From: Candidatus Binatia bacterium
GTDB taxonomy: Bacteria; Desulfobacterota; Binatia; HRBIN30; BPIQ01
Direction: 5' to 3'
Assembly (NCBI GenBank): GCA_026004195.1
Contig: BPIQ01000001.1
Coordinates: 653,871-717,870, forward strand
DNA length: 64,000 nt
The translations under genes were made by a program, and so were the position numbers. How positions within the stretch are numbered: the first letter of the stretch is position 1; each line of letters starts with the position of its first letter. This document shows positions 1 to 64,000 of this stretch, in pieces. The notes beneath the pieces were generated by a model. That model had not been told where the DNA came from. It saw only the letters and a program-made list of their open reading frames with translations, and did no database searches.

Positions 1-2
1 CT

Positions 3-1106
3 CACAACGGAAACCTGGTCAACGCGATCGAGCTGCGAGAGGAGCTCGAACGCCGGGGCTCGATCTTCCAGTCTTCCGTCGACTCGGAGGTCATCATCCA
101 CCTGATCGCTTCGACACCGGGAGCGAACCTGGTGGAACGGGTGGCGACCGCGCTCTCGCAGGTCCGGGGTGCCTACTCGCTCCTCTTTCTGACGGAGCGG
201 GAACTCCTCGCGGCCCGCGACCCCTACGGTTTCCGCCCGCTCGTCCTCGGGAAAATCGGGGACGCCGTCGTCCTGGCCTCGGAGACCTGCGCCCTCGACC
301 TGATCGGGGCGGAATACGTGCGCGAGATCGACCCCGGCGAGATCCTCCTCGTCGACCGCTCGGGCCTCCGCTCTTTCCGTCCGTTTCCTCCCGTCCGGCG
401 GAGGCAGTGCATTTTCGAGTACGTGTACTTCGCACGCCCGGACAGCGTCGTGTTCGGCCGCAACGTGTACGAGGTGAGAAAGGCTCTCGGGCGACAGCTC
501 GCCCGAGAACGACCCGTGGAGGCGGACGTGGTCGTTCCCGTGCCCGATTCGGGCGTTCCCGCGGCTCTCGGCTACGCCCAGGAGTCCGGCATCCCGTTCG
601 AACTCGGGCTCATCCGAAACCACTACGTCGGCCGCACGTTCATCGAACCGCGGCAGTCCATCCGCCACTTCGGGGTCCGGGTGAAGCTCAACGCTCAACC
701 GGACGTCCTCTCGGGCAAGCGGGTCGTGGTGGTCGACGATTCCATCGTGCGGGGAACGACCTGCCAGAAACTCGTCACCATGCTCCGCGGAGCCGGAGCC
801 AAGGAGGTGCACATGCGGGTGAGCTCGCCTCCGACGATCGGCCCCTGTTACTACGGCATCGACACGCCGAGCAGGGAAGAGCTCATCGCTTCCACGCACT
901 CCATCGAGGAAATCCGGCGCTTCATCGGGGCCGACAGCCTGGGGTACCTGAGCGAAGAAGGGCTCTACGCGTTCCTCGACCCGGGAAACCGGCAGGAAGG
1001 GTTCTGCGCCGCCTGCTTTACCGGCGACTACCCCGTGGCCTTCACGGACCGTGGGCGGGTACGCCAGCTCGTCCTCTTCGAGGCGAACGACGGCGAAAGG
1101 AACTGA
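3..1106 (+). CDS. purF: amidophosphoribosyltransferase, 5'-truncated at window edge
   Basis: Frame-3 translation from position 3 reads [15 protein letters not shown]... and runs into ORF 132..1106. PRTase motif [13 protein letters not shown] and the PurF C-terminal tail are present. The N-terminal glutaminase domain lies outside the window. Confidence 0.9.
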
Positions 1107-1109
1107 GCT

Positions 1110-2270
1110 TCACTCCTCGATCCGGAGACGGAGCGTCTTGGGATCGATCCGCAGCGCGGCTTTGCCTTCGAGGAGACGCCGCAGCTTGCGGCCCGCCACG
1201 TCGTAGCGCCACCCGCGCAGCAGCGGGACGTCGGCCGAAGCCTCCGACCCGAAGCACTCGAGGAACTTCCGGAGATCCGCCGTCGTGGCGACCAGAGCCG
1301 GGGCGACACGCGCCTCCGAGGCGCAGAGCCGCAGCGTCGCCTGCAGCACCTCGAGCACGCCCGGGACGCGGATCTCGCCGGGCTCCGAGACCGCGGGCCA
1401 CTCCTCGGCCGGAAGCCTCGCGCCCCGGCGGACGGCCTCGAGGACGGGCTTGGCGTAGCGCCGAAGACTCCGCGAGAGGGAAGGACGGAATTGCCCGAGC
1501 GACTCCGGCTTCTCCGGAGCCCGGCGGGCTATCTCCACGAGGATTTCGTCGCTCAGGATCGCCTGCCTCGGCTTGTTCGTCCTCCTGGCTTCCTCCTCGC
1601 GCCACGCGGCGAGCTCGCGGAGAATCGCCAGGTTCCGCTTCCTGAGCCCGCCGCGGCCTCGCACCCGGAGGTACGCTTCCCCGGCCGGCGGCAGCGCCTG
1701 GAGCGAACGATCGACGAGAGCGTCGAACTCTTCGCGGACCCACTCTTCCCTGCCGAGCTCGCGGAGCTCCGCGAGAAGTTTCTCCCTGAGCGGCAGAAGG
1801 TAACGCACGTCCGCGTGAGCGTAAGCGAGCTGCGCCGGCGAAAGAGGCCTGCGGGACCAGTCCGTCAGGGTTTCGGTTTTCTCCAGCCGCGTGTGAAGCA
1901 ACCGCTCGACCAGGGAAGCGTAACCCGGCTGGTAACCGAGGCCCACCATCGCGGCCGCGATCTGGGTGTCGAAGACGGGAGCGGGGACTTTCCCCGAAAG
2001 CCGGTAGAGGATCTCGAGGTCCTGCTGCCCCGCGTGCAGGACCTTCTCGATCTTCGGATCGTGCAGCACCTCGAAAAGCGGGCCGGGATCTCCCACGGCT
2101 CGACAGTCGACGACCGCCGTGCCCTCGCGCGTCGAGACCTGCACGAGCTCGAGCACGGGCGTGTAGGTTCGTTCTCCGACGAACTCGGTATCGAGGCCGA
2201 TCGCCGGCTCGCGTCGCAGCCGCCGGGCCAGCTCTTCGAGCCCGCGGGCGTCGTCGACGAAAAGCTCCAC
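1110..2270 (-). CDS. rnd: ribonuclease D (DEDDy 3'-5' exonuclease + HRDC)
   Basis: C-terminal 386 aa of minus ORF 1110..3131 (VELFVDDARG...IGLDTEF...HAGQQDLEIL... HRDC-like tail). The upstream 290 aa of that ORF is low-complexity antisense of lgt. GTG start chosen at 2268-2270 after GGAAGG. Start is approximate. Confidence 0.8.
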   Translation of the reverse strand: MELFVDDARGLEELARRLRREPAIGLDTEFVGERTYTPVLELVQVSTREGTAVVDCRAVGDPGPLFEVLHDPKIEKVLHAGQQDLEILYRLSGKVPAPVFDTQIAAAMVGLGYQPGYASLVERLLHTRLEKTETLTDWSRRPLSPAQLAYAHADVRYLLPLREKLLAELRELGREEWVREEFDALVDRSLQALPPAGEAYLRVRGRGGLRKRNLAILRELAAWREEEARRTNKPRQAILSDEILVEIARRAPEKPESLGQFRPSLSRSLRRYAKPVLEAVRRGARLPAEEWPAVSEPGEIRVPGVLEVLQATLRLCASEARVAPALVATTADLRKFLECFGSEASADVPLLRGWRYDVAGRKLRRLLEGKAALRIDPKTLRLRIEE

Positions 2271-2333
2271 CCTTCCGATCCTTCGCGCGCGACGGAGTTT
2301 CTGTACCTTCCGGCCGTGGTATAGTCGAGCCGC

Positions 2334-3095
2334 ATGGCCCCGGTGCTTTTCCGGCTTTGGGGGTTCGAGGTCGAGAGCTTCTGGGTCTTCGTGTTCCTCG
2401 GATTCGCCGCGGCGACCTGGGCGGGCTACGGGGAACTTCGCAGGCACGGACTCGACCCGAGCCTCGTCTACGACCTGGTGCTCTACGCCTACGTGGGAGG
2501 GCTCGTGGGCGCGAGGCTCTTCCTGGTGTTCACCGAGTGGGACGTCGTGCGGACCGATCCCTGGAATTTCCTGCTCTCGGGAAGCGGCTGGGTCTGGCAG
2601 GGAGGGCTTTTGGGGGGCACGCTCGCCGTCCTCTTCGCCGTCCGGAGGCTCGGCCTGCCGCCCGTCGCCGTGGCCGACGCAGCGGGACTCGCCCTGCCTC
2701 TCGGACAGGCCGTAGGACGAATCGGCTGCCAGCTCGCGGGCGACGGAGACTACGGCGTCCCGTCGGACCTCCCCTGGGCGATGAGCTACCCTCGGGGAGT
2801 CGTGCCGACGTTCGAGCGGGTCCATCCTACCCCGATCTACGAATCCCTGGGCCTGTTTTTCCTGTTCCTCTGGCTCCGGCGGCGGCGCGGCCGCGAGCCG
2901 GCCGGTGCCCTTTTCGGGTGGTATCTGGTCGGGTCGGGAATCCTGCGCTGGCTCGTCGAGTTCGTTCGCCGCAACCCGGCCGTCTTCCTGGGGTGGACTC
3001 TGGCGCAGTGGCTGAGCCTGCTCTCGGTCGGCGTCGGGCTTCTCTGGCTCTCGTGGGTCCGCGCGGCGGGCAACGTGCGAGCCGCCGATCGTTGA
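2334..3095 (+). CDS. lgt: prolipoprotein diacylglyceryl transferase
   Basis: 253-aa polytopic membrane protein. Blocks GARLFLVF, GRIGCQLAGDGDYG and LPWAMSYP resemble the Lgt signature region. Divergent from rnd. Confidence 0.8.
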   Translation: MAPVLFRLWGFEVESFWVFVFLGFAAATWAGYGELRRHGLDPSLVYDLVLYAYVGGLVGARLFLVFTEWDVVRTDPWNFLLSGSGWVWQGGLLGGTLAVLFAVRRLGLPPVAVADAAGLALPLGQAVGRIGCQLAGDGDYGVPSDLPWAMSYPRGVVPTFERVHPTPIYESLGLFFLFLWLRRRRGREPAGALFGWYLVGSGILRWLVEFVRRNPAVFLGWTLAQWLSLLSVGVGLLWLSWVRAAGNVRAADR

Positions 3096-3178
3096 TTTTA
3101 CGGCGGACCGAGAGCGAAAAACTCCCGGCACCGGTCCCGCGGAAAGGGCACGAAATTTGATGCCCTCCCCGCGGCGGA

Positions 3179-3598
3179 ATGCTCGCGAGGAAAAGACAGG
3201 GACATCCGCAAAGCGGGTTCACGATCGTGGAGCTCATGGTGAACCTCACGATGGTGGCGATCCTCTTCACCATCGCGCTGTCGGTCTACGACCATTATCG
3301 CAAGCGCGCCTACGAAGCCGCGGCGATCCACTACATGCGCTCGTGGGTTCCCGCGCAGGAACTCTACCTGCAGACCTTCGGTCACTATGCGGACGCGGAC
3401 GAGCAGCTCCAGACCGACCTCGGCGTCGTGCGAGTGCCCACGAACATTCCCTACACGTTCTCCATCGACAGCACGAGCCAGGAGACCGAGCGCTGGTGGG
3501 GACGCGGGCACCCGAGGCAGAGCGGCCTGCGCTACTTCTACATCGACGAGACGGGTGTGGTCCTGTCCTCGCTCTCGGGACCACCTACCCCGCCGTGA
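3179..3598 (+). CDS. type IV pilin-like protein (prepilin-type N-terminal cleavage/methylation domain)
   Basis: Short basic leader MLARKRQGHPQSG, then FTIVELMVNLTMVAILFTIAL, a class III signal peptide with G|FTxxE. 139 aa. Local GC is lower than the surroundings. Confidence 0.75.
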   Translation: MLARKRQGHPQSGFTIVELMVNLTMVAILFTIALSVYDHYRKRAYEAAAIHYMRSWVPAQELYLQTFGHYADADEQLQTDLGVVRVPTNIPYTFSIDSTSQETERWWGRGHPRQSGLRYFYIDETGVVLSSLSGPPTPP

Positions 3599-3599
3599 T

Positions 3600-4160
3600 T
3601 CAGCGTACCAATGCCTGGATGGCCTTGAACTCGGGCGTGCCGGCCCTCCGGAGCCACTCGAAGCACGCCATCTCGACCGAGCTCGGCACGGCTCCGGACC
3701 CGAGCATCTTTTCCCATCCCGCCCGGAGGTCGTGCTCGAAACGGGAGGAAATGGCGTCGCAGGGTACGTGCACGGCGTAACCCCGAGCGAGCAGGTCGTG
3801 CACGGTCTGGTTGACGCAGGCGTGCGCCTCGATGCCGCAGACCACCACCTGCTTGCGGCCCGTTTTGCGGAGCTCCTCGACGAACCGGGGCTCGCCACAG
3901 CAGCTCAGGGAGAGCTTGGCGATGGGCTCCGTGCCCTCGGGCAGGGCGCGGCGAATCTCGGGAACGAGAGGCCCCAGACCCTTCGGGTACTGCTCGGTGG
4001 CGAGCACGGGGATGCCGAGCGTTCTGGCGGCCTCGACGAGGATACGCACTCCCCTTTCCATCCGGTCGTGCCGCAGTGTCTTGCCCCGGTACGCCTCCTG
4101 TACGTCGACCACGACCAGGACGCTCGCGTCGCGGTCGAGAACCCGTTCGTGGCTCGCCAT
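3600..4160 (-). CDS. isochorismatase-family cysteine hydrolase
   Basis: 186 aa with VLVVVDVQEAY...VVVCGIEAHACV, the isochorismatase fold signature. Convergent with the pilin gene with a 1-bp gap. Confidence 0.8.
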   Translation of the reverse strand: MASHERVLDRDASVLVVVDVQEAYRGKTLRHDRMERGVRILVEAARTLGIPVLATEQYPKGLGPLVPEIRRALPEGTEPIAKLSLSCCGEPRFVEELRKTGRKQVVVCGIEAHACVNQTVHDLLARGYAVHVPCDAISSRFEHDLRAGWEKMLGSGAVPSSVEMACFEWLRRAGTPEFKAIQALVR

Positions 4161-4170
4161 ACGTCGCCCG

Positions 4171-4791
4171 TCAACGCGTCACGACCCGGATCCGCGGAGG
4201 CCGGACGTGGGGCAACCCGCGGGCGAGAAACGGGTGGAGGTGCGGCGCGATTCCCGGATGGTGGCGCGGCGGGAAAAAGCGCTCCCGGAAGACGAACGGC
4301 GCCTCCCTGTCGAGGGCGAACTGCTCCTGCAGGAGGAGGCGCAGCGTCAAGTGCCGGGAGCGCCCCCGGTCGAAGGAAGTCGTGACCAAGGGCTCGACGA
4401 AGACCGGCACGTGCGAAGGAGGCGCGACCGCCAGGTTCGACACCCGGAGCCGCAGGTCGACGCCGCGAGTCTCCGCCGCCAGCCGCTCGGCCACGAGAAG
4501 CCCCTCGAGCCAGCCCTGCACGTAGGCCCGCTCGATCCTCTCCGGGTCGAGCGGCGCGGCCGCGGCCGGAACGGGCCCCGGCGCGGGAGGTTCGTGCGCG
4601 GCTTCGGGAGCCGGGCGTTTCCCCGGCGGTTTTTCCTCGACGACGAGTCGAACCGTCTCTCGGCGGTCTTCGGGCACCGCCTCGACGGAATTCGTGTAGT
4701 GCCTCACGCCCTGTGCGTCCCGCCACTCGTAAATGTGGGCGTTCGCCACCGTAACGCAGAGCAGGACGAGCAGGGCGAACCCGACCGCCAT
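4171..4791 (-). CDS. secreted DUF4124-domain protein
   Basis: Signal peptide MAVGFALLVLLCVTVANA followed by HIYEWRDAQGVRHYTN, the DUF4124 core, and a Pro/Ala-rich tail. Confidence 0.65.
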   Translation of the reverse strand: MAVGFALLVLLCVTVANAHIYEWRDAQGVRHYTNSVEAVPEDRRETVRLVVEEKPPGKRPAPEAAHEPPAPGPVPAAAAPLDPERIERAYVQGWLEGLLVAERLAAETRGVDLRLRVSNLAVAPPSHVPVFVEPLVTTSFDRGRSRHLTLRLLLQEQFALDREAPFVFRERFFPPRHHPGIAPHLHPFLARGLPHVRPPRIRVVTR

Positions 4792-4882
4792 CGGCGGCGA
4801 TGATACTCGTCACCAGAGGGCAGGGCAACCCGCAACGCCCGGGAGTGGACCGAAAGAGCGCGATCGGCTATGGGCTTGGGCC

Positions 4883-5383
4883 ATGGCCAGAGGCCCTTGT
4901 GTGCTCGCTTCGGACGCGCCCTTGCTGGCACCGGAGGGCCCTCTGCCCGTCGGCAAGCTCGTCGGGAAGACCGTCCCCGTCCTCGGGCGGGGACCGAACG
5001 GCAGGCTCCGCTTCCACCTCGTGGGCGAGATACGACTCGTCGCGGAATCCGCGCCGGTGTGGAAGGTCGCCCTCGAGAACGGACGCTTTTTTCGGGCGGG
5101 ATCCGAGCAGGTGGTGTTCGACCCCGAAGAGAAGCCCGTGCGACTTTCCGACGTGCGCCCCGGAGCCGACCTCTTTCCCGCTTACGCCTATCCGCGAGGA
5201 TACCGCTACCGCACGGACGAAGGGGAGGAAAAGATATCGACCGGCGGTATTCGCGTCGTGGAAATCGGACCCGACGGCAGCGCCCCCGTCTACGCGGTGA
5301 GGCTTCGGACGGGCGACCGGTTCTTCCTGGATTGCGGCATCCTCTGCGCAGCGGAGCCACCCTCCGGCGGCCACGAGGAGTGA
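4883..5383 (+). CDS. hypothetical protein with degenerate Hint (Hedgehog/intein)-like features
   Basis: In-frame ATG of ORF 4733..5383. It begins MARGPCVLASDAPLLAPEGPLPVGKL (Hint_2-like Cys start) and ends ...VYAVRLRTGDRFFLDCGIL, resembling the VYDLxVEGDHTFF..HN block but without His-Asn. It lies 8 bp upstream of an acyl-CoA dehydrogenase. It overlaps a long antisense ORF that I reject. Confidence 0.35.
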   Translation: MARGPCVLASDAPLLAPEGPLPVGKLVGKTVPVLGRGPNGRLRFHLVGEIRLVAESAPVWKVALENGRFFRAGSEQVVFDPEEKPVRLSDVRPGADLFPAYAYPRGYRYRTDEGEEKISTGGIRVVEIGPDGSAPVYAVRLRTGDRFFLDCGILCAAEPPSGGHEE

Positions 5384-5390
5384 CGGACCC

Positions 5391-6575
5391 GTGGAAAGAA
5401 CGTCCCTCGATCGATTCCGGGAGGAATTGCGGCGGTGGCTCGAGGCCAACATCCCCGACGACCTGCGTCCGGAGCGGGCCGCCCTGCTCCCCGAAAACGA
5501 ACGGGTGGTGCGGTTGCGGGCCTGGCAAAAAAAACTCGCCGAGGCCCGCTGGGTCGGAATCACCTGGCCGCCCGAGTACGGAGGGCGCGGAGCTTCGATC
5601 GCGGAGCAGATCGTCTACACGCAGGAAATGGCGCGTGCCGACGCGCCCGAAATCATCGGAAGTCTCGGCATCGGCATCCTGGGCCCGCCGCTGCTGGCCT
5701 ACGGCACGGAGGAACAGAAGCGCCGGTTCGCCCGCCGGATCCTGACGGCCGAGGATCTCTGGTGCTTCGGTTTTTCCGAACCCTCGGCCGGATCGGACCT
5801 GGCATCGCTGCGTACGCGAGCGGTCCTGGAAGGCGACGTCTTCGTGGTCTCCGGACACAAGATCTGGACCACGCTCGCCCACCACGCCGACTGGTGCATG
5901 CTCCTCTGTCGAACGGACCCCGAGTCGCACCGCAAAGAAGGGATTTCCTGTCTCCTCGTCGACATGCGGAGCCCCGGCATCACGGTACGCCCGCTCCGGC
6001 AAATGAGCGGCGAGGCGGAGTTCAACGAAATCTTTTTCGACGAGGTTCGGGTGCCCCGGGAAAATCTTCTCGGCGAGCTGCACAAGGGCTGGAAAGTCGC
6101 GACCTCGGCCCTGCAGAACGAACGGGGCATCCTGTACGTGGTCGAGATGCAGATCCTGCTCGCCAAGACACGGAACCGGCTCCTCGAGCTCGCCAGGGAA
6201 CGCGGGAAGGCGGGAGACCTCGTCGTTCGGCAAGCGCTGGCCGACCTGTACACCGGAGTGGAGACGTTCCGCAACACGTGCCAGAGGATCCTGAACCGGC
6301 TCCTGAGGATGGAGATGCCCGGACCCGAAGCGTCGATCGTCAAGCTCCACTGGTCGGAGTTGACGCAGGCGATGGCACGAACGGCCATGGAGCTCCTGGG
6401 AACCGAGGGGCTTCTCTACCGCACGCCGGAGCCCGGCGGCGAGCGGCCGGCACCCGAGCAGTGGGTGCAGCGGGCGTTTCTCAATTCCCCCGCTGCCACC
6501 ATAGCCTCGGGCACGTCGGAAATTCTGCGGGGGATCATCGCCATGCAGGTACTCGGGCTGCCGAGAGGGAGCTAG
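5391..6575 (+). CDS. acyl-CoA dehydrogenase
   Basis: 394 aa. Has the ACAD N-terminal, middle and C-terminal domains (GFSEPSAGSDLASL, WTT, C-terminal GTSEILRGIIA). Confidence 0.9.
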   Translation: MERTSLDRFREELRRWLEANIPDDLRPERAALLPENERVVRLRAWQKKLAEARWVGITWPPEYGGRGASIAEQIVYTQEMARADAPEIIGSLGIGILGPPLLAYGTEEQKRRFARRILTAEDLWCFGFSEPSAGSDLASLRTRAVLEGDVFVVSGHKIWTTLAHHADWCMLLCRTDPESHRKEGISCLLVDMRSPGITVRPLRQMSGEAEFNEIFFDEVRVPRENLLGELHKGWKVATSALQNERGILYVVEMQILLAKTRNRLLELARERGKAGDLVVRQALADLYTGVETFRNTCQRILNRLLRMEMPGPEASIVKLHWSELTQAMARTAMELLGTEGLLYRTPEPGGERPAPEQWVQRAFLNSPAATIASGTSEILRGIIAMQVLGLPRGS

Positions 6576-6644
6576 AGCGCCGGAAGCTGCCGCCGGCCTC
6601 CTCGGTCGCGACACGGGACGGCGGCGGAAAAAGGAGGAGTACAC

Positions 6645-7940
6645 ATGGAACTTCGCAAGGTGGCCATCCTCGGGGCCAACGGAACCATGGGGGCCGGGAG
6701 CGCGGAAGTTTTCGCCGCGGGTGGCTGCGAAGTCTTCCTGCTCGCCCGCTCGCGGGATCGTGCCCTCGAAGGGGTGCGGGTCGCGCAGAACCTGGCGAAG
6801 TCCGAGAGGATCGCCGACCGCATGCAGGTGGGGAGCTACGACGAGGACTTCGAGAAGGCCGTGGGCTCGGCGGACCTCGTCTTCGAGGCTCTGGCGGAGG
6901 ACCTGCAGTTGAAAAGTCTCTTCTTCGAGAGGGTGGACGCCTGTCGGAGGCCCGATTCGGTCGTGGCGACGGTGTCGTCGGGACTTTCCATCGCTCGCAT
7001 GGCGAGCGGCCGTAGCGAAAGCTTCCAGAGACACTTTCTCGGCATTCACCTCTTCAACCCGCCGAACGTCATCGTCGGAACGGAAGTGATCCCCCACGGC
7101 GGAACGGATCCCGAGCTCGTGCGCGAACTCGTCCCCCTGCTCGAGCGCCGGTTCGGCCGGAAAGTCGTCGTCTGCCGAGACAAGCCGGCCTTTTGCGGGA
7201 ACCGGGTCGGTTTCAAGGTCCTCAACGAGGTGGCCCAGCTCGCCGGCCGCCACGGCGTCGCCTTCCTCGACTACCTGATCGGACCCCACACGGGCAGGGC
7301 GATGCCGCCGCTCGCCACGGTGGACCTCGTCGGGTGGGACGTCCACAAGGCGATCGTGGACAACGTCTACGAGCTCGTACGGGACGAAGCCCACGAGGCC
7401 TTCCGGCTTCCCGACTACATGGCGCGGCTCGTCGACGAGGGGCGGCTCGGCAACAAGACGCCGGACCGGGGCGGCTTCTACAAGCGCGTCCAGAAGGACG
7501 GGCGCCGCGTCGAACTCTGTCTGGACCCGTCCACGGGCGAGTACCACGAGCCGCGGGTCGAAAAAATCCCCTTCGTCGAACGCATGAAAGAGCTGCACCA
7601 CGTCGGAAAATACCGCGACGCCTGGCGGGAGTTCGCCTCGGCGACGGGTCCCGAGGCGGAACTCGCGCACCGGGTCGTTCTCGGTTACGTGAGCTATGCT
7701 CTCCACCGCGTCGGACCCGACGAGGTCGTGGACCACGCTCGGGACGTGGACCGGATCATGGCGTTCGGATTCAACTGGGCCCCTCCCACGGTCCTCGTGG
7801 ACCTCCTCGGCCTCCGGGAGACCTGGAATTTGCTCGATCGCTACGGCCTGCCCGTCCCGCCCCTGCTCCGCGAGGCCCGTCCGGGAGAGAGGCTCTACCA
7901 GGAGAGGAGCGGGAACATCGGCCGGTTTTTCGCCGGCTGA
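6645..7940 (+). CDS. 3-hydroxyacyl-CoA dehydrogenase (NAD-binding + C-terminal domains)
   Basis: 431 aa. VAILGANGTMGAGSA Rossmann motif and the HADH C-terminal domain. Confidence 0.85.
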   Translation: MELRKVAILGANGTMGAGSAEVFAAGGCEVFLLARSRDRALEGVRVAQNLAKSERIADRMQVGSYDEDFEKAVGSADLVFEALAEDLQLKSLFFERVDACRRPDSVVATVSSGLSIARMASGRSESFQRHFLGIHLFNPPNVIVGTEVIPHGGTDPELVRELVPLLERRFGRKVVVCRDKPAFCGNRVGFKVLNEVAQLAGRHGVAFLDYLIGPHTGRAMPPLATVDLVGWDVHKAIVDNVYELVRDEAHEAFRLPDYMARLVDEGRLGNKTPDRGGFYKRVQKDGRRVELCLDPSTGEYHEPRVEKIPFVERMKELHHVGKYRDAWREFASATGPEAELAHRVVLGYVSYALHRVGPDEVVDHARDVDRIMAFGFNWAPPTVLVDLLGLRETWNLLDRYGLPVPPLLREARPGERLYQERSGNIGRFFAG

Positions 7941-8011
7941 AGACGGCGCTTGCCCCGGCGGCGCCCGAGGTGGTAGCTTCGGACGAGATTCCGGCGACAC
8001 GAGGAGGAACG

Positions 8012-9241
8012 ATGGCGAGACCGGTTTACGTCCTCGGGGGGTACCAGACGGACTTTGCACGCAACTGGAAAAAGGAAAACAAGCACATCGTCGCGATGAT
8101 CCGCGAAGCGGTCGAGGAGGGACTCGCGGCCACGGGCCTCGAACCCGGGGACATCCAGGTGGGCCACGTCGGCAACTTCGCGGCCGAACTCTACACGATG
8201 CAGGGGCACCTCGGCGCGTTTCTGGTCGACGTGGATCCGGCCTTCTCCGGCCTCCCGACGGCGCGCCACGAGGCGGCTTGCGCCTCGGGTAGCATCGCCA
8301 TCCTCGCGGCCTCGGCGGAGATCGAAGCGGGCCGGTACGACTGCTCGCTCGTCGTGGGCGTCGAGCAGATGAAGACGGTCGATCCCGCCCGGGGCGGCGA
8401 TTTTCTCGGAACCGCCGCCTGGTACGAACGCGAAGCGAAAGGGATCGAGTTCCCGTTCCCGAAGCTCTTCGGCCGACTCGGCGACGAGTACGACCGGCGC
8501 TACGGCCTCAAGGACGAGCACCTGGCCCGCATCTCCGCCGTCAACTACTCCAACGCCAAGCGCAACCCGAACGCCCAGACCCGCACCTGGTACATGACCG
8601 AGGACCACGCACGCTGCGTCGGCAAGTTCAACACCGTGATCGGCGGCCGCATCAAGGTTTCCGACTGCTCGCAGGTGACCGACGGTGCCGTCTCCCTTTT
8701 CCTCGCCTCGGAACGGTTCGCCGCCGAGTACGCGAAGCGCCGGGGGCTCGCGCTCGAGAAGATCCCGCGGATCCTGGGCTGGGGGCACAGGACGGCGCCG
8801 ATCGAGTTCTCGGCCAAGATCGAGGAAAGCAAGAACAACCCGTACGTCCTGCCGCACACACGGCAAGCCATCCTCGACGCTTTCCGCCGTGCGGGCCTAC
8901 CGGACGTGTGGGCGGTCGACGCCATCGAGACGCACGACTGCTTCACGACCTCCGAGTACATGGCCATCGACCACTTCGGCATCACGGCACCGGGCGAATC
9001 CTGGAAGGCCATCGAGGACGGCACGATCGAGCTCGGCGGCAAGATGCCGATCAACCCGAGTGGCGGTCTGATCGGATGCGGCCACCCGGTCGGCGCGACG
9101 GGCGTGCGGCAGGTCCTCGACGCCTACCTCCAGGTCACCGGGCAAGCCGGGGAGTACCAGGTCGAGGGTGCGCGTCGCGTGGCCACGCTCAACATCGGGG
9201 GGAGCGGGACGACCAGCGTTTCTTTCGTCGTCGGCTTCTAG
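8012..9241 (+). CDS. thiolase-family protein (acetyl-CoA acetyltransferase/SCP-x-like)
   Basis: ATG at 8012 after GAGGAGG. MARPVYVLGGYQTDF... with CASGS active-site region and C-terminal GHPVGATG. Confidence 0.85.
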   Translation: MARPVYVLGGYQTDFARNWKKENKHIVAMIREAVEEGLAATGLEPGDIQVGHVGNFAAELYTMQGHLGAFLVDVDPAFSGLPTARHEAACASGSIAILAASAEIEAGRYDCSLVVGVEQMKTVDPARGGDFLGTAAWYEREAKGIEFPFPKLFGRLGDEYDRRYGLKDEHLARISAVNYSNAKRNPNAQTRTWYMTEDHARCVGKFNTVIGGRIKVSDCSQVTDGAVSLFLASERFAAEYAKRRGLALEKIPRILGWGHRTAPIEFSAKIEESKNNPYVLPHTRQAILDAFRRAGLPDVWAVDAIETHDCFTTSEYMAIDHFGITAPGESWKAIEDGTIELGGKMPINPSGGLIGCGHPVGATGVRQVLDAYLQVTGQAGEYQVEGARRVATLNIGGSGTTSVSFVVGF

Positions 9242-9275
9242 CCGCCGGGCGTCTCCGGTCGGTCCAGGCCTCTCC

Positions 9276-10466
9276 ATGGACGAACTCGACCGCGCCTCGC
9301 TCGAACTACACCGCCAGCTCCACGGAAAGCTGGCCGTGGCGAGCAAGGTGCCCCTGCGCACACGTTACGACCTCGCCATCGCGTACACCCCGGGAGTGGC
9401 GCAGGTCTGTCTCGAGATCGCACGCGACCCCCGGTCGGTCCACACGCTCACGATCAAGCGGAACACGGTGGCCGTCGTCTCGGACGGTTCGGCCATCCTG
9501 GGCATCGGCAACCTCGGTGCCGCAGCGGCGATCCCGGTCATGGAGGGAAAGGCCGTCCTCTTCAAGGAATTCGCGGACATCGACGCCTTCCCGATCTGTC
9601 TCGACACGCAGGACCCGAAAGAGATCGTCTCGGTGGTCCGCTCCATCGCCCCGGTTTTCGGCGGCATCAACCTCGAGGACATCTCCGCTCCCCGCTGCTT
9701 CGAAATCGAGCGCGACCTCCAGGAAATCGGAATCCCGGTCTTCCACGACGACCAGCACGGGACGGCCATCGTCGTCCTCGCGGCCCTGCTCAACGCGCTG
9801 CGCGTCACGGGAAAGGACCTCCGGCGGTGCCGCATCGTCTTCAACGGTAGCGGAGCGTCGGCGCTGGCCTGCGCCAAGCTCATCCTCTCGTGCGGGGAGG
9901 CCGGGCATCTGCCGCCGGTCGGAGATCTCGTCCTCTGCGACTCGAAGGGTATCGTCCACCGGGGGCGGGACGACCTGAACCCCTACAAACGCGAGCTCGC
10001 GGAAAAAACGAACGTCGAGCAGAGGCAGGGTTCGCTCGCGACCGCACTCGAGGGAGCCGACGTGTTCATCGGCCTCTCGCAGGCCAACCTCGTCACGCCC
10101 GCGATGATCCAGAACATGAATCCCGACCCCATCGTGTTCGCCATGGCGAACCCGGTCCCGGAAATCATGCCGGAAGCGGCGCTCGCAGCCGGGGCGGCCG
10201 TGGTGGGCACCGGTCGCAGCGACTTTCCGAACCAGATCAACAACGTCCTCGCCTTCCCCGGCGTCTTCCGTGGTGCGCTCGACGCGGGTGCCACGGTCGT
10301 CAACGACGAGATGAAGCTCGAGGCGGCGCGAGCGCTCGCCGACTACGTCCTCGAACCGACGCCGGAGCGGGTCCTTCCGGATCCTCTGGACCGGGAGGTC
10401 GCCCGACACGTGGGGCGGGCCGTGGCGCGAGCCGCCCGCGCAAGCGGCGTATGCCGGATCGGCTGA
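9276..10466 (+). CDS. NAD(P)-dependent malic enzyme (short MaeB-type)
   Basis: MDELDRASLELHRQLHGKL...YTPGVA...FNGSGASALACAKL...NQINNVLAFPG, the malic-enzyme signature. Confidence 0.85.
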   Translation: MDELDRASLELHRQLHGKLAVASKVPLRTRYDLAIAYTPGVAQVCLEIARDPRSVHTLTIKRNTVAVVSDGSAILGIGNLGAAAAIPVMEGKAVLFKEFADIDAFPICLDTQDPKEIVSVVRSIAPVFGGINLEDISAPRCFEIERDLQEIGIPVFHDDQHGTAIVVLAALLNALRVTGKDLRRCRIVFNGSGASALACAKLILSCGEAGHLPPVGDLVLCDSKGIVHRGRDDLNPYKRELAEKTNVEQRQGSLATALEGADVFIGLSQANLVTPAMIQNMNPDPIVFAMANPVPEIMPEAALAAGAAVVGTGRSDFPNQINNVLAFPGVFRGALDAGATVVNDEMKLEAARALADYVLEPTPERVLPDPLDREVARHVGRAVARAARASGVCRIG

Positions 10467-11089
10467 GGCTCTCTCGGCTGGCTTTCGTCGTCCTTTGGGC
10501 GACCCTCGCCTCCGCTCAGGACGGCCCGCTGCGCGAATATTCCGTCGGGGGCGTTCGCAGCGGTCGTTCTGTGCGAGAGCCGGCCAGCTCGGTGCGAGAG
10601 GGCAGTGCCGGCCCGGTGCGCTCCGGTCCCGTACGTTTCTCGAGCTCGGGCTCGATGCGGTCGGGACCGCTCAGCGAGGCGAGCTCCGGGCCCGTGCGAG
10701 AACCGTTCTCGGAAGCTTCGGCCGGGGAACCCCCGGGCGTGGGATCGGCCGGATCGGTGAAAAAAGCGAGCCGGGAGCCGCCGAGGGCGCGGATCGGGCA
10801 GACCTTCGGTGATCTCGAGGAGCTCCAGGAGCTCTTGCGCGAGCGTGCCCGGGCGAGCGCCGGTGCGACAAAAGAGCAGGGAGTCGAACGGGAGCCGGTC
10901 GAGAACGAAGCCCCGGGCTCTCTCCGGGCCGCGGTGCCGGCGGTTCCGGACTTTCCTCCCGCCGAGGAGCCCTCGGCCGTGGAAGCTCGGTCGGCGGAGA
11001 TGCTCGTCGCCCCGCCCGAGAACACGCTTTCCCCCCGCGGCGTGGAGACGGGACGGGAAGAAGTGCCCGGGGAACTCTCGGCACCCTGA
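10451..11089 (+). CDS. secreted low-complexity repeat protein (hypothetical)
   Basis: In-frame ATG inside ORF 9890..11089 gives signal peptide MPDRLRLSRLAFVVLWATLASAQD, then degenerate S-G-P-V-R/SVRE repeats. It overlaps the malic-enzyme stop by 16 bp. Confidence 0.45.
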   Translation: MPDRLRLSRLAFVVLWATLASAQDGPLREYSVGGVRSGRSVREPASSVREGSAGPVRSGPVRFSSSGSMRSGPLSEASSGPVREPFSEASAGEPPGVGSAGSVKKASREPPRARIGQTFGDLEELQELLRERARASAGATKEQGVEREPVENEAPGSLRAAVPAVPDFPPAEEPSAVEARSAEMLVAPPENTLSPRGVETGREEVPGELSAP

Positions 11090-11104
11090 GGCGGGGAGAG
11101 CCGC

Positions 11105-12079
11105 TCAGCCCCGGATCGCGGGCCAGACCTTCTCTTCGAAAAGGCGCAAGCTCTCCCAGCCCCACTCCGGGGGCATACCGGCGAGCAGGGGATGCAGGAC
11201 CACGTGGTCCGTTTCCCTGGCGAGCTCGACGCACTCCTCGGGCCGGAGGATCCGGTAGACGCCGCTCCTCTGCACGTCCTCCACGGATTTCGCGTCCACG
11301 TAGACCGAAGACCGCTGGTCGGGCGTCTGCCAGTCGGCATACGAGCGCGCGTCGTAGAGTGCGTAGGGCCCGACTCGCTCCCATGCGGCGTCGGGGTCCT
11401 CCGCCACGTGGACGAATCCGGGACCCCGGGGCAGCATGACGAAGCCGCCCGAGAACCCCACCTTCCGGCACTCCTCCTCGTAGGTCGCCGCCAGCGAGGG
11501 ATCGCCGATCGCGGGGAAGAAACCGCAGCCGAGCCGCGCCGCACGCCGCGCGGCCGCGGGCGTGGAGCCGCCGACGAGCATCGGGGGAAGTTCGGGCGGT
11601 ACGGGAGTGACCCGAACCTTCCGCCCCTGCCACTCGACCGTCTCACCCCGAAGGCACGCTCGCAGAACGCGGAAGCAATCCTCGAAACGACGGGCGCGCT
11701 GGCTCCGGTCGAGCCCCGCCATTTCGAACTCCTCGGGTCTGTACCCGAGACCGAGGACGTAGCTCACGCGGCCACGCCCGAGAAGCTGGAGGACCGCCAT
11801 TTGCTCGGCCAGGCGCACGGGGTCGTGGAGCGGCAGGAGAAGCGCGGCCACGTTGACGCCGATCCGCTCCGTGGCTCCGAGGATCGCCGCAGCCATCGTG
11901 AGGGGAGCAGGCAGGTAGCCGTCGTCCACGCCGTGGTGTTCGGAGACGACCGCTGTCGGAATCCCGAGTCGGTCCGCCCACACGCACTGCTCGAGGCAGG
12001 TGCGGTAGAGGACTTCGTGGGATACCGGAGAAAACGGGGCCCGCCGCAGGTCGTAGCGGAGGACGACGACGGCCATCAC
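11105..12079 (-). CDS. LLM-class (luciferase-like) flavin-dependent oxidoreductase
   Basis: 324 aa with a luciferase-like TIM-barrel pattern. Its start overlaps the stop of the upstream alcohol dehydrogenase, so the two are translationally coupled. Confidence 0.75.
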   Translation of the reverse strand: MMAVVVLRYDLRRAPFSPVSHEVLYRTCLEQCVWADRLGIPTAVVSEHHGVDDGYLPAPLTMAAAILGATERIGVNVAALLLPLHDPVRLAEQMAVLQLLGRGRVSYVLGLGYRPEEFEMAGLDRSQRARRFEDCFRVLRACLRGETVEWQGRKVRVTPVPPELPPMLVGGSTPAAARRAARLGCGFFPAIGDPSLAATYEEECRKVGFSGGFVMLPRGPGFVHVAEDPDAAWERVGPYALYDARSYADWQTPDQRSSVYVDAKSVEDVQRSGVYRILRPEECVELARETDHVVLHPLLAGMPPEWGWESLRLFEEKVWPAIRG

Positions 12080-13170
12080 TCGTACACGATCACGCTACGA
12101 GCGACCTCTCCCTTTTCCATGATGTCGAACGCCACGTTGATGTCCCGCAGCGGCAGTTTCCGGCTCACCAGCTCGTCGAGCTTGAGCTTGCCCGCCATGT
12201 AGAGGTCGAGAATGCGCGGCATGTCGTAACGGAATCGAGGCGAACCGTAGTACGAACCCAGGACGGCCTTCTCTTCGAGCGGAAAGGACACCGCCGGAAA
12301 GCTGATCTGGTCGGTGAACGGAGGCACGCCGACGAGCACGAGCTTCCCGCCCCGGCGCACGCACTGGAAAGCCGTCTGGATGACGCTCGCGTTCCCGATG
12401 ACCTCGAAGACGTACTCCGCGCCTTTCCCGTCCGTGAGAGCCTTGACCTGCTCGACCGGGTCCTTTTCCTTCGCGTTCACCGTGTGCGTCGCGCCGAATT
12501 CCTGCGCCATGCGGAGTTTCTTCTCGACGAGATCGACCGCGACGATGCGCTCGGCACCGCAGAGAGCGGCCCCCTGGATGACGTTGAGCCCCACGCCTCC
12601 GCAGCCGAACACGGCGACGTGATCCCCGGGCTCGATCTTGGCCGTGTTGAGAGCCGCCCCCACGCCCGTCATGACGCCGCATCCCACCAGGCAGGCGCTC
12701 GTGAGCGGTACGTCCTTGCGAATGGGAACCACCGCCTCCTCCGGGACGATCGTGTGGGTCGCGAACGTACCCACCCAGTGTCGCATGTCCTGCCCCTTCA
12801 CCCGGAACCTCGTGGTTCCGTCGTACGACCCTCCCTGCACGATGGCCATGGCCGCCTTCTCGCAGAGGTGCGGGCGGCCCCGCCCGCAGTCCCGGCAACG
12901 GCCGCAACTGTAGAGCCAGGTGAGGATCACGTGGTCGCCTTCCTTGACGGAGTGGACGCCGGGACCGACGGCTTCCACCACGCCGGCACCCTCGTGCCCG
13001 ATGATCACGGGCGGCGGCATGGGAAGAATCCCCCGCTGGATGCTGAGGTCGCTGTGGCAGACACCGCTGGCCGCCATCCGGACGCGAACCTCGCCTTCGC
13101 GCGGCTCCTGGAGTTCGACGTCTTCCACCCGGAGCGGCTCGTTGAAGTTGTAGAGCACGGCTGCTTGCAT
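12076..13170 (-). CDS. zinc-dependent alcohol dehydrogenase (MDR family)
   Basis: Internal ATG of ORF 12076..13605 with RBS AAAGGGGGA. MQAAVLYNF...GVCHSDL...GHEGAG...VFGCGGVGL. Confidence 0.85.
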   Translation of the reverse strand: MQAAVLYNFNEPLRVEDVELQEPREGEVRVRMAASGVCHSDLSIQRGILPMPPPVIIGHEGAGVVEAVGPGVHSVKEGDHVILTWLYSCGRCRDCGRGRPHLCEKAAMAIVQGGSYDGTTRFRVKGQDMRHWVGTFATHTIVPEEAVVPIRKDVPLTSACLVGCGVMTGVGAALNTAKIEPGDHVAVFGCGGVGLNVIQGAALCGAERIVAVDLVEKKLRMAQEFGATHTVNAKEKDPVEQVKALTDGKGAEYVFEVIGNASVIQTAFQCVRRGGKLVLVGVPPFTDQISFPAVSFPLEEKAVLGSYYGSPRFRYDMPRILDLYMAGKLKLDELVSRKLPLRDINVAFDIMEKGEVARSVIVYE

Positions 13171-13255
13171 CGTGTTCTCCCCCTTTCTCGCTGTGCTCGG
13201 GCGACCCGAAAAAGGCGCGTGGATCGTAGTACCACCCTCTGCTAAAAGCAATGCG

Positions 13256-13975
13256 GTGTCGGTACGACAACTCGCAGGCCGCACGGCGGTCGTGACGGGC
13301 GCGAGCCGCGGCATCGGCCGGTCGTTGGCGCTCCTCCTCGCCTCCCGCGGGGCACGCGTCCTGGCCGTCGCGCGGAGCGAGCCCGAACTCGGCACCCTGC
13401 GCGAGGAAGCGCGGCGGCACGAAGGGGACGTCTTCCCCCTGCCGGGAAATCTCCGCGATCCGGCCTTCCTCGCACGGCTCCCCGCGGAAGCGAAGAGGGT
13501 CGTCGGGGACGTGGACATCCTCGTCAACAACGCCGGCTGGGCCCCCCGGCGGACCCCTTTCGACCGGCACCGCGAAGAGGACATTCGGGCGATGCTCGAG
13601 CTCAACCTCGAAGCGGCCGTGTTCCTGACCTTCTTCTTCCTGCCGGAAATGAAGCGCCGAAACCGCGGTTGGGTCCTGAACGTGGGGTCCGCCTTCGCGT
13701 TCGACCCGCGGCCCGGCGAGGCGGTCTACCTCGCGACGAAAGCCGCCCTCCACGTCTTCAGCCGCTGCCTCGCCCGCGAACTCGGCTCCCACGGCATCCG
13801 CGTCGGTGTTCTGGCTCCGGCTCACGTGGACACGGCACTGCTTCCGGCGAATCGGCGCGTGGACCGGGCCGCGTTCCTCCGACCGCGGGAAGTCGCCGAG
13901 GCTGCGCTACCCTTTTTCCTCGCCTCGGAACCCGAAGACGACGTCGAGATCCGGGTGGCGCGAGGCGACGGATGA
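13256..13975 (+). CDS. SDR-family oxidoreductase
   Basis: GTG chosen to give MSVRQLAGRTAVVTGASRGIG. Catalytic YxxxK region present. Start is uncertain. Confidence 0.7.
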   Translation: MSVRQLAGRTAVVTGASRGIGRSLALLLASRGARVLAVARSEPELGTLREEARRHEGDVFPLPGNLRDPAFLARLPAEAKRVVGDVDILVNNAGWAPRRTPFDRHREEDIRAMLELNLEAAVFLTFFFLPEMKRRNRGWVLNVGSAFAFDPRPGEAVYLATKAALHVFSRCLARELGSHGIRVGVLAPAHVDTALLPANRRVDRAAFLRPREVAEAALPFFLASEPEDDVEIRVARGDG

Positions 13976-14700
13976 AACTGTCCGGACGAACCGCGCTGGT
14001 CACCGGAGGCGCGCGTCGACTCGGGCGCGAGATCGTTCTCGGCCTCGCCCGGGAGGGTGCCGATGTCGCGTTGAGCTACCTTCGGTCCGAATCCGAGGCG
14101 AGGGAAACGGAAACGCTCGTGCGCTCGCTCGGTCGGCGTTCCCTCTCGCTGCGCTGCGACGTGCGCGACCCGGACGAGGTGGGCGATCTCGTCGCTCGCG
14201 TATGGCGAGAACTCGGGGCTCTCGACATCCTCGTCGTGAACGCCGCCGTCTTCCGCCGCACGCCCATCGAGAGCACGACCGAGGAAGATTGGAGAGAACA
14301 GTTCGAGGTCAACGCCGCGGGAGCGTTTCGATGTGCGCGAGAGGTCGGACTGCGAATGCGAGAGCGGGGCGGCGCCATCGTGTTTCTGGCCGACGTGGCG
14401 GGCCTGCGGCCCTGGCGTGACTTCGTCCCCTACTCCGCGAGCAAGGCCGCCGTGATCTCGCTCACGAGGGGCCTCGCCCTGGCCCTGGCCCCGAACGTCC
14501 GGGTCAACGCGGTCGCTCCGGGGCCCATCCTCCCGGCCGAGAATCTTTCCGACGACGACTTCCGGAAGGCGGCCGAGGCCACGCTGCTCCGGCGGGCGGG
14601 AACCCCACGAGACATCGCCGAAGCGGTCTCTTTTCTCGCCGCTGCACCCTACGTCACCGGAGTCGTTCTTCCCGTCGATGGGGGGCGTCACCTTCGCTGA
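13972..14700 (+). CDS. SDR-family oxidoreductase
   Basis: MKLSGRTALVTGGARRLG... Its ATG overlaps the upstream SDR stop (ATGA). Confidence 0.8.
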   Translation: MKLSGRTALVTGGARRLGREIVLGLAREGADVALSYLRSESEARETETLVRSLGRRSLSLRCDVRDPDEVGDLVARVWRELGALDILVVNAAVFRRTPIESTTEEDWREQFEVNAAGAFRCAREVGLRMRERGGAIVFLADVAGLRPWRDFVPYSASKAAVISLTRGLALALAPNVRVNAVAPGPILPAENLSDDDFRKAAEATLLRRAGTPRDIAEAVSFLAAAPYVTGVVLPVDGGRHLR

Positions 14701-15250
14701 GAACGAACTCTGGCACGCGGTCTTCGGGAACTCGAACCCGGTCGAGGTGGAGATCGGGCCCGAGCGCGGGACCTTCCTGCTGGCGGCGGCCGCGGCCCGT
14801 CCCGACCGCAACTACGTCGGGATCGAGCGATCGGCCTCTCGGGTCCGGAGAATCGAGAGCCGTCTCGAGCGCGAACCACGACCCAACGTGCGCGTCGTGC
14901 AGGGCGACGCCTTCTTCGTCCTCGAACACTGTATCCCACCCGAGTCGGTCTCGGCTTTCCACCTCTACTTCCCCGACCCGTGGTGGAAACGCCGACACCA
15001 CCGGAGACGGGTCACGACGCCCCGCTTCGCGTCTCTTCTCGTCCGCGCGCTTCGGAGCGGGGGGACCGTCCACTTCGCGACCGACGTCGAGGAAACTTTC
15101 CGGCTCGGTTGCACGAGCTTCGAGGCCACCGGACGACTCGAGCGGGTCTCCGACCGCTGTCCCCGTCCCGTGGTGACGGCCTACGAACGAAAAGCCCTCG
15201 CCCGGGGCCGGCCGATTTTCGAGGCGACGTACCGGAAAAAAGAGGCGTGA
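14678..15250 (+). CDS. trmB: tRNA (guanine46-N7)-methyltransferase
   Basis: VEVEIGPERGTFLL...FPDPWWKRRHHRRR motifs. Confidence 0.8.
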   Translation: MGGVTFAENELWHAVFGNSNPVEVEIGPERGTFLLAAAAARPDRNYVGIERSASRVRRIESRLEREPRPNVRVVQGDAFFVLEHCIPPESVSAFHLYFPDPWWKRRHHRRRVTTPRFASLLVRALRSGGTVHFATDVEETFRLGCTSFEATGRLERVSDRCPRPVVTAYERKALARGRPIFEATYRKKEA

Positions 15251-15254
15251 AGCC

Positions 15255-15935
15255 CTACCTCGCGTGGGGGTAGTGTCGTGCCAGGCGCTCCGGGGGAACG
15301 CCGGCGTAGAAAAGCAACCGGAGCGTCCACATCCTCACGATGGTCCGGAGCACCCCCTGGGTCCGCCACCGCCGCGACGACGTCACGACCTTCGCTCGAA
15401 GGCAGGCGATGCGCCCCGCCCTCTTCATCGCCCGGGAAAGGGCCAGGTCTTCCATCAGAGGCCATTCGGGGTAGCCCCCCAGTGCCTCGAAAACGGAGCG
15501 GCGAACGAAGAGAGCCTGGTCGCCCGTAGCGACCCGGGTCGCCCGGGAACGAAGGTTGATGAGGGTCGCGGTGAGCGCGAGGAGCGGACTCGAGGGCTCG
15601 AGCCTGAGGTCGAACCGTCCTCCGCACACCCTCTCGTCCGCCAGAGCCGAAAAAACCGCTTCGGGATACCGTGGGGGAAGGCGTGTGTCGGCGTGAAGGA
15701 AGAGGAGGACGTCTCCGCGTGCGACCCGGGCACCGGCGTTCATCTGTACGGCACGGCCCCGCGGGGAGAAGAGGACCCGGTCGGCCAGCGGCGCCGCCCG
15801 CTCCACGGTCCGGTCGTGGCTTCCCCCGTCGACCACGAGGATCTCGGCCACGCCGGGCTGGCGTGCGCTCCGGAGCGTTTCCTCGATCACCGCTTCCTCG
15901 TCGAGAGTGGGCACGATCACGGACAGCCGCGACAT
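15255..15935 (-). CDS. family-2 glycosyltransferase (TIGR04283-like)
   Basis: Internal ATG gives MSRLSVIVPTLDEE...ILVVDGGSHD. Confidence 0.75.
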   Translation of the reverse strand: MSRLSVIVPTLDEEAVIEETLRSARQPGVAEILVVDGGSHDRTVERAAPLADRVLFSPRGRAVQMNAGARVARGDVLLFLHADTRLPPRYPEAVFSALADERVCGGRFDLRLEPSSPLLALTATLINLRSRATRVATGDQALFVRRSVFEALGGYPEWPLMEDLALSRAMKRAGRIACLRAKVVTSSRRWRTQGVLRTIVRMWTLRLLFYAGVPPERLARHYPHAR

Positions 15936-16008
15936 GGCGATTAGCGCTCCCCGGTCACGACGCCTTTTCGTTTCCACGCACGTTCGATCTTTGCTCTCCG
16001 GCCGCACG

Positions 16009-16746
16009 ATGGTAAAACACCCTCTCGCCGTGAAGAGGTTCCTCTTCGCCCTGGCCGTTTTCCTCGCCGCCCTCGGGGCGAGATCGGTCCGGGCTCAGGA
16101 CACCGCCCGAGCCGCCTCCGAGGACCGTGCGCGCGTCCTCGCGCGCGAAGCGGTCGAATCTTTCCGGGAAGGCGAAGCCGCAGGGGCGGCGGAGGACAAG
16201 CTGCGGGCTTACCGAAAGGGCGAGGAACTGGCGGAAAAGGCGGTGAAGCTCGACCCCGCGAGCGCCGAGGCGCACTGGGCGCTTTTTGCCAACCGGGGCC
16301 GCCGCCTTCTCTCCGAGGGCGCGACGCCGAACCCGTTCGCGCTGCGCCGTCTCCAGAAAGAGCTCGAACAGTGCCTGGCACTCGATCCCCGGCACTACGA
16401 CGCGCTGGTGGCGCGCGGCGGCCTCTACCGGCAGCTCCCGTGGCTCCTCGGGGGCAACCTGAAGAAAGCCGAGAAAACGCTCCGCCGGGCCGTCGCCATC
16501 AACCCGGAGGCCGTGGGGGGGAGGCTCGAGCTCGCCCGGACGTACATCGACATGGGGAACCGGCGCCGCGCGGTCGAAGTCCTCGAAGAGGCTCTTTTCT
16601 GGGCGGAACGGTTGGGACGCCCCAAGGAAACGGCCGAGGCGCGAGCCTTGCTGTACGAAGTCCTGGGCGAGGAGGCCCGGGACCTCGTCCCGCCCGAGTG
16701 CCCGGCCGCGCCGCAGCCGGTCAGTTCCCTCGCCCGAACGTTCTGA
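16009..16746 (+). CDS. secreted TPR-repeat protein
   Basis: Signal peptide MVKHPLAVKRFLFALAVFLAALGARSVRAQ, then TPR-like helical repeats. Confidence 0.65.
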   Translation: MVKHPLAVKRFLFALAVFLAALGARSVRAQDTARAASEDRARVLAREAVESFREGEAAGAAEDKLRAYRKGEELAEKAVKLDPASAEAHWALFANRGRRLLSEGATPNPFALRRLQKELEQCLALDPRHYDALVARGGLYRQLPWLLGGNLKKAEKTLRRAVAINPEAVGGRLELARTYIDMGNRRRAVEVLEEALFWAERLGRPKETAEARALLYEVLGEEARDLVPPECPAAPQPVSSLARTF

Positions 16747-17056
16747 GGTAGGAAAGGAGGTTGTCGATGTCCTCTTCGCTCAAGGAGGGAGCGAAGGGCA
16801 TCATGGCCGTACCTTGCCTTCCGTTCCGGATGGCGTCTTTCATCTTCGCGACGTCGGCCCGCGCCCAGTAGTCCGGATCCGCGAAATTCGTGGGGGGTGG
16901 CTCCAGGAGGCGGCCGGCAGGGCCGTCCCCTCGCCCGCTCTCCCCGTGACAATACGCGCACCGCTTCGCGTAGATCTCCTTGCCCGCTTCCGGGTCGGCT
17001 GCATGGCTCGCCGAAGCCAGCAGCGCGAAAACGAGTGCCCAGAGGCCGCGGCGCAT
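16721..17056 (-). CDS. class I c-type cytochrome (mono-heme)
   Basis: Signal peptide plus CAYCHG heme-binding motif and a distal Met region. 111 aa. It overlaps the TPR gene 3' end by 26 bp on the opposite strand. Confidence 0.8.
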   Translation of the reverse strand: MRRGLWALVFALLASASHAADPEAGKEIYAKRCAYCHGESGRGDGPAGRLLEPPPTNFADPDYWARADVAKMKDAIRNGRQGTAMMPFAPSLSEEDIDNLLSYLRTFGRGN

Positions 17057-17148
17057 GCTCCTTTTCCGTTCGGGCTCCTTTTTTGCTCCCGTGTCCCGCT
17101 CCGCCGCAATCCCCCGGGGGCGGATTGCGCGCCGCGAGGGCCCGTACT

Positions 17149-17622
17149 ATGCCTCGTCGGGACATGAAACGGCGAGACCAGATCCGGCTCACGCCGGAAG
17201 AACAGAGAGAATTCCTCGAGACCCAGCAAACCATCGTCCTCTGCACGATCGACCCGAGAGGATACCCGCACGCCGTGGCCATGTGGTACTGCGTCGAGGA
17301 CGGTGCGGTGCTGATGACCACGTACGCGAAATCCCAGAAGGTGATGAACATCCGCCGCGACCCGAAGGTGGCTCTCCTCGTGGAGTCGGGCCGGACCTAC
17401 GACACCCTGAAGGGCCTCATGATCCGCGGCCGGGCCGAAATCCTCGAGGATCTCGACCTCTGCGTGCGAGTCCTGACGAAGATCCACGAAAAGGGCGGCG
17501 GATCGGTGCCCCCCGGCGTGGAGGAAGCCATGCGCGAGCGGGCCCGCAAGCGCGTGGTGCTGCGGGTGCGCCCGGAGCGGGTCGCGAGTTGGGACCACTC
17601 CAAGCTGGGCGGTACCTACTGA
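17149..17622 (+). CDS. PPOX-class (pyridoxamine 5'-phosphate oxidase-like, possibly F420-dependent) protein
   Basis: In-frame ATG in ORF 16897..17622. Split-barrel FMN-binding-like sequence LCTIDPRGYPHAVAMWY. Confidence 0.65.
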   Translation: MPRRDMKRRDQIRLTPEEQREFLETQQTIVLCTIDPRGYPHAVAMWYCVEDGAVLMTTYAKSQKVMNIRRDPKVALLVESGRTYDTLKGLMIRGRAEILEDLDLCVRVLTKIHEKGGGSVPPGVEEAMRERARKRVVLRVRPERVASWDHSKLGGTY

Positions 17623-17649
17623 ACCCTCGCACGCCGAACACCCGAACCC

Positions 17650-19245
17650 TCACATGCGGAACACGCCGACCCTCGGTTCGGGGATCGGCGCATAGCGCGT
17701 CGCCGCCAGGGCGAGACCCAGGACGTCGCGGGTTTCGGCCGGGTCCAGGATGCCGTCGTCCCAGATCCTCGCCGTCGAGTAGTAGGCGTTCGACTCCGCC
17801 TCGTACTGGGCGAGGATGGGCTCGACGAACCGCCGCTTTTCTTCTTCCGTCATCCTCGCCCCCTGCTCTTCCTTGACCACGAGCAAGGTCTGCGCGGCCT
17901 GCTCCCCGCCCATGACCGAAATGCGCGCGTTCGGCCAGAGAAAGAGAAAGCGCGGTCCGTACGCCCGCCCGCACATGCTGTAGTTGCCCGCGCCGTGCGA
18001 CGCACCGACGATGACGGTGAACTTGGGAACCTGCGCGTTGGCGACCGCGTGCACCATCTTGGAGCCGTCTTTCGTGATCCCACCGTGCTCGTAGCGCTTG
18101 CCGACCATGAAGCCGGTGATGTTCTGGAGAAAGACGAGCGGGATGCGGCGCTGGCAGCAAAGCTCGACGAAGTGCGTTCCTTTCAGGCTGCTTTCCGAGA
18201 AGAGAACCCCGTTGTTCGCCACGATGCCGACGAGATAACCGTGGATCCGGGCGAAGCCGGTCACGAGCGTCGTCCCGTACAGCGCCTTGAACTCGTGGAA
18301 GCGGCTTCCGTCGACGACTCTCGCGATCACCTCCCGTACGTCGAAAGGTTTCCGGGGGTCGCTCGGAACGATGCCGTAGAGTTCCTCGGGGTCGTACGCG
18401 GGAGGTTCGGGCGAGGCGTCGGGCCGGAGCACGGGCTCGGGCGGGGGGAGGTTGCCCAGGGCTTCCCGGGCGAGAAGGAGAGCGTGCTCGTCGTCCCTGG
18501 CGAGGTGGTCGCACACGCCGGAAATCCGGGTGTGCACGTCGCCTCCGCCGAGTTCCTCGGCACTCACGACTTCGCCGGTGGCCGCCCGGACGAGGGGCGG
18601 TCCGCCCAGAAACACGGTGCCCTGCCGCTCGACGATGATGTTCTCGTCGCACATCGCGGGCACGTAGGCACCCCCGGCCGTGCTCGAGCCCATCACGACG
18701 GCGACCTGCGGGATGCCCATCGCGGACATGACGGCCTGGTTGTAGAAAATCCTTCCGCCGTGGTTCTCGTCGGGAAAGATCTCGGCCTGGAGCGGCAAGT
18801 AGGCGCCGCCCGAGTCGACGAGGTAGACGCAGGGGAGCCGGTTTTCCATCGCGATCTTCTGCGCCCGGAGCTGTTTTTTCACCGTCACGGGGAACATCGT
18901 GCCCCCTTTCACCGTCGCGTCGTTCGCGAGCACGACCACCTCCCGCCCCGCGACACGGCCGATCCCCGTGACGAGCCCCGCCGCAGGAACGTCGAACCCG
19001 TACATACCCCAGGCCGCCAGCGGCGAGAGTTCGAGAAACGCGGTATCGGGATCCAGAAGCCTCTCGATGCGGTCCCGTACGAGAAGTTTTCCCCGGCTCA
19101 CGTGGCGCCTGCGCGCCTCTTCGGGGCCCATGGCACGAACCTGCTCGAGCCGGCGGCGCAGCTCCGCCACCCGCTCGGCCATGACCCTGCGGTTTTCTTC
19201 GAACTCCGCGCTTCCCGGGCGCACGCGCGTCTCGAGCCGCAACAC
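17650..19245 (-). CDS. methylcrotonyl-CoA/propionyl-CoA carboxylase carboxyltransferase (β) subunit
   Basis: 531 aa with two crotonase-fold carboxyltransferase halves ([15 protein letters not shown]). Confidence 0.9.
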
Positions 19246-19249
19246 GGCG

Positions 19250-20032
19250 TCACGACCCTGGCGCCCAGGCCGGACGCCGCTTTTCGAGAAAAGCCGCCAT
19301 GCCTTCCTGCGCCTCGTCGCCGACGCGAAGCTCGGCGAGGAGCCGAGCCGTCTTTTCTTCGACGGCTTCCCAGTCCGTCGGGTCGATCACCCGGAGGAGC
19401 TCTTTGACGGCCCCGGCCGCGCCGGGAGCACCGAGAAGCAGGTTGCGGAGCGTCTCCTCGACCCGTTCGTCGAGCTTCTCGGCCGGCACGACCTCGTCGA
19501 CGAGCCCGAGACTGCGCGCCGCCGCGGCATCGAAGGTCTCGCCGGTCAGAAAAAGCCGCCGCGCGGCTCCGAAGCCGATTTTCCGGACCACGTACGGAGA
19601 GATCATGGCAGGCACGATTCCGAGCCGAACCTCCGTGAACGCGAAGTGCGCGGCATCGGCGGCCACCGCGAGATCGCAAGCGGCAACGAGCCCGACACCC
19701 CCGCCCCTTGCCGCACCGTTGACCCGCGCCACGACGGGACGCGGAAAGCGGTAGAGGCGAGAAAACACCCGGGCCGTGGCCCTCGCTTCCCGGGCGTTCT
19801 CCTCGGGCGTCGCCTCTTTCATGGCCTTCATGTTCCGCAGGTCCGCACCCGCCGAAAAAACCTTCCCGCGCCCCGTCAGCACGAGAGCACGGACCGAGCG
19901 GTCTTTTTCCCACTCGTCGAGAACCGAGAGGATCTCTCCGACCATCGTGCCGTCGAGCGCGTTTCCCACCTCGGGGCGGTCGAGTACGATGCGACCCACC
20001 CCACCTTCGAGCCTGGCCTCGATCGTCGTCAT
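19250..20032 (-). CDS. enoyl-CoA hydratase/isomerase (methylglutaconyl-CoA hydratase-like)
   Basis: C-terminal 260 aa of ORF 19250..21454 starting [21 protein letters not shown]. Crotonase fold. Start codon position is ±2 nt. Confidence 0.8.
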
Positions 20033-21822
20033 GCCCCACCCCGCTCTTGCAAGAGTTCTTCCGGAACCTCGACTTCCATGGAGAGGAGACCCTGCGCGAG
20101 AGTCTTGCCCTGGTGGTCGACGCGAAGGGACAGCGTCCCACCTCCTCCGAGGGCACGGTCGAGGACGAAGTTCAACGCGAGGAGGTTGGGAAGTTCGAAG
20201 CGCTCGACGCCGCCACGCACCAGTTCTCCGAAATGCAGGGCGACCCGTTCCGCGGAGAGAAAAGACCGCAAGAAGTCGTAGAGCGCAGCCGAGCGCGCCA
20301 CGACACCGATGTTCGCCCGGTCCCCTTTGTCCCCCGACCTCGCGAAGGCGATCTCGCGGAGCCGAACGCGTCGCACGGGTCCCGAGAAGGAGCGCCGGGG
20401 CGGCGGTTCGGGAACGGGAAGCTCGCCCCACTCCGCACGGGGAACGTCCTGGAGCGGGCACTCGACCCGCTTCCGCACGGAGCCCCCTTGCCGGATCTCC
20501 ACGACGGGCTCCACCCCCTCCCGAGGGAACCGTGCCGGCCAGAAGCCGTAGGCCGTCTGGACCGAAGGCCGTCCCTCCAGGACCCCGAAGCCGGGCGGTA
20601 GCTGCAAGCCGAATCCCAGGAACTGGAGGGCGAACGCCTGGACTTTTTTTCGGTCCGAATCCCGGACGCCGGCGCGAAAGACGATTTCGTTGGGCTCGAC
20701 TTTCGGGGCGGCAGGTCCCCAGCAAGCGTCGTAACCGATGGCGTCGGCCCTGAGGTCCTCGAACTCCCTGCCCACCCTGTGCCAGAGCATTTCTTCGAAT
20801 CGCCTGGCTTTCGCGAGCACGTCGGGCCCGCTCAGAAGGCAGCTTCCCACCGCCTTGTAACCGGCCTCGTAGACGATCGAAGCTTTCAGCTCCCGGGGAG
20901 GCGGCCCCCCCCGCGCCGAACGAACCCGGACCCGGTCCGGCCCCTCTTCCCGCACCTCGACCGACGTGAAGTCCGCGGTGACGTCCGGGGTCGCGTACGC
21001 CCGCGGATCGGCGATCTCGTAGAGGAGCTGCTCCGTGACGGACTTCCTGTTGACGACGCCGCCGGTGCCCGGGTGCTTCGTGACGACGAACTCTCCGTCG
21101 GGCGACACCTCCGCGATCGGGTAACCCATGTCGAGCATGCTCGGAATTTCCTGCCAGTCCGTGAGGTTGCCCCCGGTAGCCTGCGCACCGCACTCGAGGA
21201 TGTGTCCGGCGATCGTCCCGGCCGCGAGCTTGTCCCACTCGTCCCAGGCCCACCCGAACTCGTGGACGAGAGGAGCGAGGACGAGCGCCGCGTCCGTCGT
21301 TCTGCCGGTGACGACGACGCGTGCGCCGAGCCGCAGCGCTTCGACCACGGGTTTCGCCCCGAGGTAAGCGTTGGCAGCGGCGACTTTCCCCGCGATTTCG
21401 GAGAAGGGCCGCCCGTCGTCCAGGTTCGAGAGGTCGTACCCCCGTGCGTGCCACTCGGGAAGGCTTCCGAGGATGTCGTCCCCGTAGACCACGCCGATCG
21501 GCCAGTCGAGACCCGCTTCCGCGAGCACGCGTTCCACGGCGCGGGCGCAGCCCGCCGGATGGATCCCCCCCGCGTTCACGACGAGCGTGACCGGCCGCTC
21601 GCGGAGCAACGGGACGCAGTCGCGGAGCTGGAAGACGAAATCTCTCGCGAAGCCGGCCTCCGGGTCGGCCGCGCGCTGGCGCTGGAGGATCACCATCGTG
21701 ATCTCCGCGAGGAAGTCCATCGTCACGTAGTCGAGAGGACCCCCTTCGAGCTGCCGCCGGAGGGCCTGCGGGTCGTCTCCCCAGTAACCTCCGGCGTTCG
21801 CGACGCGCACGACGCTTTTCAT
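20029..21822 (-). CDS. AtuA-like acyclic terpene utilization family protein (DUF1446)
   Basis: Internal ATG gives MKSVVRVANAGGYWGDDP...DYVTMDFLAEITM, the DUF1446 N-terminus. 597 aa. Its stop overlaps the start of the hydratase. Confidence 0.8.
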   Translation of the reverse strand: MKSVVRVANAGGYWGDDPQALRRQLEGGPLDYVTMDFLAEITMVILQRQRAADPEAGFARDFVFQLRDCVPLLRERPVTLVVNAGGIHPAGCARAVERVLAEAGLDWPIGVVYGDDILGSLPEWHARGYDLSNLDDGRPFSEIAGKVAAANAYLGAKPVVEALRLGARVVVTGRTTDAALVLAPLVHEFGWAWDEWDKLAAGTIAGHILECGAQATGGNLTDWQEIPSMLDMGYPIAEVSPDGEFVVTKHPGTGGVVNRKSVTEQLLYEIADPRAYATPDVTADFTSVEVREEGPDRVRVRSARGGPPPRELKASIVYEAGYKAVGSCLLSGPDVLAKARRFEEMLWHRVGREFEDLRADAIGYDACWGPAAPKVEPNEIVFRAGVRDSDRKKVQAFALQFLGFGLQLPPGFGVLEGRPSVQTAYGFWPARFPREGVEPVVEIRQGGSVRKRVECPLQDVPRAEWGELPVPEPPPRRSFSGPVRRVRLREIAFARSGDKGDRANIGVVARSAALYDFLRSFLSAERVALHFGELVRGGVERFELPNLLALNFVLDRALGGGGTLSLRVDHQGKTLAQGLLSMEVEVPEELLQERGGA

Positions 21823-22235
21823 CCGTCCTTCTCCCTTCCCACGACCAGGGTCCGGCCGTCTGCGAGCAGCACCCGGGCGTCCTGGACGTAGAGAAACGTT
21901 CCCGCGAACGCCGTGCCGGGCGGAGCCTGGCTCAACGCGTCGACCGACGGTCCCGTGCCCCGCAGGACGAAATCCACCCGGCGGACCCCGACCTCGTCGG
22001 TGAGAAGCCACGGGTCCCCGGCCGTGAGTCGCCGGTAGGCGACGATCTCCCAGCTTCTCGTGCCCCGAGCCGTGTCGACCCGTACGACGAGAGGCCCCGG
22101 ACTCCCCGGCTCGACGACACGGCCCTCGATGCGGTAGAGGGCCGGTTCCCCACGCGGGAAGAACGCCTGCGCGGGCGAGAAAGTCAGGGCCAGACACACG
22201 CCGAGAGCCCACGACCGACCGTCGGGAAGCTTGAC
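21819..22235 (-). CDS. small secreted hypothetical protein
   Basis: Signal peptide ...SWALGVCLALTFSPAQA. Its stop overlaps the AtuA start (ATGA). The ORF's first codon is TTG, so I chose the internal GTG. Start is uncertain. Confidence 0.5.
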   Translation of the reverse strand, partial: VKLPDGRSWALGVCLALTFSPAQAFFPRGEPALYRIEGRVVEPGSPGPLVVRVDTARGTRSWEIVAYRRLTAGDPWLLTDEVGVRRVDFVLRGTGPSVDALSQAPPGTAFAGTFLYVQDARVLLADGRTLVVGREKDG

Positions 22236-22369
22236 CCTCGCCCGAGGGTGTGCGAGCTTTCGGCCGACTCGAACGGTTGCCAACGCCGCTCCTCGTTCGC
22301 GCAGTTTAGAGAAAACGACGACGAAGGGTCAATTCGGGCTTCGCGACCGTCGCGCTGCCGAGACATCCC

Positions 22370-23479
22370 GTGATTGTCGGCGTCCCCAGGGAAACGAAAC
22401 CCGACGAGAACCGCGTCGCCATCACCCCGGGCGGCGTCGCAGCGCTCGTAGCCCACGGACACCGCGTGCTCGTCGAACGCGGAGCCGGGGAAAGGAGCGG
22501 GGTGGCCGACTCCGAGTACCGAAAAGCGGGCGCCCGAATCGTCTCCCGTGCCGAGGTCTGGACCCGGGCGGAGCTCGTCCTGAAAGTCAAAGAACCGCTC
22601 CCTTCCGAGTTCCGCTTTCTCCGCCCCGGCCTGGTCGTCTTCACCTATCTCCACCTCGCGGCCAACGAGCGCCTCGCACGCGAGCTTCTCCGCAAGAAGG
22701 TCACCGCCATCGGTTACGAAACCATCGAACTCGACGACGGCTCCCTGCCCCTTCTGACCCCCATGAGCGAGATCGCCGGCCGGCTCGCCATCCAGGTCGG
22801 GGGCTGGTGCCTCGAGGCGCAGAACGGCGGCTCGGGGATCCTCCTGAGCGGGGCCTCCGGCGTGAGGCCCGCCAAGGTGGTCATCCTGGGTGCGGGCACC
22901 GCGGGCTCCAACGCTTGCCAGATCGCGGTGGGCATGGGCGCCCACGTGAGCATCGTCGACCGAAATCCCGCCAAACTCCGTTACGTGCACGACATCGTGG
23001 GGGGACACGTCACCACCGTCATGTCGAACCGCGCCAACATCGAGGAAGAGGTCGTGGGTGCCGATCTGGTGATCGGAGCCGTCCTCGTTCCGGGAGCCAA
23101 AGCACCCCGGCTTCTCGGCCGCAAGCTCCTGCGGCGCATGAGGAGGGGCTCCGCCCTCGTCGACATCGCCATCGACCAGGGCGGGTGCGCCGAGACCTCG
23201 CGTCCCACCACCCACGAACGCCCGATCTACGTGGCCGAAGGGGTCGTCCACTACTGCGTGACGAACATGCCCGCCGTCGTACCTCGCACCTCCACGTTCG
23301 CGCTCACCAACGTCACGCTCGCCTACGCCCAGGAAATCGCGGACAAGGGAATCGAGAGGGCTCTCGAGGAAAACGTGGCGCTACGCCGCGGGCTCAACAC
23401 GTTCGGGGGGTACCTGTGCCATCGGGGCGTGGCGACTTCGCTCGGCCTCCCGTTCCGCGACCCGGCCACCCTCCTGTAG
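22370..23479 (+). CDS. ald: alanine dehydrogenase
   Basis: MIVGVPRETKPDENRVAITP...VVILGAGTAGSNA, the AlaDH/PNT family. Confidence 0.9.
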   Translation: MIVGVPRETKPDENRVAITPGGVAALVAHGHRVLVERGAGERSGVADSEYRKAGARIVSRAEVWTRAELVLKVKEPLPSEFRFLRPGLVVFTYLHLAANERLARELLRKKVTAIGYETIELDDGSLPLLTPMSEIAGRLAIQVGGWCLEAQNGGSGILLSGASGVRPAKVVILGAGTAGSNACQIAVGMGAHVSIVDRNPAKLRYVHDIVGGHVTTVMSNRANIEEEVVGADLVIGAVLVPGAKAPRLLGRKLLRRMRRGSALVDIAIDQGGCAETSRPTTHERPIYVAEGVVHYCVTNMPAVVPRTSTFALTNVTLAYAQEIADKGIERALEENVALRRGLNTFGGYLCHRGVATSLGLPFRDPATLL

Positions 23480-24109
23480 CTCTTCCGCGGAAACTTCGTC
23501 GAGCATCTTTTCGACGAGCCGCTCCACGCCGATCCGCGCCAGCTCGCCGGCCGAGAGCCATTTCGGGCCCCCGCGCCAGAACATCCACCACCGGAGAAGG
23601 TTCGACGTCAGCTCCTGCTGCGTTTCCTGGAAGGAGCCCTGCCACACGACCTTTCCGTCCCGGGAACGCACGAGGTAGAGGCGGAAACCCACGGAAGCCG
23701 GCTTCCGCGCCCCGAGCTCGGTTCCCACCCGCTCCCTGAAGCGCAGGATTTCCCCGCAGAGCACCGCGTCGGCTCCCACCTCCTGCCCGAGAGTCCGGGC
23801 GCGGTCGAAAAGCGGGCGCGAGCGGTCCGTGCGCGCGAGGGCTTCTCGGACTTCGAGGTCGGGCACCACGGCGAAGCGGGACTGCTCGGCCAGGACACCG
23901 TGAATCTCGGCGGTCACGATCGCTTCGGCTCCTTCCTCGACCGTCACCTCCGGGTCCACGGGCTTTCCGGGCAGGACGTGTCGCTCGAGGGGAAGGACCG
24001 CGATCCGGGGAAGGCGGCCCCCGATCAGGACCTCGCCGCCACGCCGCAAGGTCCCCGCGCAGCCCGTGAGAAAGCCGAGTGCGAGGAAAACGACGCCAGG
24101 AAGCCTCAT
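23381..24109 (-). CDS. putative lipoprotein (uncharacterized)
   Basis: C-terminal 242 aa of ORF 23381..26299. MRLPGVVFLALGFLTGC carries a lipobox. Its ATG overlaps the aspS stop (ATGA). Its 3' end overlaps the ald 3' end by about 99 bp on the opposite strand. Confidence 0.55.
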   Translation of the reverse strand: MRLPGVVFLALGFLTGCAGTLRRGGEVLIGGRLPRIAVLPLERHVLPGKPVDPEVTVEEGAEAIVTAEIHGVLAEQSRFAVVPDLEVREALARTDRSRPLFDRARTLGQEVGADAVLCGEILRFRERVGTELGARKPASVGFRLYLVRSRDGKVVWQGSFQETQQELTSNLLRWWMFWRGGPKWLSAGELARIGVERLVEKMLDEVSAEELQEGGRVAEREAERSRHAPMAQVPPERVEPAA

Positions 24110-25887
24110 GGCTTGGGAAGAACCACGCGCAGCCCGAGCTCGCGGAGCTGCTCCTCGGCCACCTCGCTCGGAGCGTCCGTCAGAGGACAGACCGCGCGCT
24201 GCGTTTTCGGGAAGGCGATCACGTCGCGCAGCGACTCGGCGCCGCTCGCGAGCATCACCAGGCGGTCGAGACCCAGCGCGATCCCCCCGTGCGGCGGTGC
24301 CCCGTAGGACAGCGCGTCGAGAAGAAATCCGAACTGCCGCCTCGCTTGCACCTCCGAGAGTCCGAGGAGCTCGAAGATTTTCGTCTGCAGTGCCGGGTCG
24401 TGGATTCTCAGGCTGCCGCCGCCGAGTTCCGTTCCGTTGAGAACCACGTCGTAAGCCAGCGCCCGCACGCCCAGAGGGTCGGACTCGAGGCGCGGGATGT
24501 CCTCGGGCCGCGGTGCCGTGAAGGGATGGTTGACGGAAACGATCCTCTTCTCTTCCCGGCTGTACTCGAAGAGCGGAAAGTCCGTGACCCAGAGGAACGC
24601 GAGTTTCTTCTCGTCGACGAGACCCAGGAGACGCCCGAGGTGAAGCCGGAGCTGGCCCGTCGCCTCCCGGGCGACCTCGCGAGGCCCGGCCACGAAGAGC
24701 ACGACGTCGCCGGGCGAGAGGTCGCACCGCCGCGCGATGTCCTCCTTCTCGGCGTCGGTCAGGTACTTCGCGATGGGAGACTGCCACACCGAAGGCGACT
24801 GGACGCGGGCCCAGGCCACGCCTTTCGCCCCGAAGGGAGCGACGATTTCGGGCAGCGCGTCGAGGTGGCTTCGCGAGAGCCTCTCGCCCTCGGGCACGCG
24901 GAGCGCCCGCACCACGCCCTCTCGTTCGAGGGCGTCGCGAAAAACGCGGAACTCGCTCCGCGCGGCCGCTTCGCTCACGTCCGTGATCTCGAGACCGAAG
25001 CGCAAATCCGGCCGGTCCGTGCCGTAACGGGTCGTGGCTTCCTCGTAGGAGAGACGTGGAAAGGGCGTCGGAACGGACCGGCCCGCCGCGCCGAAAGCCG
25101 CGGCCAGCATCCCCTCGACCACGGAGAAAATCTCCTCCGGATCGACGAAGGACATCTCGAGGTCGATCTGGGTGAATTCCGGCTGGCGGTCCGCGCGGAG
25201 GTCCTCGTCCCGGAAGCACCGTGCGATCTGGTAGTAGCGTTCGAAGCCTCCGACCATGAGGATCTGCTTGAAGAGCTGCGGGGACTGGGGGAGCGCGTAG
25301 AAACGCCCGGGGTGGACACGGCTCGGCACGAGGTAATCGCGCGCTCCCTCCGGCGTGCTGCGCGTGAGGATCGGGGTTTCGATCTCCACGAACCCTTCCG
25401 CGTCCAGGAAGTCCCGTACCGCCTTCACGATCCGGTGGCGCAAGAGGAAGCGGTCCCGCACCGCGGGCCGGCGGAAATCGAGGTAGCGGTAACGCAACCG
25501 CAGAGCCTCCGAAACCTCGTCCGCTTCGTCGAGCACGAACGGCAACGGGCGCGACGCCGCGAGCAGCTCCATTTCCCGCGCGACGACTTCGACGTCCCCC
25601 GTGGGAAGCGCCGGGTTGCGGGTTTCTTCGCTCCGCGCGGCGACGGTTCCCCGCACGGCCACGACGAACTCCGACCGGAGTCCGCGTGCGACCTCGTAGG
25701 CCGCGGAGCTGCGCGCCGGATCGCAGACCACCTGGACGATCCCGGCCCTGTCGCGCAGGTCGACGAAGATCAACCCTCCGTGGTCGCGCGTGCGTGCGAC
25801 CCAACCCATGAGCGTCACCTCGGACCCCACGTCCCGGGCCCGAAGCTCCCCGCAGGCGTGCGTGCGTCGCCAGCCGACCGTGCTCAT
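24106..25887 (-). CDS. aspS: aspartate--tRNA ligase
   Basis: Internal ATG of ORF 24106..26670. 593 aa with OB-fold anticodon-binding N-terminus, class II motifs and the GAD insertion. Confidence 0.9.
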   Translation of the reverse strand: MSTVGWRRTHACGELRARDVGSEVTLMGWVARTRDHGGLIFVDLRDRAGIVQVVCDPARSSAAYEVARGLRSEFVVAVRGTVAARSEETRNPALPTGDVEVVAREMELLAASRPLPFVLDEADEVSEALRLRYRYLDFRRPAVRDRFLLRHRIVKAVRDFLDAEGFVEIETPILTRSTPEGARDYLVPSRVHPGRFYALPQSPQLFKQILMVGGFERYYQIARCFRDEDLRADRQPEFTQIDLEMSFVDPEEIFSVVEGMLAAAFGAAGRSVPTPFPRLSYEEATTRYGTDRPDLRFGLEITDVSEAAARSEFRVFRDALEREGVVRALRVPEGERLSRSHLDALPEIVAPFGAKGVAWARVQSPSVWQSPIAKYLTDAEKEDIARRCDLSPGDVVLFVAGPREVAREATGQLRLHLGRLLGLVDEKKLAFLWVTDFPLFEYSREEKRIVSVNHPFTAPRPEDIPRLESDPLGVRALAYDVVLNGTELGGGSLRIHDPALQTKIFELLGLSEVQARRQFGFLLDALSYGAPPHGGIALGLDRLVMLASGAESLRDVIAFPKTQRAVCPLTDAPSEVAEEQLRELGLRVVLPKP

Positions 25888-27179
25888 GACCCGCCCGTTT
25901 TCGCCGACTCCCCGCCTCCGAGCCTGCGCAGCGCCGTGAGCACGGTCTCGGCGTCGCCCCCGAGCGGCACGGAGCGGCGGAAGTCCCGCTTGGCCACCAT
26001 GTCGCGGACCGTGGCCGCGCCGTCCGCGAGCTCTTCTTCCCCCACGATGAGCGTGAAGCGTGCCCCCTCCCTGTGGGCACGCCGCATCTGACTCCGGAGA
26101 CTTCGGTCGCCGCTTTCCATCTCGACGCGGACGCCGGCCCTCCGGAGCCGGTGGGCGAGCCCCTGTGCCGCCTTTTCGGCGGGCCGACCGACGGGGGCCA
26201 CGAACACCTCCACCCCTCCGGGCTCGGGGTGCGGTCCCGCCACCATGGCGAGTCGCTCGATCCCGAGAGCCACGCCCACGGCGGGAACGTCCGGCCCACC
26301 CAGTGCTTCGACGAGCCCGTCGTACCGCCCTCCGCCCCCGATCGCGTTCTGCGCCCCGAGCCCGGCCGCGAGTACCTCGAAAGCCGTCCGGCAGTAGTAG
26401 TCGAGCCCTCGCACGAGCCTCGGGTTTTCCCGGAACGCGATTCCCTCCGCCGAGACCAGCTCGCGCACGCGGGAGAAGTGCTCGCGGCACGCCTCGCACC
26501 AGAACTCCGGCAGCGACGGTGCGTTCTCGGTCGCCGCCCGGCAAGCTTCTTCCTTGCAGTCGAGGATGCGCAACGGGTTGCCCCCGAGTCGACGGCGGCA
26601 GTTTTCGCACAGGCGCTCGCCGAGCCGCTCGCCGAACTTGCGCACCGCCTCGCGGAAGCGAGGTCGGCACGCCGAACAGCCGAGAGAATTGAGCTCGAAC
26701 CAGGCCCGCTCCACCGCGAGCTCGTCCAGGAGGTCCGCCACGAGGAGGATCACCTCCGCGTCGAGTACCGGATCTTCGCGCCCGAAAGCCTCGACGCCGA
26801 TCTGGTGGAACTGCCGGTACCGACCCTTCTGAGGGCGCTCCCGCCGGAACATAGGTCCGATGTAGTAAAACTTAGCTTCGGGGTTCTTTACATAGATGCT
26901 GTGTTCCACGTAGGCACGGACGACCGAGGCGGTGCCTTCGGGACGCAGAGCGAGCCGCGTTCCGTCCCGGTCCTCGAACGTGTACATTTCCTTTTCCACG
27001 ATGTCGGAAAACTCGCCGATGGAGCGACCGAAAAGCGCCGCCTTTTCCGCCACCGGAAGTCGGATTTCGTCGTAGTGGTAGCGCGCGAAAAGCGTTCGCG
27101 CCGTGCGCTCGATCCAGCTCCACCGCGCGCTCTCTTCGGGAAGAACGTCGCGAAAACCCTTGACTGCGGAGATTTTCAT
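25884..27179 (-). CDS. hisS: histidine--tRNA ligase
   Basis: 431 aa with class IIa HisRS motifs. Its stop overlaps the aspS start. Confidence 0.9.
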   Translation of the reverse strand: MKISAVKGFRDVLPEESARWSWIERTARTLFARYHYDEIRLPVAEKAALFGRSIGEFSDIVEKEMYTFEDRDGTRLALRPEGTASVVRAYVEHSIYVKNPEAKFYYIGPMFRRERPQKGRYRQFHQIGVEAFGREDPVLDAEVILLVADLLDELAVERAWFELNSLGCSACRPRFREAVRKFGERLGERLCENCRRRLGGNPLRILDCKEEACRAATENAPSLPEFWCEACREHFSRVRELVSAEGIAFRENPRLVRGLDYYCRTAFEVLAAGLGAQNAIGGGGRYDGLVEALGGPDVPAVGVALGIERLAMVAGPHPEPGGVEVFVAPVGRPAEKAAQGLAHRLRRAGVRVEMESGDRSLRSQMRRAHREGARFTLIVGEEELADGAATVRDMVAKRDFRRSVPLGGDAETVLTALRRLGGGESAKTGGS

Positions 27180-27277
27180 CCGGAGGAGCTTGCGCGGGGG
27201 GTGGCGAGTAGCTATCAGAGGGGTTCCGCCAAGTCAACGAAGGAACGGGCCGAGCACAGGGGAGAACGACCCGGCAC
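27180..27277. promoter_or_regulatory. divergent intergenic region between hisS and the giant secreted-protein gene
   Basis: 98-bp noncoding gap between divergently oriented start codons. Promoters were not resolved. Confidence 0.3.
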
Positions 27278-30200
27278 GTGGCTCGAAGAACGACACCGCG
27301 AACGCATGCGAGCCCCCGGATGTTTCCCCGCGTTCTTTCCCGCGCGGTGCTTCCGGCCTTCCTGGGCATGCTGCTCTTCGCGCCTCCCGCCCTCTGCCAA
27401 CCGCGCGGCATCCAGCAGCTCAACGGATTCGAGGGCGGCGGCGCCGGCGACTACACGACGCAAGGGGCTACGGTCGTCGAGCCCGAGCTCTTTCCCCCTC
27501 CGGACCCTCCTCCGGAGGGTGTCTTCGGTTTCGTGGCCCGGAGCGGCCGCTTCGTCCTGCGAACGCGCAGCGTATCGGGCGAGGTGTCCTACGCGGAAGC
27601 GGCGCTTCCCGTCGCCGCGAACCAGGTGAGCGACGGAATCTGGGCCTGCTTCCGAACCCTTCCGTCCTCCCCGCGGCGCATCCGGAGCTGGTGGGCCGGT
27701 ACGACCCCGGTCTTCGAACTTTGGCTCGAGCCCGACGGTAGGGTCCGGCTCCAGGCAGGAGCTCGGTCCGAAATTTCCACGACGGCGATGGCCGACTGCA
27801 CCTTCGACTTCACGCACTACGAAGTTCTTTACTTCGCGAACGGCTCCCTCACGCTCCGGGTCGGGGGGTTCGTGGAAGCCACCCTGTTCCCGGGCCTCTC
27901 CTCGCCCGTCGACCGAACGAGAATCGGACCCGACGAGCCCTCCGGCGGGAGCCTCGAACTTTTCTGGGACGACCACACGTTCGGCCAGAGCTCGCTGTTC
28001 CACGGCGAGCTCCGTATCGCTTCCCTTCACCCCACGCAGGACGGCCAGTTCGCCGAGTGGACGGCGCAAACCAACCGCACGGGCCCGCCCTGCGACGACC
28101 TGGGCCTTTTCGGCTGCGTCCTCGAGCGCCCCCCGGACGGGGAAGAGACCCTCGTTTCGTCGGACGCGGCCGGCACGAGGGCTTCTTTCTGCCACGAAAC
28201 GACGGCGGACCTTTTTCTTTTCGGCGAAATGCTCGCCGTCAAAACACTGGCCATCGCGCGAGGAGATCCCGGCGCGGGGTTCGAGCTCGGGCTCGAGCTC
28301 GACTCGCCGGCTTGCGGGGGAACCTCGGGCGGCGTGCCGGTGGCGAGTCCGTTCTCCCCCGATTCGTCCTTCCGGGGATTCGCACGCGTGGACGAGGTGA
28401 ATCCCCTGGGGCCGGCTCCCTGGCAAGGCATCGACATCGACCGGACGGAGATCTTTCTCGCCCAAGCCTCGGACGGCGCTCGGGTAGAGGTCACGCAGGT
28501 CTTCCAGGAGGTGGCGTACGACACGACGGGGTTCCCCACGCCCACACTCTCGCCCTCGCCGACGCCGACCGTCACGCCCAGTCCCACGAAAACGCGCACG
28601 TTCACGCCCACCGCCACACCGAGCGTCACTCCCACCGTCACGCGCACCCCGACGCCCAGCCCGACCCCCACCGTTTCGCCCACACCCACTCCATCCCGGA
28701 CCCCTACTCCTTCCCCGACTCCTACGCCCACCCCCACCGCCACGCCGTCTCGGACCCCGACCCTGACCGCCACTCCGAGCCCGACGCCCACGCGGACACC
28801 TACCCCGACTCCCACCACGAGCCCGACGCCGTCCTTCTCACCCTCCTCCACGCCTTCGCCCCTTCCGACGCCTACCGGGACGTTCACACCGAGCGCCACG
28901 CCCAGCCACACGCCTTCTCCGTCTCCCACGGCGACCTTCACGCCCACTCCGCTTCCGACCGCCACTCCCACGAGCCCGTTGCGAGCTCTCACGCACCTGA
29001 ACGGCTTCGAGGCCGGGTCGCGGGAAGACTACAGGGTCGGTGCAGGCGTACCGACCGCCACTTCGCTGGCCCGAAGCGGCCTCTGGGGCATGGGGACCGC
29101 GTCGGCGGGAGCGCCGGAATATCTCTTTTTCGAGCTCGCATCGCCCACGGGTGTCTTCACGGACGGCTTCTGGGCATGCCGTCGCACGTCTTCCCTTTCC
29201 GCCTCGCGCCGGATCCGGTCGTGGCTTTCGAGCCCCGTGATCGCCGTGGTCTCGCTCTACCTCGAACCCGACTTCCGGGTCTCCGTCCGGGTCGAGGGCA
29301 CACCGCTCGGGACGAGCAGCACGCCTATGAGCGCGTGCCCGAACTTCACGCGCTACGAGCTCCAGTACGAAGCGGGAGGGTTCGTCCGCCTGCGCGTCGA
29401 CGGTAGCCAGGAGGTCGAAGCCACCCACGCTTCGACGGCCACGATCGTGCGAAGCCACATCGGACCCGATACGACCGGCTCACCCGTCGACCTCGTCTGG
29501 GACGATCATACCTTCTCTCCTTCGCTCGTCTTCCCCGGAGAGCTGCAAATCCGCGGGCTCGCGGTCACGACCGACGAACAGATCACGGGGTGGGGCAGCG
29601 GAGGCGGGTGCGGCGTGCCGGGGCTCTTCACCTGCGTTCGAGACGTTCCGCCGAACGAATCCCTGTTCGTACAAACCACCCTCGACGGAGCGAGAATCGC
29701 CTTCTGCCACGAGCCGACGAGCGAGGCGGGCATTTTCGGTTCGATTCTCGCCCTCAAAGTCACGGCTCACGCACGGCGCGAGAGCCAGTCGGTCCAGAGC
29801 CCGATGAACCTTTTCGTCCGTACCGACGCTCCGGCGTGCGGAGGAGCGGATCCGCAGAGACACGACGCGCCGGCGAATTTCGTGCCGGAGGTGTTCTACC
29901 AGGGCTTCGGCCGGATTCTCGAGACGAATCCGCGAACGGGTCTCCCGTGGACGGGGGCGGAAATCGACCGCACTTCGGTGGGCGTGACCCACTTCAACGA
30001 CAACGAAGCGGCACGTCTCGCTCAGGTACACGTCTCGGTCGCGTTCGACACGACGGGATTCCCGTCTCCCACGGCGACCCCCAGTCGAACCCCGACTCCC
30101 ACACCCACGCCGCGGCCCCCCACGCCCACCGCGAGCTTCTCGCCGACGAACTCACCCACGCCCACGCGCACGGCGTCTTCGACACCCACCCCCAACCCCA

Positions 30201-31759
30201 CCTCGACGGCGACGGCCACGTTTTCCGCCACACCTTCCCGAACTCCCACGAACACACGCACGCCGACCATCACCCGAACTCCCACGAACACGCGCACGCC
30301 GACGAGGACCCCCACCCCACCGCCCACCTCGGAGATCACCGCGACTCCTTCGGCGACTCTCACGGCCACGCCGAGCCCCGCTCCCACGACTCCCACCCCG
30401 ACGCCCGAATCTCCTACGCGCACCCCCACCGCTTCCGCGACTTCCACTCCTGCTTCCGCCTCTCCGACGCCGACAGCGAGCGAGGTCCCGACCGGCTCGC
30501 CGACCACGACGCCGGCCGAGGGCACGCCGACACCGACCGCCCCCACGGCGGCGCCGACTCCGAGCCCCACTGCATCCGCTTCCCCGTCTCCCACGGCCAC
30601 CGCGAGCTCGCTTCCCACTCCCGGCGTCGATCTACTCATTCTGAGCGGCCCCGAAACCCAGCCCTGCGTCTTCGACGTCGCGGCGAGTCTCATCGGCTTC
30701 GGTAACGCCTCGACACCGCTTTCGCGAATCGGGAACGACCCGCTCTTTTCCGACCCCACGGAGCTACGCTCCCGATACCGCGCCATCGTCGTCCCGGGGG
30801 GCCTGTCTCCGGCGGATTTCACGCAACTCGCGCGCCTGGTCGCTCCCGGAGGAGTTCTTTCGGAATTCGCGCGGCTCGGTGGCTCGCTCGTCCTCGACCT
30901 CCGGGGGTCGTTGCCCGACCCGCCGCCCGACGCCCTGGCTCCACGGGGCGTGAACGCGGACCTGAGCCGCACGCACGCGACGGGTGTCATCGTCGCCCCT
31001 TCCCATCCTTACTTCACGGGCTTCGGCTTCGCCGGAAGGATGCTCGGACCGGATGACTTCGAGGGCTGGGACCCCGTCGACCAGGGAAGCCTCACCGACA
31101 TCGGCGATGCGACGATCCTCGTCGGCAACGAAAGCCTGGCTCCCTCGATGATCGAGTACGCCTGGGGAAGCGGAAAGGTGATCGCCACGACCCTCAACTT
31201 CTGTGCGCAGGGCGCGAACGGGCCCGACCGTCCGGCCCTCGAGAATCTCCTGCGCTACGCGAGGTTCTTTTCCGGCACGGCCCTCACCCCGGCTCCTACG
31301 TTCACACCGACCTGGACTCCCACCGACACCCCGGTACCGCCCACTCCGACACGGACGCCCACCGGGCGGGCCACGGCCACGCCGACCCCTTCGCCGTCCC
31401 CCACCACCACCTTGCCGACGCTGCGTCCCGGAGACATCGACCGGAACGGGAAGCTCGAAGAGGCCGATCTGCGACTTCTCCTGCGGCTGCTCTTCGAGTT
31501 CAGCGGGATACCGGTTTCCGCCTCCGGTGCTCCGCGCGAAGCGGACGCGAACTTCGACGACTTTCTCACCGCGGCGGACGTCGTGGGATGGCTCGCCGCC
31601 CGCGCGGCCGAAAACGAGCGCCCGCCGTTCCAGGACAACGCCGGACCCGCCCTGCAAATCCCCTACCGCAAGGCCCTCCGCGGGAACGCGATCCGACCTC
31701 GCCCCTACGGCGCGAAGAGTGGTTCGCGCTCCTTCGGGGGTCCCGCGGCTTCCACGTAG
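27278..31759 (+). CDS. giant secreted multidomain protein with tandem duplicated ~400-aa domains, Pro/Thr linkers and a C-terminal dockerin-like module
   Basis: 1493 aa with an N-terminal signal peptide (alternative start at MFPRVL). Domains A (aa ~45-430) and B (~565-985) share collinear blocks, including LNGFE, WACxRT..SxRRIRSW and [11 protein letters not shown]. Thr/Pro-rich linkers are encoded at about 28.54-28.98, 30.06-30.61 and 31.29-31.41 kb. The tail [14 protein letters not shown] + [12 protein letters not shown] forms two EF-hand-like dockerin loops. Confidence 0.8.
28540..28985. repeat. low-complexity coding repeat (Pro/Thr linker 1)
   Basis: Reiterated ACGCC/CCCAC/CCGAC triplets encode (T/S)P repeats. 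They create spurious ORFs on both strands. Confidence 0.7.
30060..30615. repeat. low-complexity coding repeat (Pro/Thr linker 2)
   Basis: Same PT-codon reiteration, including near-duplicate CGAACTCCCACGAACAC units (TPTNTRTPT). Confidence 0.7.
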
Positions 31760-32109
31760 GCGAGAAGGGCGCGCTCGAGCTCGCGCACGCTCGCGAGCAC
31801 GCGGTCCCGCAGCTCCGGGTGCTCCTCGGTCTTCGAACCCAGCGCGTACTGCCCGGTCACGATCGTCCTGTAGCGTTCCTCGCCCTCGTCGGCGAAATCC
31901 GTCGCCTCGAAAACGACCATCGTGTCCCCGTCCGGAGAGTTCCGCACCGTGATCGTGCTGATGAGACGGATCCGCGGGACGGGCTCCGCCGTGGGCTTCG
32001 GAGTCGGTTCGTACCATCCGAGCTCCTGCACCACGGGTGGCGGAGCGACGGCCCAGACGAAGGGTAGGAGAGAAAAAACCCAGAGGAGCGTCCACTTCGA
32101 GAACCGCAT
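31705..32109 (-). CDS. small secreted hypothetical protein
   Basis: Internal ATG gives signal peptide [22 protein letters not shown]. 134 aa. Its 3' end overlaps the giant gene 3' end by about 55 bp on the opposite strand. Confidence 0.5.
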
Positions 32110-32172
32110 TCGTTTCCTCCAAGAGCCACGCGCGACCTTATCGGCACGCCGGGACCTTTGCAAAGCCGGGTT

Positions 32173-33528
32173 TCACGGGGCGCGGCAGTTCGGGTCGGGG
32201 TGGAGACAGGGAGCGCGGACGACGATCTCGCGTTCGTTGCCGACGTTCCCCCCGACGTCACGCAAACGAACCTTGAGACGCGTGTCGCCGGGCGGGAAAG
32301 CCATCTCGAGTGCCACCCGTCCGCAGAACTGGACGGTGGAGGCGGGGTCGATCGTGGCGAAGCGGCCGAGCGGGTCCAGCGTGCAGGGCTCCGCTGGCTC
32401 CTTGGCCTCGAAGCGGCAGCCGAAGTCGTTGAGTGCATCCGAAACCGCCGGGTTTCCCTCGAAATCGGGGGGATCGACACCGGGAACTCCTCCCGTGGGT
32501 CTCGGGGTCGGAAGGCTGGGCTCGCACACGAGAGGGTTTCCGTCACCGAGCTTTTTCGAGGAAAGGATCTGGATGTCGGGACGACCTCCGGGGTTGAAAA
32601 CCTGCCGGCCCACGCGGAGCCCGCTCGTGCCCCTGCGGCCTTCGACCACGAGGAGGAAACCACTCGGAACCGGGCGGCAGAAAACGGGGATCCCCCCCTC
32701 GGTCACCTCGATCGGCGCGTCGCAGGGGTCGAACACTCCGTCGTCCCGCCTGGCGACGAAGGCCGTCACCTGCGGTCCGAAGGGCAGCGGTTCGGTGGGG
32801 GTGCGCGTCTGCGTGGCCGTCGGTGTGCGGGACGGCGAGGGCGTGGGGGTCGGAGTCGGTGTTCGCGTGGGCGTCCGGGTCAGGGACGGCGTGAACGTCA
32901 CGGTGGCAGTAGGGACGGGGGTGCGCGTCCGCGTGGGCGACGGCGTGAAGGTGGGGATTCTCGTTTCCGTCGGGGTCCGGGTCGCCGTTCCGGTTCGCGT
33001 GGGCGTGGGAGTGCGGGTGGGAGTGGCCGAGTGCGTGGGCGTGGGAGTACGGGTGGGAGTCCTCGAAGAGGTCACCGTGGGGGTAGGGCTCGCGGCGCGG
33101 GTCGCGGAGGGCGTGGCGGTCGGGGACCATGTGACGGTGCCGGTCGGGGTCGGAGTCGGAGTCCGGGAGAAGAATTCCGTCGGGGAGCCGGTCGGCGTGA
33201 CCGACGGAGATCCGGAGGGCGGAGTGCCGGTCGGAGTCTCCGTGGGAGACACGGAAACGGTCGCGGAAAAAGTGGGAGAAGGTGGGGTAGGCGAACTTCC
33301 GAAGAGGAAAAGGACCGCCACGAGGTCGGCGGCACCGACTCTGCCGTCGCCGTCGACGTCGGCTCCGGGACATCCTCCTTCTGCGAAGATCCCCTCGACG
33401 AGCGCCGGAAGGTCGGCGTCGTCGAGAAACCCGTCGCAGTTCGCGTCACCGGGAAAACCCGGCGCGGTCGCGAACGCCTGCGTGTGGCAGAGGAGACCGA
33501 GCCCCACAAGGAAGAGCGGAACCCGCAA
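32173..33528 (-). CDS. secreted protein with N-terminal dockerin-like double Ca-loop module, Pro/Thr linker and C-terminal Cys-containing domain
   Basis: Signal peptide [33 protein letters not shown] and [13 protein letters not shown] match DxNxDGxxxxxD loops. A PT-rich linker of about 175 aa precedes a roughly 200-aa C-terminal domain with 8 Cys. Confidence 0.75.
32780..33306. repeat. low-complexity coding repeat (Pro/Thr linker in dockerin-like protein)
   Basis: Reiterated GGNGTNGG on plus, encoding PT on the minus strand. Causes multiple artefactual overlapping ORFs. Confidence 0.7.
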
Positions 33529-33549
33529 GGGACGGCCTCTCTCGCTCGT

Positions 33550-34848
33550 TCAGCGATCCGCGAACGTGAACATCGTGATGCCGTCGCCCAGAATGGGCAG
33601 GTGGAGCTGCGGAGCCGCGAAGACGAGCCTACCGGGGCCACCTTCTCGCTCGAAGTCCGTGCAGGAAAAGTTCTCCCCGCGGAGCTCGAACTCGAGAGGT
33701 GGAACCCCGACGAGGGCGTTCGGATTCTCGACTCGTCCGAAAGACCGTTCGGTGGTGAACGCCAGAGCCAGAGAAATTCCCGTCCCCTCGTCCCCACAGG
33801 GCAGAGCGGATTCCTGCGAGAGCTCGACGGGAAACCCCTGGAGACCCAGTTGCGGAAGCGGCGCGATCACCATGGCCCCGGGGGAGACGTCGCGGTCGTC
33901 GGGCTGCACGACCCCCAAGGGGCCGTTGCAGACACCCGGATGCGGAGCACCCGCTCCCTCCACGAGACCTCCCGCCGCGAGGCAATCCTGTTCCGTAAAA
34001 CCGTCCACCCCCACCGTACCGAGCACGTGGTTCTGGACGAGCCCGGCGGAGAAAGACGCGCTCGGGCGGCACGAGAGAAGGATCGCGTCCCGGTCCACGA
34101 CCGTCTCGCCGTTCCGCTCTCCGCGGGCGACCGCACGCACCACCTGCCCTGCAGGACGACCGCAAGAGAGAAGCCCTGCCGCCGAGACCGGAGCCATCGG
34201 CTTCAGGCAAAGGACGAGACCGGCCAAGGCTCGGAGGTCGGCGAACAGGTATTCCGACGTGTCCACGATGTCCACGACGGCCACACCCGTCTGCGGGTCG
34301 GTCGGGCCCGCATGGAACACGATCTCGCCCTGGAAGGGCCCGAGGGCGAGACCGTTGACGCCGAACGACGAGCCACCGGGCGAGAGGACGAAACGCCGGG
34401 TGCCGATCTCGGGGCGGAATTGCCCGCGCAACGGCACCTCCACCGGAACGGGATCCGTGCAAGCCGATTCCCCGGCCGGCAGGAGCTCGCGGAGTGCGGC
34501 CGAGAGGCTCCGCGCGACACTCCCCCCTCGCAACCGGACGGCGGAAATTTCCACACCCGTCGGGTCGCAATCGGGAAGGTCCGGGTCGGGTGTCGCGAGA
34601 CACACCGAGAGCGAGAACGTGCACTTCCCGTCGACGGCTCCGTCCTCGTCGCACTCGGGATCGCCGTCGGCGCAGTCGACGACCCGCGATCCCGGTGCCC
34701 TCGGCTCCACTCCTCCCCACGTGAGGAGGCAATCCGTCGAACGTCGACCGCCGCCTTCGATTTCGCAGTTCTCGGGACAATCGGCCCCGGCGAGAACGGG
34801 CAAAAGGCAGAAAACGAGCGCCGAGGAAACGATGCCGAATCTTTTCAT
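33550..34848 (-). CDS. secreted cysteine-rich hypothetical protein
   Basis: Internal ATG with GGGGAAAG RBS. Signal peptide [22 protein letters not shown], then a Cys/Asp-rich N-terminal segment ([11 protein letters not shown]...[19 protein letters not shown]). 432 aa. No recognisable family. Confidence 0.6.
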
Positions 34849-34990
34849 GCGCTTTCCCCCCGGAAGACTCGCGGAGAGCGCAAGATAGAGTCTTCCGGGC
34901 GACGAATCAACGCACGGAAAACCGGCCCGGCCCTGCGACGTCGAATTCCTTTCCCGAACGATCGATCCGACCGCCGAACGGCACGCGCTC

Positions 34991-35710
34991 TCAGGGCCCC
35001 AGGATGCGGAGCTCCACGCGGCGGTTCCGCGCCCTTCCTTCGGGCGTGTCGTTCGACGCGATCGGTCTCGACTCGCCGTATCCGACCACCGAGAGCCGCG
35101 CCGGGTCGATGCCGGCCGCGACGAGATAACGGTAGACCGCTCGGGCACGGCGTTCGGAGAGCTTCTGGTTGTAAGCCTCGCTCGCGATCGAATCCGTGTG
35201 TCCTTCGATCACGACCTTGACGTCCGGATTCTCGCGGAGGATGGCCACGGCCTCCTCGAGCACGGGCCGGGCATCGGGACGGATATCGCTCTTGTCGTAG
35301 TCGAACTCGACCCCGCGCAGGATGATCTTTTTCTTGACGGGCCGGGGGGTCGGGGTCGGGGGTGGGAGCGTGGGGGTCGGTGTCGGTGTCGGAGCTTCCG
35401 GATCGAACACCATGTGGCCCACGAGGCCACAGAGCACGAGACCCACGGCCCCGCCGATCAGCGCCCCTTTCCACTGCTCCTTGTCGTCGCAAACGACGAC
35501 CGGGGGCTCCCCTTCGACGTTGAGCGCCGTGCATCCCGGCCGGTTGTTCTGGATGACCCACCCGGTTCCCGCCCCGACGGCGCCGCACGCGAGCGCCGGG
35601 ACGAGCGTGCCCTTCCCCCACGGCTTGCGCGCCATTCGCCGTGCGAAGTCGCATCCGCAGAGAACGAGCAGGCACGCGCAAGCGGCCACCAACGTTCGGC
35701 TTCTGAGCAT
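34991..35710 (-). CDS. OmpA-family protein (membrane N-terminal part + PT spacer + OmpA C-terminal peptidoglycan-binding domain)
   Basis: C-terminal ...FDYDKSDIRPDARPVLEE...NRRVELRI is the OmpA_C motif. A short PT spacer ([21 protein letters not shown]) links to a Gly-rich membrane N-terminal part. Confidence 0.8.
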   Translation of the reverse strand: MLRSRTLVAACACLLVLCGCDFARRMARKPWGKGTLVPALACGAVGAGTGWVIQNNRPGCTALNVEGEPPVVVCDDKEQWKGALIGGAVGLVLCGLVGHMVFDPEAPTPTPTPTLPPPTPTPRPVKKKIILRGVEFDYDKSDIRPDARPVLEEAVAILRENPDVKVVIEGHTDSIASEAYNQKLSERRARAVYRYLVAAGIDPARLSVVGYGESRPIASNDTPEGRARNRRVELRILGP

Positions 35711-35778
35711 ACGGGAAAACCTGCGCTCGGGAGTTTTTAGTTTTTCAGAACCCGGGGCCGTTTTTCAAAAGAAAAACG
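35711..35778. promoter_or_regulatory. AT-rich intergenic region upstream of ompA-family gene
   Basis: Local GC drops sharply (TTTTTAGTTTTTCAG...TTTTTCAAAAGAAAAACG). This is a likely promoter or terminator region between minus-strand genes. No clean hairpin was identified. Confidence 0.3.
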
Positions 35779-36252
35779 CTACGGGACCGATTTCCCTCCG
35801 GGCTCGGGCGGCAGAGGTACGAGCCGGACGAGCACGATCCGTCCTTCTTCCACTTTCTTCGCGCTCGGCCGGTAAAAGCCGAGCCAAGCGAGCCAGTACT
35901 TCCGGGCGTAGAGTTCGCCGAGCCGCTCGGCGAGGCCGGGATCCGTCGAGAGTTCGGCGCGTGCAGCCACGAACGGACCGTCGGGGGAGAGCCCGACGAA
36001 AAGCCGACGACCCTTCCGGGCCCTCCTGGCCTTGTAGCTCGTCGGTTTCGTGTTGATCCAGAGCTCGCCGTCGAGAAGCCCGAACCAGACCGGCGCCGCC
36101 GGGCTCCGCGTCCCGTCCTTTCTTTCGGAAGCCACGTAAATCGTCTTCGCCCGCTCGAGCTCCCGCCGCATCTCGGGAGGCCACCCGACGGCGAACGCCG
36201 ACCCGGCCACCGCGATCCAGAACAGCACCGACCTTCCGACCGACCGTCTCAT
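35779..36252 (-). CDS. DUF2255-like protein with N-terminal signal-like sequence
   Basis: C-terminal 157 aa of ORF 35779..36927. Its ATG overlaps the purM stop (ATGA). ELERAKTIYVASERKDGTRS...PVWFGLLDGELWI... matches the DUF2255 pattern. The hydrophobic N-terminus is MRRSVGRSVLFWIAVAGSAFA. Confidence 0.6.
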   Translation of the reverse strand: MRRSVGRSVLFWIAVAGSAFAVGWPPEMRRELERAKTIYVASERKDGTRSPAAPVWFGLLDGELWINTKPTSYKARRARKGRRLFVGLSPDGPFVAARAELSTDPGLAERLGELYARKYWLAWLGFYRPSAKKVEEGRIVLVRLVPLPPEPGGKSVP

Positions 36253-37307
36253 GGCATTTTCTCCCCGACCTTCGGCTTCTCGAAGCGTGCGGCACGCGGG
36301 CCGCGTCGGATCTCGCCGATCCACCAAGCCTGCTCTCCCCCGCGCCCGAGTTCCCCGAGGAGCTCGGGGGCGACCTTCCTCTCGACGACGAGCACGAACC
36401 CCACCCCCATGTTGAACGTCCGGTACATTTCTCTCTCCCCGACGGGCCCGAGCCGAGCGACGAGGTCGAAAATCGGCGGGACCGGCCACGTACCCTTCCA
36501 GAACACGACCCCGTGCCCCTCCGGCAGCACACGCGGGACGTTCTCGACGAGTCCTCCGCCCGTGATGTGAGCCATGGCCTTGACCCGGAAGCGCGTCAGG
36601 ATCCGGCGGACGAGCGGGACGTAAATCCTGGTCGGCCGCAAGAGCTCGTCGGCGAGCCTGCAGCCGAGCTCCGGAATGCGCGCGTCGAGGGGGAGCGCGG
36701 CTTTGTCGAGAAGGACGCGGCGCACCAGCGAGAAGCCGTTGCTGTGGAGGCCCGCCGAAGCGAGGCCGATCACGGCATCCCCCTCCCGCACGTCCCGGCC
36801 GTCGACGACTTTTTTCTCCTCGACCACGCCGACGACGAAGCCCGCAAGATCGTACTCCCCGCCGGGGTAGAACGACGGCAGCTCCGCGATTTCCCCGCCC
36901 ACCAGCGCGCAACCGGCCTCCCTGCACCCCTCGGCGATGCCCGCGAGGACTTCCTTCGCCACGCGCGTTTCGAGCCTTCCGGTCGCGAAGTAGTCGAGGA
37001 ACACGAGCGGCTCCGCCCCGAGCGTGAGTACGTCGTTGACGTTCATCGCCACGAGGTCGATTCCCACCTCGCGATGCCGTGCCGCGGCCAGGGCCACGCG
37101 CAGTTTCGTCCCCACGCCGTCCGTGGACGCGACCCAGAGGGGCCGGCGGTACCGGCGCGGCGCGCGGAAGAGAGCCCCGAACCCGCCGATGCCCCGGAGA
37201 ACCTCGGGCCGCGAGGTCTTCCGTGCGAGCTCGGCGATCGTATCCACCAGCCGACTCGCCCTGCGCGCGTCGACCCCTGCCGATCGGTAACTCAGCCCTC
37301 GCGCCAT
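36249..37307 (-). CDS. purM: phosphoribosylformylglycinamidine cyclo-ligase (AIR synthetase)
   Basis: Internal ATG of ORF 36249..38546. MARGLSYRSAGVD...DGVGTKL...HITGGG. 352 aa. Confidence 0.9.
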   Translation of the reverse strand: MARGLSYRSAGVDARRASRLVDTIAELARKTSRPEVLRGIGGFGALFRAPRRYRRPLWVASTDGVGTKLRVALAAARHREVGIDLVAMNVNDVLTLGAEPLVFLDYFATGRLETRVAKEVLAGIAEGCREAGCALVGGEIAELPSFYPGGEYDLAGFVVGVVEEKKVVDGRDVREGDAVIGLASAGLHSNGFSLVRRVLLDKAALPLDARIPELGCRLADELLRPTRIYVPLVRRILTRFRVKAMAHITGGGLVENVPRVLPEGHGVVFWKGTWPVPPIFDLVARLGPVGEREMYRTFNMGVGFVLVVERKVAPELLGELGRGGEQAWWIGEIRRGPRAARFEKPKVGEKMP

Positions 37308-37367
37308 GGAGAAAGAACGTCGCTCTTGTCTTGACCGCGCCCGGCGAGACCCGTATGGGAAGGCGCC

Positions 37368-38558
37368 GTGCGCGTCTTCGGGTCGAAGGAAACGCTCGGG
37401 TTCCTCGCCTGCCTTTTCGTCCTGTTCCCCGCCCCCTCTTACGCGGAGCCCTACCTCGCCCTTCGGGCCGGCGAGCCCTGCGACGCCTGTCATACCAACA
37501 TGACCGGCGGTGGCAAGCGGACGGACCTCGTAGCCATGCACGCGCGCGAGATTCTCCGCTACCCGCGCTGGCTCGGAACGTTCTTCGCCGACGCGGACCG
37601 CTTCACGGGAGAGCTTCACCCCCGCGTGTCCCTCGGCGCGGATCTCCGGACTTCCTACACCGCCCTCTTCCAGGACGAACCCGACGAACGAGGGCTCGTC
37701 GAGAACAACACGGCCTTTCGGGACTTTCACGAAAGCCGCCTCGACGTGACGCAGGCCACGGGCTTCCTCGAGCTCGAACTTTTCACGGACCGGCTGGCCC
37801 TCTACGTCGACCAGCGCCTTTCGCCCACGACGGACAACCGCGAAGCGTTCGCGTTGCTGCGGGGGCTTCCCTGGAACGGCTTTCTCAAGGTGGGACGGAT
37901 GTTCCTGCCCTACGGCCTCCAGCTCCAGGACGACCGGGCTTTTGTCCGCGACGGCTACGAAGGCGTCTCGCCACGAACCGGCTTCAGTTTCGACGCGAGC
38001 CAGGGTGCACTGGAGCTCGGAATCCGACCCGGCCCGTTCCGTTTCGTCACGGCGGTGTCCGAGGGCCGCGGCGGGGACAGAGACGTGCAGTGGACGGGCA
38101 CCGGGAGCCTCTGGCTCGGCGAACTCCCGTGGGTCGACCACGCGATGCTCGGAGGATCCTTTTCCCTCGACGACGCGGGCGACGATCCGACCTGGCTTCT
38201 CGGCGCGTTCGGGGGTCTCTCCCGGGGCCCCGTCGTTCTGCTGGCCGAAGTCGACTTCCGCAGCGAGAAGGGAGAGACGACCGGCGGGGGACGACACGGC
38301 ACTTTTCTCGCTTATGCCGAGGCGAACTATCTCCTGTTCGGCTGGCTCAACGCCAAGCTCGCCTTCGATTACGCGGACGACGACGGAGACCTCCGGCAAC
38401 GGGCCGACGACAGCGAGAATCGGCTGAGTGTCGGCTTCGAGCCTTTTCTCTCCCGTTTTCTCCAGCTCCGCTTCTTCTACCGCGTGGGAAACGGCGTGAG
38501 GTCGAGACCCGAACACAATCGCGACGAGCTTCTGGCCGAGGCGCACCTCTTCTTCTGA
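37368..38558 (+). CDS. putative outer-membrane β-barrel protein with N-terminal CxxCH motif
   Basis: Signal peptide MRVFGSKETLGFLACLFVLFPAPSYA, then EPCDACH near the mature N-terminus. Alternating amphipathic strands and a C-terminal ...HLFF aromatic terminus. 396 aa. Confidence 0.6.
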   Translation: MRVFGSKETLGFLACLFVLFPAPSYAEPYLALRAGEPCDACHTNMTGGGKRTDLVAMHAREILRYPRWLGTFFADADRFTGELHPRVSLGADLRTSYTALFQDEPDERGLVENNTAFRDFHESRLDVTQATGFLELELFTDRLALYVDQRLSPTTDNREAFALLRGLPWNGFLKVGRMFLPYGLQLQDDRAFVRDGYEGVSPRTGFSFDASQGALELGIRPGPFRFVTAVSEGRGGDRDVQWTGTGSLWLGELPWVDHAMLGGSFSLDDAGDDPTWLLGAFGGLSRGPVVLLAEVDFRSEKGETTGGGRHGTFLAYAEANYLLFGWLNAKLAFDYADDDGDLRQRADDSENRLSVGFEPFLSRFLQLRFFYRVGNGVRSRPEHNRDELLAEAHLFF

Positions 38559-38579
38559 ACACCCCCGCGCCCCCCGTTT

Positions 38580-39017
38580 TCACGAATCGCCGGAGTCGGC
38601 ACGCGGAGCCCCGTCGAGGATCCAACCGACGATCAGAGCGATCTCGTCCTCGGAAAGCGGGGCTTCCCCGAGCGGCATGCGGCTGCCCTCGCCCGCCCGG
38701 GGCCCCCCGAGCTTGCGGACGAGAAAGCTTCGCTCCGGCTCGAACGGTGCCACCCGAAGATCTCCGGCCGCCCGCGCGGCGGGATTGTCCGGCTCGACGC
38801 CCACGAGCTCGTCGAAGGCGGCAGGCCCGGAAAGGTCGAGCCCGCCGGCCCGCGTCTGCGGAGAGTGGCAGGGCCCGGAGGTACAGCGCCGGTCGAAGAT
38901 CTCGCGCTGGATGCGTCCGAAGTCTCCACCGGTCGTGAACGCGACGGGCCCGTCACCGGCACAACCGAAAAGGCACAGGGCGGCCGCGCACCCGATCCGG
39001 CGGAGAAAGGCCCCCAC
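38580..39017 (-). CDS. lipoprotein with PSCyt1-like (Planctomycete-type cytochrome c) domain
   Basis: Lipobox LFGC, then IQREIFDRRCTSGPCHS...AGGLDLS...MPLGEAPLSEDEIALIVGWILDGA, matching the PSCyt1 layout but with CX4CH instead of CxxCH. 145 aa. Confidence 0.55.
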   Translation of the reverse strand: MGAFLRRIGCAAALCLFGCAGDGPVAFTTGGDFGRIQREIFDRRCTSGPCHSPQTRAGGLDLSGPAAFDELVGVEPDNPAARAAGDLRVAPFEPERSFLVRKLGGPRAGEGSRMPLGEAPLSEDEIALIVGWILDGAPRADSGDS

Positions 39018-39056
39018 GAGGCGACCCGGACGCGAGCAGCCGCGGAGAGGGTTCCC

Positions 39057-39422
39057 TCAACGAGAACGGGCTTCGAGCACCGTGAGAGCGCTCATCCCGT
39101 GCTTCGTATGCTTTTCGCCCTTGACGACGGCGTTCTCGCCCGCGAGTTTTTTCGCTTCCTCGTACGGCTCGGAGTTCGCGTGGTCGTCGATGAGGAGATA
39201 GAGTTCGCCGTTTTCCGTGAGAAGCCCGATCGGTTTACCCCCTTTGGCGCACATCTTCGCGCAGCTCGCGTGTCCGGCACCCCTCTTACCGTGGCCGAGA
39301 TAACAGGCGAGGTCGACGATTTCCCCTTCGACGGTGACCGGCTCCGCGAAGACCCTGCCGGTCCAGAAAAACACGAGGCCCGACACGAGAGAAAGGAGAA
39401 CCGCCTGTCGGAACGTTCTCAT
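39057..39422 (-). CDS. small secreted Cys/His-containing hypothetical protein
   Basis: Internal ATG gives signal peptide MRTFRQAVLLSLVSGLVFFWTGRVFA. The mature ~95 aa carries CYLGHG...HASCAKMCAKGG. Confidence 0.45.
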   Translation of the reverse strand: MRTFRQAVLLSLVSGLVFFWTGRVFAEPVTVEGEIVDLACYLGHGKRGAGHASCAKMCAKGGKPIGLLTENGELYLLIDDHANSEPYEEAKKLAGENAVVKGEKHTKHGMSALTVLEARSR

Positions 39423-39473
39423 ACCCACCGCTCCCTTGGACAACGATGCCGGGCCCTAGTAAACTCTCCCAAC

Positions 39474-40679
39474 GTGGCCTTGTCAATCGGAGAGGGCGCA
39501 AGCGGCGCGGGAGTGTCCGCGAAGCTCCCGTTCGCCGTGCTCTCCCGCGCGGAGGGGGTCTCGCACGGAAACGAATCGGCGGAAGAGACCGGCGGCTACA
39601 CGTTCCGGGAACAGGCCTTTTTCGTCTACGGGACGGGGCTCGCCATCGGACTCCACCTGGCCCTCGTCCATGTCTTCATCTTCCGAACGTGGGCCGTCCT
39701 CCCGATCACGATCGCGGCCACGTTTCTCTTCTCGAGCGCCACGCTCGGCCTCTGGCGGTGGGTTTTCCCCCGTCTCGCTCACCTCCCGTCGCGCCCGCGC
39801 CTTCTCGCGCAGGCGGGCATTTCCGTGGGCGTTTTCGCGGTGACTTCCGTCCTCGTGACCGAGGGGAACGCGGCGCTCACCGCCGCCCGCTCCCTCTTCC
39901 AGCCCTACACGGGAGGGGACCGCGTGGTGACCATCCCGTCGTACATGATCCGCTGGGCCCCGCTCGTCTACACGCTCATCCCGATCGCGCCGACGGCCAT
40001 CATGTGCGTCATCGGCTTCAACCATCACTGGTGGCGCATTTTCCGTCTCGAGGGGCGGCAGAGAGAACTCCAGGCCTGGGCCACCTCGGCCCAGCTCGCG
40101 GCCCTGCGCGCGCAGATGAACCCGCACTTTTTCTTCAACTCGCTCAACTCGATCGCACAGTTGATCTCCTCGGACCCCCGCCAGGCGGAGCGGTGCGTGG
40201 AGCAGCTCGCCGAGGTCTACCGCTACCTCCTTCGCCGCTCGGACAAGGACTTCGTGCCCCTGACGGACGAACTCAAGGTCACGCAGGCTTACCTCGAAAT
40301 CGAGCGGGCCCGGTTCGGCGACGAACTCCGGGTCCAGTGGCACGTCGATCCGGGTGCCGGCGAGACGAGCGTCCCCGCCTTCGTGCTGCAGCCGCTCGTC
40401 GAAAACGCCGTGCGGCACGGGGTGTCGGGAAAACTCGGCGGTGGGGTCGTGCGCGTCGAAGCCCTGCTCCGCAACGGCGACCTCGAGCTCCGAGTGTCGG
40501 ACACCGGCGCAGGGATCGCCGACTCGTCGTCCGTTTTCGAAAGCGGCGTGGCCCTGCGGAACATCCGCGAGCGGCTCGTGAACCTCTACGGCCCGGCGTA
40601 CGCCCCCGAAGTCCGGAGTCGGCCCGGAGAGGGCACCTCCGTGCGCATCCGAATCCCCGTGACGGAGACGCGGTCGTGA
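39474..40679 (+). CDS. sensor histidine kinase, LytS/YehU family
   Basis: Polytopic N-terminal membrane region, then NPHFFFNSLNSI (His_kinase PF06580) and HATPase_c (VENAVRHG...DTGAGI). GTG start chosen downstream of the opposite-strand gene. Start is uncertain. Confidence 0.75.
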   Translation: MALSIGEGASGAGVSAKLPFAVLSRAEGVSHGNESAEETGGYTFREQAFFVYGTGLAIGLHLALVHVFIFRTWAVLPITIAATFLFSSATLGLWRWVFPRLAHLPSRPRLLAQAGISVGVFAVTSVLVTEGNAALTAARSLFQPYTGGDRVVTIPSYMIRWAPLVYTLIPIAPTAIMCVIGFNHHWWRIFRLEGRQRELQAWATSAQLAALRAQMNPHFFFNSLNSIAQLISSDPRQAERCVEQLAEVYRYLLRRSDKDFVPLTDELKVTQAYLEIERARFGDELRVQWHVDPGAGETSVPAFVLQPLVENAVRHGVSGKLGGGVVRVEALLRNGDLELRVSDTGAGIADSSSVFESGVALRNIRERLVNLYGPAYAPEVRSRPGEGTSVRIRIPVTETRS

Positions 40680-41425
40680 TCCGCGCTGTCGTGGTCGACG
40701 ACGAAAAGCTCGCCCGGGACCGTCTCGTCGGCTTTCTCCGGGAAGCCGGCGACGTGGCCATCGAAGGCGAGGCGAGAAACGGGCCCGAAGCGCTACGGTT
40801 GATCGAGGAGAAGGACCCGGACCTCGTGCTTCTCGACGTGCAGATGCCGGGCATGAACGGGTTCGAAGTCCTGCGCCGGCTCCAGAAGCGTCCGCACGTC
40901 GTCTTCGCCACGGCGTACGACGAGTACGCGCTCCGGGCCTTCGAGGTGGAAGCGGTCGACTACCTCCTCAAGCCGGTCTCGCGAGACCGGCTTCTCGAGG
41001 CACTCCGGCGCGTACGGGCGAGGCTCGAATCCCATGCGCCGCCGCCCGACTTCGCCGCGCTCGTGCGGAGGTTCGAAGCCTCTCGCCCCCGCTACCTCGA
41101 ACGCATCCCCGTACATCGCGGCAGGCAGATCCTGCTCCTGCCGGTCGAGACCGTTTTCTGGTTCGCCGTCGAGTTCCGGCTCGTCTACGCGCACACGGCG
41201 ACGGACCGCTACATGACGAACTTCACGCTACGGGAACTCGAAGAGAAGCTCGACCCGGACGTTTTCTTCCGGGCACACAAATCCAGGCTCGTGAACCTCG
41301 AGCAGGTGCGCGCCATTCGACGATCGCTGGGCCGCTACCGACTCGTCATGAAGGACGAGAAAGCCACGGAGCTCGAGCTCAGCCGGACCCAGGCCCGGGT
41401 GCTCCGCGCCCGGCTCGGCTGGTAG
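40676..41425 (+). CDS. LytTR-family response regulator
   Basis: REC domain (VVVDDEKLARD...DLVLLDVQMPGMNGFEV) plus LytTR DNA-binding domain. Its GTG overlaps the kinase stop (GTGA). Confidence 0.8.
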   Translation: MIRAVVVDDEKLARDRLVGFLREAGDVAIEGEARNGPEALRLIEEKDPDLVLLDVQMPGMNGFEVLRRLQKRPHVVFATAYDEYALRAFEVEAVDYLLKPVSRDRLLEALRRVRARLESHAPPPDFAALVRRFEASRPRYLERIPVHRGRQILLLPVETVFWFAVEFRLVYAHTATDRYMTNFTLRELEEKLDPDVFFRAHKSRLVNLEQVRAIRRSLGRYRLVMKDEKATELELSRTQARVLRARLGW

Positions 41426-41428
41426 CCG

Positions 41429-42307
41429 TCAATTTCCCGCGCGCGGCACCCGCGCCGGACGAAAAAGGACCTTGTTGTCCTTCACGACGAGCTGCCCGTT
41501 GAGATAGAGCTGCACCGCTTGCGACAGCACCTTGCCCTCGAGGGCCTTGCCCCGGCTTTTCACGTCTTCGAGGGTGTCCTCGCCGACGCGGATGGGGAAG
41601 ACGTCCTGCAGGATGATGGGCCCCTGGTCGAGCTGCTCGGTCACGAAGTGGGCCGTGCACCCCGAAACGCGCACGCCTTCCTCGAAAGCCTGCCGGTAGG
41701 CGTTCGCTCCCGGATGGTAGGGAAGCAAGGAGGGATGGATGTTGATGATCCGGTTCGGGTATCTGCCGACGAACTCGGGGCTCAGAATCTGCATGTAACG
41801 GGCCAGAACGACGAGGTCGACCCGGTACTCGGAGAGTTTCTCGAGGAGAAAGGCCTCGTGGGCACGTTTGTCCGTCGAGGGGTGCCAGAAGAAGGGAATT
41901 CCCGCCTTCTCGGCCACGGGGCGCAAGACCTCGTGGTTGGACAGCACGACCACGAGCTCGCCGTTGATCCGACCCGCGTCCCGATCGGCGACGAGGGCCT
42001 CGAGACAGTGCGGCTCTTTCGTCACGAGGATGCCCACCCTCTGCCGCTGTTGTTCGCCGTAGAGATGCGTCGTCACCTCCATGTGGATCTCGTCTCCGAT
42101 CTTCCGGAGTCCGAGCACGAGCTCGTCGAGGCTCACGGAAAGTTCGGTCACGTCGACCACCATCGTCATCACGAAAAGACCCTCGACGACCTTCTGTTCG
42201 ACTTCCTCGATGTTGCAGTTGCACCGCGCGAGAAACGTGGAAATTCGGGCGACGACGCCCTTTTGATCCCGCCCGACGACCGACACCACGGCCCGGTTTT
42301 TTTTCAT
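41429..42307 (-). CDS. purU: formyltetrahydrofolate deformylase
   Basis: ACT domain (VVSVVGRDQKGVVARIS) plus formyltransferase domain (HPSLLPYHPGANAY). ATG chosen at MKKNRAVV. Start is ±1 nt. Confidence 0.85.
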   Translation of the reverse strand: MKKNRAVVSVVGRDQKGVVARISTFLARCNCNIEEVEQKVVEGLFVMTMVVDVTELSVSLDELVLGLRKIGDEIHMEVTTHLYGEQQRQRVGILVTKEPHCLEALVADRDAGRINGELVVVLSNHEVLRPVAEKAGIPFFWHPSTDKRAHEAFLLEKLSEYRVDLVVLARYMQILSPEFVGRYPNRIINIHPSLLPYHPGANAYRQAFEEGVRVSGCTAHFVTEQLDQGPIILQDVFPIRVGEDTLEDVKSRGKALEGKVLSQAVQLYLNGQLVVKDNKVLFRPARVPRAGN

Positions 42308-42386
42308 CGAAAATGCGGATAACTTGACGCCGCGGGCGTTGCAACGCCCCACGTGCCTCGAGAAGGCGGAACGGAGGAAGGACGAC

Positions 42387-42920
42387 GTGAGCTGGAACGT
42401 CCTCGTCACGAGCCAGGAGGGAGCGGGAGCCGACCTCCTGCGGGAGCTCCGGGCTCTCGGACATTTTCGCTGGAGTCCCTACCGGAACGTTCTCTTCGGC
42501 ACGGTGGAGGACCCGGAAGCCTTCTTGCAGCGGCTCGAGGAACTCCGGGAACGAAAGCCTTTCGTCGGGTCCTGGCTCGGCAAAGCCATCCCGGTCGAGG
42601 AAGTGTTCCCGATCGAACCCGCCACCCTTCTCGACGAGTTGCGGCGACGGCTCGAGCCGCGGCTTCCCCGACTGGCCGGCCGTTCCTTCCACGTACGGGT
42701 CGACCGCCGGGGACACAAGGGCTCGATCCACACCCATCGGCTCGAGCAAGAGCTCGGGGCTTACGTCGTCGAGGAGCTCGCGAGGCGAGGGACACCCGCG
42801 AGCGTTCGCTTCCGCGACCCGGACTGGGTCGTCCTGGTCGAAATCGTCGGAGACGAGGCGGGACTCGCCCTCGTTTCCCGCGAAACGCGGGAACGCCACC
42901 CCGTGGTCCGGGTGGACTGA
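42387..42920 (+). CDS. THUMP-domain protein (putative RNA-modification accessory)
   Basis: WNVLVTSQEG...FHVRVDRRGHKGSIHTHRLEQELGAYV...DWVVLVEIVGDEAGLAL, a THUMP-like fold. The ORF table starts at TTG 42324; I used the internal GTG. Start is uncertain. Confidence 0.5.
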   Translation: MSWNVLVTSQEGAGADLLRELRALGHFRWSPYRNVLFGTVEDPEAFLQRLEELRERKPFVGSWLGKAIPVEEVFPIEPATLLDELRRRLEPRLPRLAGRSFHVRVDRRGHKGSIHTHRLEQELGAYVVEELARRGTPASVRFRDPDWVVLVEIVGDEAGLALVSRETRERHPVVRVD

Positions 42921-42932
42921 ACGGGCGACCCC

Positions 42933-44747
42933 CTAGGACGAAGGCGGTTCGCCTACGGGAACCTTCAGGCGCTGGCCCGAATAGATCCTGCTATCCCGTA
43001 GCCCGTTGGCCTCTTGCAAGGCACGAACCGTCGTTCCGTAGCGCCTGGCAATGACGAACAGCGTCTGTCCCGGCTCCACGCGGTGGAGAACGTAACGGGC
43101 GCGGCGTCGGGCTCGCGCCGAAGACTTCGCGGGAATTCGCAGGATTTCCCCGGCCAGGATTCGGCTTCCCCGGATCCCGTTCGCCCGCCGGAGTGCGTCC
43201 ACGGACGTGCCGTGACGGCGAGCGATTTCGTGGAGCGTGTCCCCCGGCCGAACGCGGTAGACGGAGTGCCCGCCCCGCGCCGAACCGCGGGACCGGGCGA
43301 CCGAAGAGGACCCGCGTGCCCCGACGGGAAGCGGGCGATTTCCGGAAGGAATCCGCAGCGCTTGTCCGACGAGAATCGTACTGCCTCGAAGGCCGTTGGC
43401 GCGACGTACGGCCTCCACGGACGTGCCGTAACGCCGGGCGATCCCCAGGAGAGTGTCGCCGCGCCGAACGCGATGGACGAAATAGAGCCTTTTCTGGGCC
43501 GCGAACCGTTCGTTCGCGGGGAGCCGAGCGTATCGAATTCGGAACGAGTCCCGGTCGAGCCCCGGCGGGAGCCGCAGCAGGTAGCCGCGCGGCACGTGGA
43601 GCTTCCCTCGACGCACCTCGGACGTGAGCGCGGGATTCCACTCCGCGAGTTCGTCGGGGTGGACCCCCAGGACCCGGGCGAGGCTCCGGAAGGGAACGTA
43701 GTCCGGTACGACCACCTCCTCGGTCTCCAGAGGGGCGAGCGGAGAAAGAGGTCCGAAGTACCTCTCGGGCTCGGCGTCCACCTCGATGGCGGCCAGCACC
43801 TCCGCGTAGAAGTTCCGCGAGGCGAAACCGAACGTGGGGGAGCGGTATTCCCGAAGGATTCGCTCGATGTCGCGCGTCCCGAGTCGCTCCACGGCCCGTG
43901 CCATGCCCTGGGGGCCGTGGTTGTAGGCCGTGACGGCGAGCGGCCAGGTACCCAGGAGCTCGTAGTTCCTACGCAAAAAACGCGCCGCGGCGTCGGCGGC
44001 ACGCAACGGGTCGAACCGCTCGTCCACGGCTTCGTCGATACGCAGGAAAAGCCGGCCGGTGGAACGGAGGAACTGCCAGACGCCGGCCGCTCCCGCGCTC
44101 GACCGCGCGCGGAGGTCGAAACTCGACTCGACGAGCGCCAGCCGGGAAAGCTCGGGCGGCACGCCGTGCCTCCGGAACGCCTCCTCGATGGCCGGGAAAT
44201 AACGGCGCGAAACTTCGAGCCCCCGGGCGAAACGCTCGCCGATTCCCCGCTGCGACCGAACACGAGCCGCAGCCTCCCGAATTTCCGCACGGCTCGCACC
44301 CTCGAAAACGTCCCGCAGCCGCTCCTCTTCCGGAGTGAGGTGCTGCGACGTGCCGTGTTTGTGGGCCAGACGCCGGAGCACTCCCGCCAATCGTTCCCGC
44401 TCGCGCTCCACGCCCGACCGAATTTCCCGCTCGATCGCCCCTTCGTCGAGCCCCGCGCGCCGCAGGTGGCCGAAATCGAGTACCGCGTAGACGCGGTCGG
44501 GATCCTCGGGGTCGTGGAGTAGCACCCGGTCCCGCGAAGTCGTGAAGACCTTCTTCCAGAACTCCACCTGTCGGGCCACCGTGGGCGGCACCGGGAGTTC
44601 CTCGGCCCGGACGGCTCTCGCACCGGCGTGGTAGAGCGAGATCGCCCCCCAGAGGGAAAACAGCAGCACCGCGGGCTTTCCGGCGATGCCCGAGACCCGG
44701 TCGCGCATTTCGACAGCCACCTCCGCCACCACGATTCCGAAAAACAC
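42933..44747 (-). CDS. mltD: membrane-bound lytic murein transglycosylase D-like (SLT domain + 3 LysM)
   Basis: SLT catalytic region (ESSFDLRARSSAGAAGVWQF), then three LysM repeats (YRVRPGDTLHEIARRHG..., YVLHRVEPGQTLFVIARRYG...). Confidence 0.85.
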   Translation of the reverse strand: MFFGIVVAEVAVEMRDRVSGIAGKPAVLLFSLWGAISLYHAGARAVRAEELPVPPTVARQVEFWKKVFTTSRDRVLLHDPEDPDRVYAVLDFGHLRRAGLDEGAIEREIRSGVERERERLAGVLRRLAHKHGTSQHLTPEEERLRDVFEGASRAEIREAAARVRSQRGIGERFARGLEVSRRYFPAIEEAFRRHGVPPELSRLALVESSFDLRARSSAGAAGVWQFLRSTGRLFLRIDEAVDERFDPLRAADAAARFLRRNYELLGTWPLAVTAYNHGPQGMARAVERLGTRDIERILREYRSPTFGFASRNFYAEVLAAIEVDAEPERYFGPLSPLAPLETEEVVVPDYVPFRSLARVLGVHPDELAEWNPALTSEVRRGKLHVPRGYLLRLPPGLDRDSFRIRYARLPANERFAAQKRLYFVHRVRRGDTLLGIARRYGTSVEAVRRANGLRGSTILVGQALRIPSGNRPLPVGARGSSSVARSRGSARGGHSVYRVRPGDTLHEIARRHGTSVDALRRANGIRGSRILAGEILRIPAKSSARARRRARYVLHRVEPGQTLFVIARRYGTTVRALQEANGLRDSRIYSGQRLKVPVGEPPSS

Positions 44748-44833
44748 AAAAAATCCTACTCGGCCGCGGCCGGGCGGTCAACGGAAGAGATCCGAGGTGG
44801 ACTTGCCCCGGGCTCCTTGCTAAGCGAGTTCGC

Positions 44834-45646
44834 ATGGCGGGTCGCTTCGAGGGCCGCGTGGCCGTGGTCACCGGAGCCGCTTCCGGAATCGGGGCCGCGA
44901 CGGCGAAACGCTTCGCGGAGGAAGGCGCACGCTTGTGTCTCGCCGACATCGCGCGGGAAAAAGGAGAAGCCTTGGCCCGTGCCCTGGAACGAACGGGCGC
45001 CGAGGTGCTCTTCGTCCCGACCGACGTCCGGGACCGGGAGGCCGTCGAGTCGCTCATGCAAGCGGCCGTCGATCGCTTCGGGCGACTCGACGTCGTTTTC
45101 AACAATGCCGGCATCGGTGCCTACGGAAAGACACCCGACCTCGACCCCGAGCTCTGGCACGAGGTGCTCGCCGTCGACCTCCACTCGGTCTTCTACGGAT
45201 GCCGCGCCGCGATCCCTCACATGCGAAAGCAGGGAAAGGGCTCGATCGTCAACACAGCGTCGATTTCGGGTCTTTTCGGCGACTACGGGCTCTGCGCTTA
45301 CAACGCCGCGAAAGCGGCCGTCGTGAACTACACGCGAACGGTAGCGATCGACCACGCAAGGGAAAACATCCGCGTGAACTGCGTGTGCCCGGGGCCCATC
45401 GAAACCGCACTGCTCGAACCTCTCCTCTCCTTGCCGCGGGCCCGCGAGGAATACGAGGACCGGGTTCCCCTGGGGCGCCTCGGGCGAGCCGAAGAGGTGG
45501 CCGCGGCCGTCGCCTTCCTCGCCTCCGACGACGCTTCCTACATCACGGGTGCGGCGTTGGTCGTCGACGGCGGTATCACGGCGGCCACGGGGCAGCCCAG
45601 CATCACCCGGCTGCTCGGCCTCGACCGAGAGACGGGCGGCGCATGA
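44834..45646 (+). CDS. SDR-family oxidoreductase
   Basis: MAGRFEGRVAVVTGAASGIG...NAGI...YNAAKAAV. Confidence 0.85.
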   Translation: MAGRFEGRVAVVTGAASGIGAATAKRFAEEGARLCLADIAREKGEALARALERTGAEVLFVPTDVRDREAVESLMQAAVDRFGRLDVVFNNAGIGAYGKTPDLDPELWHEVLAVDLHSVFYGCRAAIPHMRKQGKGSIVNTASISGLFGDYGLCAYNAAKAAVVNYTRTVAIDHARENIRVNCVCPGPIETALLEPLLSLPRAREEYEDRVPLGRLGRAEEVAAAVAFLASDDASYITGAALVVDGGITAATGQPSITRLLGLDRETGGA

Positions 45647-46749
45647 ACTTCGATTTTTCCGAGGACCAGAAGCTTCTGCAGAAGACGGCCCGGGAGTACC
45701 TCGAGAAACACTGTCCGGTCGCGACCGCTCGTGCCGTCCTCGAGGGAGGCGAACCTTTCGCCCGCCGCCTCTGGGCGGAAATCGGCGAGCTCGGCTGGCT
45801 CGCGACGGCGGTGCCCACGTCTTTCGGTGGCGCGGGTTTCGGGGCCCTCGAGCTCTGCCTTCTCGCTTACGAACTCGGCCGGGCTCTGGCCCCGGTTCCC
45901 TTTTCTTCCACGGCCTATCTGGCCATCGAGGCTCTTCTGGTAGCCGGGTCGGAAGAGCAGAAGGCGCGTTTTCTCCCGGAACTCGCTACCGGCACGAAGA
46001 TCGGCACCCTGGCTTTCGTGGAAACTCCGGGCCGAACTCCGTTCCGAAACCTCGAGACGCGAGTCGAACACGGGAGGCTCCACGGCAAAAAGCTCGTCGT
46101 ACCCGATGCCGTGGCCGCCGACCTGGCGGTCGTCGTGGCGCGAGAGGGGGACCGAACCGTTCTGGCCGTGGCGGAATTGGCCTCCGACCGGGTGCGCCGC
46201 GTGCCCCTGGCCTCGATCGATCCGTCGCGTCCCGTGGGTTCGCTCGAATTCCGGGGGGCCAGCTGCGAGGTCCTGGCCGAATCCGGGGAGGACGTCGTCG
46301 CCCACGTCTTCGACCGTGCGGCGGCGCTCTTCGCGTTCGAGCAACTGGGCGGGGCCGAGCGAGCCTTCGCGTCGACACGCGAATACTGCCTCGAGCGTTA
46401 CGCCTTCGGACGGCCCGTCGCCTCCTTCCAGGCCATCAAGCACCGGTTCGCGGACCTGTTCGTGGGGCTCGAGCTCGCCCGCTCGAACGCTTACTACGCG
46501 GCCTGGGCGCTCGCCGAAGCTCCCGAAGAGCTGCGGTTCGCCGCGCCCAACGCGCGGATCGCGGCCAGCGAGGTGTTCGAGCTCGCCTCCACCGAAATGA
46601 TCCAGCTCCACGGCGGCGTAGGGTTCACCTGGGAGTACGACTGCCACCTCTTCTACCGCCGCGCCAAGGCGCTCGGGCTCGTTCTGGGGAGCCCGAGGTT
46701 CTGGAAGGACTTGCTCGTTCGCCGACTCGCCGGCCCGGCGGATTCGTGA
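45643..46749 (+). CDS. acyl-CoA dehydrogenase-family protein
   Basis: Its ATG overlaps the SDR stop (ATGA). MNFDFSEDQKLLQKTAREYL... with ACAD C-terminal GGVGFTWEYDCHLFYRRAK. Confidence 0.8.
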   Translation: MNFDFSEDQKLLQKTAREYLEKHCPVATARAVLEGGEPFARRLWAEIGELGWLATAVPTSFGGAGFGALELCLLAYELGRALAPVPFSSTAYLAIEALLVAGSEEQKARFLPELATGTKIGTLAFVETPGRTPFRNLETRVEHGRLHGKKLVVPDAVAADLAVVVAREGDRTVLAVAELASDRVRRVPLASIDPSRPVGSLEFRGASCEVLAESGEDVVAHVFDRAAALFAFEQLGGAERAFASTREYCLERYAFGRPVASFQAIKHRFADLFVGLELARSNAYYAAWALAEAPEELRFAAPNARIAASEVFELASTEMIQLHGGVGFTWEYDCHLFYRRAKALGLVLGSPRFWKDLLVRRLAGPADS

Positions 46750-46761
46750 GAGGGAGCGACC

Positions 46762-47998
46762 ATGGACTTTCGTGACACGCCGGAAGAGGCGGCTTTTCGG
46801 GCCGAAGCACGGGCCTGGCTCGAGAAAAACGCCCGAGCGCTGCGGCCGGGGGCACGTCGTGCCGCCACGCAGAGCCGAGCCGACGCCGACACCGTCCGCC
46901 GCGCGAAGGAGTGGCAGGCCAGAAAGGCCGCCGCCGGCTGGGCGTGCCTCACGTGGCCGCGGGAATACGGCGGCCGGAGCCTGCCACCGATCTACTCCGT
47001 GATCTGGAACCAGGAAGAAAGCCGCTTCGACACCCCGCCGAACCTCTTCGCGATCGGACAGGGCATGCTCGGCCCCACGATCATGGCGCACGGGACCGAG
47101 GAGCAGAAAAAGCGCTACCTGCCGCCCATGCTCCGCGGAGAGGAAATCTGGTGCCAGCTCTTCAGCGAACCGGGAGCAGGGTCGGACCTCGCGGCTCTGC
47201 GAACGTCCGCAGTTCGCGACGGGGACCACTGGGTGCTCAACGGGCAAAAAACCTGGACCAGCGGCGCGCACTACTCGAAGTGGGGCATGATCCTCACGAG
47301 AACCGACCCCGACGCACCCAAGCACGAGGGGATCACGTACTTCATCGTCGACATGGAATCGCCGGGGATCGAAATCCGGCCCATCCGGCAGATGAACGGC
47401 GAAGCCAACTTCAACGAGGTGTTCTTCACGGACGTCAGGGTCCCCGACTCCAACCGGGTCGGCGAGGTGAACGGCGGCTGGAAAGCGGCGCTCACGACCC
47501 TCATGAACGAGCGGGCCGCCCTCGGGAGCGGCTTTGCGGGACCCACGTTCGAAGACCTTCTCGAGCTCTGCCGCACGACCCTGGTGGACGGCCGTCCTGC
47601 CTGGGAGGACGCGAGCGTCCGCGTACGGCTGGCCGACTTCTACGTGCGGTGGAAGGGGCTCCAATACACGAACTATCGACTCCTGACGGCGCTCTCGCGC
47701 GGGACGACACCGGGCCCCGAGGCGTCGATCGGAAAGCTGGTAGCAGCCAGACTCCGGCAAGAAATGGCGAGTTTCGCCGCGGATCTGCAGGAAGCCGCGA
47801 GGCGTGCTTCTCGGGGCCGAGTCGCCGGCGGAAGGAATCTGGCAGCAGTCCTTCCTCGGGGCTCCCGGACTCCGGTTGGCCGGGGGCACCGACGAGATTC
47901 TGCGCAACATCATCGCGGAGCGGGTGCTCGGCCTTCCCGCGGAAATTCGCGTGGACAAGGGCATCCCCTTCCGGCAGCTACCGCGAGGGCGCGCCTGA
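46762..47998 (+). pseudogene. acyl-CoA dehydrogenase with internal +1 frameshift (or sequencing error)
   Basis: Frame 1 (46762..) encodes an ACAD through ...EMASFAADLQ, then degenerates to a Gly/Arg-rich tail. The conserved ACAD C-terminus ...GAPGLRLAGGTDEILRNIIAERVLGLP is found in the +1 frame (ORF 47804..47998), with no stop between. The shift point is near 47790-47805. Confidence 0.7.
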
Positions 47999-48155
47999 AC
48001 GCCGCCGGCGAACGACCTCGGTACCGCGCGGACGCGCGGCAGAAACTTGACAAGGTCCCGGGGGCACGTTAGCGTCACGAGCCGAAGCGGTGCTCCTTCG
48101 GCGAAGAACGAGGCACCGGGTTGCAGCGACTCGCTCGCCGAGCGGGAGGCGGCAC

Positions 48156-48998
48156 ATGTCGAACACGCTGAAGACGACGTTCCTTCTCGGTCTGCTCACG
48201 GGTGTGATCCTGGCCATCGGCCAGTTTTTCGGTGGCACGAGCGGACTCGTCGTCGCTTTCGTTTTCGCCGCGGTGACGAACCTCGGGAGTTACTGGTTCT
48301 CCGATCGAATCGTGCTCTCGATGTACGGGGCCCGTCCGGTCACACCCGACCAGGCGCCCGAACTCCATGCTACGGTGCGAGAACTTTGCACCCAGGCCCG
48401 GCTTCCGCTACCGCGGCTCTACGTCATCGAATCGCCTTCCCCGAATGCGTTCGCGACCGGAAGAAACCCCCGGCACGCGGCCGTGGCCGTCACGACGGGG
48501 CTTCTTCGAATCCTCGACGAGCGAGAGCTTCGAGGCGTTCTCGCCCACGAGCTCGCGCACGTGCGAAACCGGGACATCCTCACTTGCTCGATCGCGGCCA
48601 CGCTGGCCGGGGCCATCATGATGCTCGCCAACATGGCTCAGTGGGCCGCCTTCTTCGGCGGGATGCACAGGGATCGAGACAACGGGGGCAACGTGATCGC
48701 GCTGGTGCTCACGGCCGTGCTCGCACCGATCGCGGCCCTTCTGATCCAGGCGGCGATTTCTCGAGCCCGCGAGTTCCAGGCCGACGCGACGGGCGCGCGG
48801 ATTTCCGGAGACCCTCTGGCCCTGGCATCGGCCCTCGAACGTCTCGGGCAAGCCAGCCGGCGTCTGCCCCTGGACGCCCATCCCTACACGGCTCATCTCT
48901 TCATCGTGAATCCTCTCGAGGGTAACCGTCTGGCCGGCCTCTTCTCCACGCATCCCCCGCTGGAAGAGCGGATTGCCCGGCTCAGACGCATGGCCTGA
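48156..48998 (+). CDS. htpX: zinc metalloprotease HtpX (M48)
   Basis: ATG after [16 protein letters not shown] zinc motif with four membrane helices. Confidence 0.9.
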
Positions 48999-49463
48999 GT
49001 GTTGGGAGAGAACGGGAGCGTGGAGGGAGAAAAAACCGAACGGGGCTTCAAAGTCGAAGATCGCCGGCGTTTTACGGCGGACGGCCGGCCTCGGGAAGAG
49101 GTCTCTTCGACGGAAGAGCCCGCTCCCGGGACGAGCGAGGGTACCGAACCTCGCCCGGAACATCGCGGCGAAGAGTCCGGGGGAACTCGGGTCTTCGGGG
49201 AGGGTTCCCGACCGTCGGAAATCACCTTCCAGAACTTCATCGTGAGCTTGAGCACCCAGGCGCTCGTGCTGCTGGGGGAAATGGAGGACCCGGTGCAGGG
49301 AGGGAGCAAACCCGACCTCGAAGGAGCCAAACAACTGATCGACATCCTGGCGATGCTGCAGAAGAAGACCGCCGGGAACCTCGACGAGGGCGAGTCGAGG
49401 CTTCTCGACGACATGCTCTACAACCTGCGCATGCAATTCGTGAAGCGGGTCAGCGGCGGCTGA
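48999..49463 (+). CDS. DUF1844-domain protein
   Basis: FQNFIVSLSTQALVLLGE...AKQLIDILAMLQKKTAGNL is the DUF1844 core. The start codon (GTG) is uncertain. Confidence 0.6.
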   Translation: MLGENGSVEGEKTERGFKVEDRRRFTADGRPREEVSSTEEPAPGTSEGTEPRPEHRGEESGGTRVFGEGSRPSEITFQNFIVSLSTQALVLLGEMEDPVQGGSKPDLEGAKQLIDILAMLQKKTAGNLDEGESRLLDDMLYNLRMQFVKRVSGG

Positions 49464-49489
49464 ACGCTTCTCCTACGCTCGGAGGAATC

Positions 49490-50980
49490 ATGGGTCAGGC
49501 AAAGGTGAAGGCGCACGGGGCGCGTGTCGCGCTCGCACTCTTGCTCGTCGTGGCACTGGGCGTTCCCGGCGCCGGCGCGATCAGCTTCTGGTCGGAAAAA
49601 AAAGAGGAGCCCGAAGTCTCCCGAGAGGAGGGCGGGGGTACGGCCGAGCGACCCCGGGTCGCCTTGCCGGACTTCACGGTGCTGGCCGAGAAGCTCGGTC
49701 CCGCGGTCGTGAACATCTCGACCACCTCGAAAGCCACCGCGTTCGGCTCTTCGGAGTCGCCGTTCGGCCCCGAGGATCCCTTCCACGAGTTCTGGAAGAG
49801 GTTCGAGCCTTTCTTCGGCCCGTTCCCCCCGAGACCCGTCCCGCAGAAGAGCCTCGGCTCGGGTTTCCTGATCAATCGGGACGGCTACATCCTGACGAAC
49901 AACCACGTGATCGAAGACGCCGAGGAAATCACGGTGCGGCTCAACGACGAAACCGAGTACGCGGCCAGAATCGTGGGACGCGACCCGAAAACGGACATCG
50001 CCGTGATTCGCATCGAGGGGAACTTCGACATCGAGCCGGTCGTGATGGGCGACTCCGACGCGCTCAAGGTCGGCGAGTGGGTCATGGCCATCGGCAATCC
50101 CTTCGGCCTCGACCACACCGTGACGGTCGGGATCGTGAGCGCGAAGGGACGTTTCATCGGGCAGGGAAGTTACGACAACTTCATCCAGACGGATGCCGCC
50201 ATCAATCCGGGGAACTCCGGCGGGCCGCTCATCAACCTCGAGGGGAAAGTCGTCGGCATCAACACGGCGATTTTCAGCCGGACCGGAGGCAACATCGGAA
50301 TCGGCTTCGCGATTCCGATCAACCTCGCCAAGGACATTCTCCCCGACCTCATCGAAAAGGGGAAAGTCACTCGTGGCTGGCTAGGGGTCCTGATCCAGAA
50401 GGTGACGCCGGACATCGCCGAGTCGCTCGGACTCGAAGAGCCCAGGGGCGCTCTGGTGGCGGACGTCCTCGAGGGCCCGGCCCGGGAAGCCGGCATCAAG
50501 GTGGGGGACGTGATCGTCGAGTTCGACGGTCACGCCATCCGAGAATCCAGCGACCTGCCCTTGCTCGTCGCGAGAACCCGCCCCGGCAAAAAGGTCAAGG
50601 TCAAGGTCATCCGGGACGGGAAGCCCCGCACTCTCGAGGTCACGATCGCCGAGATGAAGGAGGAGGAAGTCGAAGTCGCGACGACGGAAACCGAGGACAT
50701 CGGGCTCACCGTACAGACTCTCACCCCCGACCTGGCCGAAAGCCTGGGTATCGAGAGGACCCTCAAGGGGGTCCTCGTGACCGGAGTCGAGCCGGGGAGC
50801 CCGGCGGACCGCGCGGGCTTGCGAAGGGCGGACGTGATCCTGGAAGTGGACCGCGAACCGGTCGAAGACGCCGACACGTTCCGCAAAGTCCTGCGTGCCA
50901 AGAAGACGCAGAAGAGCATCCTCCTCTGGGTACGGCGGGGAGAAAACACGATCTTCCTTGCCCTCAAACCGAAGAGATAG
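49490..50980 (+). CDS. DegP/HtrA-family periplasmic serine endoprotease with two PDZ domains
   Basis: Signal peptide, then catalytic triad context (TNNHV, D, GNSGGPL) and two PDZ domains. Confidence 0.9.
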   Translation: MGQAKVKAHGARVALALLLVVALGVPGAGAISFWSEKKEEPEVSREEGGGTAERPRVALPDFTVLAEKLGPAVVNISTTSKATAFGSSESPFGPEDPFHEFWKRFEPFFGPFPPRPVPQKSLGSGFLINRDGYILTNNHVIEDAEEITVRLNDETEYAARIVGRDPKTDIAVIRIEGNFDIEPVVMGDSDALKVGEWVMAIGNPFGLDHTVTVGIVSAKGRFIGQGSYDNFIQTDAAINPGNSGGPLINLEGKVVGINTAIFSRTGGNIGIGFAIPINLAKDILPDLIEKGKVTRGWLGVLIQKVTPDIAESLGLEEPRGALVADVLEGPAREAGIKVGDVIVEFDGHAIRESSDLPLLVARTRPGKKVKVKVIRDGKPRTLEVTIAEMKEEEVEVATTETEDIGLTVQTLTPDLAESLGIERTLKGVLVTGVEPGSPADRAGLRRADVILEVDREPVEDADTFRKVLRAKKTQKSILLWVRRGENTIFLALKPKR

Positions 50981-53270
50981 GCGGAAGAAAAACTCCCGGC
51001 GCCTGCAGGCCTGGTTCAGCCTTTTCGCGCTCGCGGGGACTCTCGTCCTGTTCGGTGCGGGCGCGATCGCGGTCTACGCGGTCTCGCTCGACCGGGTCCT
51101 GGTCGAGAAGTTTTCCGGGCGCAGGTGGGACTTTCCCTCGAAGATCTACTCCGACTCGACGCTCCTCTACCCCGGCGTGAATCTCCGGGCTCTCGGGCTC
51201 GAACGCAGGCTCGAGCGGCTCGGCTACAGAGAAGTCGGGGAGAGGGTTTCGCGCCCCGGGCAGTACCGTCGCTCCGCGGAGCGACTGGAAATCTACCTAC
51301 GCCCCTTTCCCTATGCCGCGGGCCCCAGTCCGGCCCGAGCCGTCTCGGTGCACACGAAGGGAGGGCGAGTCGTCCGAATCGAGGACGCCGTGACCGGTGC
51401 GGAGCTACCGTCCCTGGAACTCGAGCCCGAGCTGGTCGCGGGCCTCTACCAGGACGTGTGGGAACAGCGGCGGTTTTTGCCCCTGGAGAAGATTCCCGCC
51501 CTCCTGGTCCACGCGGTCCTGGCCGTCGAGGACCAGCGTTTTTTCGAGCACCACGGAATCGACCCGCTCGGCATCGCCCGCGCTTTCTGGACGAACCTCG
51601 CTTCCGGCAGGATCGTGCAGGGAGGGTCCACCCTCACGCAGCAACTCGTGAAGAACTTCTTTTTCGGGAGCGAACGCAGCTTCCGCAGGAAGTTCCGCGA
51701 AGCCCTCATGGCGTTGCTGGCCGAGCGTCGGTATTCGAAACGCAAGATCCTCGAAACGTACCTGAACGAGATCTACTGGGGGCAGAACGGACCGCAGGGG
51801 ATCTTCGGCGTGTGGGAGGCGTCCCGCTTCTACTTCCGGAAAGAACCGTCGGAACTCTCCTTGCCGGAAGCCGCGCTCCTGGCGGGTCTCATCCGAGCTC
51901 CCAACGCCTATTCTCCCTTTCGCAACCCGGAACGGGCACGCGCACGGCGGAACCACGTCCTTCGCCTGATGCACCGCCGGGGCATCCTCACGAAGGCACA
52001 ACTCCGGGAAGCCGAAGCCGCGCCCCTGGGTGTCGTGCCTCCACCCGAGGAACGCCCCGACGCTCCCTACTTCGTCGATTTCCTGCGCCGGGAGCTGCTG
52101 CGGAACTACCCCGAAGAGACGCTCGTCCGCGACGGCCTCTGGATCCTGAGCACGCTCGACGTCGAAATGCAAAAGGCCGCCGAGCGAGCCGTCCGGGAGG
52201 GTCTCGAGGAACTCGAGCGGCGATACCCTCGCCTGGCGAAGAGCGGGGCGCCACTCGAGGCCTGTCTCGTGGCCCTTCGCCCCCAGACCGGAGAAATCAA
52301 GGCGATGATGGGGGGGCGGGACTACCGACAGACGCAGTTCAACCGGGTCACCCAGGCCCGGAGGCAGCCGGGATCCGTCTTCAAGCCCTTCGTGTATCTC
52401 GCCGCACTCGATCACGCCCCGGGTCGCAGCGCCGTGCGCCCGACGACGCTCCTGCTCGACGAGCCGTTCACCTGGGAGTACGACGGCCGGCGATGGTCGC
52501 CGGAGAACTACCGCAGCGTTTTCTTCGGGCCCGTGACCGTCCGTACGGCGCTCGAGCGGTCGCTCAACGCCGCCACGGCCCGTCTCGCGCGCGAGACGGG
52601 GCTCGAGCGGATCCGTTCGGTGGCCCGCAGGATGGGAATCGAAAGTCCGCTGCCGCTGTACCCGGCCATGGTTCTCGGGGCCGTCGACGTCACCCCTCTC
52701 GAAGTCGCCACGGCTTACGCCGCTCTCGCGAACCAGGGCTTGCGGGCCACCCCTTTCGCCGTCCGCGCGGTCCTCGACCCGTCCGGGAAGCTCGTCGAAC
52801 GGCGGCCGGTGGAGATTCACCAGGCCGTGCGACCCGAGGTCGCCTATCTCGTCACCCATATCCTCGAAGGGGTCCTCGACCGTGGTACGGGCGCGGACGT
52901 CCGCCGACTCGGTTTCCTGGAACCGGCGGCCGGGAAGACCGGGACCACGAACGACTACCGGGACGCGTGGTTCGCCGGTTTCACCCCGGACCTGGTCGCG
53001 GTGGTCTGGGTGGGCTTCGACGACAACCGTCCCGTGGGCCTCACCGGAGCACAGGCTGCGCTCCCGATCTGGGTGCGCTTCATGAAGGAGGCCACTGCGG
53101 CGTACCCGAGCCGTCCGTTCCAGCCACCTCCCGGCGTTCGTCTCGTTCGGATCGACCCCGAAAGCGGAAAACTCGCCACCGAACGCTGCCCGCGATCCAT
53201 CGAGGAGGCATTTCTCGAAGGAGAAGAGCCCGTCGAGCCCTGCCCTCTCCACCGCGACGTGTTATTCTGA
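50895..53270 (+). CDS. class A penicillin-binding protein (transglycosylase + transpeptidase)
   Basis: GT51 motifs (EDQRFFEHHGID, GGSTLTQQLVKN) and transpeptidase motifs (SVFKP, SLN, KTGTT). The only in-frame ATG is 86 bp inside the degP 3' end. Confidence 0.8.
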   Translation: MPRRRRRASSSGYGGEKTRSSLPSNRRDRRKKNSRRLQAWFSLFALAGTLVLFGAGAIAVYAVSLDRVLVEKFSGRRWDFPSKIYSDSTLLYPGVNLRALGLERRLERLGYREVGERVSRPGQYRRSAERLEIYLRPFPYAAGPSPARAVSVHTKGGRVVRIEDAVTGAELPSLELEPELVAGLYQDVWEQRRFLPLEKIPALLVHAVLAVEDQRFFEHHGIDPLGIARAFWTNLASGRIVQGGSTLTQQLVKNFFFGSERSFRRKFREALMALLAERRYSKRKILETYLNEIYWGQNGPQGIFGVWEASRFYFRKEPSELSLPEAALLAGLIRAPNAYSPFRNPERARARRNHVLRLMHRRGILTKAQLREAEAAPLGVVPPPEERPDAPYFVDFLRRELLRNYPEETLVRDGLWILSTLDVEMQKAAERAVREGLEELERRYPRLAKSGAPLEACLVALRPQTGEIKAMMGGRDYRQTQFNRVTQARRQPGSVFKPFVYLAALDHAPGRSAVRPTTLLLDEPFTWEYDGRRWSPENYRSVFFGPVTVRTALERSLNAATARLARETGLERIRSVARRMGIESPLPLYPAMVLGAVDVTPLEVATAYAALANQGLRATPFAVRAVLDPSGKLVERRPVEIHQAVRPEVAYLVTHILEGVLDRGTGADVRRLGFLEPAAGKTGTTNDYRDAWFAGFTPDLVAVVWVGFDDNRPVGLTGAQAALPIWVRFMKEATAAYPSRPFQPPPGVRLVRIDPESGKLATERCPRSIEEAFLEGEEPVEPCPLHRDVLF

Positions 53271-53813
53271 GTGCCGATGCCCAAACCGACGACGTGGCAG
53301 GTAGTCTTCCTGCTCCCGCTCGGAGCTTGCCTCGCTTCGCCTCCGAAGCCCGCCCCACCCCTTGCTCGCGCCGCGGAGCCGGAATCGGATTTGCCGCCCC
53401 CGACCCGGATCGTGCCCGCGGGGGGACCGCAACTCGCGGCCTCTCCCGCGCAGGCGTTCGTCGAACAAGGGCGCGAGGCATTCGAAGCCGGCCGGTTCGA
53501 CCTGGCTCTCGACCGGCTGGAGACCGCCGTGCGGATCGACCCGACCAACGCGGAAGCGTACTACTGGCTCGCACGGCTCCACTACCGGAGGGGCCGTCCG
53601 GACCAGGCGGTCGCTTTCGCCCGGAAGGCCGCCCTGCTTTTCTCCCGTGTCGATCTTTCCTGGGCTTCCCGCGCGTATGCTTTCGAGGGGGCCGTCCTCG
53701 AAGAACTCGGGGAGGTTTCCGCGGCAAGAGACGCCTACGGGAAAGCCCTGGAGAACGACCCTGGAAACCCTGCTGCCCGAGCGGGCCTTGCGCGGCTCGG
53801 CCTTTTTCGGTGA
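53271..53813 (+). CDS. TPR-repeat lipoprotein
   Basis: LPLGAC lipobox, then TPR repeats (AEAYYWLARLHYRRG...). Start is GTG 53271 or ATG 53277. Confidence 0.6.
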   Translation: MPMPKPTTWQVVFLLPLGACLASPPKPAPPLARAAEPESDLPPPTRIVPAGGPQLAASPAQAFVEQGREAFEAGRFDLALDRLETAVRIDPTNAEAYYWLARLHYRRGRPDQAVAFARKAALLFSRVDLSWASRAYAFEGAVLEELGEVSAARDAYGKALENDPGNPAARAGLARLGLFR

Positions 53814-53823
53814 GTTCGAAACG

Positions 53824-54825
53824 ATGAAAATCCTCGCCATCGAAAGCTCGTGCGACGACACGGCAGCGGCTGTCCTGGACGGGGAGCGGGTCCTCTCCAC
53901 GATCGTGTCCTCCCAGGATCCCGTCCACGCCCGATACGGCGGCGTCGTGCCGGAGCTGGCCTCGCGCTCGCACATCCGGTCGATCGTCCCGGTGGTTCGC
54001 CGCGCCCTCGAAGAAGCGGCCCTGGAGCTCGGGGAAGTGGACGCCGTCGCGGCCACCTACGGTCCGGGTCTCGTGGGCTCCCTCCTCGTCGGTCTTTCGG
54101 CCGCCAAGGCCATCGCGCTGAGCCGCGGGCTTCGGTTTCTCGGCGTGAACCACCTCGAGGGCCACGTACTCTCTCCCCGTCTCGAGCAAGACGTGCCCTT
54201 TCCGTACCTGGCTCTCCTCGTCTCCGGAGGCCACACGAGCCTCTGCCTGGTCGAAGATGTCGGGCGGTACCGGGTGCTCGGCCAGACCCGAGACGACGCC
54301 GCCGGCGAGGCGTTCGACAAGGCCGCCAAGATTCTCGGGCTCGGCTATCCCGGAGGCAGGGTCATCGACAACCTGGCCGCCCGCGGGGATCCCACGACGG
54401 TCCGCCTGCCCCGCGCCCGGTTGAAAAGCGGGTCTTCCGAACCGTGCTTCGACTTCAGCTTCAGCGGACTCAAGACGGCGCTCTGGCAGTGCGTGCGAAA
54501 CCGGGACCCGAGGGAAATCGGCATCGAGAACCTCGCCGCGTCGTTCCAGGAAGCGGTCGTCGACATGCTGCTCGAGCCGACCGTCGCGGCGATCACGAAA
54601 TTCCGGTGCCGGCGACTGGTGCTGGCCGGGGGAGTGGCTGCCAACTCCCGGCTGCGCGCGAGGGCCCGAGAAGAAGCCTCGCGCCTCGGCGTGGACCTTT
54701 TCCTCACCCCCCTTCGGTACTGCACCGACAACGCCGCGATGATCGGGCTCGCGGCTTTCTACCGGCTCCGGCGGGGGGAACGTTCGCCTTGGACGCTCAA
54801 TGCGGAACCGAACCTCGCCCTGTGA
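53824..54825 (+). CDS. tsaD: tRNA N6-adenosine threonylcarbamoyltransferase
   Basis: MKILAIESSCDDTAAAV...GVNHLEGH, the Kae1/TsaD family. Confidence 0.9.
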   Translation: MKILAIESSCDDTAAAVLDGERVLSTIVSSQDPVHARYGGVVPELASRSHIRSIVPVVRRALEEAALELGEVDAVAATYGPGLVGSLLVGLSAAKAIALSRGLRFLGVNHLEGHVLSPRLEQDVPFPYLALLVSGGHTSLCLVEDVGRYRVLGQTRDDAAGEAFDKAAKILGLGYPGGRVIDNLAARGDPTTVRLPRARLKSGSSEPCFDFSFSGLKTALWQCVRNRDPREIGIENLAASFQEAVVDMLLEPTVAAITKFRCRRLVLAGGVAANSRLRARAREEASRLGVDLFLTPLRYCTDNAAMIGLAAFYRLRRGERSPWTLNAEPNLAL

Positions 54826-55628
54826 GAACGCGCCGCCACCGGCCGCGGCTCGGCCAGCACTTCCTCGCGGATCGGGTGCTCGCCCGCAGGATCGCGGAGC
54901 TCGCGCTCGAGGAACCGTCGGAGTTCTACGTCGAGGTCGGACCCGGCCTCGGTGCCCTGACCGAGCACCTCGTTCCCCGCGTCCCCAGGATCCTTCTGCT
55001 CGAGATCGATCCTAGCCTGGTTCGCGCGCTCCGGGATCGCTACGGATCGATGCCCCACGTGGAGGTCCGCGAAGCCGACGCCTCGGAGTTCGACTGGAAA
55101 TCCTCGACCGCCTCCGTCTCCAGCGTCACGGTGGTCGGAAACCTGCCCTACCGCGTGGGCACCAGGATCGTGACCGACGTTCTGGGGCAGGTCGACAAGC
55201 TCCGCACGGCGGTTTTCATGCTGCAGCGAGAGGTGGCGGAACGGCTCGTGGCGGAGCCCGGGAGCCGCGATTACGGGAGCCTCAGCGTCCTCGCACGACT
55301 CCGGCACGACCTCCGGATCGCCCTGCGCGTGCGTCCGGGCGCCTTCCGGCCCCCGCCGAAGGTACATTCGGCCGTCGTGGTCGCAAGGCGGCTCTCCCGG
55401 CCCCGCGTCGAGGTGCCCGACGTCGCCGCGTTCGAAGGCCTCGTGCGGGCGCTGTTCCGCGGACGTCGGAAGCAGCTACGCAACGTCGCTTCCTCGATCT
55501 GGCAGGACGCCGAAGCCGTGTTGCGCCGCGCCGGGATCGATCCGAGCCGCAGGGCCGAAACCCTGAGCCTCGAGGAGTTCGCGCGTCTCGCGCATCTCGG
55601 ACGTCATGCCCGAGCTGCCCGAAGTTGA
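54822..55628 (+). CDS. rsmA: 16S rRNA (adenine1518/1519-N6)-dimethyltransferase
   Basis: Its GTG overlaps the tsaD stop. LGQHFL...EVGPGLGALT...NLPY motifs. Confidence 0.85.
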   Translation: MRTRRHRPRLGQHFLADRVLARRIAELALEEPSEFYVEVGPGLGALTEHLVPRVPRILLLEIDPSLVRALRDRYGSMPHVEVREADASEFDWKSSTASVSSVTVVGNLPYRVGTRIVTDVLGQVDKLRTAVFMLQREVAERLVAEPGSRDYGSLSVLARLRHDLRIALRVRPGAFRPPPKVHSAVVVARRLSRPRVEVPDVAAFEGLVRALFRGRRKQLRNVASSIWQDAEAVLRRAGIDPSRRAETLSLEEFARLAHLGRHARAARS

Positions 55629-56409
55629 GACCATCCGCCGACAGCTCGCCCGACGAGTCCTGCGAACCACCCTCGAGCGTGTCGAGGTTTTCGAGACCCG
55701 GCTGCGGCGCCGGGTTCCGGCGAGGAGGCTCCACGGCCTCGAGGGCCGGATGCTCGCGGCGTTGGAACGGTACGGCAAGTACCTGCTTTTCCACTTCGCC
55801 CCGGACGGCCCGACGCTCTTTTTCCACCTCGGGATGACGGGACGCCTCCTCTGCGACGGCACTCCACCCCCGCACACCCACCTGCGGCTGCGGTTTTCGC
55901 GCTCCGTCGTCCTCTACGCCGACGCGCGCCGATTCGGTATCCTGGGCCTGTCCTCGCGAAGGTTTCCCGAAGAGCTTTCCCGGTTGGGCCCGGACGCCCT
56001 CTCCGAGACTTTCTCCCCCTCCTACCTGGCAGCCCGCTCCCGGGGAAGGAAGCGCGCCATCCACAGCCTGCTTCTCGACCAGCGGGAAGTCGCCGGGATC
56101 GGCAACATCTATGCCTCGGAAATCCTCCACGTAGCGGGTATCCGGCCGTATCGGCCCGCGGGCTCTCTCGAGCCCCGGCACTTCCGACACCTCGTCGGCG
56201 CCACGCGCGCGGTTCTCCGCGAAGCGATCCGGCACCGGGGCACGTCGATTTCCGACTATCGCGACGTGGCCGGCAGGCCGGGCCGCTACCAGCACCGGCT
56301 GCGCGTATACGGGCGCGCCAGCATGCCCTGCCCGGCCTGCGGCGAACCCCTCCGCTCCTCCCGGATCGCCGGTCGCACCTCGTTTTTCTGCGAGCGGTGT
56401 CAGGTTTGA
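55606..56409 (+). CDS. mutM: formamidopyrimidine-DNA glycosylase
   Basis: MPELPEVE N-terminus, H2TH region and a C-terminal CxxC...CxxC zinc finger. Confidence 0.9.
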   Translation: MPELPEVETIRRQLARRVLRTTLERVEVFETRLRRRVPARRLHGLEGRMLAALERYGKYLLFHFAPDGPTLFFHLGMTGRLLCDGTPPPHTHLRLRFSRSVVLYADARRFGILGLSSRRFPEELSRLGPDALSETFSPSYLAARSRGRKRAIHSLLLDQREVAGIGNIYASEILHVAGIRPYRPAGSLEPRHFRHLVGATRAVLREAIRHRGTSISDYRDVAGRPGRYQHRLRVYGRASMPCPACGEPLRSSRIAGRTSFFCERCQV

Positions 56410-57326
56410 GCCATTCGCCACCAGGCTTCGGCCTCGTCCAGGACCCGCTCTTCCGGGAGTCCGTGGCGGCAGAGGACGCGGCAACCGCAGGTTCCGTCAC
56501 GCCGCGCCACGACCGTGCGAAAAAGCGGGGAACGCGGAGACCACGAGGGAAAGGACTCCTCGGGAAAGAGCGCCAGCCCCCGGCACCCGGCGGCGGCCGC
56601 GAGGTGCGTGATCCCCGAGTCGTTTCCGGCATAGAAGCTCGCACGCTCGAGAAGAGCGACGACCCTCGGAAGTTCCTGCCGGAAAAGAACGGCCCCTTCG
56701 GGAAAGTAGAGTCCATCTTCCGCCGGCCCTACCAGCCACACCACCGCGCCGCCTTTCGCTTCCCACCAGCGGGCGAGCGCCGGAAAACCTTCCCAGTTCT
56801 TTCTCTTCGAACCGCTGCCCGGATGGAGTGCCAGAAGAGGTTTGCCACCGAGTTTCTGCCGGTCGAGCCAACCTGCCACCCACCGCCGCTCCTCCTCGCG
56901 GGGCGAAAGGAAAACCGGTTTCGGTTCCACACCGAGACACCGGGCATAGTAGTCGACGGCGTGCTCTCCCGCGGCGAACGCGCGGAACGAGTAGACGCGA
57001 GCCCGGCGGCGCCCTCCGGATTCCGAAAGGCAGCGCAGGAAATCCGCGTCACCCCGACCGCTCCACGAGTGGACTTCGTCCACTCCCTCCAGCAGCTTCC
57101 GGGGCACCCACGGAGGCTCCGGGGAGTAGAGCTCCGCCACCTCGCGCGAGTCGAGATCGTGCGTTTCGATCGCCTCGTCGCGCAACAGGGAGAGCCACTC
57201 CGATCGAGCGACCAGCAGGATCTCGGCGTCCGGCCGCTTCTCTCGGAAGCCGAGGAGGGCCGGCAAGAAACACAGAAAGTCGCCGAGGGCTCCGGGGTAG
57301 AGAAAGAGAACCCGCCTCCCCCGCAC
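56400..57326 (-). CDS. family-9 glycosyltransferase (heptosyltransferase-like)
   Basis: GTG chosen to give MRGRRVLFLYPGALGDFL, a canonical GT9 N-terminus. The ATG 72 bp further upstream would overlap the cysK start codon on the opposite strand. Confidence 0.7.
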   Translation of the reverse strand: MRGRRVLFLYPGALGDFLCFLPALLGFREKRPDAEILLVARSEWLSLLRDEAIETHDLDSREVAELYSPEPPWVPRKLLEGVDEVHSWSGRGDADFLRCLSESGGRRRARVYSFRAFAAGEHAVDYYARCLGVEPKPVFLSPREEERRWVAGWLDRQKLGGKPLLALHPGSGSKRKNWEGFPALARWWEAKGGAVVWLVGPAEDGLYFPEGAVLFRQELPRVVALLERASFYAGNDSGITHLAAAAGCRGLALFPEESFPSWSPRSPLFRTVVARRDGTCGCRVLCRHGLPEERVLDEAEAWWRMAQT

Positions 57327-57396
57327 CGCGTGCGTCCCACGATCCGAAATTGACACCGCAGGAACCCGCCGATAAGGTCTCCCGAGAAAGCTTCCC

Positions 57397-58329
57397 ATGC
57401 GCCCCTCCGTCGTGCAATCTCCCCTCGAGCTCATCGGTGAAACTCCCGTGGTTCGCCTGAACCGCCTCGTCGGGAAGGAGGACGCGGAGGTCTGGGGAAA
57501 GCTCGAGTCCATGAACCCGGGCGGGAGCGTGAAAGACCGCATCTGCCTCAACATGGTCGCGGTGGCCGAAGAGCAGGGACTTCTCCGTCCGGGTGACGTG
57601 ATCATCGAGCCCACGAGCGGAAACACGGGAATCGGGCTCGCCCTCGTGGCCGCGGTCCGGGGGTACCGCCTCGTCCTGACGATGCCGGATACGATGAGCG
57701 AGGAACGCCGCAGCCTGCTGGTCGCCTACGGCGCCGAGCTCGTGCTGACGCCGGACAACAAAGGCATGGGCGCGGCGATCGAGCGGGCCGAAGAGCTGCT
57801 CGAGGAACACCCGAACGCGTTCATGCCGCAGCAGTTCAGTAACCCTGCCAACCCCGACGCCCACAGAAAGACGACGGCGCGGGAACTCCTCGAGCAGTTC
57901 CCGAAAATCGACGCTTTCGTCGCCGGAGTCGGTACCGGCGGCACGATCACGGGCGTAGGGGAGGTGCTCAAGCAGACGTGGAAAGACATCCTGCTCGTGG
58001 CCGTCGAACCGGCAGCCTCCCCCGTACTCTCGGGGGGAGAGCCCGGATTCCATCGGATCCAGGGAATCGGCGCCGGTTTCGTGCCGGAAATTCTCAACAC
58101 GGAAATCTACGACGAAGTCATCACCGTGACGGACGAGGACGCCCTCGAGTACACGCGGCGGCTCGCCCGCGAAGAAGGGCTCCTCCTCGGCATTTCCTCC
58201 GGAGCCAACACGTACGCGGCGCTCCAAGTGGCGCGCCGGCTCGGACCGGGAAAGACCGTCGTCACGGTCTTCTGCGACACCGGCGAACGCTACCTTACGA
58301 CGGAGGTTTTTCGGGGTGAAGGAATCTGA
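57397..58329 (+). CDS. cysK: cysteine synthase A
   Basis: PLP-lysine motif (SVKDRI) and the TSGNTG loop. 310 aa. Confidence 0.9.
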
Positions 58330-59173
58330 AACGCCGCAGGCGAAACTCGAGCGACTGCGTCTCTTGCTCGGACGGATGGACTCGGCCCTCCTCGCCTTTT
58401 CGGGCGGAGTGGACTCGAGCTTTCTCTTGCGCGTGGCGCGGGATGTCCTCGGCCCCCGGCTCGTGGCCCTCACGGTCCGGAGCCCGACCGCCGACCCTCG
58501 CGAGGCGCAGAGTGCGGTCTCGCTCGCCCGCGAACTCGGCGTGGAACACGTCTGCGTCGACTCGGACGAGCTCGCCATCCCTGGCTACGCCGAAAACCCC
58601 GTCGACCGGTGTTATTTCTGCAAGGGGAACCTTTTCGAGCTCTGCCACCGCGAAGCGAGCCGCCGGGGGATCTCGGCGATCCTCGACGGCGTGAACGTGG
58701 ACGACCTGGGCGACTACCGCCCGGGATTGCGGGCGGCGGACGAGCACCGCGTGCGACACCCGCTCGTCGAAGCGGGACTGCGCAAGCAGGACATCCGTGA
58801 ACTCAGCCGGGAGATGGGCCTTCCGACCTGGGACAAGCCCGCGAGCCCGTGTCTTTCGTCCCGCTTTCCCTACGGGACGCGCATCACGCGGGAGCGAATC
58901 GCGCAAGTCGCCGCCGCCGAGGAACACCTGCGCAGCCTCGGTTTTCGAGCCTGCCGCGTCCGCTACCACGAGGCGATCGCACGGATCGAAGTCCCGGTGA
59001 CGGATCTCGCGAGACTTTGCGACGAAGAGTTGCGCACGAGCGTCGTGCGACGGCTCCGGGAACTCGGCTTTACCTACGTGACCCTCGACCTCCAGGGACT
59101 CCGCAGCGGGAGCCTCAACGAGGTGCTCTTCGCAGACGCGAACGTGCCCAATCCAGGTCCTCGGGCGTCGTGA
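58316..59173 (+). CDS. LarE-like PP-loop ATP pyrophosphatase (TIGR00268 family)
   Basis: SGGVDSS PP-loop and a conserved DRCYFCK cysteine motif. It overlaps the cysK stop by 14 bp. Confidence 0.75.
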
Positions 59174-59801
59174 TCTTCCTGTTTTCCCGGCTCCCACGGA
59201 CGACCCACACGGGCCGGCCGAGCCGTTCGACCAGCGCGGCGTCGTCCGTCGCCCGGTAACCTTCCTGCCGTGCCCGCTCGTGCGCCTCGGCCAGGAGCGA
59301 GCGGCGGAACACTTGCGGGGTCTGCACCGCCCGGAGACGCACACGATCGAGGGTTCGGAGGACCTTCCCGCTCGAATCCACCTCTTTGATCGTGTCCGTC
59401 ACCGGGAGCGCCGCCACGACCGCTTCCAGCTCGGCTGCCGCGTGGATGCAGTCTTCGACGAGACGCGGGGAGACGAAAGGCCGCGCCGCGTCGTGGACGA
59501 GAACGAGAGCCCAATGCTCCGGGGACGACCGTAACGCCCGGTAGACCGACTCCTGCCGAGTGGCCCCCCCTTCCACGACGCGAATCGGGAAGGCGCGGAT
59601 TTCCCGCAGTGCGTCGGAGGCCCTCTCCACGCAGCCTGCCGGGACCGCCACGGTGAGCGAGCCGATGTGCGGGCTCCGCGCGAGGGCCGAGACCGTCCAC
59701 CAGAGGAGCGGCCGTCCCTCGAGCTCGACGAAGGCCTTGGGCAGGGTCTCCCCGAGCCGAGTTCCCTGCCCCGCGGCCGCCACCAGGGCGCCGACTTCCA
59801 C
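59115..59801 (-). CDS. ispD: 2-C-methyl-D-erythritol 4-phosphate cytidylyltransferase
   Basis: VAAAGQGTRLG...AFVEL..., IspD family. Its 3' end overlaps the larE-like 3' end by about 59 bp on the opposite strand. Confidence 0.85.
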   Translation of the reverse strand: MEVGALVAAAGQGTRLGETLPKAFVELEGRPLLWWTVSALARSPHIGSLTVAVPAGCVERASDALREIRAFPIRVVEGGATRQESVYRALRSSPEHWALVLVHDAARPFVSPRLVEDCIHAAAELEAVVAALPVTDTIKEVDSSGKVLRTLDRVRLRAVQTPQVFRRSLLAEAHERARQEGYRATDDAALVERLGRPVWVVRGSRENRKITTPEDLDWARSRLRRAPR

Positions 59802-59821
59802 GCGTTCTCACCTCGCCCGAC

Positions 59822-59862
59822 GAAAAGAAAAGGCCGGGTCGCGGCGGGCAACCCGGCCTTTT
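59822..59862 (-). terminator. rho-independent terminator downstream of carD
   Basis: GGCCGGG..CCCGGCC stem with a 13-nt loop. On the minus strand it is followed by TTTTCTTTTCG immediately after the carD stop. Confidence 0.6.
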
Positions 59863-59881
59863 CGGAGCCCTTCCGCGGAGT

Positions 59882-60364
59882 TCAGTGGGAAAAGATCTGA
59901 TTGAGCTCCGCCATGATCTTTTCTTCCGGGTGCGAGCGGGCGATGGAGAGCTCCTTGACCAGGAGATTCCTGGCCGTGTCGAGCATCTTCCGCTCCCCGA
60001 ACGAGAGTTCCTTGTCCCCTTTCAGGACGCAGAGATCGCGGAGCACCTTCGCGATCTCGAGCACGGAACCGGTCTTGATCTTCTCGGTGTACTCTCTGTA
60101 GCGGCGATTCCAGGTCTGCTGGTCCACCTCGACCTTCTTCTCGCGCAGGATCTTGTACACCTTGGACACCATGTCCTTGCCGATGACCTTCCGCAAGCCG
60201 ACCGCCTGGACGTTCTCGGTGGGAATCATGATCGTCATGTCCGTGTCGAGGATCCTCAGCATGTAGAAGTTCTTCTGGGTACCCGAGACGGAGCGTGTCT
60301 GGATGCCCTCGATCACGCCGACCCCGTGTGCCGGATAGACCACCTTCTCACCTACCTTGAACAT
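59882..60364 (-). CDS. carD: CarD-family transcriptional regulator (RNAP-interacting)
   Basis: MFKVGEKVVYPAHGVGVIEGI..., the CarD/CdnL N-terminal Tudor-like domain. 160 aa. Local GC is lower than the surroundings. Confidence 0.9.
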   Translation of the reverse strand: MFKVGEKVVYPAHGVGVIEGIQTRSVSGTQKNFYMLRILDTDMTIMIPTENVQAVGLRKVIGKDMVSKVYKILREKKVEVDQQTWNRRYREYTEKIKTGSVLEIAKVLRDLCVLKGDKELSFGERKMLDTARNLLVKELSIARSHPEEKIMAELNQIFSH

Positions 60365-60878
60365 GCGGCCAAGCCCCCCTTTCGGTCGAGATGATCAAGC
60401 TCCGCGAATTATACCGGCTCGGTTCTCCTCGAGCAACGAGGATCCGGCACAGCACCAGAGCGTCCCGTCCGGGGCCGTAATAACCCGCTCGGCGTCCGTG
60501 CTCCAAAAAGTTCAAGCTTCGGTAGAGGTTTTTGGCCGGCTCGTTGTCTTCGGCCACTTCCAGGAACACCCGCTCGACCCCCTCTTTCGCCGCGGACTCG
60601 AGGAACTCCCCGAGAAGTCGGCGGGCCACGCCCCGACGACGCCACGGCGGCGAAACGACGAGGTTCAGGATTTCCGCCTCCGGGGGGAGGACCCTCGCGC
60701 AAAGGAAGCCCACGAGGCGTCCCTCCGCTTCGGCGACGAGCCCCGACGCATGCGGGGACTCGAGTTCCCGTTCCAGTGCGGCACGGCTCCAGGCGAGCGC
60801 GCCTGCTTCGCACGAGAGGGCAGCCAGGTCCTCGAGCTGCGAGGGGGAAGGGGCGAGGATCCGGAAGCTGCCGCTCAC
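60348..60878 (-). CDS. rimI: GNAT N-acetyltransferase (RimI-like)
   Basis: Acetyl-CoA binding motif RRRGVARRLL. Its 3' end overlaps the carD start by 17 bp. Confidence 0.7.
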   Translation of the reverse strand: MSGSFRILAPSPSQLEDLAALSCEAGALAWSRAALERELESPHASGLVAEAEGRLVGFLCARVLPPEAEILNLVVSPPWRRRGVARRLLGEFLESAAKEGVERVFLEVAEDNEPAKNLYRSLNFLEHGRRAGYYGPGRDALVLCRILVARGEPSRYNSRSLIISTERGAWPHVQGR

Positions 60879-62308
60879 CGGGCGTCCGCCGCCAAGAGCA
60901 CGACTTCGAGCGTCTTGTCCCGATAACGGTGCTGGAACCCGCGCACCGGACGCTCGAGCTTCACGTAGGTCGTGAAGTCCGGAGGAAACGCGGGTGAGAC
61001 GGCCGCCAGCCGCCGTACCGTGGGATCGACGACCTTTCCCCGGACGACGAAGTAACCGTTCTCGAGGGCGAGGTCGAGCTTGTAGTCGGGCATCTCGTCC
61101 GGAACTCCGAGAGCGAGCTTCTCGGCGGAGGGAGGAATCCGCCGCGGGAGCTCCATGCGAAAGTAGTAGCCGTTCGCGTGCTCTCGCAGGACGTAGACCT
61201 CGCCGTACCGGCGCTCCCGTTCGATCTTGTCCTCGAATTCCGACCCGTGGAACCCGTCGACTCCGACGGCACCCCTCTTTTCCGCAGCGTCCGCGAAGGC
61301 GAGCCGAAACACGGGTGCGAGAAGGGCCCCGAGCACGGCACCGTAGAAGCTCGCGCGGAGGGGAGTCTCCCCGACGGGCCTACCCTGGAAGACCGCTTCG
61401 CGGAGTCTCCAGCAGGTCTCCACCGCGGCCGCGACGAGCCCGAGGAGCACGAGGCCGTGGAGCTGCGAGCTGAACAGGTCCCGCCCGAGGTAAAGTGCGC
61501 CCGCGACGGCGAAAAGAACGGGGTAGAGGACGATGTCGTGGATCACGTTGAGTCCCGTGGCAGCCGCGGCCGAGAAGAAACGGCGGTCGCCGACGGCCCG
61601 CTCGAGGGCTTCTTTCTGCCGTGCGGGCAACGCCCCCAGCACCGGGAGCAAAAGCGCGGCCGCCCAGCGGACAAACCTCCGGCGGGAAGGTCTTCCCGGG
61701 TCCCCCAGAGCCTCGAGCGCTTCTTCGAAGGGTTCGGACAACACCCCCTGCGCGGCTCTGGGCGGAGGAGCGGAAACGAGCTGGAGTTTCGGCTTCGGGG
61801 CCGAGATGGGTTTTTCGATCCGGGCCGGCGCCGGGGAGGCCGCGACAGCGGCCGCAGCCGCGACCCCGGTGGGTTGCGCGGGCGCTGCGGGCTTCGGCGC
61901 CGCAGCGACCTCCCGCTTTTCCTGCGCTGCGCTCGGTGCCGGAGCTTCCGCCGGAGCCGGTCGAGCAGCCCCGTTCCCCTTCTTGAAGCGGGAAGGGAAG
62001 TCCTCGGGAAACTCGACGTCGGGATGAAGCCGCTTGGCCTTGGCGATCAGCTGCTCTTCCGTCTCCGGATGCTCGGGATCCGGAACGCAACAGTCCACCG
62101 GGCAGACCGCGGCACAGGCCTCGTGATCGTAGAACCCGACGCACTCCGTGCACTTGTCGGGAACGATGTAGAAAATGTCCTCGCGCAGCGGTGGGTGCTT
62201 CTGCCCGTCGAGCTCCCATTCGACCCCGCCCGGGTAGATGGCCGTGTTCGGACACTCCGGTTCGCAGGCACCGCAGTTGATACATTCGGACGTGATGACG
62301 GTCGCCAT
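60875..62308 (-). CDS. ferredoxin (7Fe-type two-cluster motif) fused to Ala/Pro-rich linker, transmembrane segment and unknown C-terminal domain
   Basis: N-terminal [12 protein letters not shown] + [18 protein letters not shown] (CxxCxxCxxxCP and CxxCx8CxxxCP). About 90 aa of AP-rich linker, about 4 predicted TM helices, then a soluble roughly 120-aa C-terminal domain. Its stop overlaps the rimI start (ATGA). Confidence 0.75.
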
Positions 62309-62362
62309 GACGGCCCTCCTCGACCCATCTTACGGCCGGGCGAGTTCGGCGCAAGCCACGGC

Positions 62363-64000
62363 TCAGGCAAAGAGCGGTGCCAGGACGAGGGAGACGACCG
62401 ACATGAGCTTGATCAGGATGTTCAGCGAAGGACCCGCCGTATCCTTGAAAGGGTCGCCGACCGTGTCCCCGACCACGGCCGCCTTGTGCGAATCGGAGCC
62501 CTTGCCGCCGAAAGCCCCGCCCTCGATGTACTTCTTCGCGTTGTCCCACGCCCCGCCGGCGTTGGCCATGAAAATGGCGAGAAGGACCCCCGACACCGTG
62601 ACGCCGGCCAGCATTCCCCCGAGCGCGTGCTTGTCCACCGCACCCACGACGACCGGCGTGACCACCGCCAGGAGGCCGGGGAGGACCATGCGGCGAATCG
62701 CCGCCGCCGTGGAAATGTCCACACACCTGGCGTAGTCGGCTCGGGCTTTGCCCTCCATCAGCCCCGGAATCGTCCGGAACTGCCTCCGAACCTCGTCGAT
62801 CATGTCGTAAGCGGCTTCCCCGACCGCACGCATGGCGAGCGCGCTGAAGAGAAAGGGGAGCATCCCGCCCAGGAAGAGCCCCGCGATCACGTAAGGATTG
62901 GTCACGTCGATGGTCTCGATCCTCGCGGAGGCCTGGAAGGCGGAAAAAAGGGCGAGGGCGGTGAGCGCGGCGGACCCGATCGCGAACCCCTTGCCGATGG
63001 CGGCCGTCGTGTTCCCCACGGCGTCGAGCTTGTCGGTGCGGGAGCGAACCTCGGGACCTAGCCCGCTCATTTCCGCGATGCCACCGGCGTTGTCGGCGAT
63101 CGGCCCGTAAGCGTCGACGGCCAGCTGGATCCCGGTCGTCGAGAGCATCCCGAGTGCGGAAATGGCGATCCCGTAGAGGCCGGCGCAGTAGTAGGCGAAG
63201 ACGATCGCCGCCGCGATGAAAAGAACCGGCGGCGCCGTCGAAAGCATTCCGAGACCCAGCCCCGCGATGATGTTCGTCGCGGCCCCGGTCTGCGACTGCT
63301 CGGCGATGCGACGTGCCGGAGAACGCGACTCGGAGGTGAAATATTCCGTCAGGACACCGATGGCGATGCCCGCCGCGAGCCCCGCTACGGTCGCCCAGAA
63401 AATCCCGCCCGCGGAGAGCTCCACCAGAGTGCCGGTGACGTTCGTCTCGGGCCCCACCGGCGCCGGGACGAAAGCACGCACCACGGGATAGGTCGCCGCC
63501 AGCATCAGAACCCCCGCACCGAACGTCCCCAGGTTGAGCGCCGCCTGCGGGTTCCCGCCCTCTCGGGTCCGCACGGCGAACGTACCCACGATCGACGCCA
63601 GCACCCCTACCCCCGCCAGAGCGAGCGGAAGCAGCACGATCCGGATGTCCCCGTAAGCCACCCCCAGGACCATCGTGCCGACGATCGAGCCCACGTAGCT
63701 CTCGAACAGGTCGGCCCCCATCCCCGCCACGTCCCCGACGTTGTCTCCCACGTTGTCCGCGATGACGGCAGGGTTCCGGGGGTCGTCTTCGGGAATCCCG
63801 GCCTCGACCTTGCCCACCAGATCCGCGCCCACGTCGGCCGCTTTCGTGTAGATCCCGCCCCCGACCCGGGCAAAAAGAGCGATCGACGAGGCGCCGAACG
63901 AAAAGCCGGTGAGCACGTTCATCACGCGCCCCGGATCTTCGAAAAGCTGCGAGTAGAGCCAGTAAAGCAGGCTGAGACCCGAAATCCCCAGCCCGACGAC
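62363..64000 (-). CDS. hppA: membrane-bound proton-translocating pyrophosphatase, 5' end beyond window
   Basis: C-terminal ...[34 protein letters not shown] and multiple DxxxD/GG motifs of H+-PPase. The reading frame stays open to the window edge. Confidence 0.85.

Follow-up and report, generated by a model that had tools for sequence, protein, structure and literature searches.

A putative membrane-tethered ferredoxin joined to a diverged alpha-crystallin-type domain in uncultured Binatia

Within a 64,000-nucleotide stretch of DNA from Candidatus Binatia bacterium (hereafter the window), one gene places an AlvinFdx/YfhL-type ferredoxin, a hydrophobic membrane block and a C-terminal beta-domain in a single reading frame. 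The reading we favor, which is plausible though still short of probable, is that of a three-module inner-membrane protein with a tethered ferredoxin facing the cytoplasm, in which the crystallin-fold beta-domain would serve as a ferredoxin partner or as an oligomerisation module. The literature that we found on ferredoxin/alpha-crystallin fusions, membrane-anchored ferredoxins and Binatia ferredoxins nowhere describes this architecture, nor does any curated family that we found cover it, which upholds the view of the initial annotation that the architecture is unusual.

The gene had originally been reported as an open reading frame at 60875-62308, with its strand left unstated, and it is indeed a single ATG-initiated frame, located on the minus strand. 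Its surroundings, read in the direction of the gene, are as follows:

62363..63925, minus strand: H+-translocating pyrophosphatase gene (hppA), upstream of the fusion gene (Pfam H_PPase, E=3.5e-233)
62315..62319, minus strand: GGAGG ribosome-binding site, 7 nt 5' of the ATG and inside the 54-nt gap after the hppA stop (sequence read directly)
60875..62308, minus strand: complete ORF of ferredoxin, Ala/Pro linker, hydrophobic block and beta-domain (477 aa plus TGA stop, ATG start)
60348..60878, minus strand: rimI, ribosomal protein S18-alanine N-acetyltransferase (TIGR01575, 90.5 bits, cutoff 86.4)
59882..60364, minus strand: carD, last gene of the apparent transcription unit (Pfam CarD_TRCF_RID and CarD_C)
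59827..59863, minus strand: intrinsic-terminator-like hairpin directly after carD (16-bp stem with 10 GC pairs, then a T-tract)

The neighbors named previously are thus correct: an H+-PPase precedes the gene, and rimI and carD follow it on the same strand. The GTG start of rimI overlaps the TGA stop of the fusion gene (GTGA; read directly). The only stop in the frame of the gene (frame 1, 477 codons) is the terminal one, and GC3 stays at 0.75-0.83 across all four sections, so the coding frame is continuous. The initial annotation had named a hidden stop or frameshift as the finding that would undo the fusion; there is no internal stop, and ferredoxin, membrane block and beta-domain occupy one uninterrupted ORF in 62 of the 80 related GTDB species loci. 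More than 90 protein clusters, drawn from various assemblers and sources, show the same uninterrupted architecture, and its carriers are nearly all labelled as Binatia, Binatota or 'Deltaproteobacteria' MAGs. Judged by these sequence comparisons, the fusion gene is evidently genuine, conserved and typical of the uncultured class Binatia. Residues 184-477, the part queried, are 100% identical to a 477-aa "hypothetical protein KatS3mg076_0638" of Candidatus Binatia bacterium. A search for further ferredoxin motifs in the 64-kb window found none.

The encoded protein can be divided into the following parts:

62024..62308, minus strand: AlvinFdx/YfhL-type 2[4Fe-4S] ferredoxin domain, aa 1-95 (NF033683, PDB matches, Pfam Fer4_7)
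62183..62227, minus strand: family-specific 15-aa ferredoxin insertion, aa 28-42, modelled as a beta-hairpin (gap in the 1blu alignment)
61751..62023, minus strand: Ala/Pro-rich low-complexity linker, predicted disordered, aa 96-186 (pLDDT <50 for most of 112-181)
61697..61750, minus strand: conserved pre-anchor motif, aa 187-204 (family consensus EKxFPGELPxSFExAxxxL, includes helix 194-201)
61274..61696, minus strand: conserved hydrophobic block, aa 205-345 (hydropathy; model pLDDT 75-95; family charge statistics)
61487..61570, minus strand: predicted first long transmembrane helix of the hairpin, aa 247-274 (hydropathy, model, family statistics)
61385..61468, minus strand: predicted second long transmembrane helix of the hairpin, aa 281-308 (hydropathy, model, family statistics)
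60878..61273, minus strand: predicted divergent alpha-crystallin (HSP20)-fold beta-sandwich, aa 346-477 (Foldseek, hhalign)

A complete ferredoxin of about 95 residues with both cysteine motifs had been recognized at the N-terminus, and this is borne out in full. The motifs read C9xxC12xxC15xxxC19P and C53xxC56x8C65xxxC69P, their eight cysteines are invariant across 96 full-length homologs, and the second motif, CxxCx8C, carries a 6-aa insertion relative to the canonical CxxCxxC of cluster II. The NCBIfam equivalog NF033683 scores 92.9 bits on the domain (cutoff 86), the Pfam match is Fer4_7, and the PDB entries 1blu (E=8.5e-18), 2zvs (YfhL; E=1e-14), 2fgo and 1rgv all match the fusion protein over aa 3-95; residues 70-95 correspond to the C-terminal portion of 1blu in the alignment and contain a modelled helix (aa 84-94). 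The AlvinFdx family is defined by an insertion of 6-8 aa between two cluster II Cys ligands, and by a piece of ~20-40 aa after the last Cys that is partly alpha-helical (Elsen et al. 2010, PMC2984482). Two clusters of unequal and strongly negative reduction potential are a further family trait. In both Cys motifs, the 6-aa cluster II insertion and the C-terminal helix, the N-terminal 95 aa of the fusion resemble the known AlvinFdx/YfhL members, which are the Allochromatium vinosum ferredoxin (1BLU), E. coli YfhL (2ZVS), P. aeruginosa Fdx1 (2FGO) and Thauera aromatica Fdx (1RGV). By its sequence characters, then, the first module is a complete AlvinFdx/YfhL-type ferredoxin with eight predicted Cys ligands for two [4Fe-4S] clusters. 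It differs from its relatives in setting. The known members stand alone at ~80-100 aa and the published inventory is confined to proteins of <=100 aa (PMC2984482), a stand-alone size that counts as a family trait and that the 477-aa fusion, with the ferredoxin as its N-terminal fifth, does not share. In addition to 380 further residues, the fusion has, relative to the solved structures, a conserved 15-aa hairpin insertion in which V29 and G35 are invariant, conservation is 90% or higher at G28, E30, W31, E32 and H38, and strands are modelled at 31-33 and 36-38. The domain has a net charge of about -12 and is preceded by neither a signal nor a Tat peptide, its first residue being that of the protein.

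The Ala/Pro spacer described earlier is likewise real, and across the family its length is 66-119 aa and its composition 37.5% Ala and 22% Pro. It leads into the pre-anchor motif, where a 10-residue block near aa 190-200 reaches a mean pLDDT of 97, and which is kept even in beta-only orthologs with neither ferredoxin nor transmembrane segment (P0349, P0419, P0141). The "about four TM helices" of the initial annotation hold insofar as four hydrophobic segments are present, but clear spans are found only at 247-274 and 281-308, those at ~211-227 and ~321-341 being shorter and weaker. A loop of constant length (7 aa) links the two long helices, and each of the loops on either side of them has about four K+R; interfacial helices are placed at ~207-224 (h1, with a QPLLGALP motif) and 323-338 (h4). 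Across the family, the distribution of charges agrees with the positive-inside rule if the block is an N-in/C-in hairpin, and we infer that it is best read as such a hairpin with two interfacial helices, which would leave both the ferredoxin and the beta-domain facing the cytoplasm. Variants in which ferredoxin and beta-domain are joined with no transmembrane segment, as well as soluble polyferredoxin-beta proteins, likewise argue that the two domains work in one compartment. On hydropathy alone, an alternative topology of three transmembrane segments is conceivable, with the beta-domain then periplasmic; segment 319-342 has a KD value of 1.73 in the window protein versus a family mean of 0.84. 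The invariant residues of the block are P222, G225, P228, K232, F245, T251, N254, Y262, G290, E297, R301 and Y322, with no invariant His, Cys or Met among the 96 full-length homologs, a result that rules out a heme- or Fe-S-binding transmembrane block. As conserved cofactor ligands are missing from it, the block probably acts as an anchor and not as a conductor of electrons.

The C-terminal soluble domain is also real, at about 130 aa, and is the best conserved part of the protein apart from the ferredoxin. It had been called unknown, which holds in that no Pfam or NCBIfam model covers it, but its fold can be recognized as a diverged alpha-crystallin/HSP20 beta-sandwich. Pfam, NCBIfam and PDB sequence searches, whether queried with the one sequence or with the profile of the family, returned nothing past residue 95; the family profile found nothing among PDB sequences at E<=10, and Pfam HSP20 (PF00011) did not match the window protein at E<=0.1, the best score among relatives being 15.9 bits (P0216; cutoff 20.8). 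In Foldseek, the top 50 matches of the window beta-domain model are all sHSP, p23 or CS domains, and a distant family member gives 16 matches at E<=1e-3, including 4rzk with a TM-score of 0.73. For these two independent models the top matches are confined to the sHSP/p23/CS group, with probability ~1.0 and target TM-scores of 0.5-0.73 (4rzk_A, RMSD 2.3 A). A single-pair hhalign comparison of the beta-domain family with approximate sHSP reference sequences gives a probability of 90.6% and a pairwise E=1.3e-6 over 88 columns, and within this one approximate pairing the similarity runs from strand beta3 to beta9 and takes in the last, ...LP..V....(a)..nGvL.v.l.K-like strands. On the modelled structures, the beta-domain is a diverged alpha-crystallin/HSP20-type fold, with the same 7-stranded beta-sandwich as the sHSP alpha-crystallin domain and the wider p23/CS fold. 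It departs from the sHSPs in several respects. It lies below Pfam/NCBIfam HSP20 recognition, at 10-20% identity to solved sHSPs; it has invariant motifs of its own, namely the ER.RRYG helix (356-367), an inserted loop of ~15 aa with PDEMPDY, and SPAFPPDF (SFP..F); the region of the beta6 dimerisation loop is modelled as a helix; and it sits within ferredoxin and membrane-anchor fusions. Nor does it have a tail for the I-x-I motif: a C-terminal extension with I/V-x-I/V is absent in all 24 aligned members, which end 2-6 residues past the last strand (...LEVVLLKR). ATP-independent holdase activity and assembly into large oligomers are further traits of the Hsp20 family.

The beta-domain represents a small, unannotated and undescribed family of 194 clusters among 1.84 billion representatives, whose current annotation is limited to 'ferredoxin' or 'hypothetical protein' and which neither Pfam nor NCBIfam models. 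Some members stand alone and others are joined to ferredoxins of at least four types: the YfhL type, as in the window protein; the FdxA/7Fe type (P0147, P0193, P0227, P0261, P0270); the single-cluster Fer4_13 type (P0231, P0244, P0317, P0341); and polyferredoxins (P0213, P0235, P0239, P0260). Fe-S domains are found in 26 of the 85 representatives with a complete beta-domain and are lacking in about 50. Orthologs in the same syntenic slot may lack the ferredoxin, the anchor or both and keep the beta-domain (P0349/L095, P0324/L090, P0141/L092, P0378), as is seen at the same locus in Binataceae. This implies that the beta-domain does not need a fused ferredoxin in order to function and that it, and not the tethered ferredoxin, is the constant functional core. 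At the same time, its independent joining to at least four kinds of ferredoxin makes it most likely that the beta-domain works physically with ferredoxin.

As a membrane-tethered ferredoxin with a dedicated partner domain, the protein could operate as follows. Joined to its partner domain by a long disordered linker, a very-low-potential ferredoxin would swing like a tethered arm between donors and acceptors in the cytoplasm close to the membrane. The beta-domain may dock or hold the ferredoxin, with the invariant and Arg-rich ER.RRYG helix turned toward this acidic module; alternatively, it may form the dimerising base of the assembly. The AlphaFold models lack cofactors and give low confidence to the ferredoxin domains (pTM 0.63-0.64), and the compact Fer4_13-beta relative that was modelled for ferredoxin/beta docking, also cofactor-less, has a ferredoxin pLDDT of 53-65 and a pTM of 0.64.

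The beta-domain might instead be the effector. In this alternative, an sHSP-like holdase or adaptor of alpha-crystallin fold sits at the inner membrane face as a redox- or oxygen-sensing chaperone, and the redox state or loss of the ferredoxin cluster alters its activity, oligomeric state or location, with no shuttling of electrons. The constancy of the beta-domain at the orthologous locus is what would be expected if the ferredoxin were a regulatory add-on, chaperone modules of the sHSP, p23 and CS kind share the fold, and the neighbors rimI and carD are housekeeping or stress-related and not redox genes. A precedent exists in the J-domain co-chaperones CDJ3-5 of Chlamydomonas and Thaumarchaeota, which join a chaperone-system module to a bacterial-type 4Fe-4S ferredoxin, and in which the protein's surroundings change when the cluster is lost and cluster state appears to affect localisation (bioRxiv 10.1101/2025.08.22.671721). 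CDJ3-5 differ, however, in having a J domain in place of the alpha-crystallin fold, another type of ferredoxin, neither membrane anchor nor Ala/Pro tether, and an origin in unrelated lineages. Weighing against a sensing chaperone are the sub-threshold HSP20 score and the missing extension for the I/V-x-I/V oligomerisation motif, the retention by the ferredoxin of every sequence trait of a dedicated very-low-potential electron carrier, and the recruitment of four different carrier-type ferredoxins, for which a carrier partner is more natural than a sensor. We regard this alternative as unlikely, though serious enough to be kept in view.

The gene neighborhood bears on two further alternatives. 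Among relatives, the gene stays linked to rimI, either adjoining it or with a FabH pair in between, and carD-ispD or argS comes next. Of the 81 related loci, 42 have a RimI homolog downstream, in keeping with the rimI linkage of the originally proposed operon; the adjacency to an H+-PPase does not hold up in the same way, its gene being upstream in just two of the 81, and a functional tie to the H+-PPase as a conserved feature is thereby ruled out. The window itself was searched for a FabH pair elsewhere in its 64 kb, and none is present. No redox enzyme is conserved near the fusion loci in the contexts examined, and the rimI/FabH/carD-ispD/argS surroundings are housekeeping ones with no obvious redox partner. 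Translational coupling to rimI, and then carD, suggests a constitutive rather than pathway-specific role. Outside Binatia the neighbors are a lipoprotein and a PatA_N/TPR protein. The conserved ~165-aa gene that follows the Bdellovibrionota-like FdxA-beta genes was considered as an equivalent of the transmembrane block and proved to be an unrelated predicted lipoprotein.

One could read this synteny as the sign of a housekeeping scaffold, in which the beta-domain adapts co-transcribed products, RimI or the FabH-like pair, for example by holding them at the membrane, and the ferredoxin is a lineage-specific accessory. Across Binatia the beta-domain gene does either overlap rimI or leave a gap of 3-5 nt to the FabH-like pair, irrespective of ferredoxin and membrane block, and the frequency of downstream RimI homologs agrees with this. 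Yet shared synteny says little about physical contact when the genes are housekeeping ones, the beta-domains outside Binatia have other neighbors and are still fused to ferredoxins, and neither RimI nor FabH is known to need a ferredoxin. A scaffold of this kind therefore seems improbable.

Of slightly lower probability again is delivery of electrons to an integral-membrane partner, through the protein's own transmembrane block or to a neighbor such as the H+-PPase, as the initial annotation proposed. The ferredoxin is membrane-tethered, and 54 nt separate its gene from hppA, which precedes it on the same strand, so such delivery is conceivable; the proposal is weakened by the rarity of hppA adjacency, by a block without invariant His, Cys or Met for heme or Fe-S, and by the same-slot orthologs without ferredoxin or transmembrane block. 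Nor is the H+-PPase known to be a redox enzyme. Finally, a frameshift or assembly error that joined a ferredoxin of ~100 aa to a separate membrane protein has a vanishing probability, for although one related long-read MAG contig (L001/L042) carries a gene split by a frameshift within the low-complexity linker, such an artefact is refuted by the single stop-free frame of the window gene, its uniform coding statistics and GC3, and the recurrence of this architecture in over 90 protein clusters and in independent genomes of 62 species.

Two known systems offer partial parallels to a membrane-tethered ferredoxin with a crystallin-fold partner. NCB5OR, which consists of cytochrome b5, a CS domain and a b5 reductase, also has an HSP20-like (CS) beta-sandwich inside a multi-domain electron-transfer protein, and the CS domain is thought to mediate contacts between the domains; it is, however, eukaryotic and soluble, uses heme and flavin instead of Fe-S, and has no sequence relationship to the fusion. 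RnfB similarly holds Fe-S ferredoxin-type domains at the cytoplasmic face of the membrane, with an N-terminal anchor followed by a polyferredoxin, as part of a six-subunit complex encoded in one operon. NCBIfam similarity to RnfB is weak and is seen in relatives only. In the fusion, by contrast, the anchor is C-terminal to the ferredoxin and a crystallin-fold domain, which RnfB lacks, is present; no rnf genes (rnfACDGE) lie near the fusion genes in any context examined, the window neighbors being hppA, rimI, carD and ispD. On the position of the anchor and the lack of linked complex genes in these contexts, the protein differs from an RnfB-type subunit.

A more speculative proposal, which we consider possible at best, is that the beta-domain is a new branch of the alpha-crystallin superfamily specialized to hold, protect or receive ferredoxins of the low-potential Fe-S kind. 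AlvinFdx/YfhL ferredoxins are widespread and one of them is essential in Pseudomonas aeruginosa, and partners are known solely for anaerobic aromatic degradation (PMC2984482). If such a ferredoxin-partner branch is real, the fusion would be a 'Rosetta stone' to the long-unknown essential partner or function of these ferredoxins. Having been joined repeatedly to them and to ferredoxins of three further types, the beta-domain makes a concrete candidate for a module that interacts with ferredoxin. The natural variants at the same locus, with and without ferredoxin and anchor, provide a ready-made comparative series. The alpha-crystallin fold would also be extended to a new setting, that of integral-membrane, Fe-S-linked proteins in Binatia, a major uncultured lineage of soils and sediments.

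Our analysis shows that the fusion of a ferredoxin domain, an Ala/Pro-rich linker, a hydrophobic block and a C-terminal beta-domain is a real and conserved protein, and that the beta-domain belongs to an unannotated family that is often fused to ferredoxins. The gene occupies a single open frame:

60875-62308, minus strand: fusion gene, ATG start, 477 codons, no internal stops in the ORF listing and translation

A GGAGG site lies 7 nt 5' of the ATG, and GC3 is even along the gene (ferredoxin 0.81, linker 0.75, hydrophobic section 0.82, C-terminal section 0.83), indicating one coding frame from end to end. The query, aa 184-477, is 100% identical to the 477-aa database entry 'hypothetical protein KatS3mg076_0638 [Candidatus Binatia bacterium]', located on a 1.70-Mb contig. 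The hidden stop or frameshift that the initial annotation had named as its refuter is absent, and an artefactual fusion is excluded, as 62 of the best 80 loci from a one-genome-per-GTDB-species scan (84 species) carry the ferredoxin, transmembrane (TM) block and beta-domain in one uninterrupted ORF. In the other loci the ferredoxin is interrupted by a contig edge (2/80), the ORF lacks it but runs off a contig edge so that its status is not assessable (9/80), the TM block and beta-domain occur in an ORF without the ferredoxin motif (4/80), the TM block is missing (2/80), or the beta-domain stands alone (1/80). One of the four ferredoxin-less loci, L042, is a frameshift case with the ferredoxin in another frame just upstream. 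On this contig, L001/L042 of a long-read MAG, the gene (L001:5573-6957) lies in two pieces, a ferredoxin of 158 aa overlapped by a 318-aa protein with TM block and beta-domain; the split point is a frameshift within the low-complexity Ala/Pro linker, and is either a sequencing error of homopolymer or low-complexity type or a true split of recent origin. The 'short' database matches are mostly truncations; one of them, P0054, is a linker frameshift in a long-read MAG.

Searching with the C-terminal 294 aa matched 387 clusters among 8,000 candidates scored, the best 120 of which are mostly 455-510 aa long with Fer4 domains. An exhaustive HMM search covering 1.84 billion protein representatives returned only 194 clusters at E<=1e-3, making this a small family. 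Species labels in the GTDB-species scan are nearly all Binatia, Binatota or 'Deltaproteobacteria' MAGs. Several MAGs with the locus in typical Binatia synteny (L015, L021, L023, L026, L046, L048 and L003) are entered in public records as 'uncultured Enterobacteriaceae bacterium' or as 'Candidatus Margulisiibacteriota', labels that are probably wrong.

The N-terminal domain is the complete two-cluster ferredoxin originally proposed. The NCBIfam equivalog 'YfhL family 4Fe-4S dicluster ferredoxin' matches aa 1-95 at 92.9 bits (cutoff 86), and all eight cysteines are invariant in 96 full-length homologs. Solved matches comprise Allochromatium vinosum ferredoxin (1blu, E=8.5e-18), E. coli YfhL (2zvs) and the proteins of P. 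aeruginosa (2fgo) and Thauera aromatica (1rgv). Two features define the AlvinFdx family (Elsen et al. 2010, PMC2984482), an insertion of 6-8 aa separating cysteines of cluster II and a helical piece at the C-terminus, and both are found here; as that inventory covered only proteins of <=100 aa, fusions of this kind were left uncounted. By sequence, the domain lacks nothing expected of a working very-low-potential 2[4Fe-4S] carrier. Since it begins at residue 1, with no space for a Sec or Tat signal, it must be cytoplasmic. It also carries an extra element:

62183-62227, minus strand: 15-aa insertion in the ferredoxin (aa 28-42) relative to 1blu, a beta-hairpin in the model

The insertion is conserved in the family (consensus GVEWELNGxxHPAIx) and could be a contact site for the beta-domain. 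It occurs in no solved AlvinFdx structure, and is also carried by TM-less variants joining ferredoxin and beta-domain.

The predicted Ala/Pro-rich spacer is present as a low-complexity linker (aa 96-186), disordered in the model (pLDDT <50) and ranging across the family from 66 to 119 aa; Ala makes up 37.5% of it and Pro 22%. Residues 187-204 form a conserved motif (EKxFPGELPxSFExA...L in the family consensus; mean pLDDT 97 for the block around aa 190-200) and lead into a conserved block of four hydrophobic segments. The expectation of about four TM helices therefore holds for the number of segments, but just two of them (247-274 and 281-308; family mean KD 1.42 and 1.73) form long helices of strong hydrophobicity, joined by a loop of fixed length, 7 aa. 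The outer segments are shorter and of lower KD (1.21 and 0.84), and each loop between outer and inner segments holds ~4 Lys/Arg. Under the positive-inside rule this pattern suggests an N-in/C-in hairpin flanked by two interfacial helices, with four spans fitting less well; the beta-domain would be cytoplasmic under either topology. Invariant residues in the block are P222, G225, P228, K232, F245, T251, N254, Y262, G290, E297, R301 and Y322. The homolog alignment holds no invariant His, Cys or Met there, and hence no sign of an intramembrane heme or Fe-S site, which points to an anchor without a cofactor.

The C-terminal domain, first described as unknown, is indeed covered by no Pfam or NCBIfam model, and Pfam, NCBIfam and PDB sequence searches found nothing past residue 95, also when a family profile was the query; its fold, however, is recognisable. 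An AlphaFold2 model from 96 homologs (beta-domain pLDDT 84-96) shows seven strands with two short helices behind an initial helix (356-367), and the top 50 Foldseek matches in the PDB are exclusively small heat-shock proteins (sHSPs) and p23/CS domains (probability ~1.0, target TM-score 0.5-0.67, identity 10-18%). A second, independent model of the distant member P0341, a Fer4_13 ferredoxin with beta-domain, has the same fold more strongly, with 16 Foldseek matches at E<=1e-3 and TM 0.73 (RMSD 2.3 A) to the Sulfolobus Hsp20.1 ACD (4rzk_A). When a profile of 27 aligned beta-domain sequences was compared with one of six canonical sHSPs, the probability was 90.6% over 88 columns, a result that we count as support only. 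The Pfam HSP20 match of one stand-alone relative is sub-threshold, and some sources automatically name beta-domain fragments 'Hsp20/alpha crystallin family protein'. The models thus assign the domain an alpha-crystallin fold, yet it is not a canonical sHSP: it has invariant motifs of its own (an ER.RRYG helix, a ~15-aa insertion with PDEMPDY, and SFP..F) and lacks a C-terminal tail able to hold the I-x-I oligomerisation motif.

Beyond the architecture of the window, the beta-domain occurs in several others.

Architectures of the beta-domain family
Beta-domain stand-alone, ~140 aa
FdxA/7Fe-type ferredoxin with beta-domain, ~260 aa, one named from Bdellovibrionota
FdxA-type ferredoxin with TM block and beta-domain
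Fer4_13 single-cluster ferredoxin with beta-domain, ~230 aa
Fer4_13 with beta-domain and four-cluster polyferredoxin
YfhL-type ferredoxin with linker and beta-domain, without TM block

Among 85 representatives with a complete beta-domain, about 50 lack Fe-S domains and 26 have them, drawn from at least four distinct ferredoxin families, so that fusion is recurrent, not obligatory, and evidently arose independently. In a Bdellovibrionota-like clade (L088:6774-7280, L094:5566-6066, L093:5800-6192), a gene for a conserved predicted lipoprotein of ~165 aa (signal peptide, lipobox Cys, no Pfam family) always lies 3' of the FdxA and beta-domain gene, overlapping it or a few nt apart; in P0270 both appear as a single 432-aa protein.

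The rimI, carD and H+-PPase neighbours reported initially are all in the window, but the H+-PPase linkage is kept upstream in only 2 of 81 related loci, against 42 for a downstream RimI homolog (carD 22/81, ispD 21/81). In the window, a gap of 54 nt separates the upstream hppA from the fusion gene, whose TGA shares GTGA with the rimI start codon, GTG; rimI itself exceeds the TIGR01575 cutoff. Next comes carD, trailed by a strong hairpin:

59827-59863, minus strand: intrinsic-terminator-like hairpin directly after carD, 16-bp stem, 10 GC pairs, T-tract

This hairpin splits carD from ispD, although their adjacency is widely conserved. A larE-like, cysK and GT9 neighbourhood is conserved alongside the locus across Binatia; a 408-aa window ORF adjoining cysK (56400-57626, minus strand) occupies the place that a Glyco_transf_9 (heptosyltransferase-like) gene takes at the syntenic Binataceae locus L095. 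A large clade has its genes arranged as fusion gene, degenerate FabH paralog, true FabH, rimI, argS, SPOR protein and trpE/G, and 3-5 nt separate the fusion gene from the next. Such tandem KAS III genes lie between the beta-domain gene and rimI in many Binatia (L082:8385-10330, L084:8386-10342, L086:8406-10351, L090:4682-6626, L092:3367-5303), and there is no such pair within the window. The first looks degenerate (203 bits; FabH cutoff 292) and the second, at 377 bits, is a genuine FabH; the pair could form a heterodimeric KAS III. In a MAG labelled Candidatus Acidoferrales (L086:3297-5476, L087:1735-3914), the fusion gene is closely preceded by cas2 and a gene for a Cas4-Cas1 fusion, with ~1.5 kb of uncalled sequence between, in which a CRISPR array is possible.

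In Binataceae the same slot (P0349, L095) encodes a 212-aa protein with only an FPGEL-type motif and the beta-domain, followed, as in the window, by rimI, carD, ispD, larE-like, cysK and GT9 (putative in the window). P0324 and P0141, encoded ahead of the FabH pair, are similar beta-only proteins; the sequence upstream of these two lacks a ferredoxin motif in every frame, and their ORFs are closed just upstream. P0378 has TM block and beta-domain without ferredoxin. The beta-domain and its preceding motif are therefore the constant core of the locus, and ferredoxin and anchor are modules kept or lost by lineage.

By Rosetta-stone logic, recurrent fusion suggests that the beta-domain works physically with the ferredoxin. 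We tentatively favor a model in which both soluble domains would lie on the cytoplasmic side of a cofactor-less anchor, the beta-domain serving as docking or holding partner or as an oligomerising base, and the Ala/Pro tether would keep the acidic ferredoxin (net charge ~-12) attached yet mobile near the membrane surface. The main rival, which we consider rather unlikely, reverses the roles: a sensory Fe-S domain would control an sHSP-like effector, a scheme already proposed for CDJ3-5, proteins that join a J-domain to a ferredoxin (bioRxiv 10.1101/2025.08.22.671721). A scaffold for co-transcribed RimI or FabH products and the initial suggestion of electron delivery to a membrane partner are both improbable.

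Our literature search found no description of a ferredoxin/alpha-crystallin fusion or of a membrane-anchored AlvinFdx, although, as both soluble parts come from known superfamilies, the protein is not categorically new. In summary, the beta-domain, for which we found no curated model, is a candidate partner, amenable to testing, for a ferredoxin family that has an essential role.
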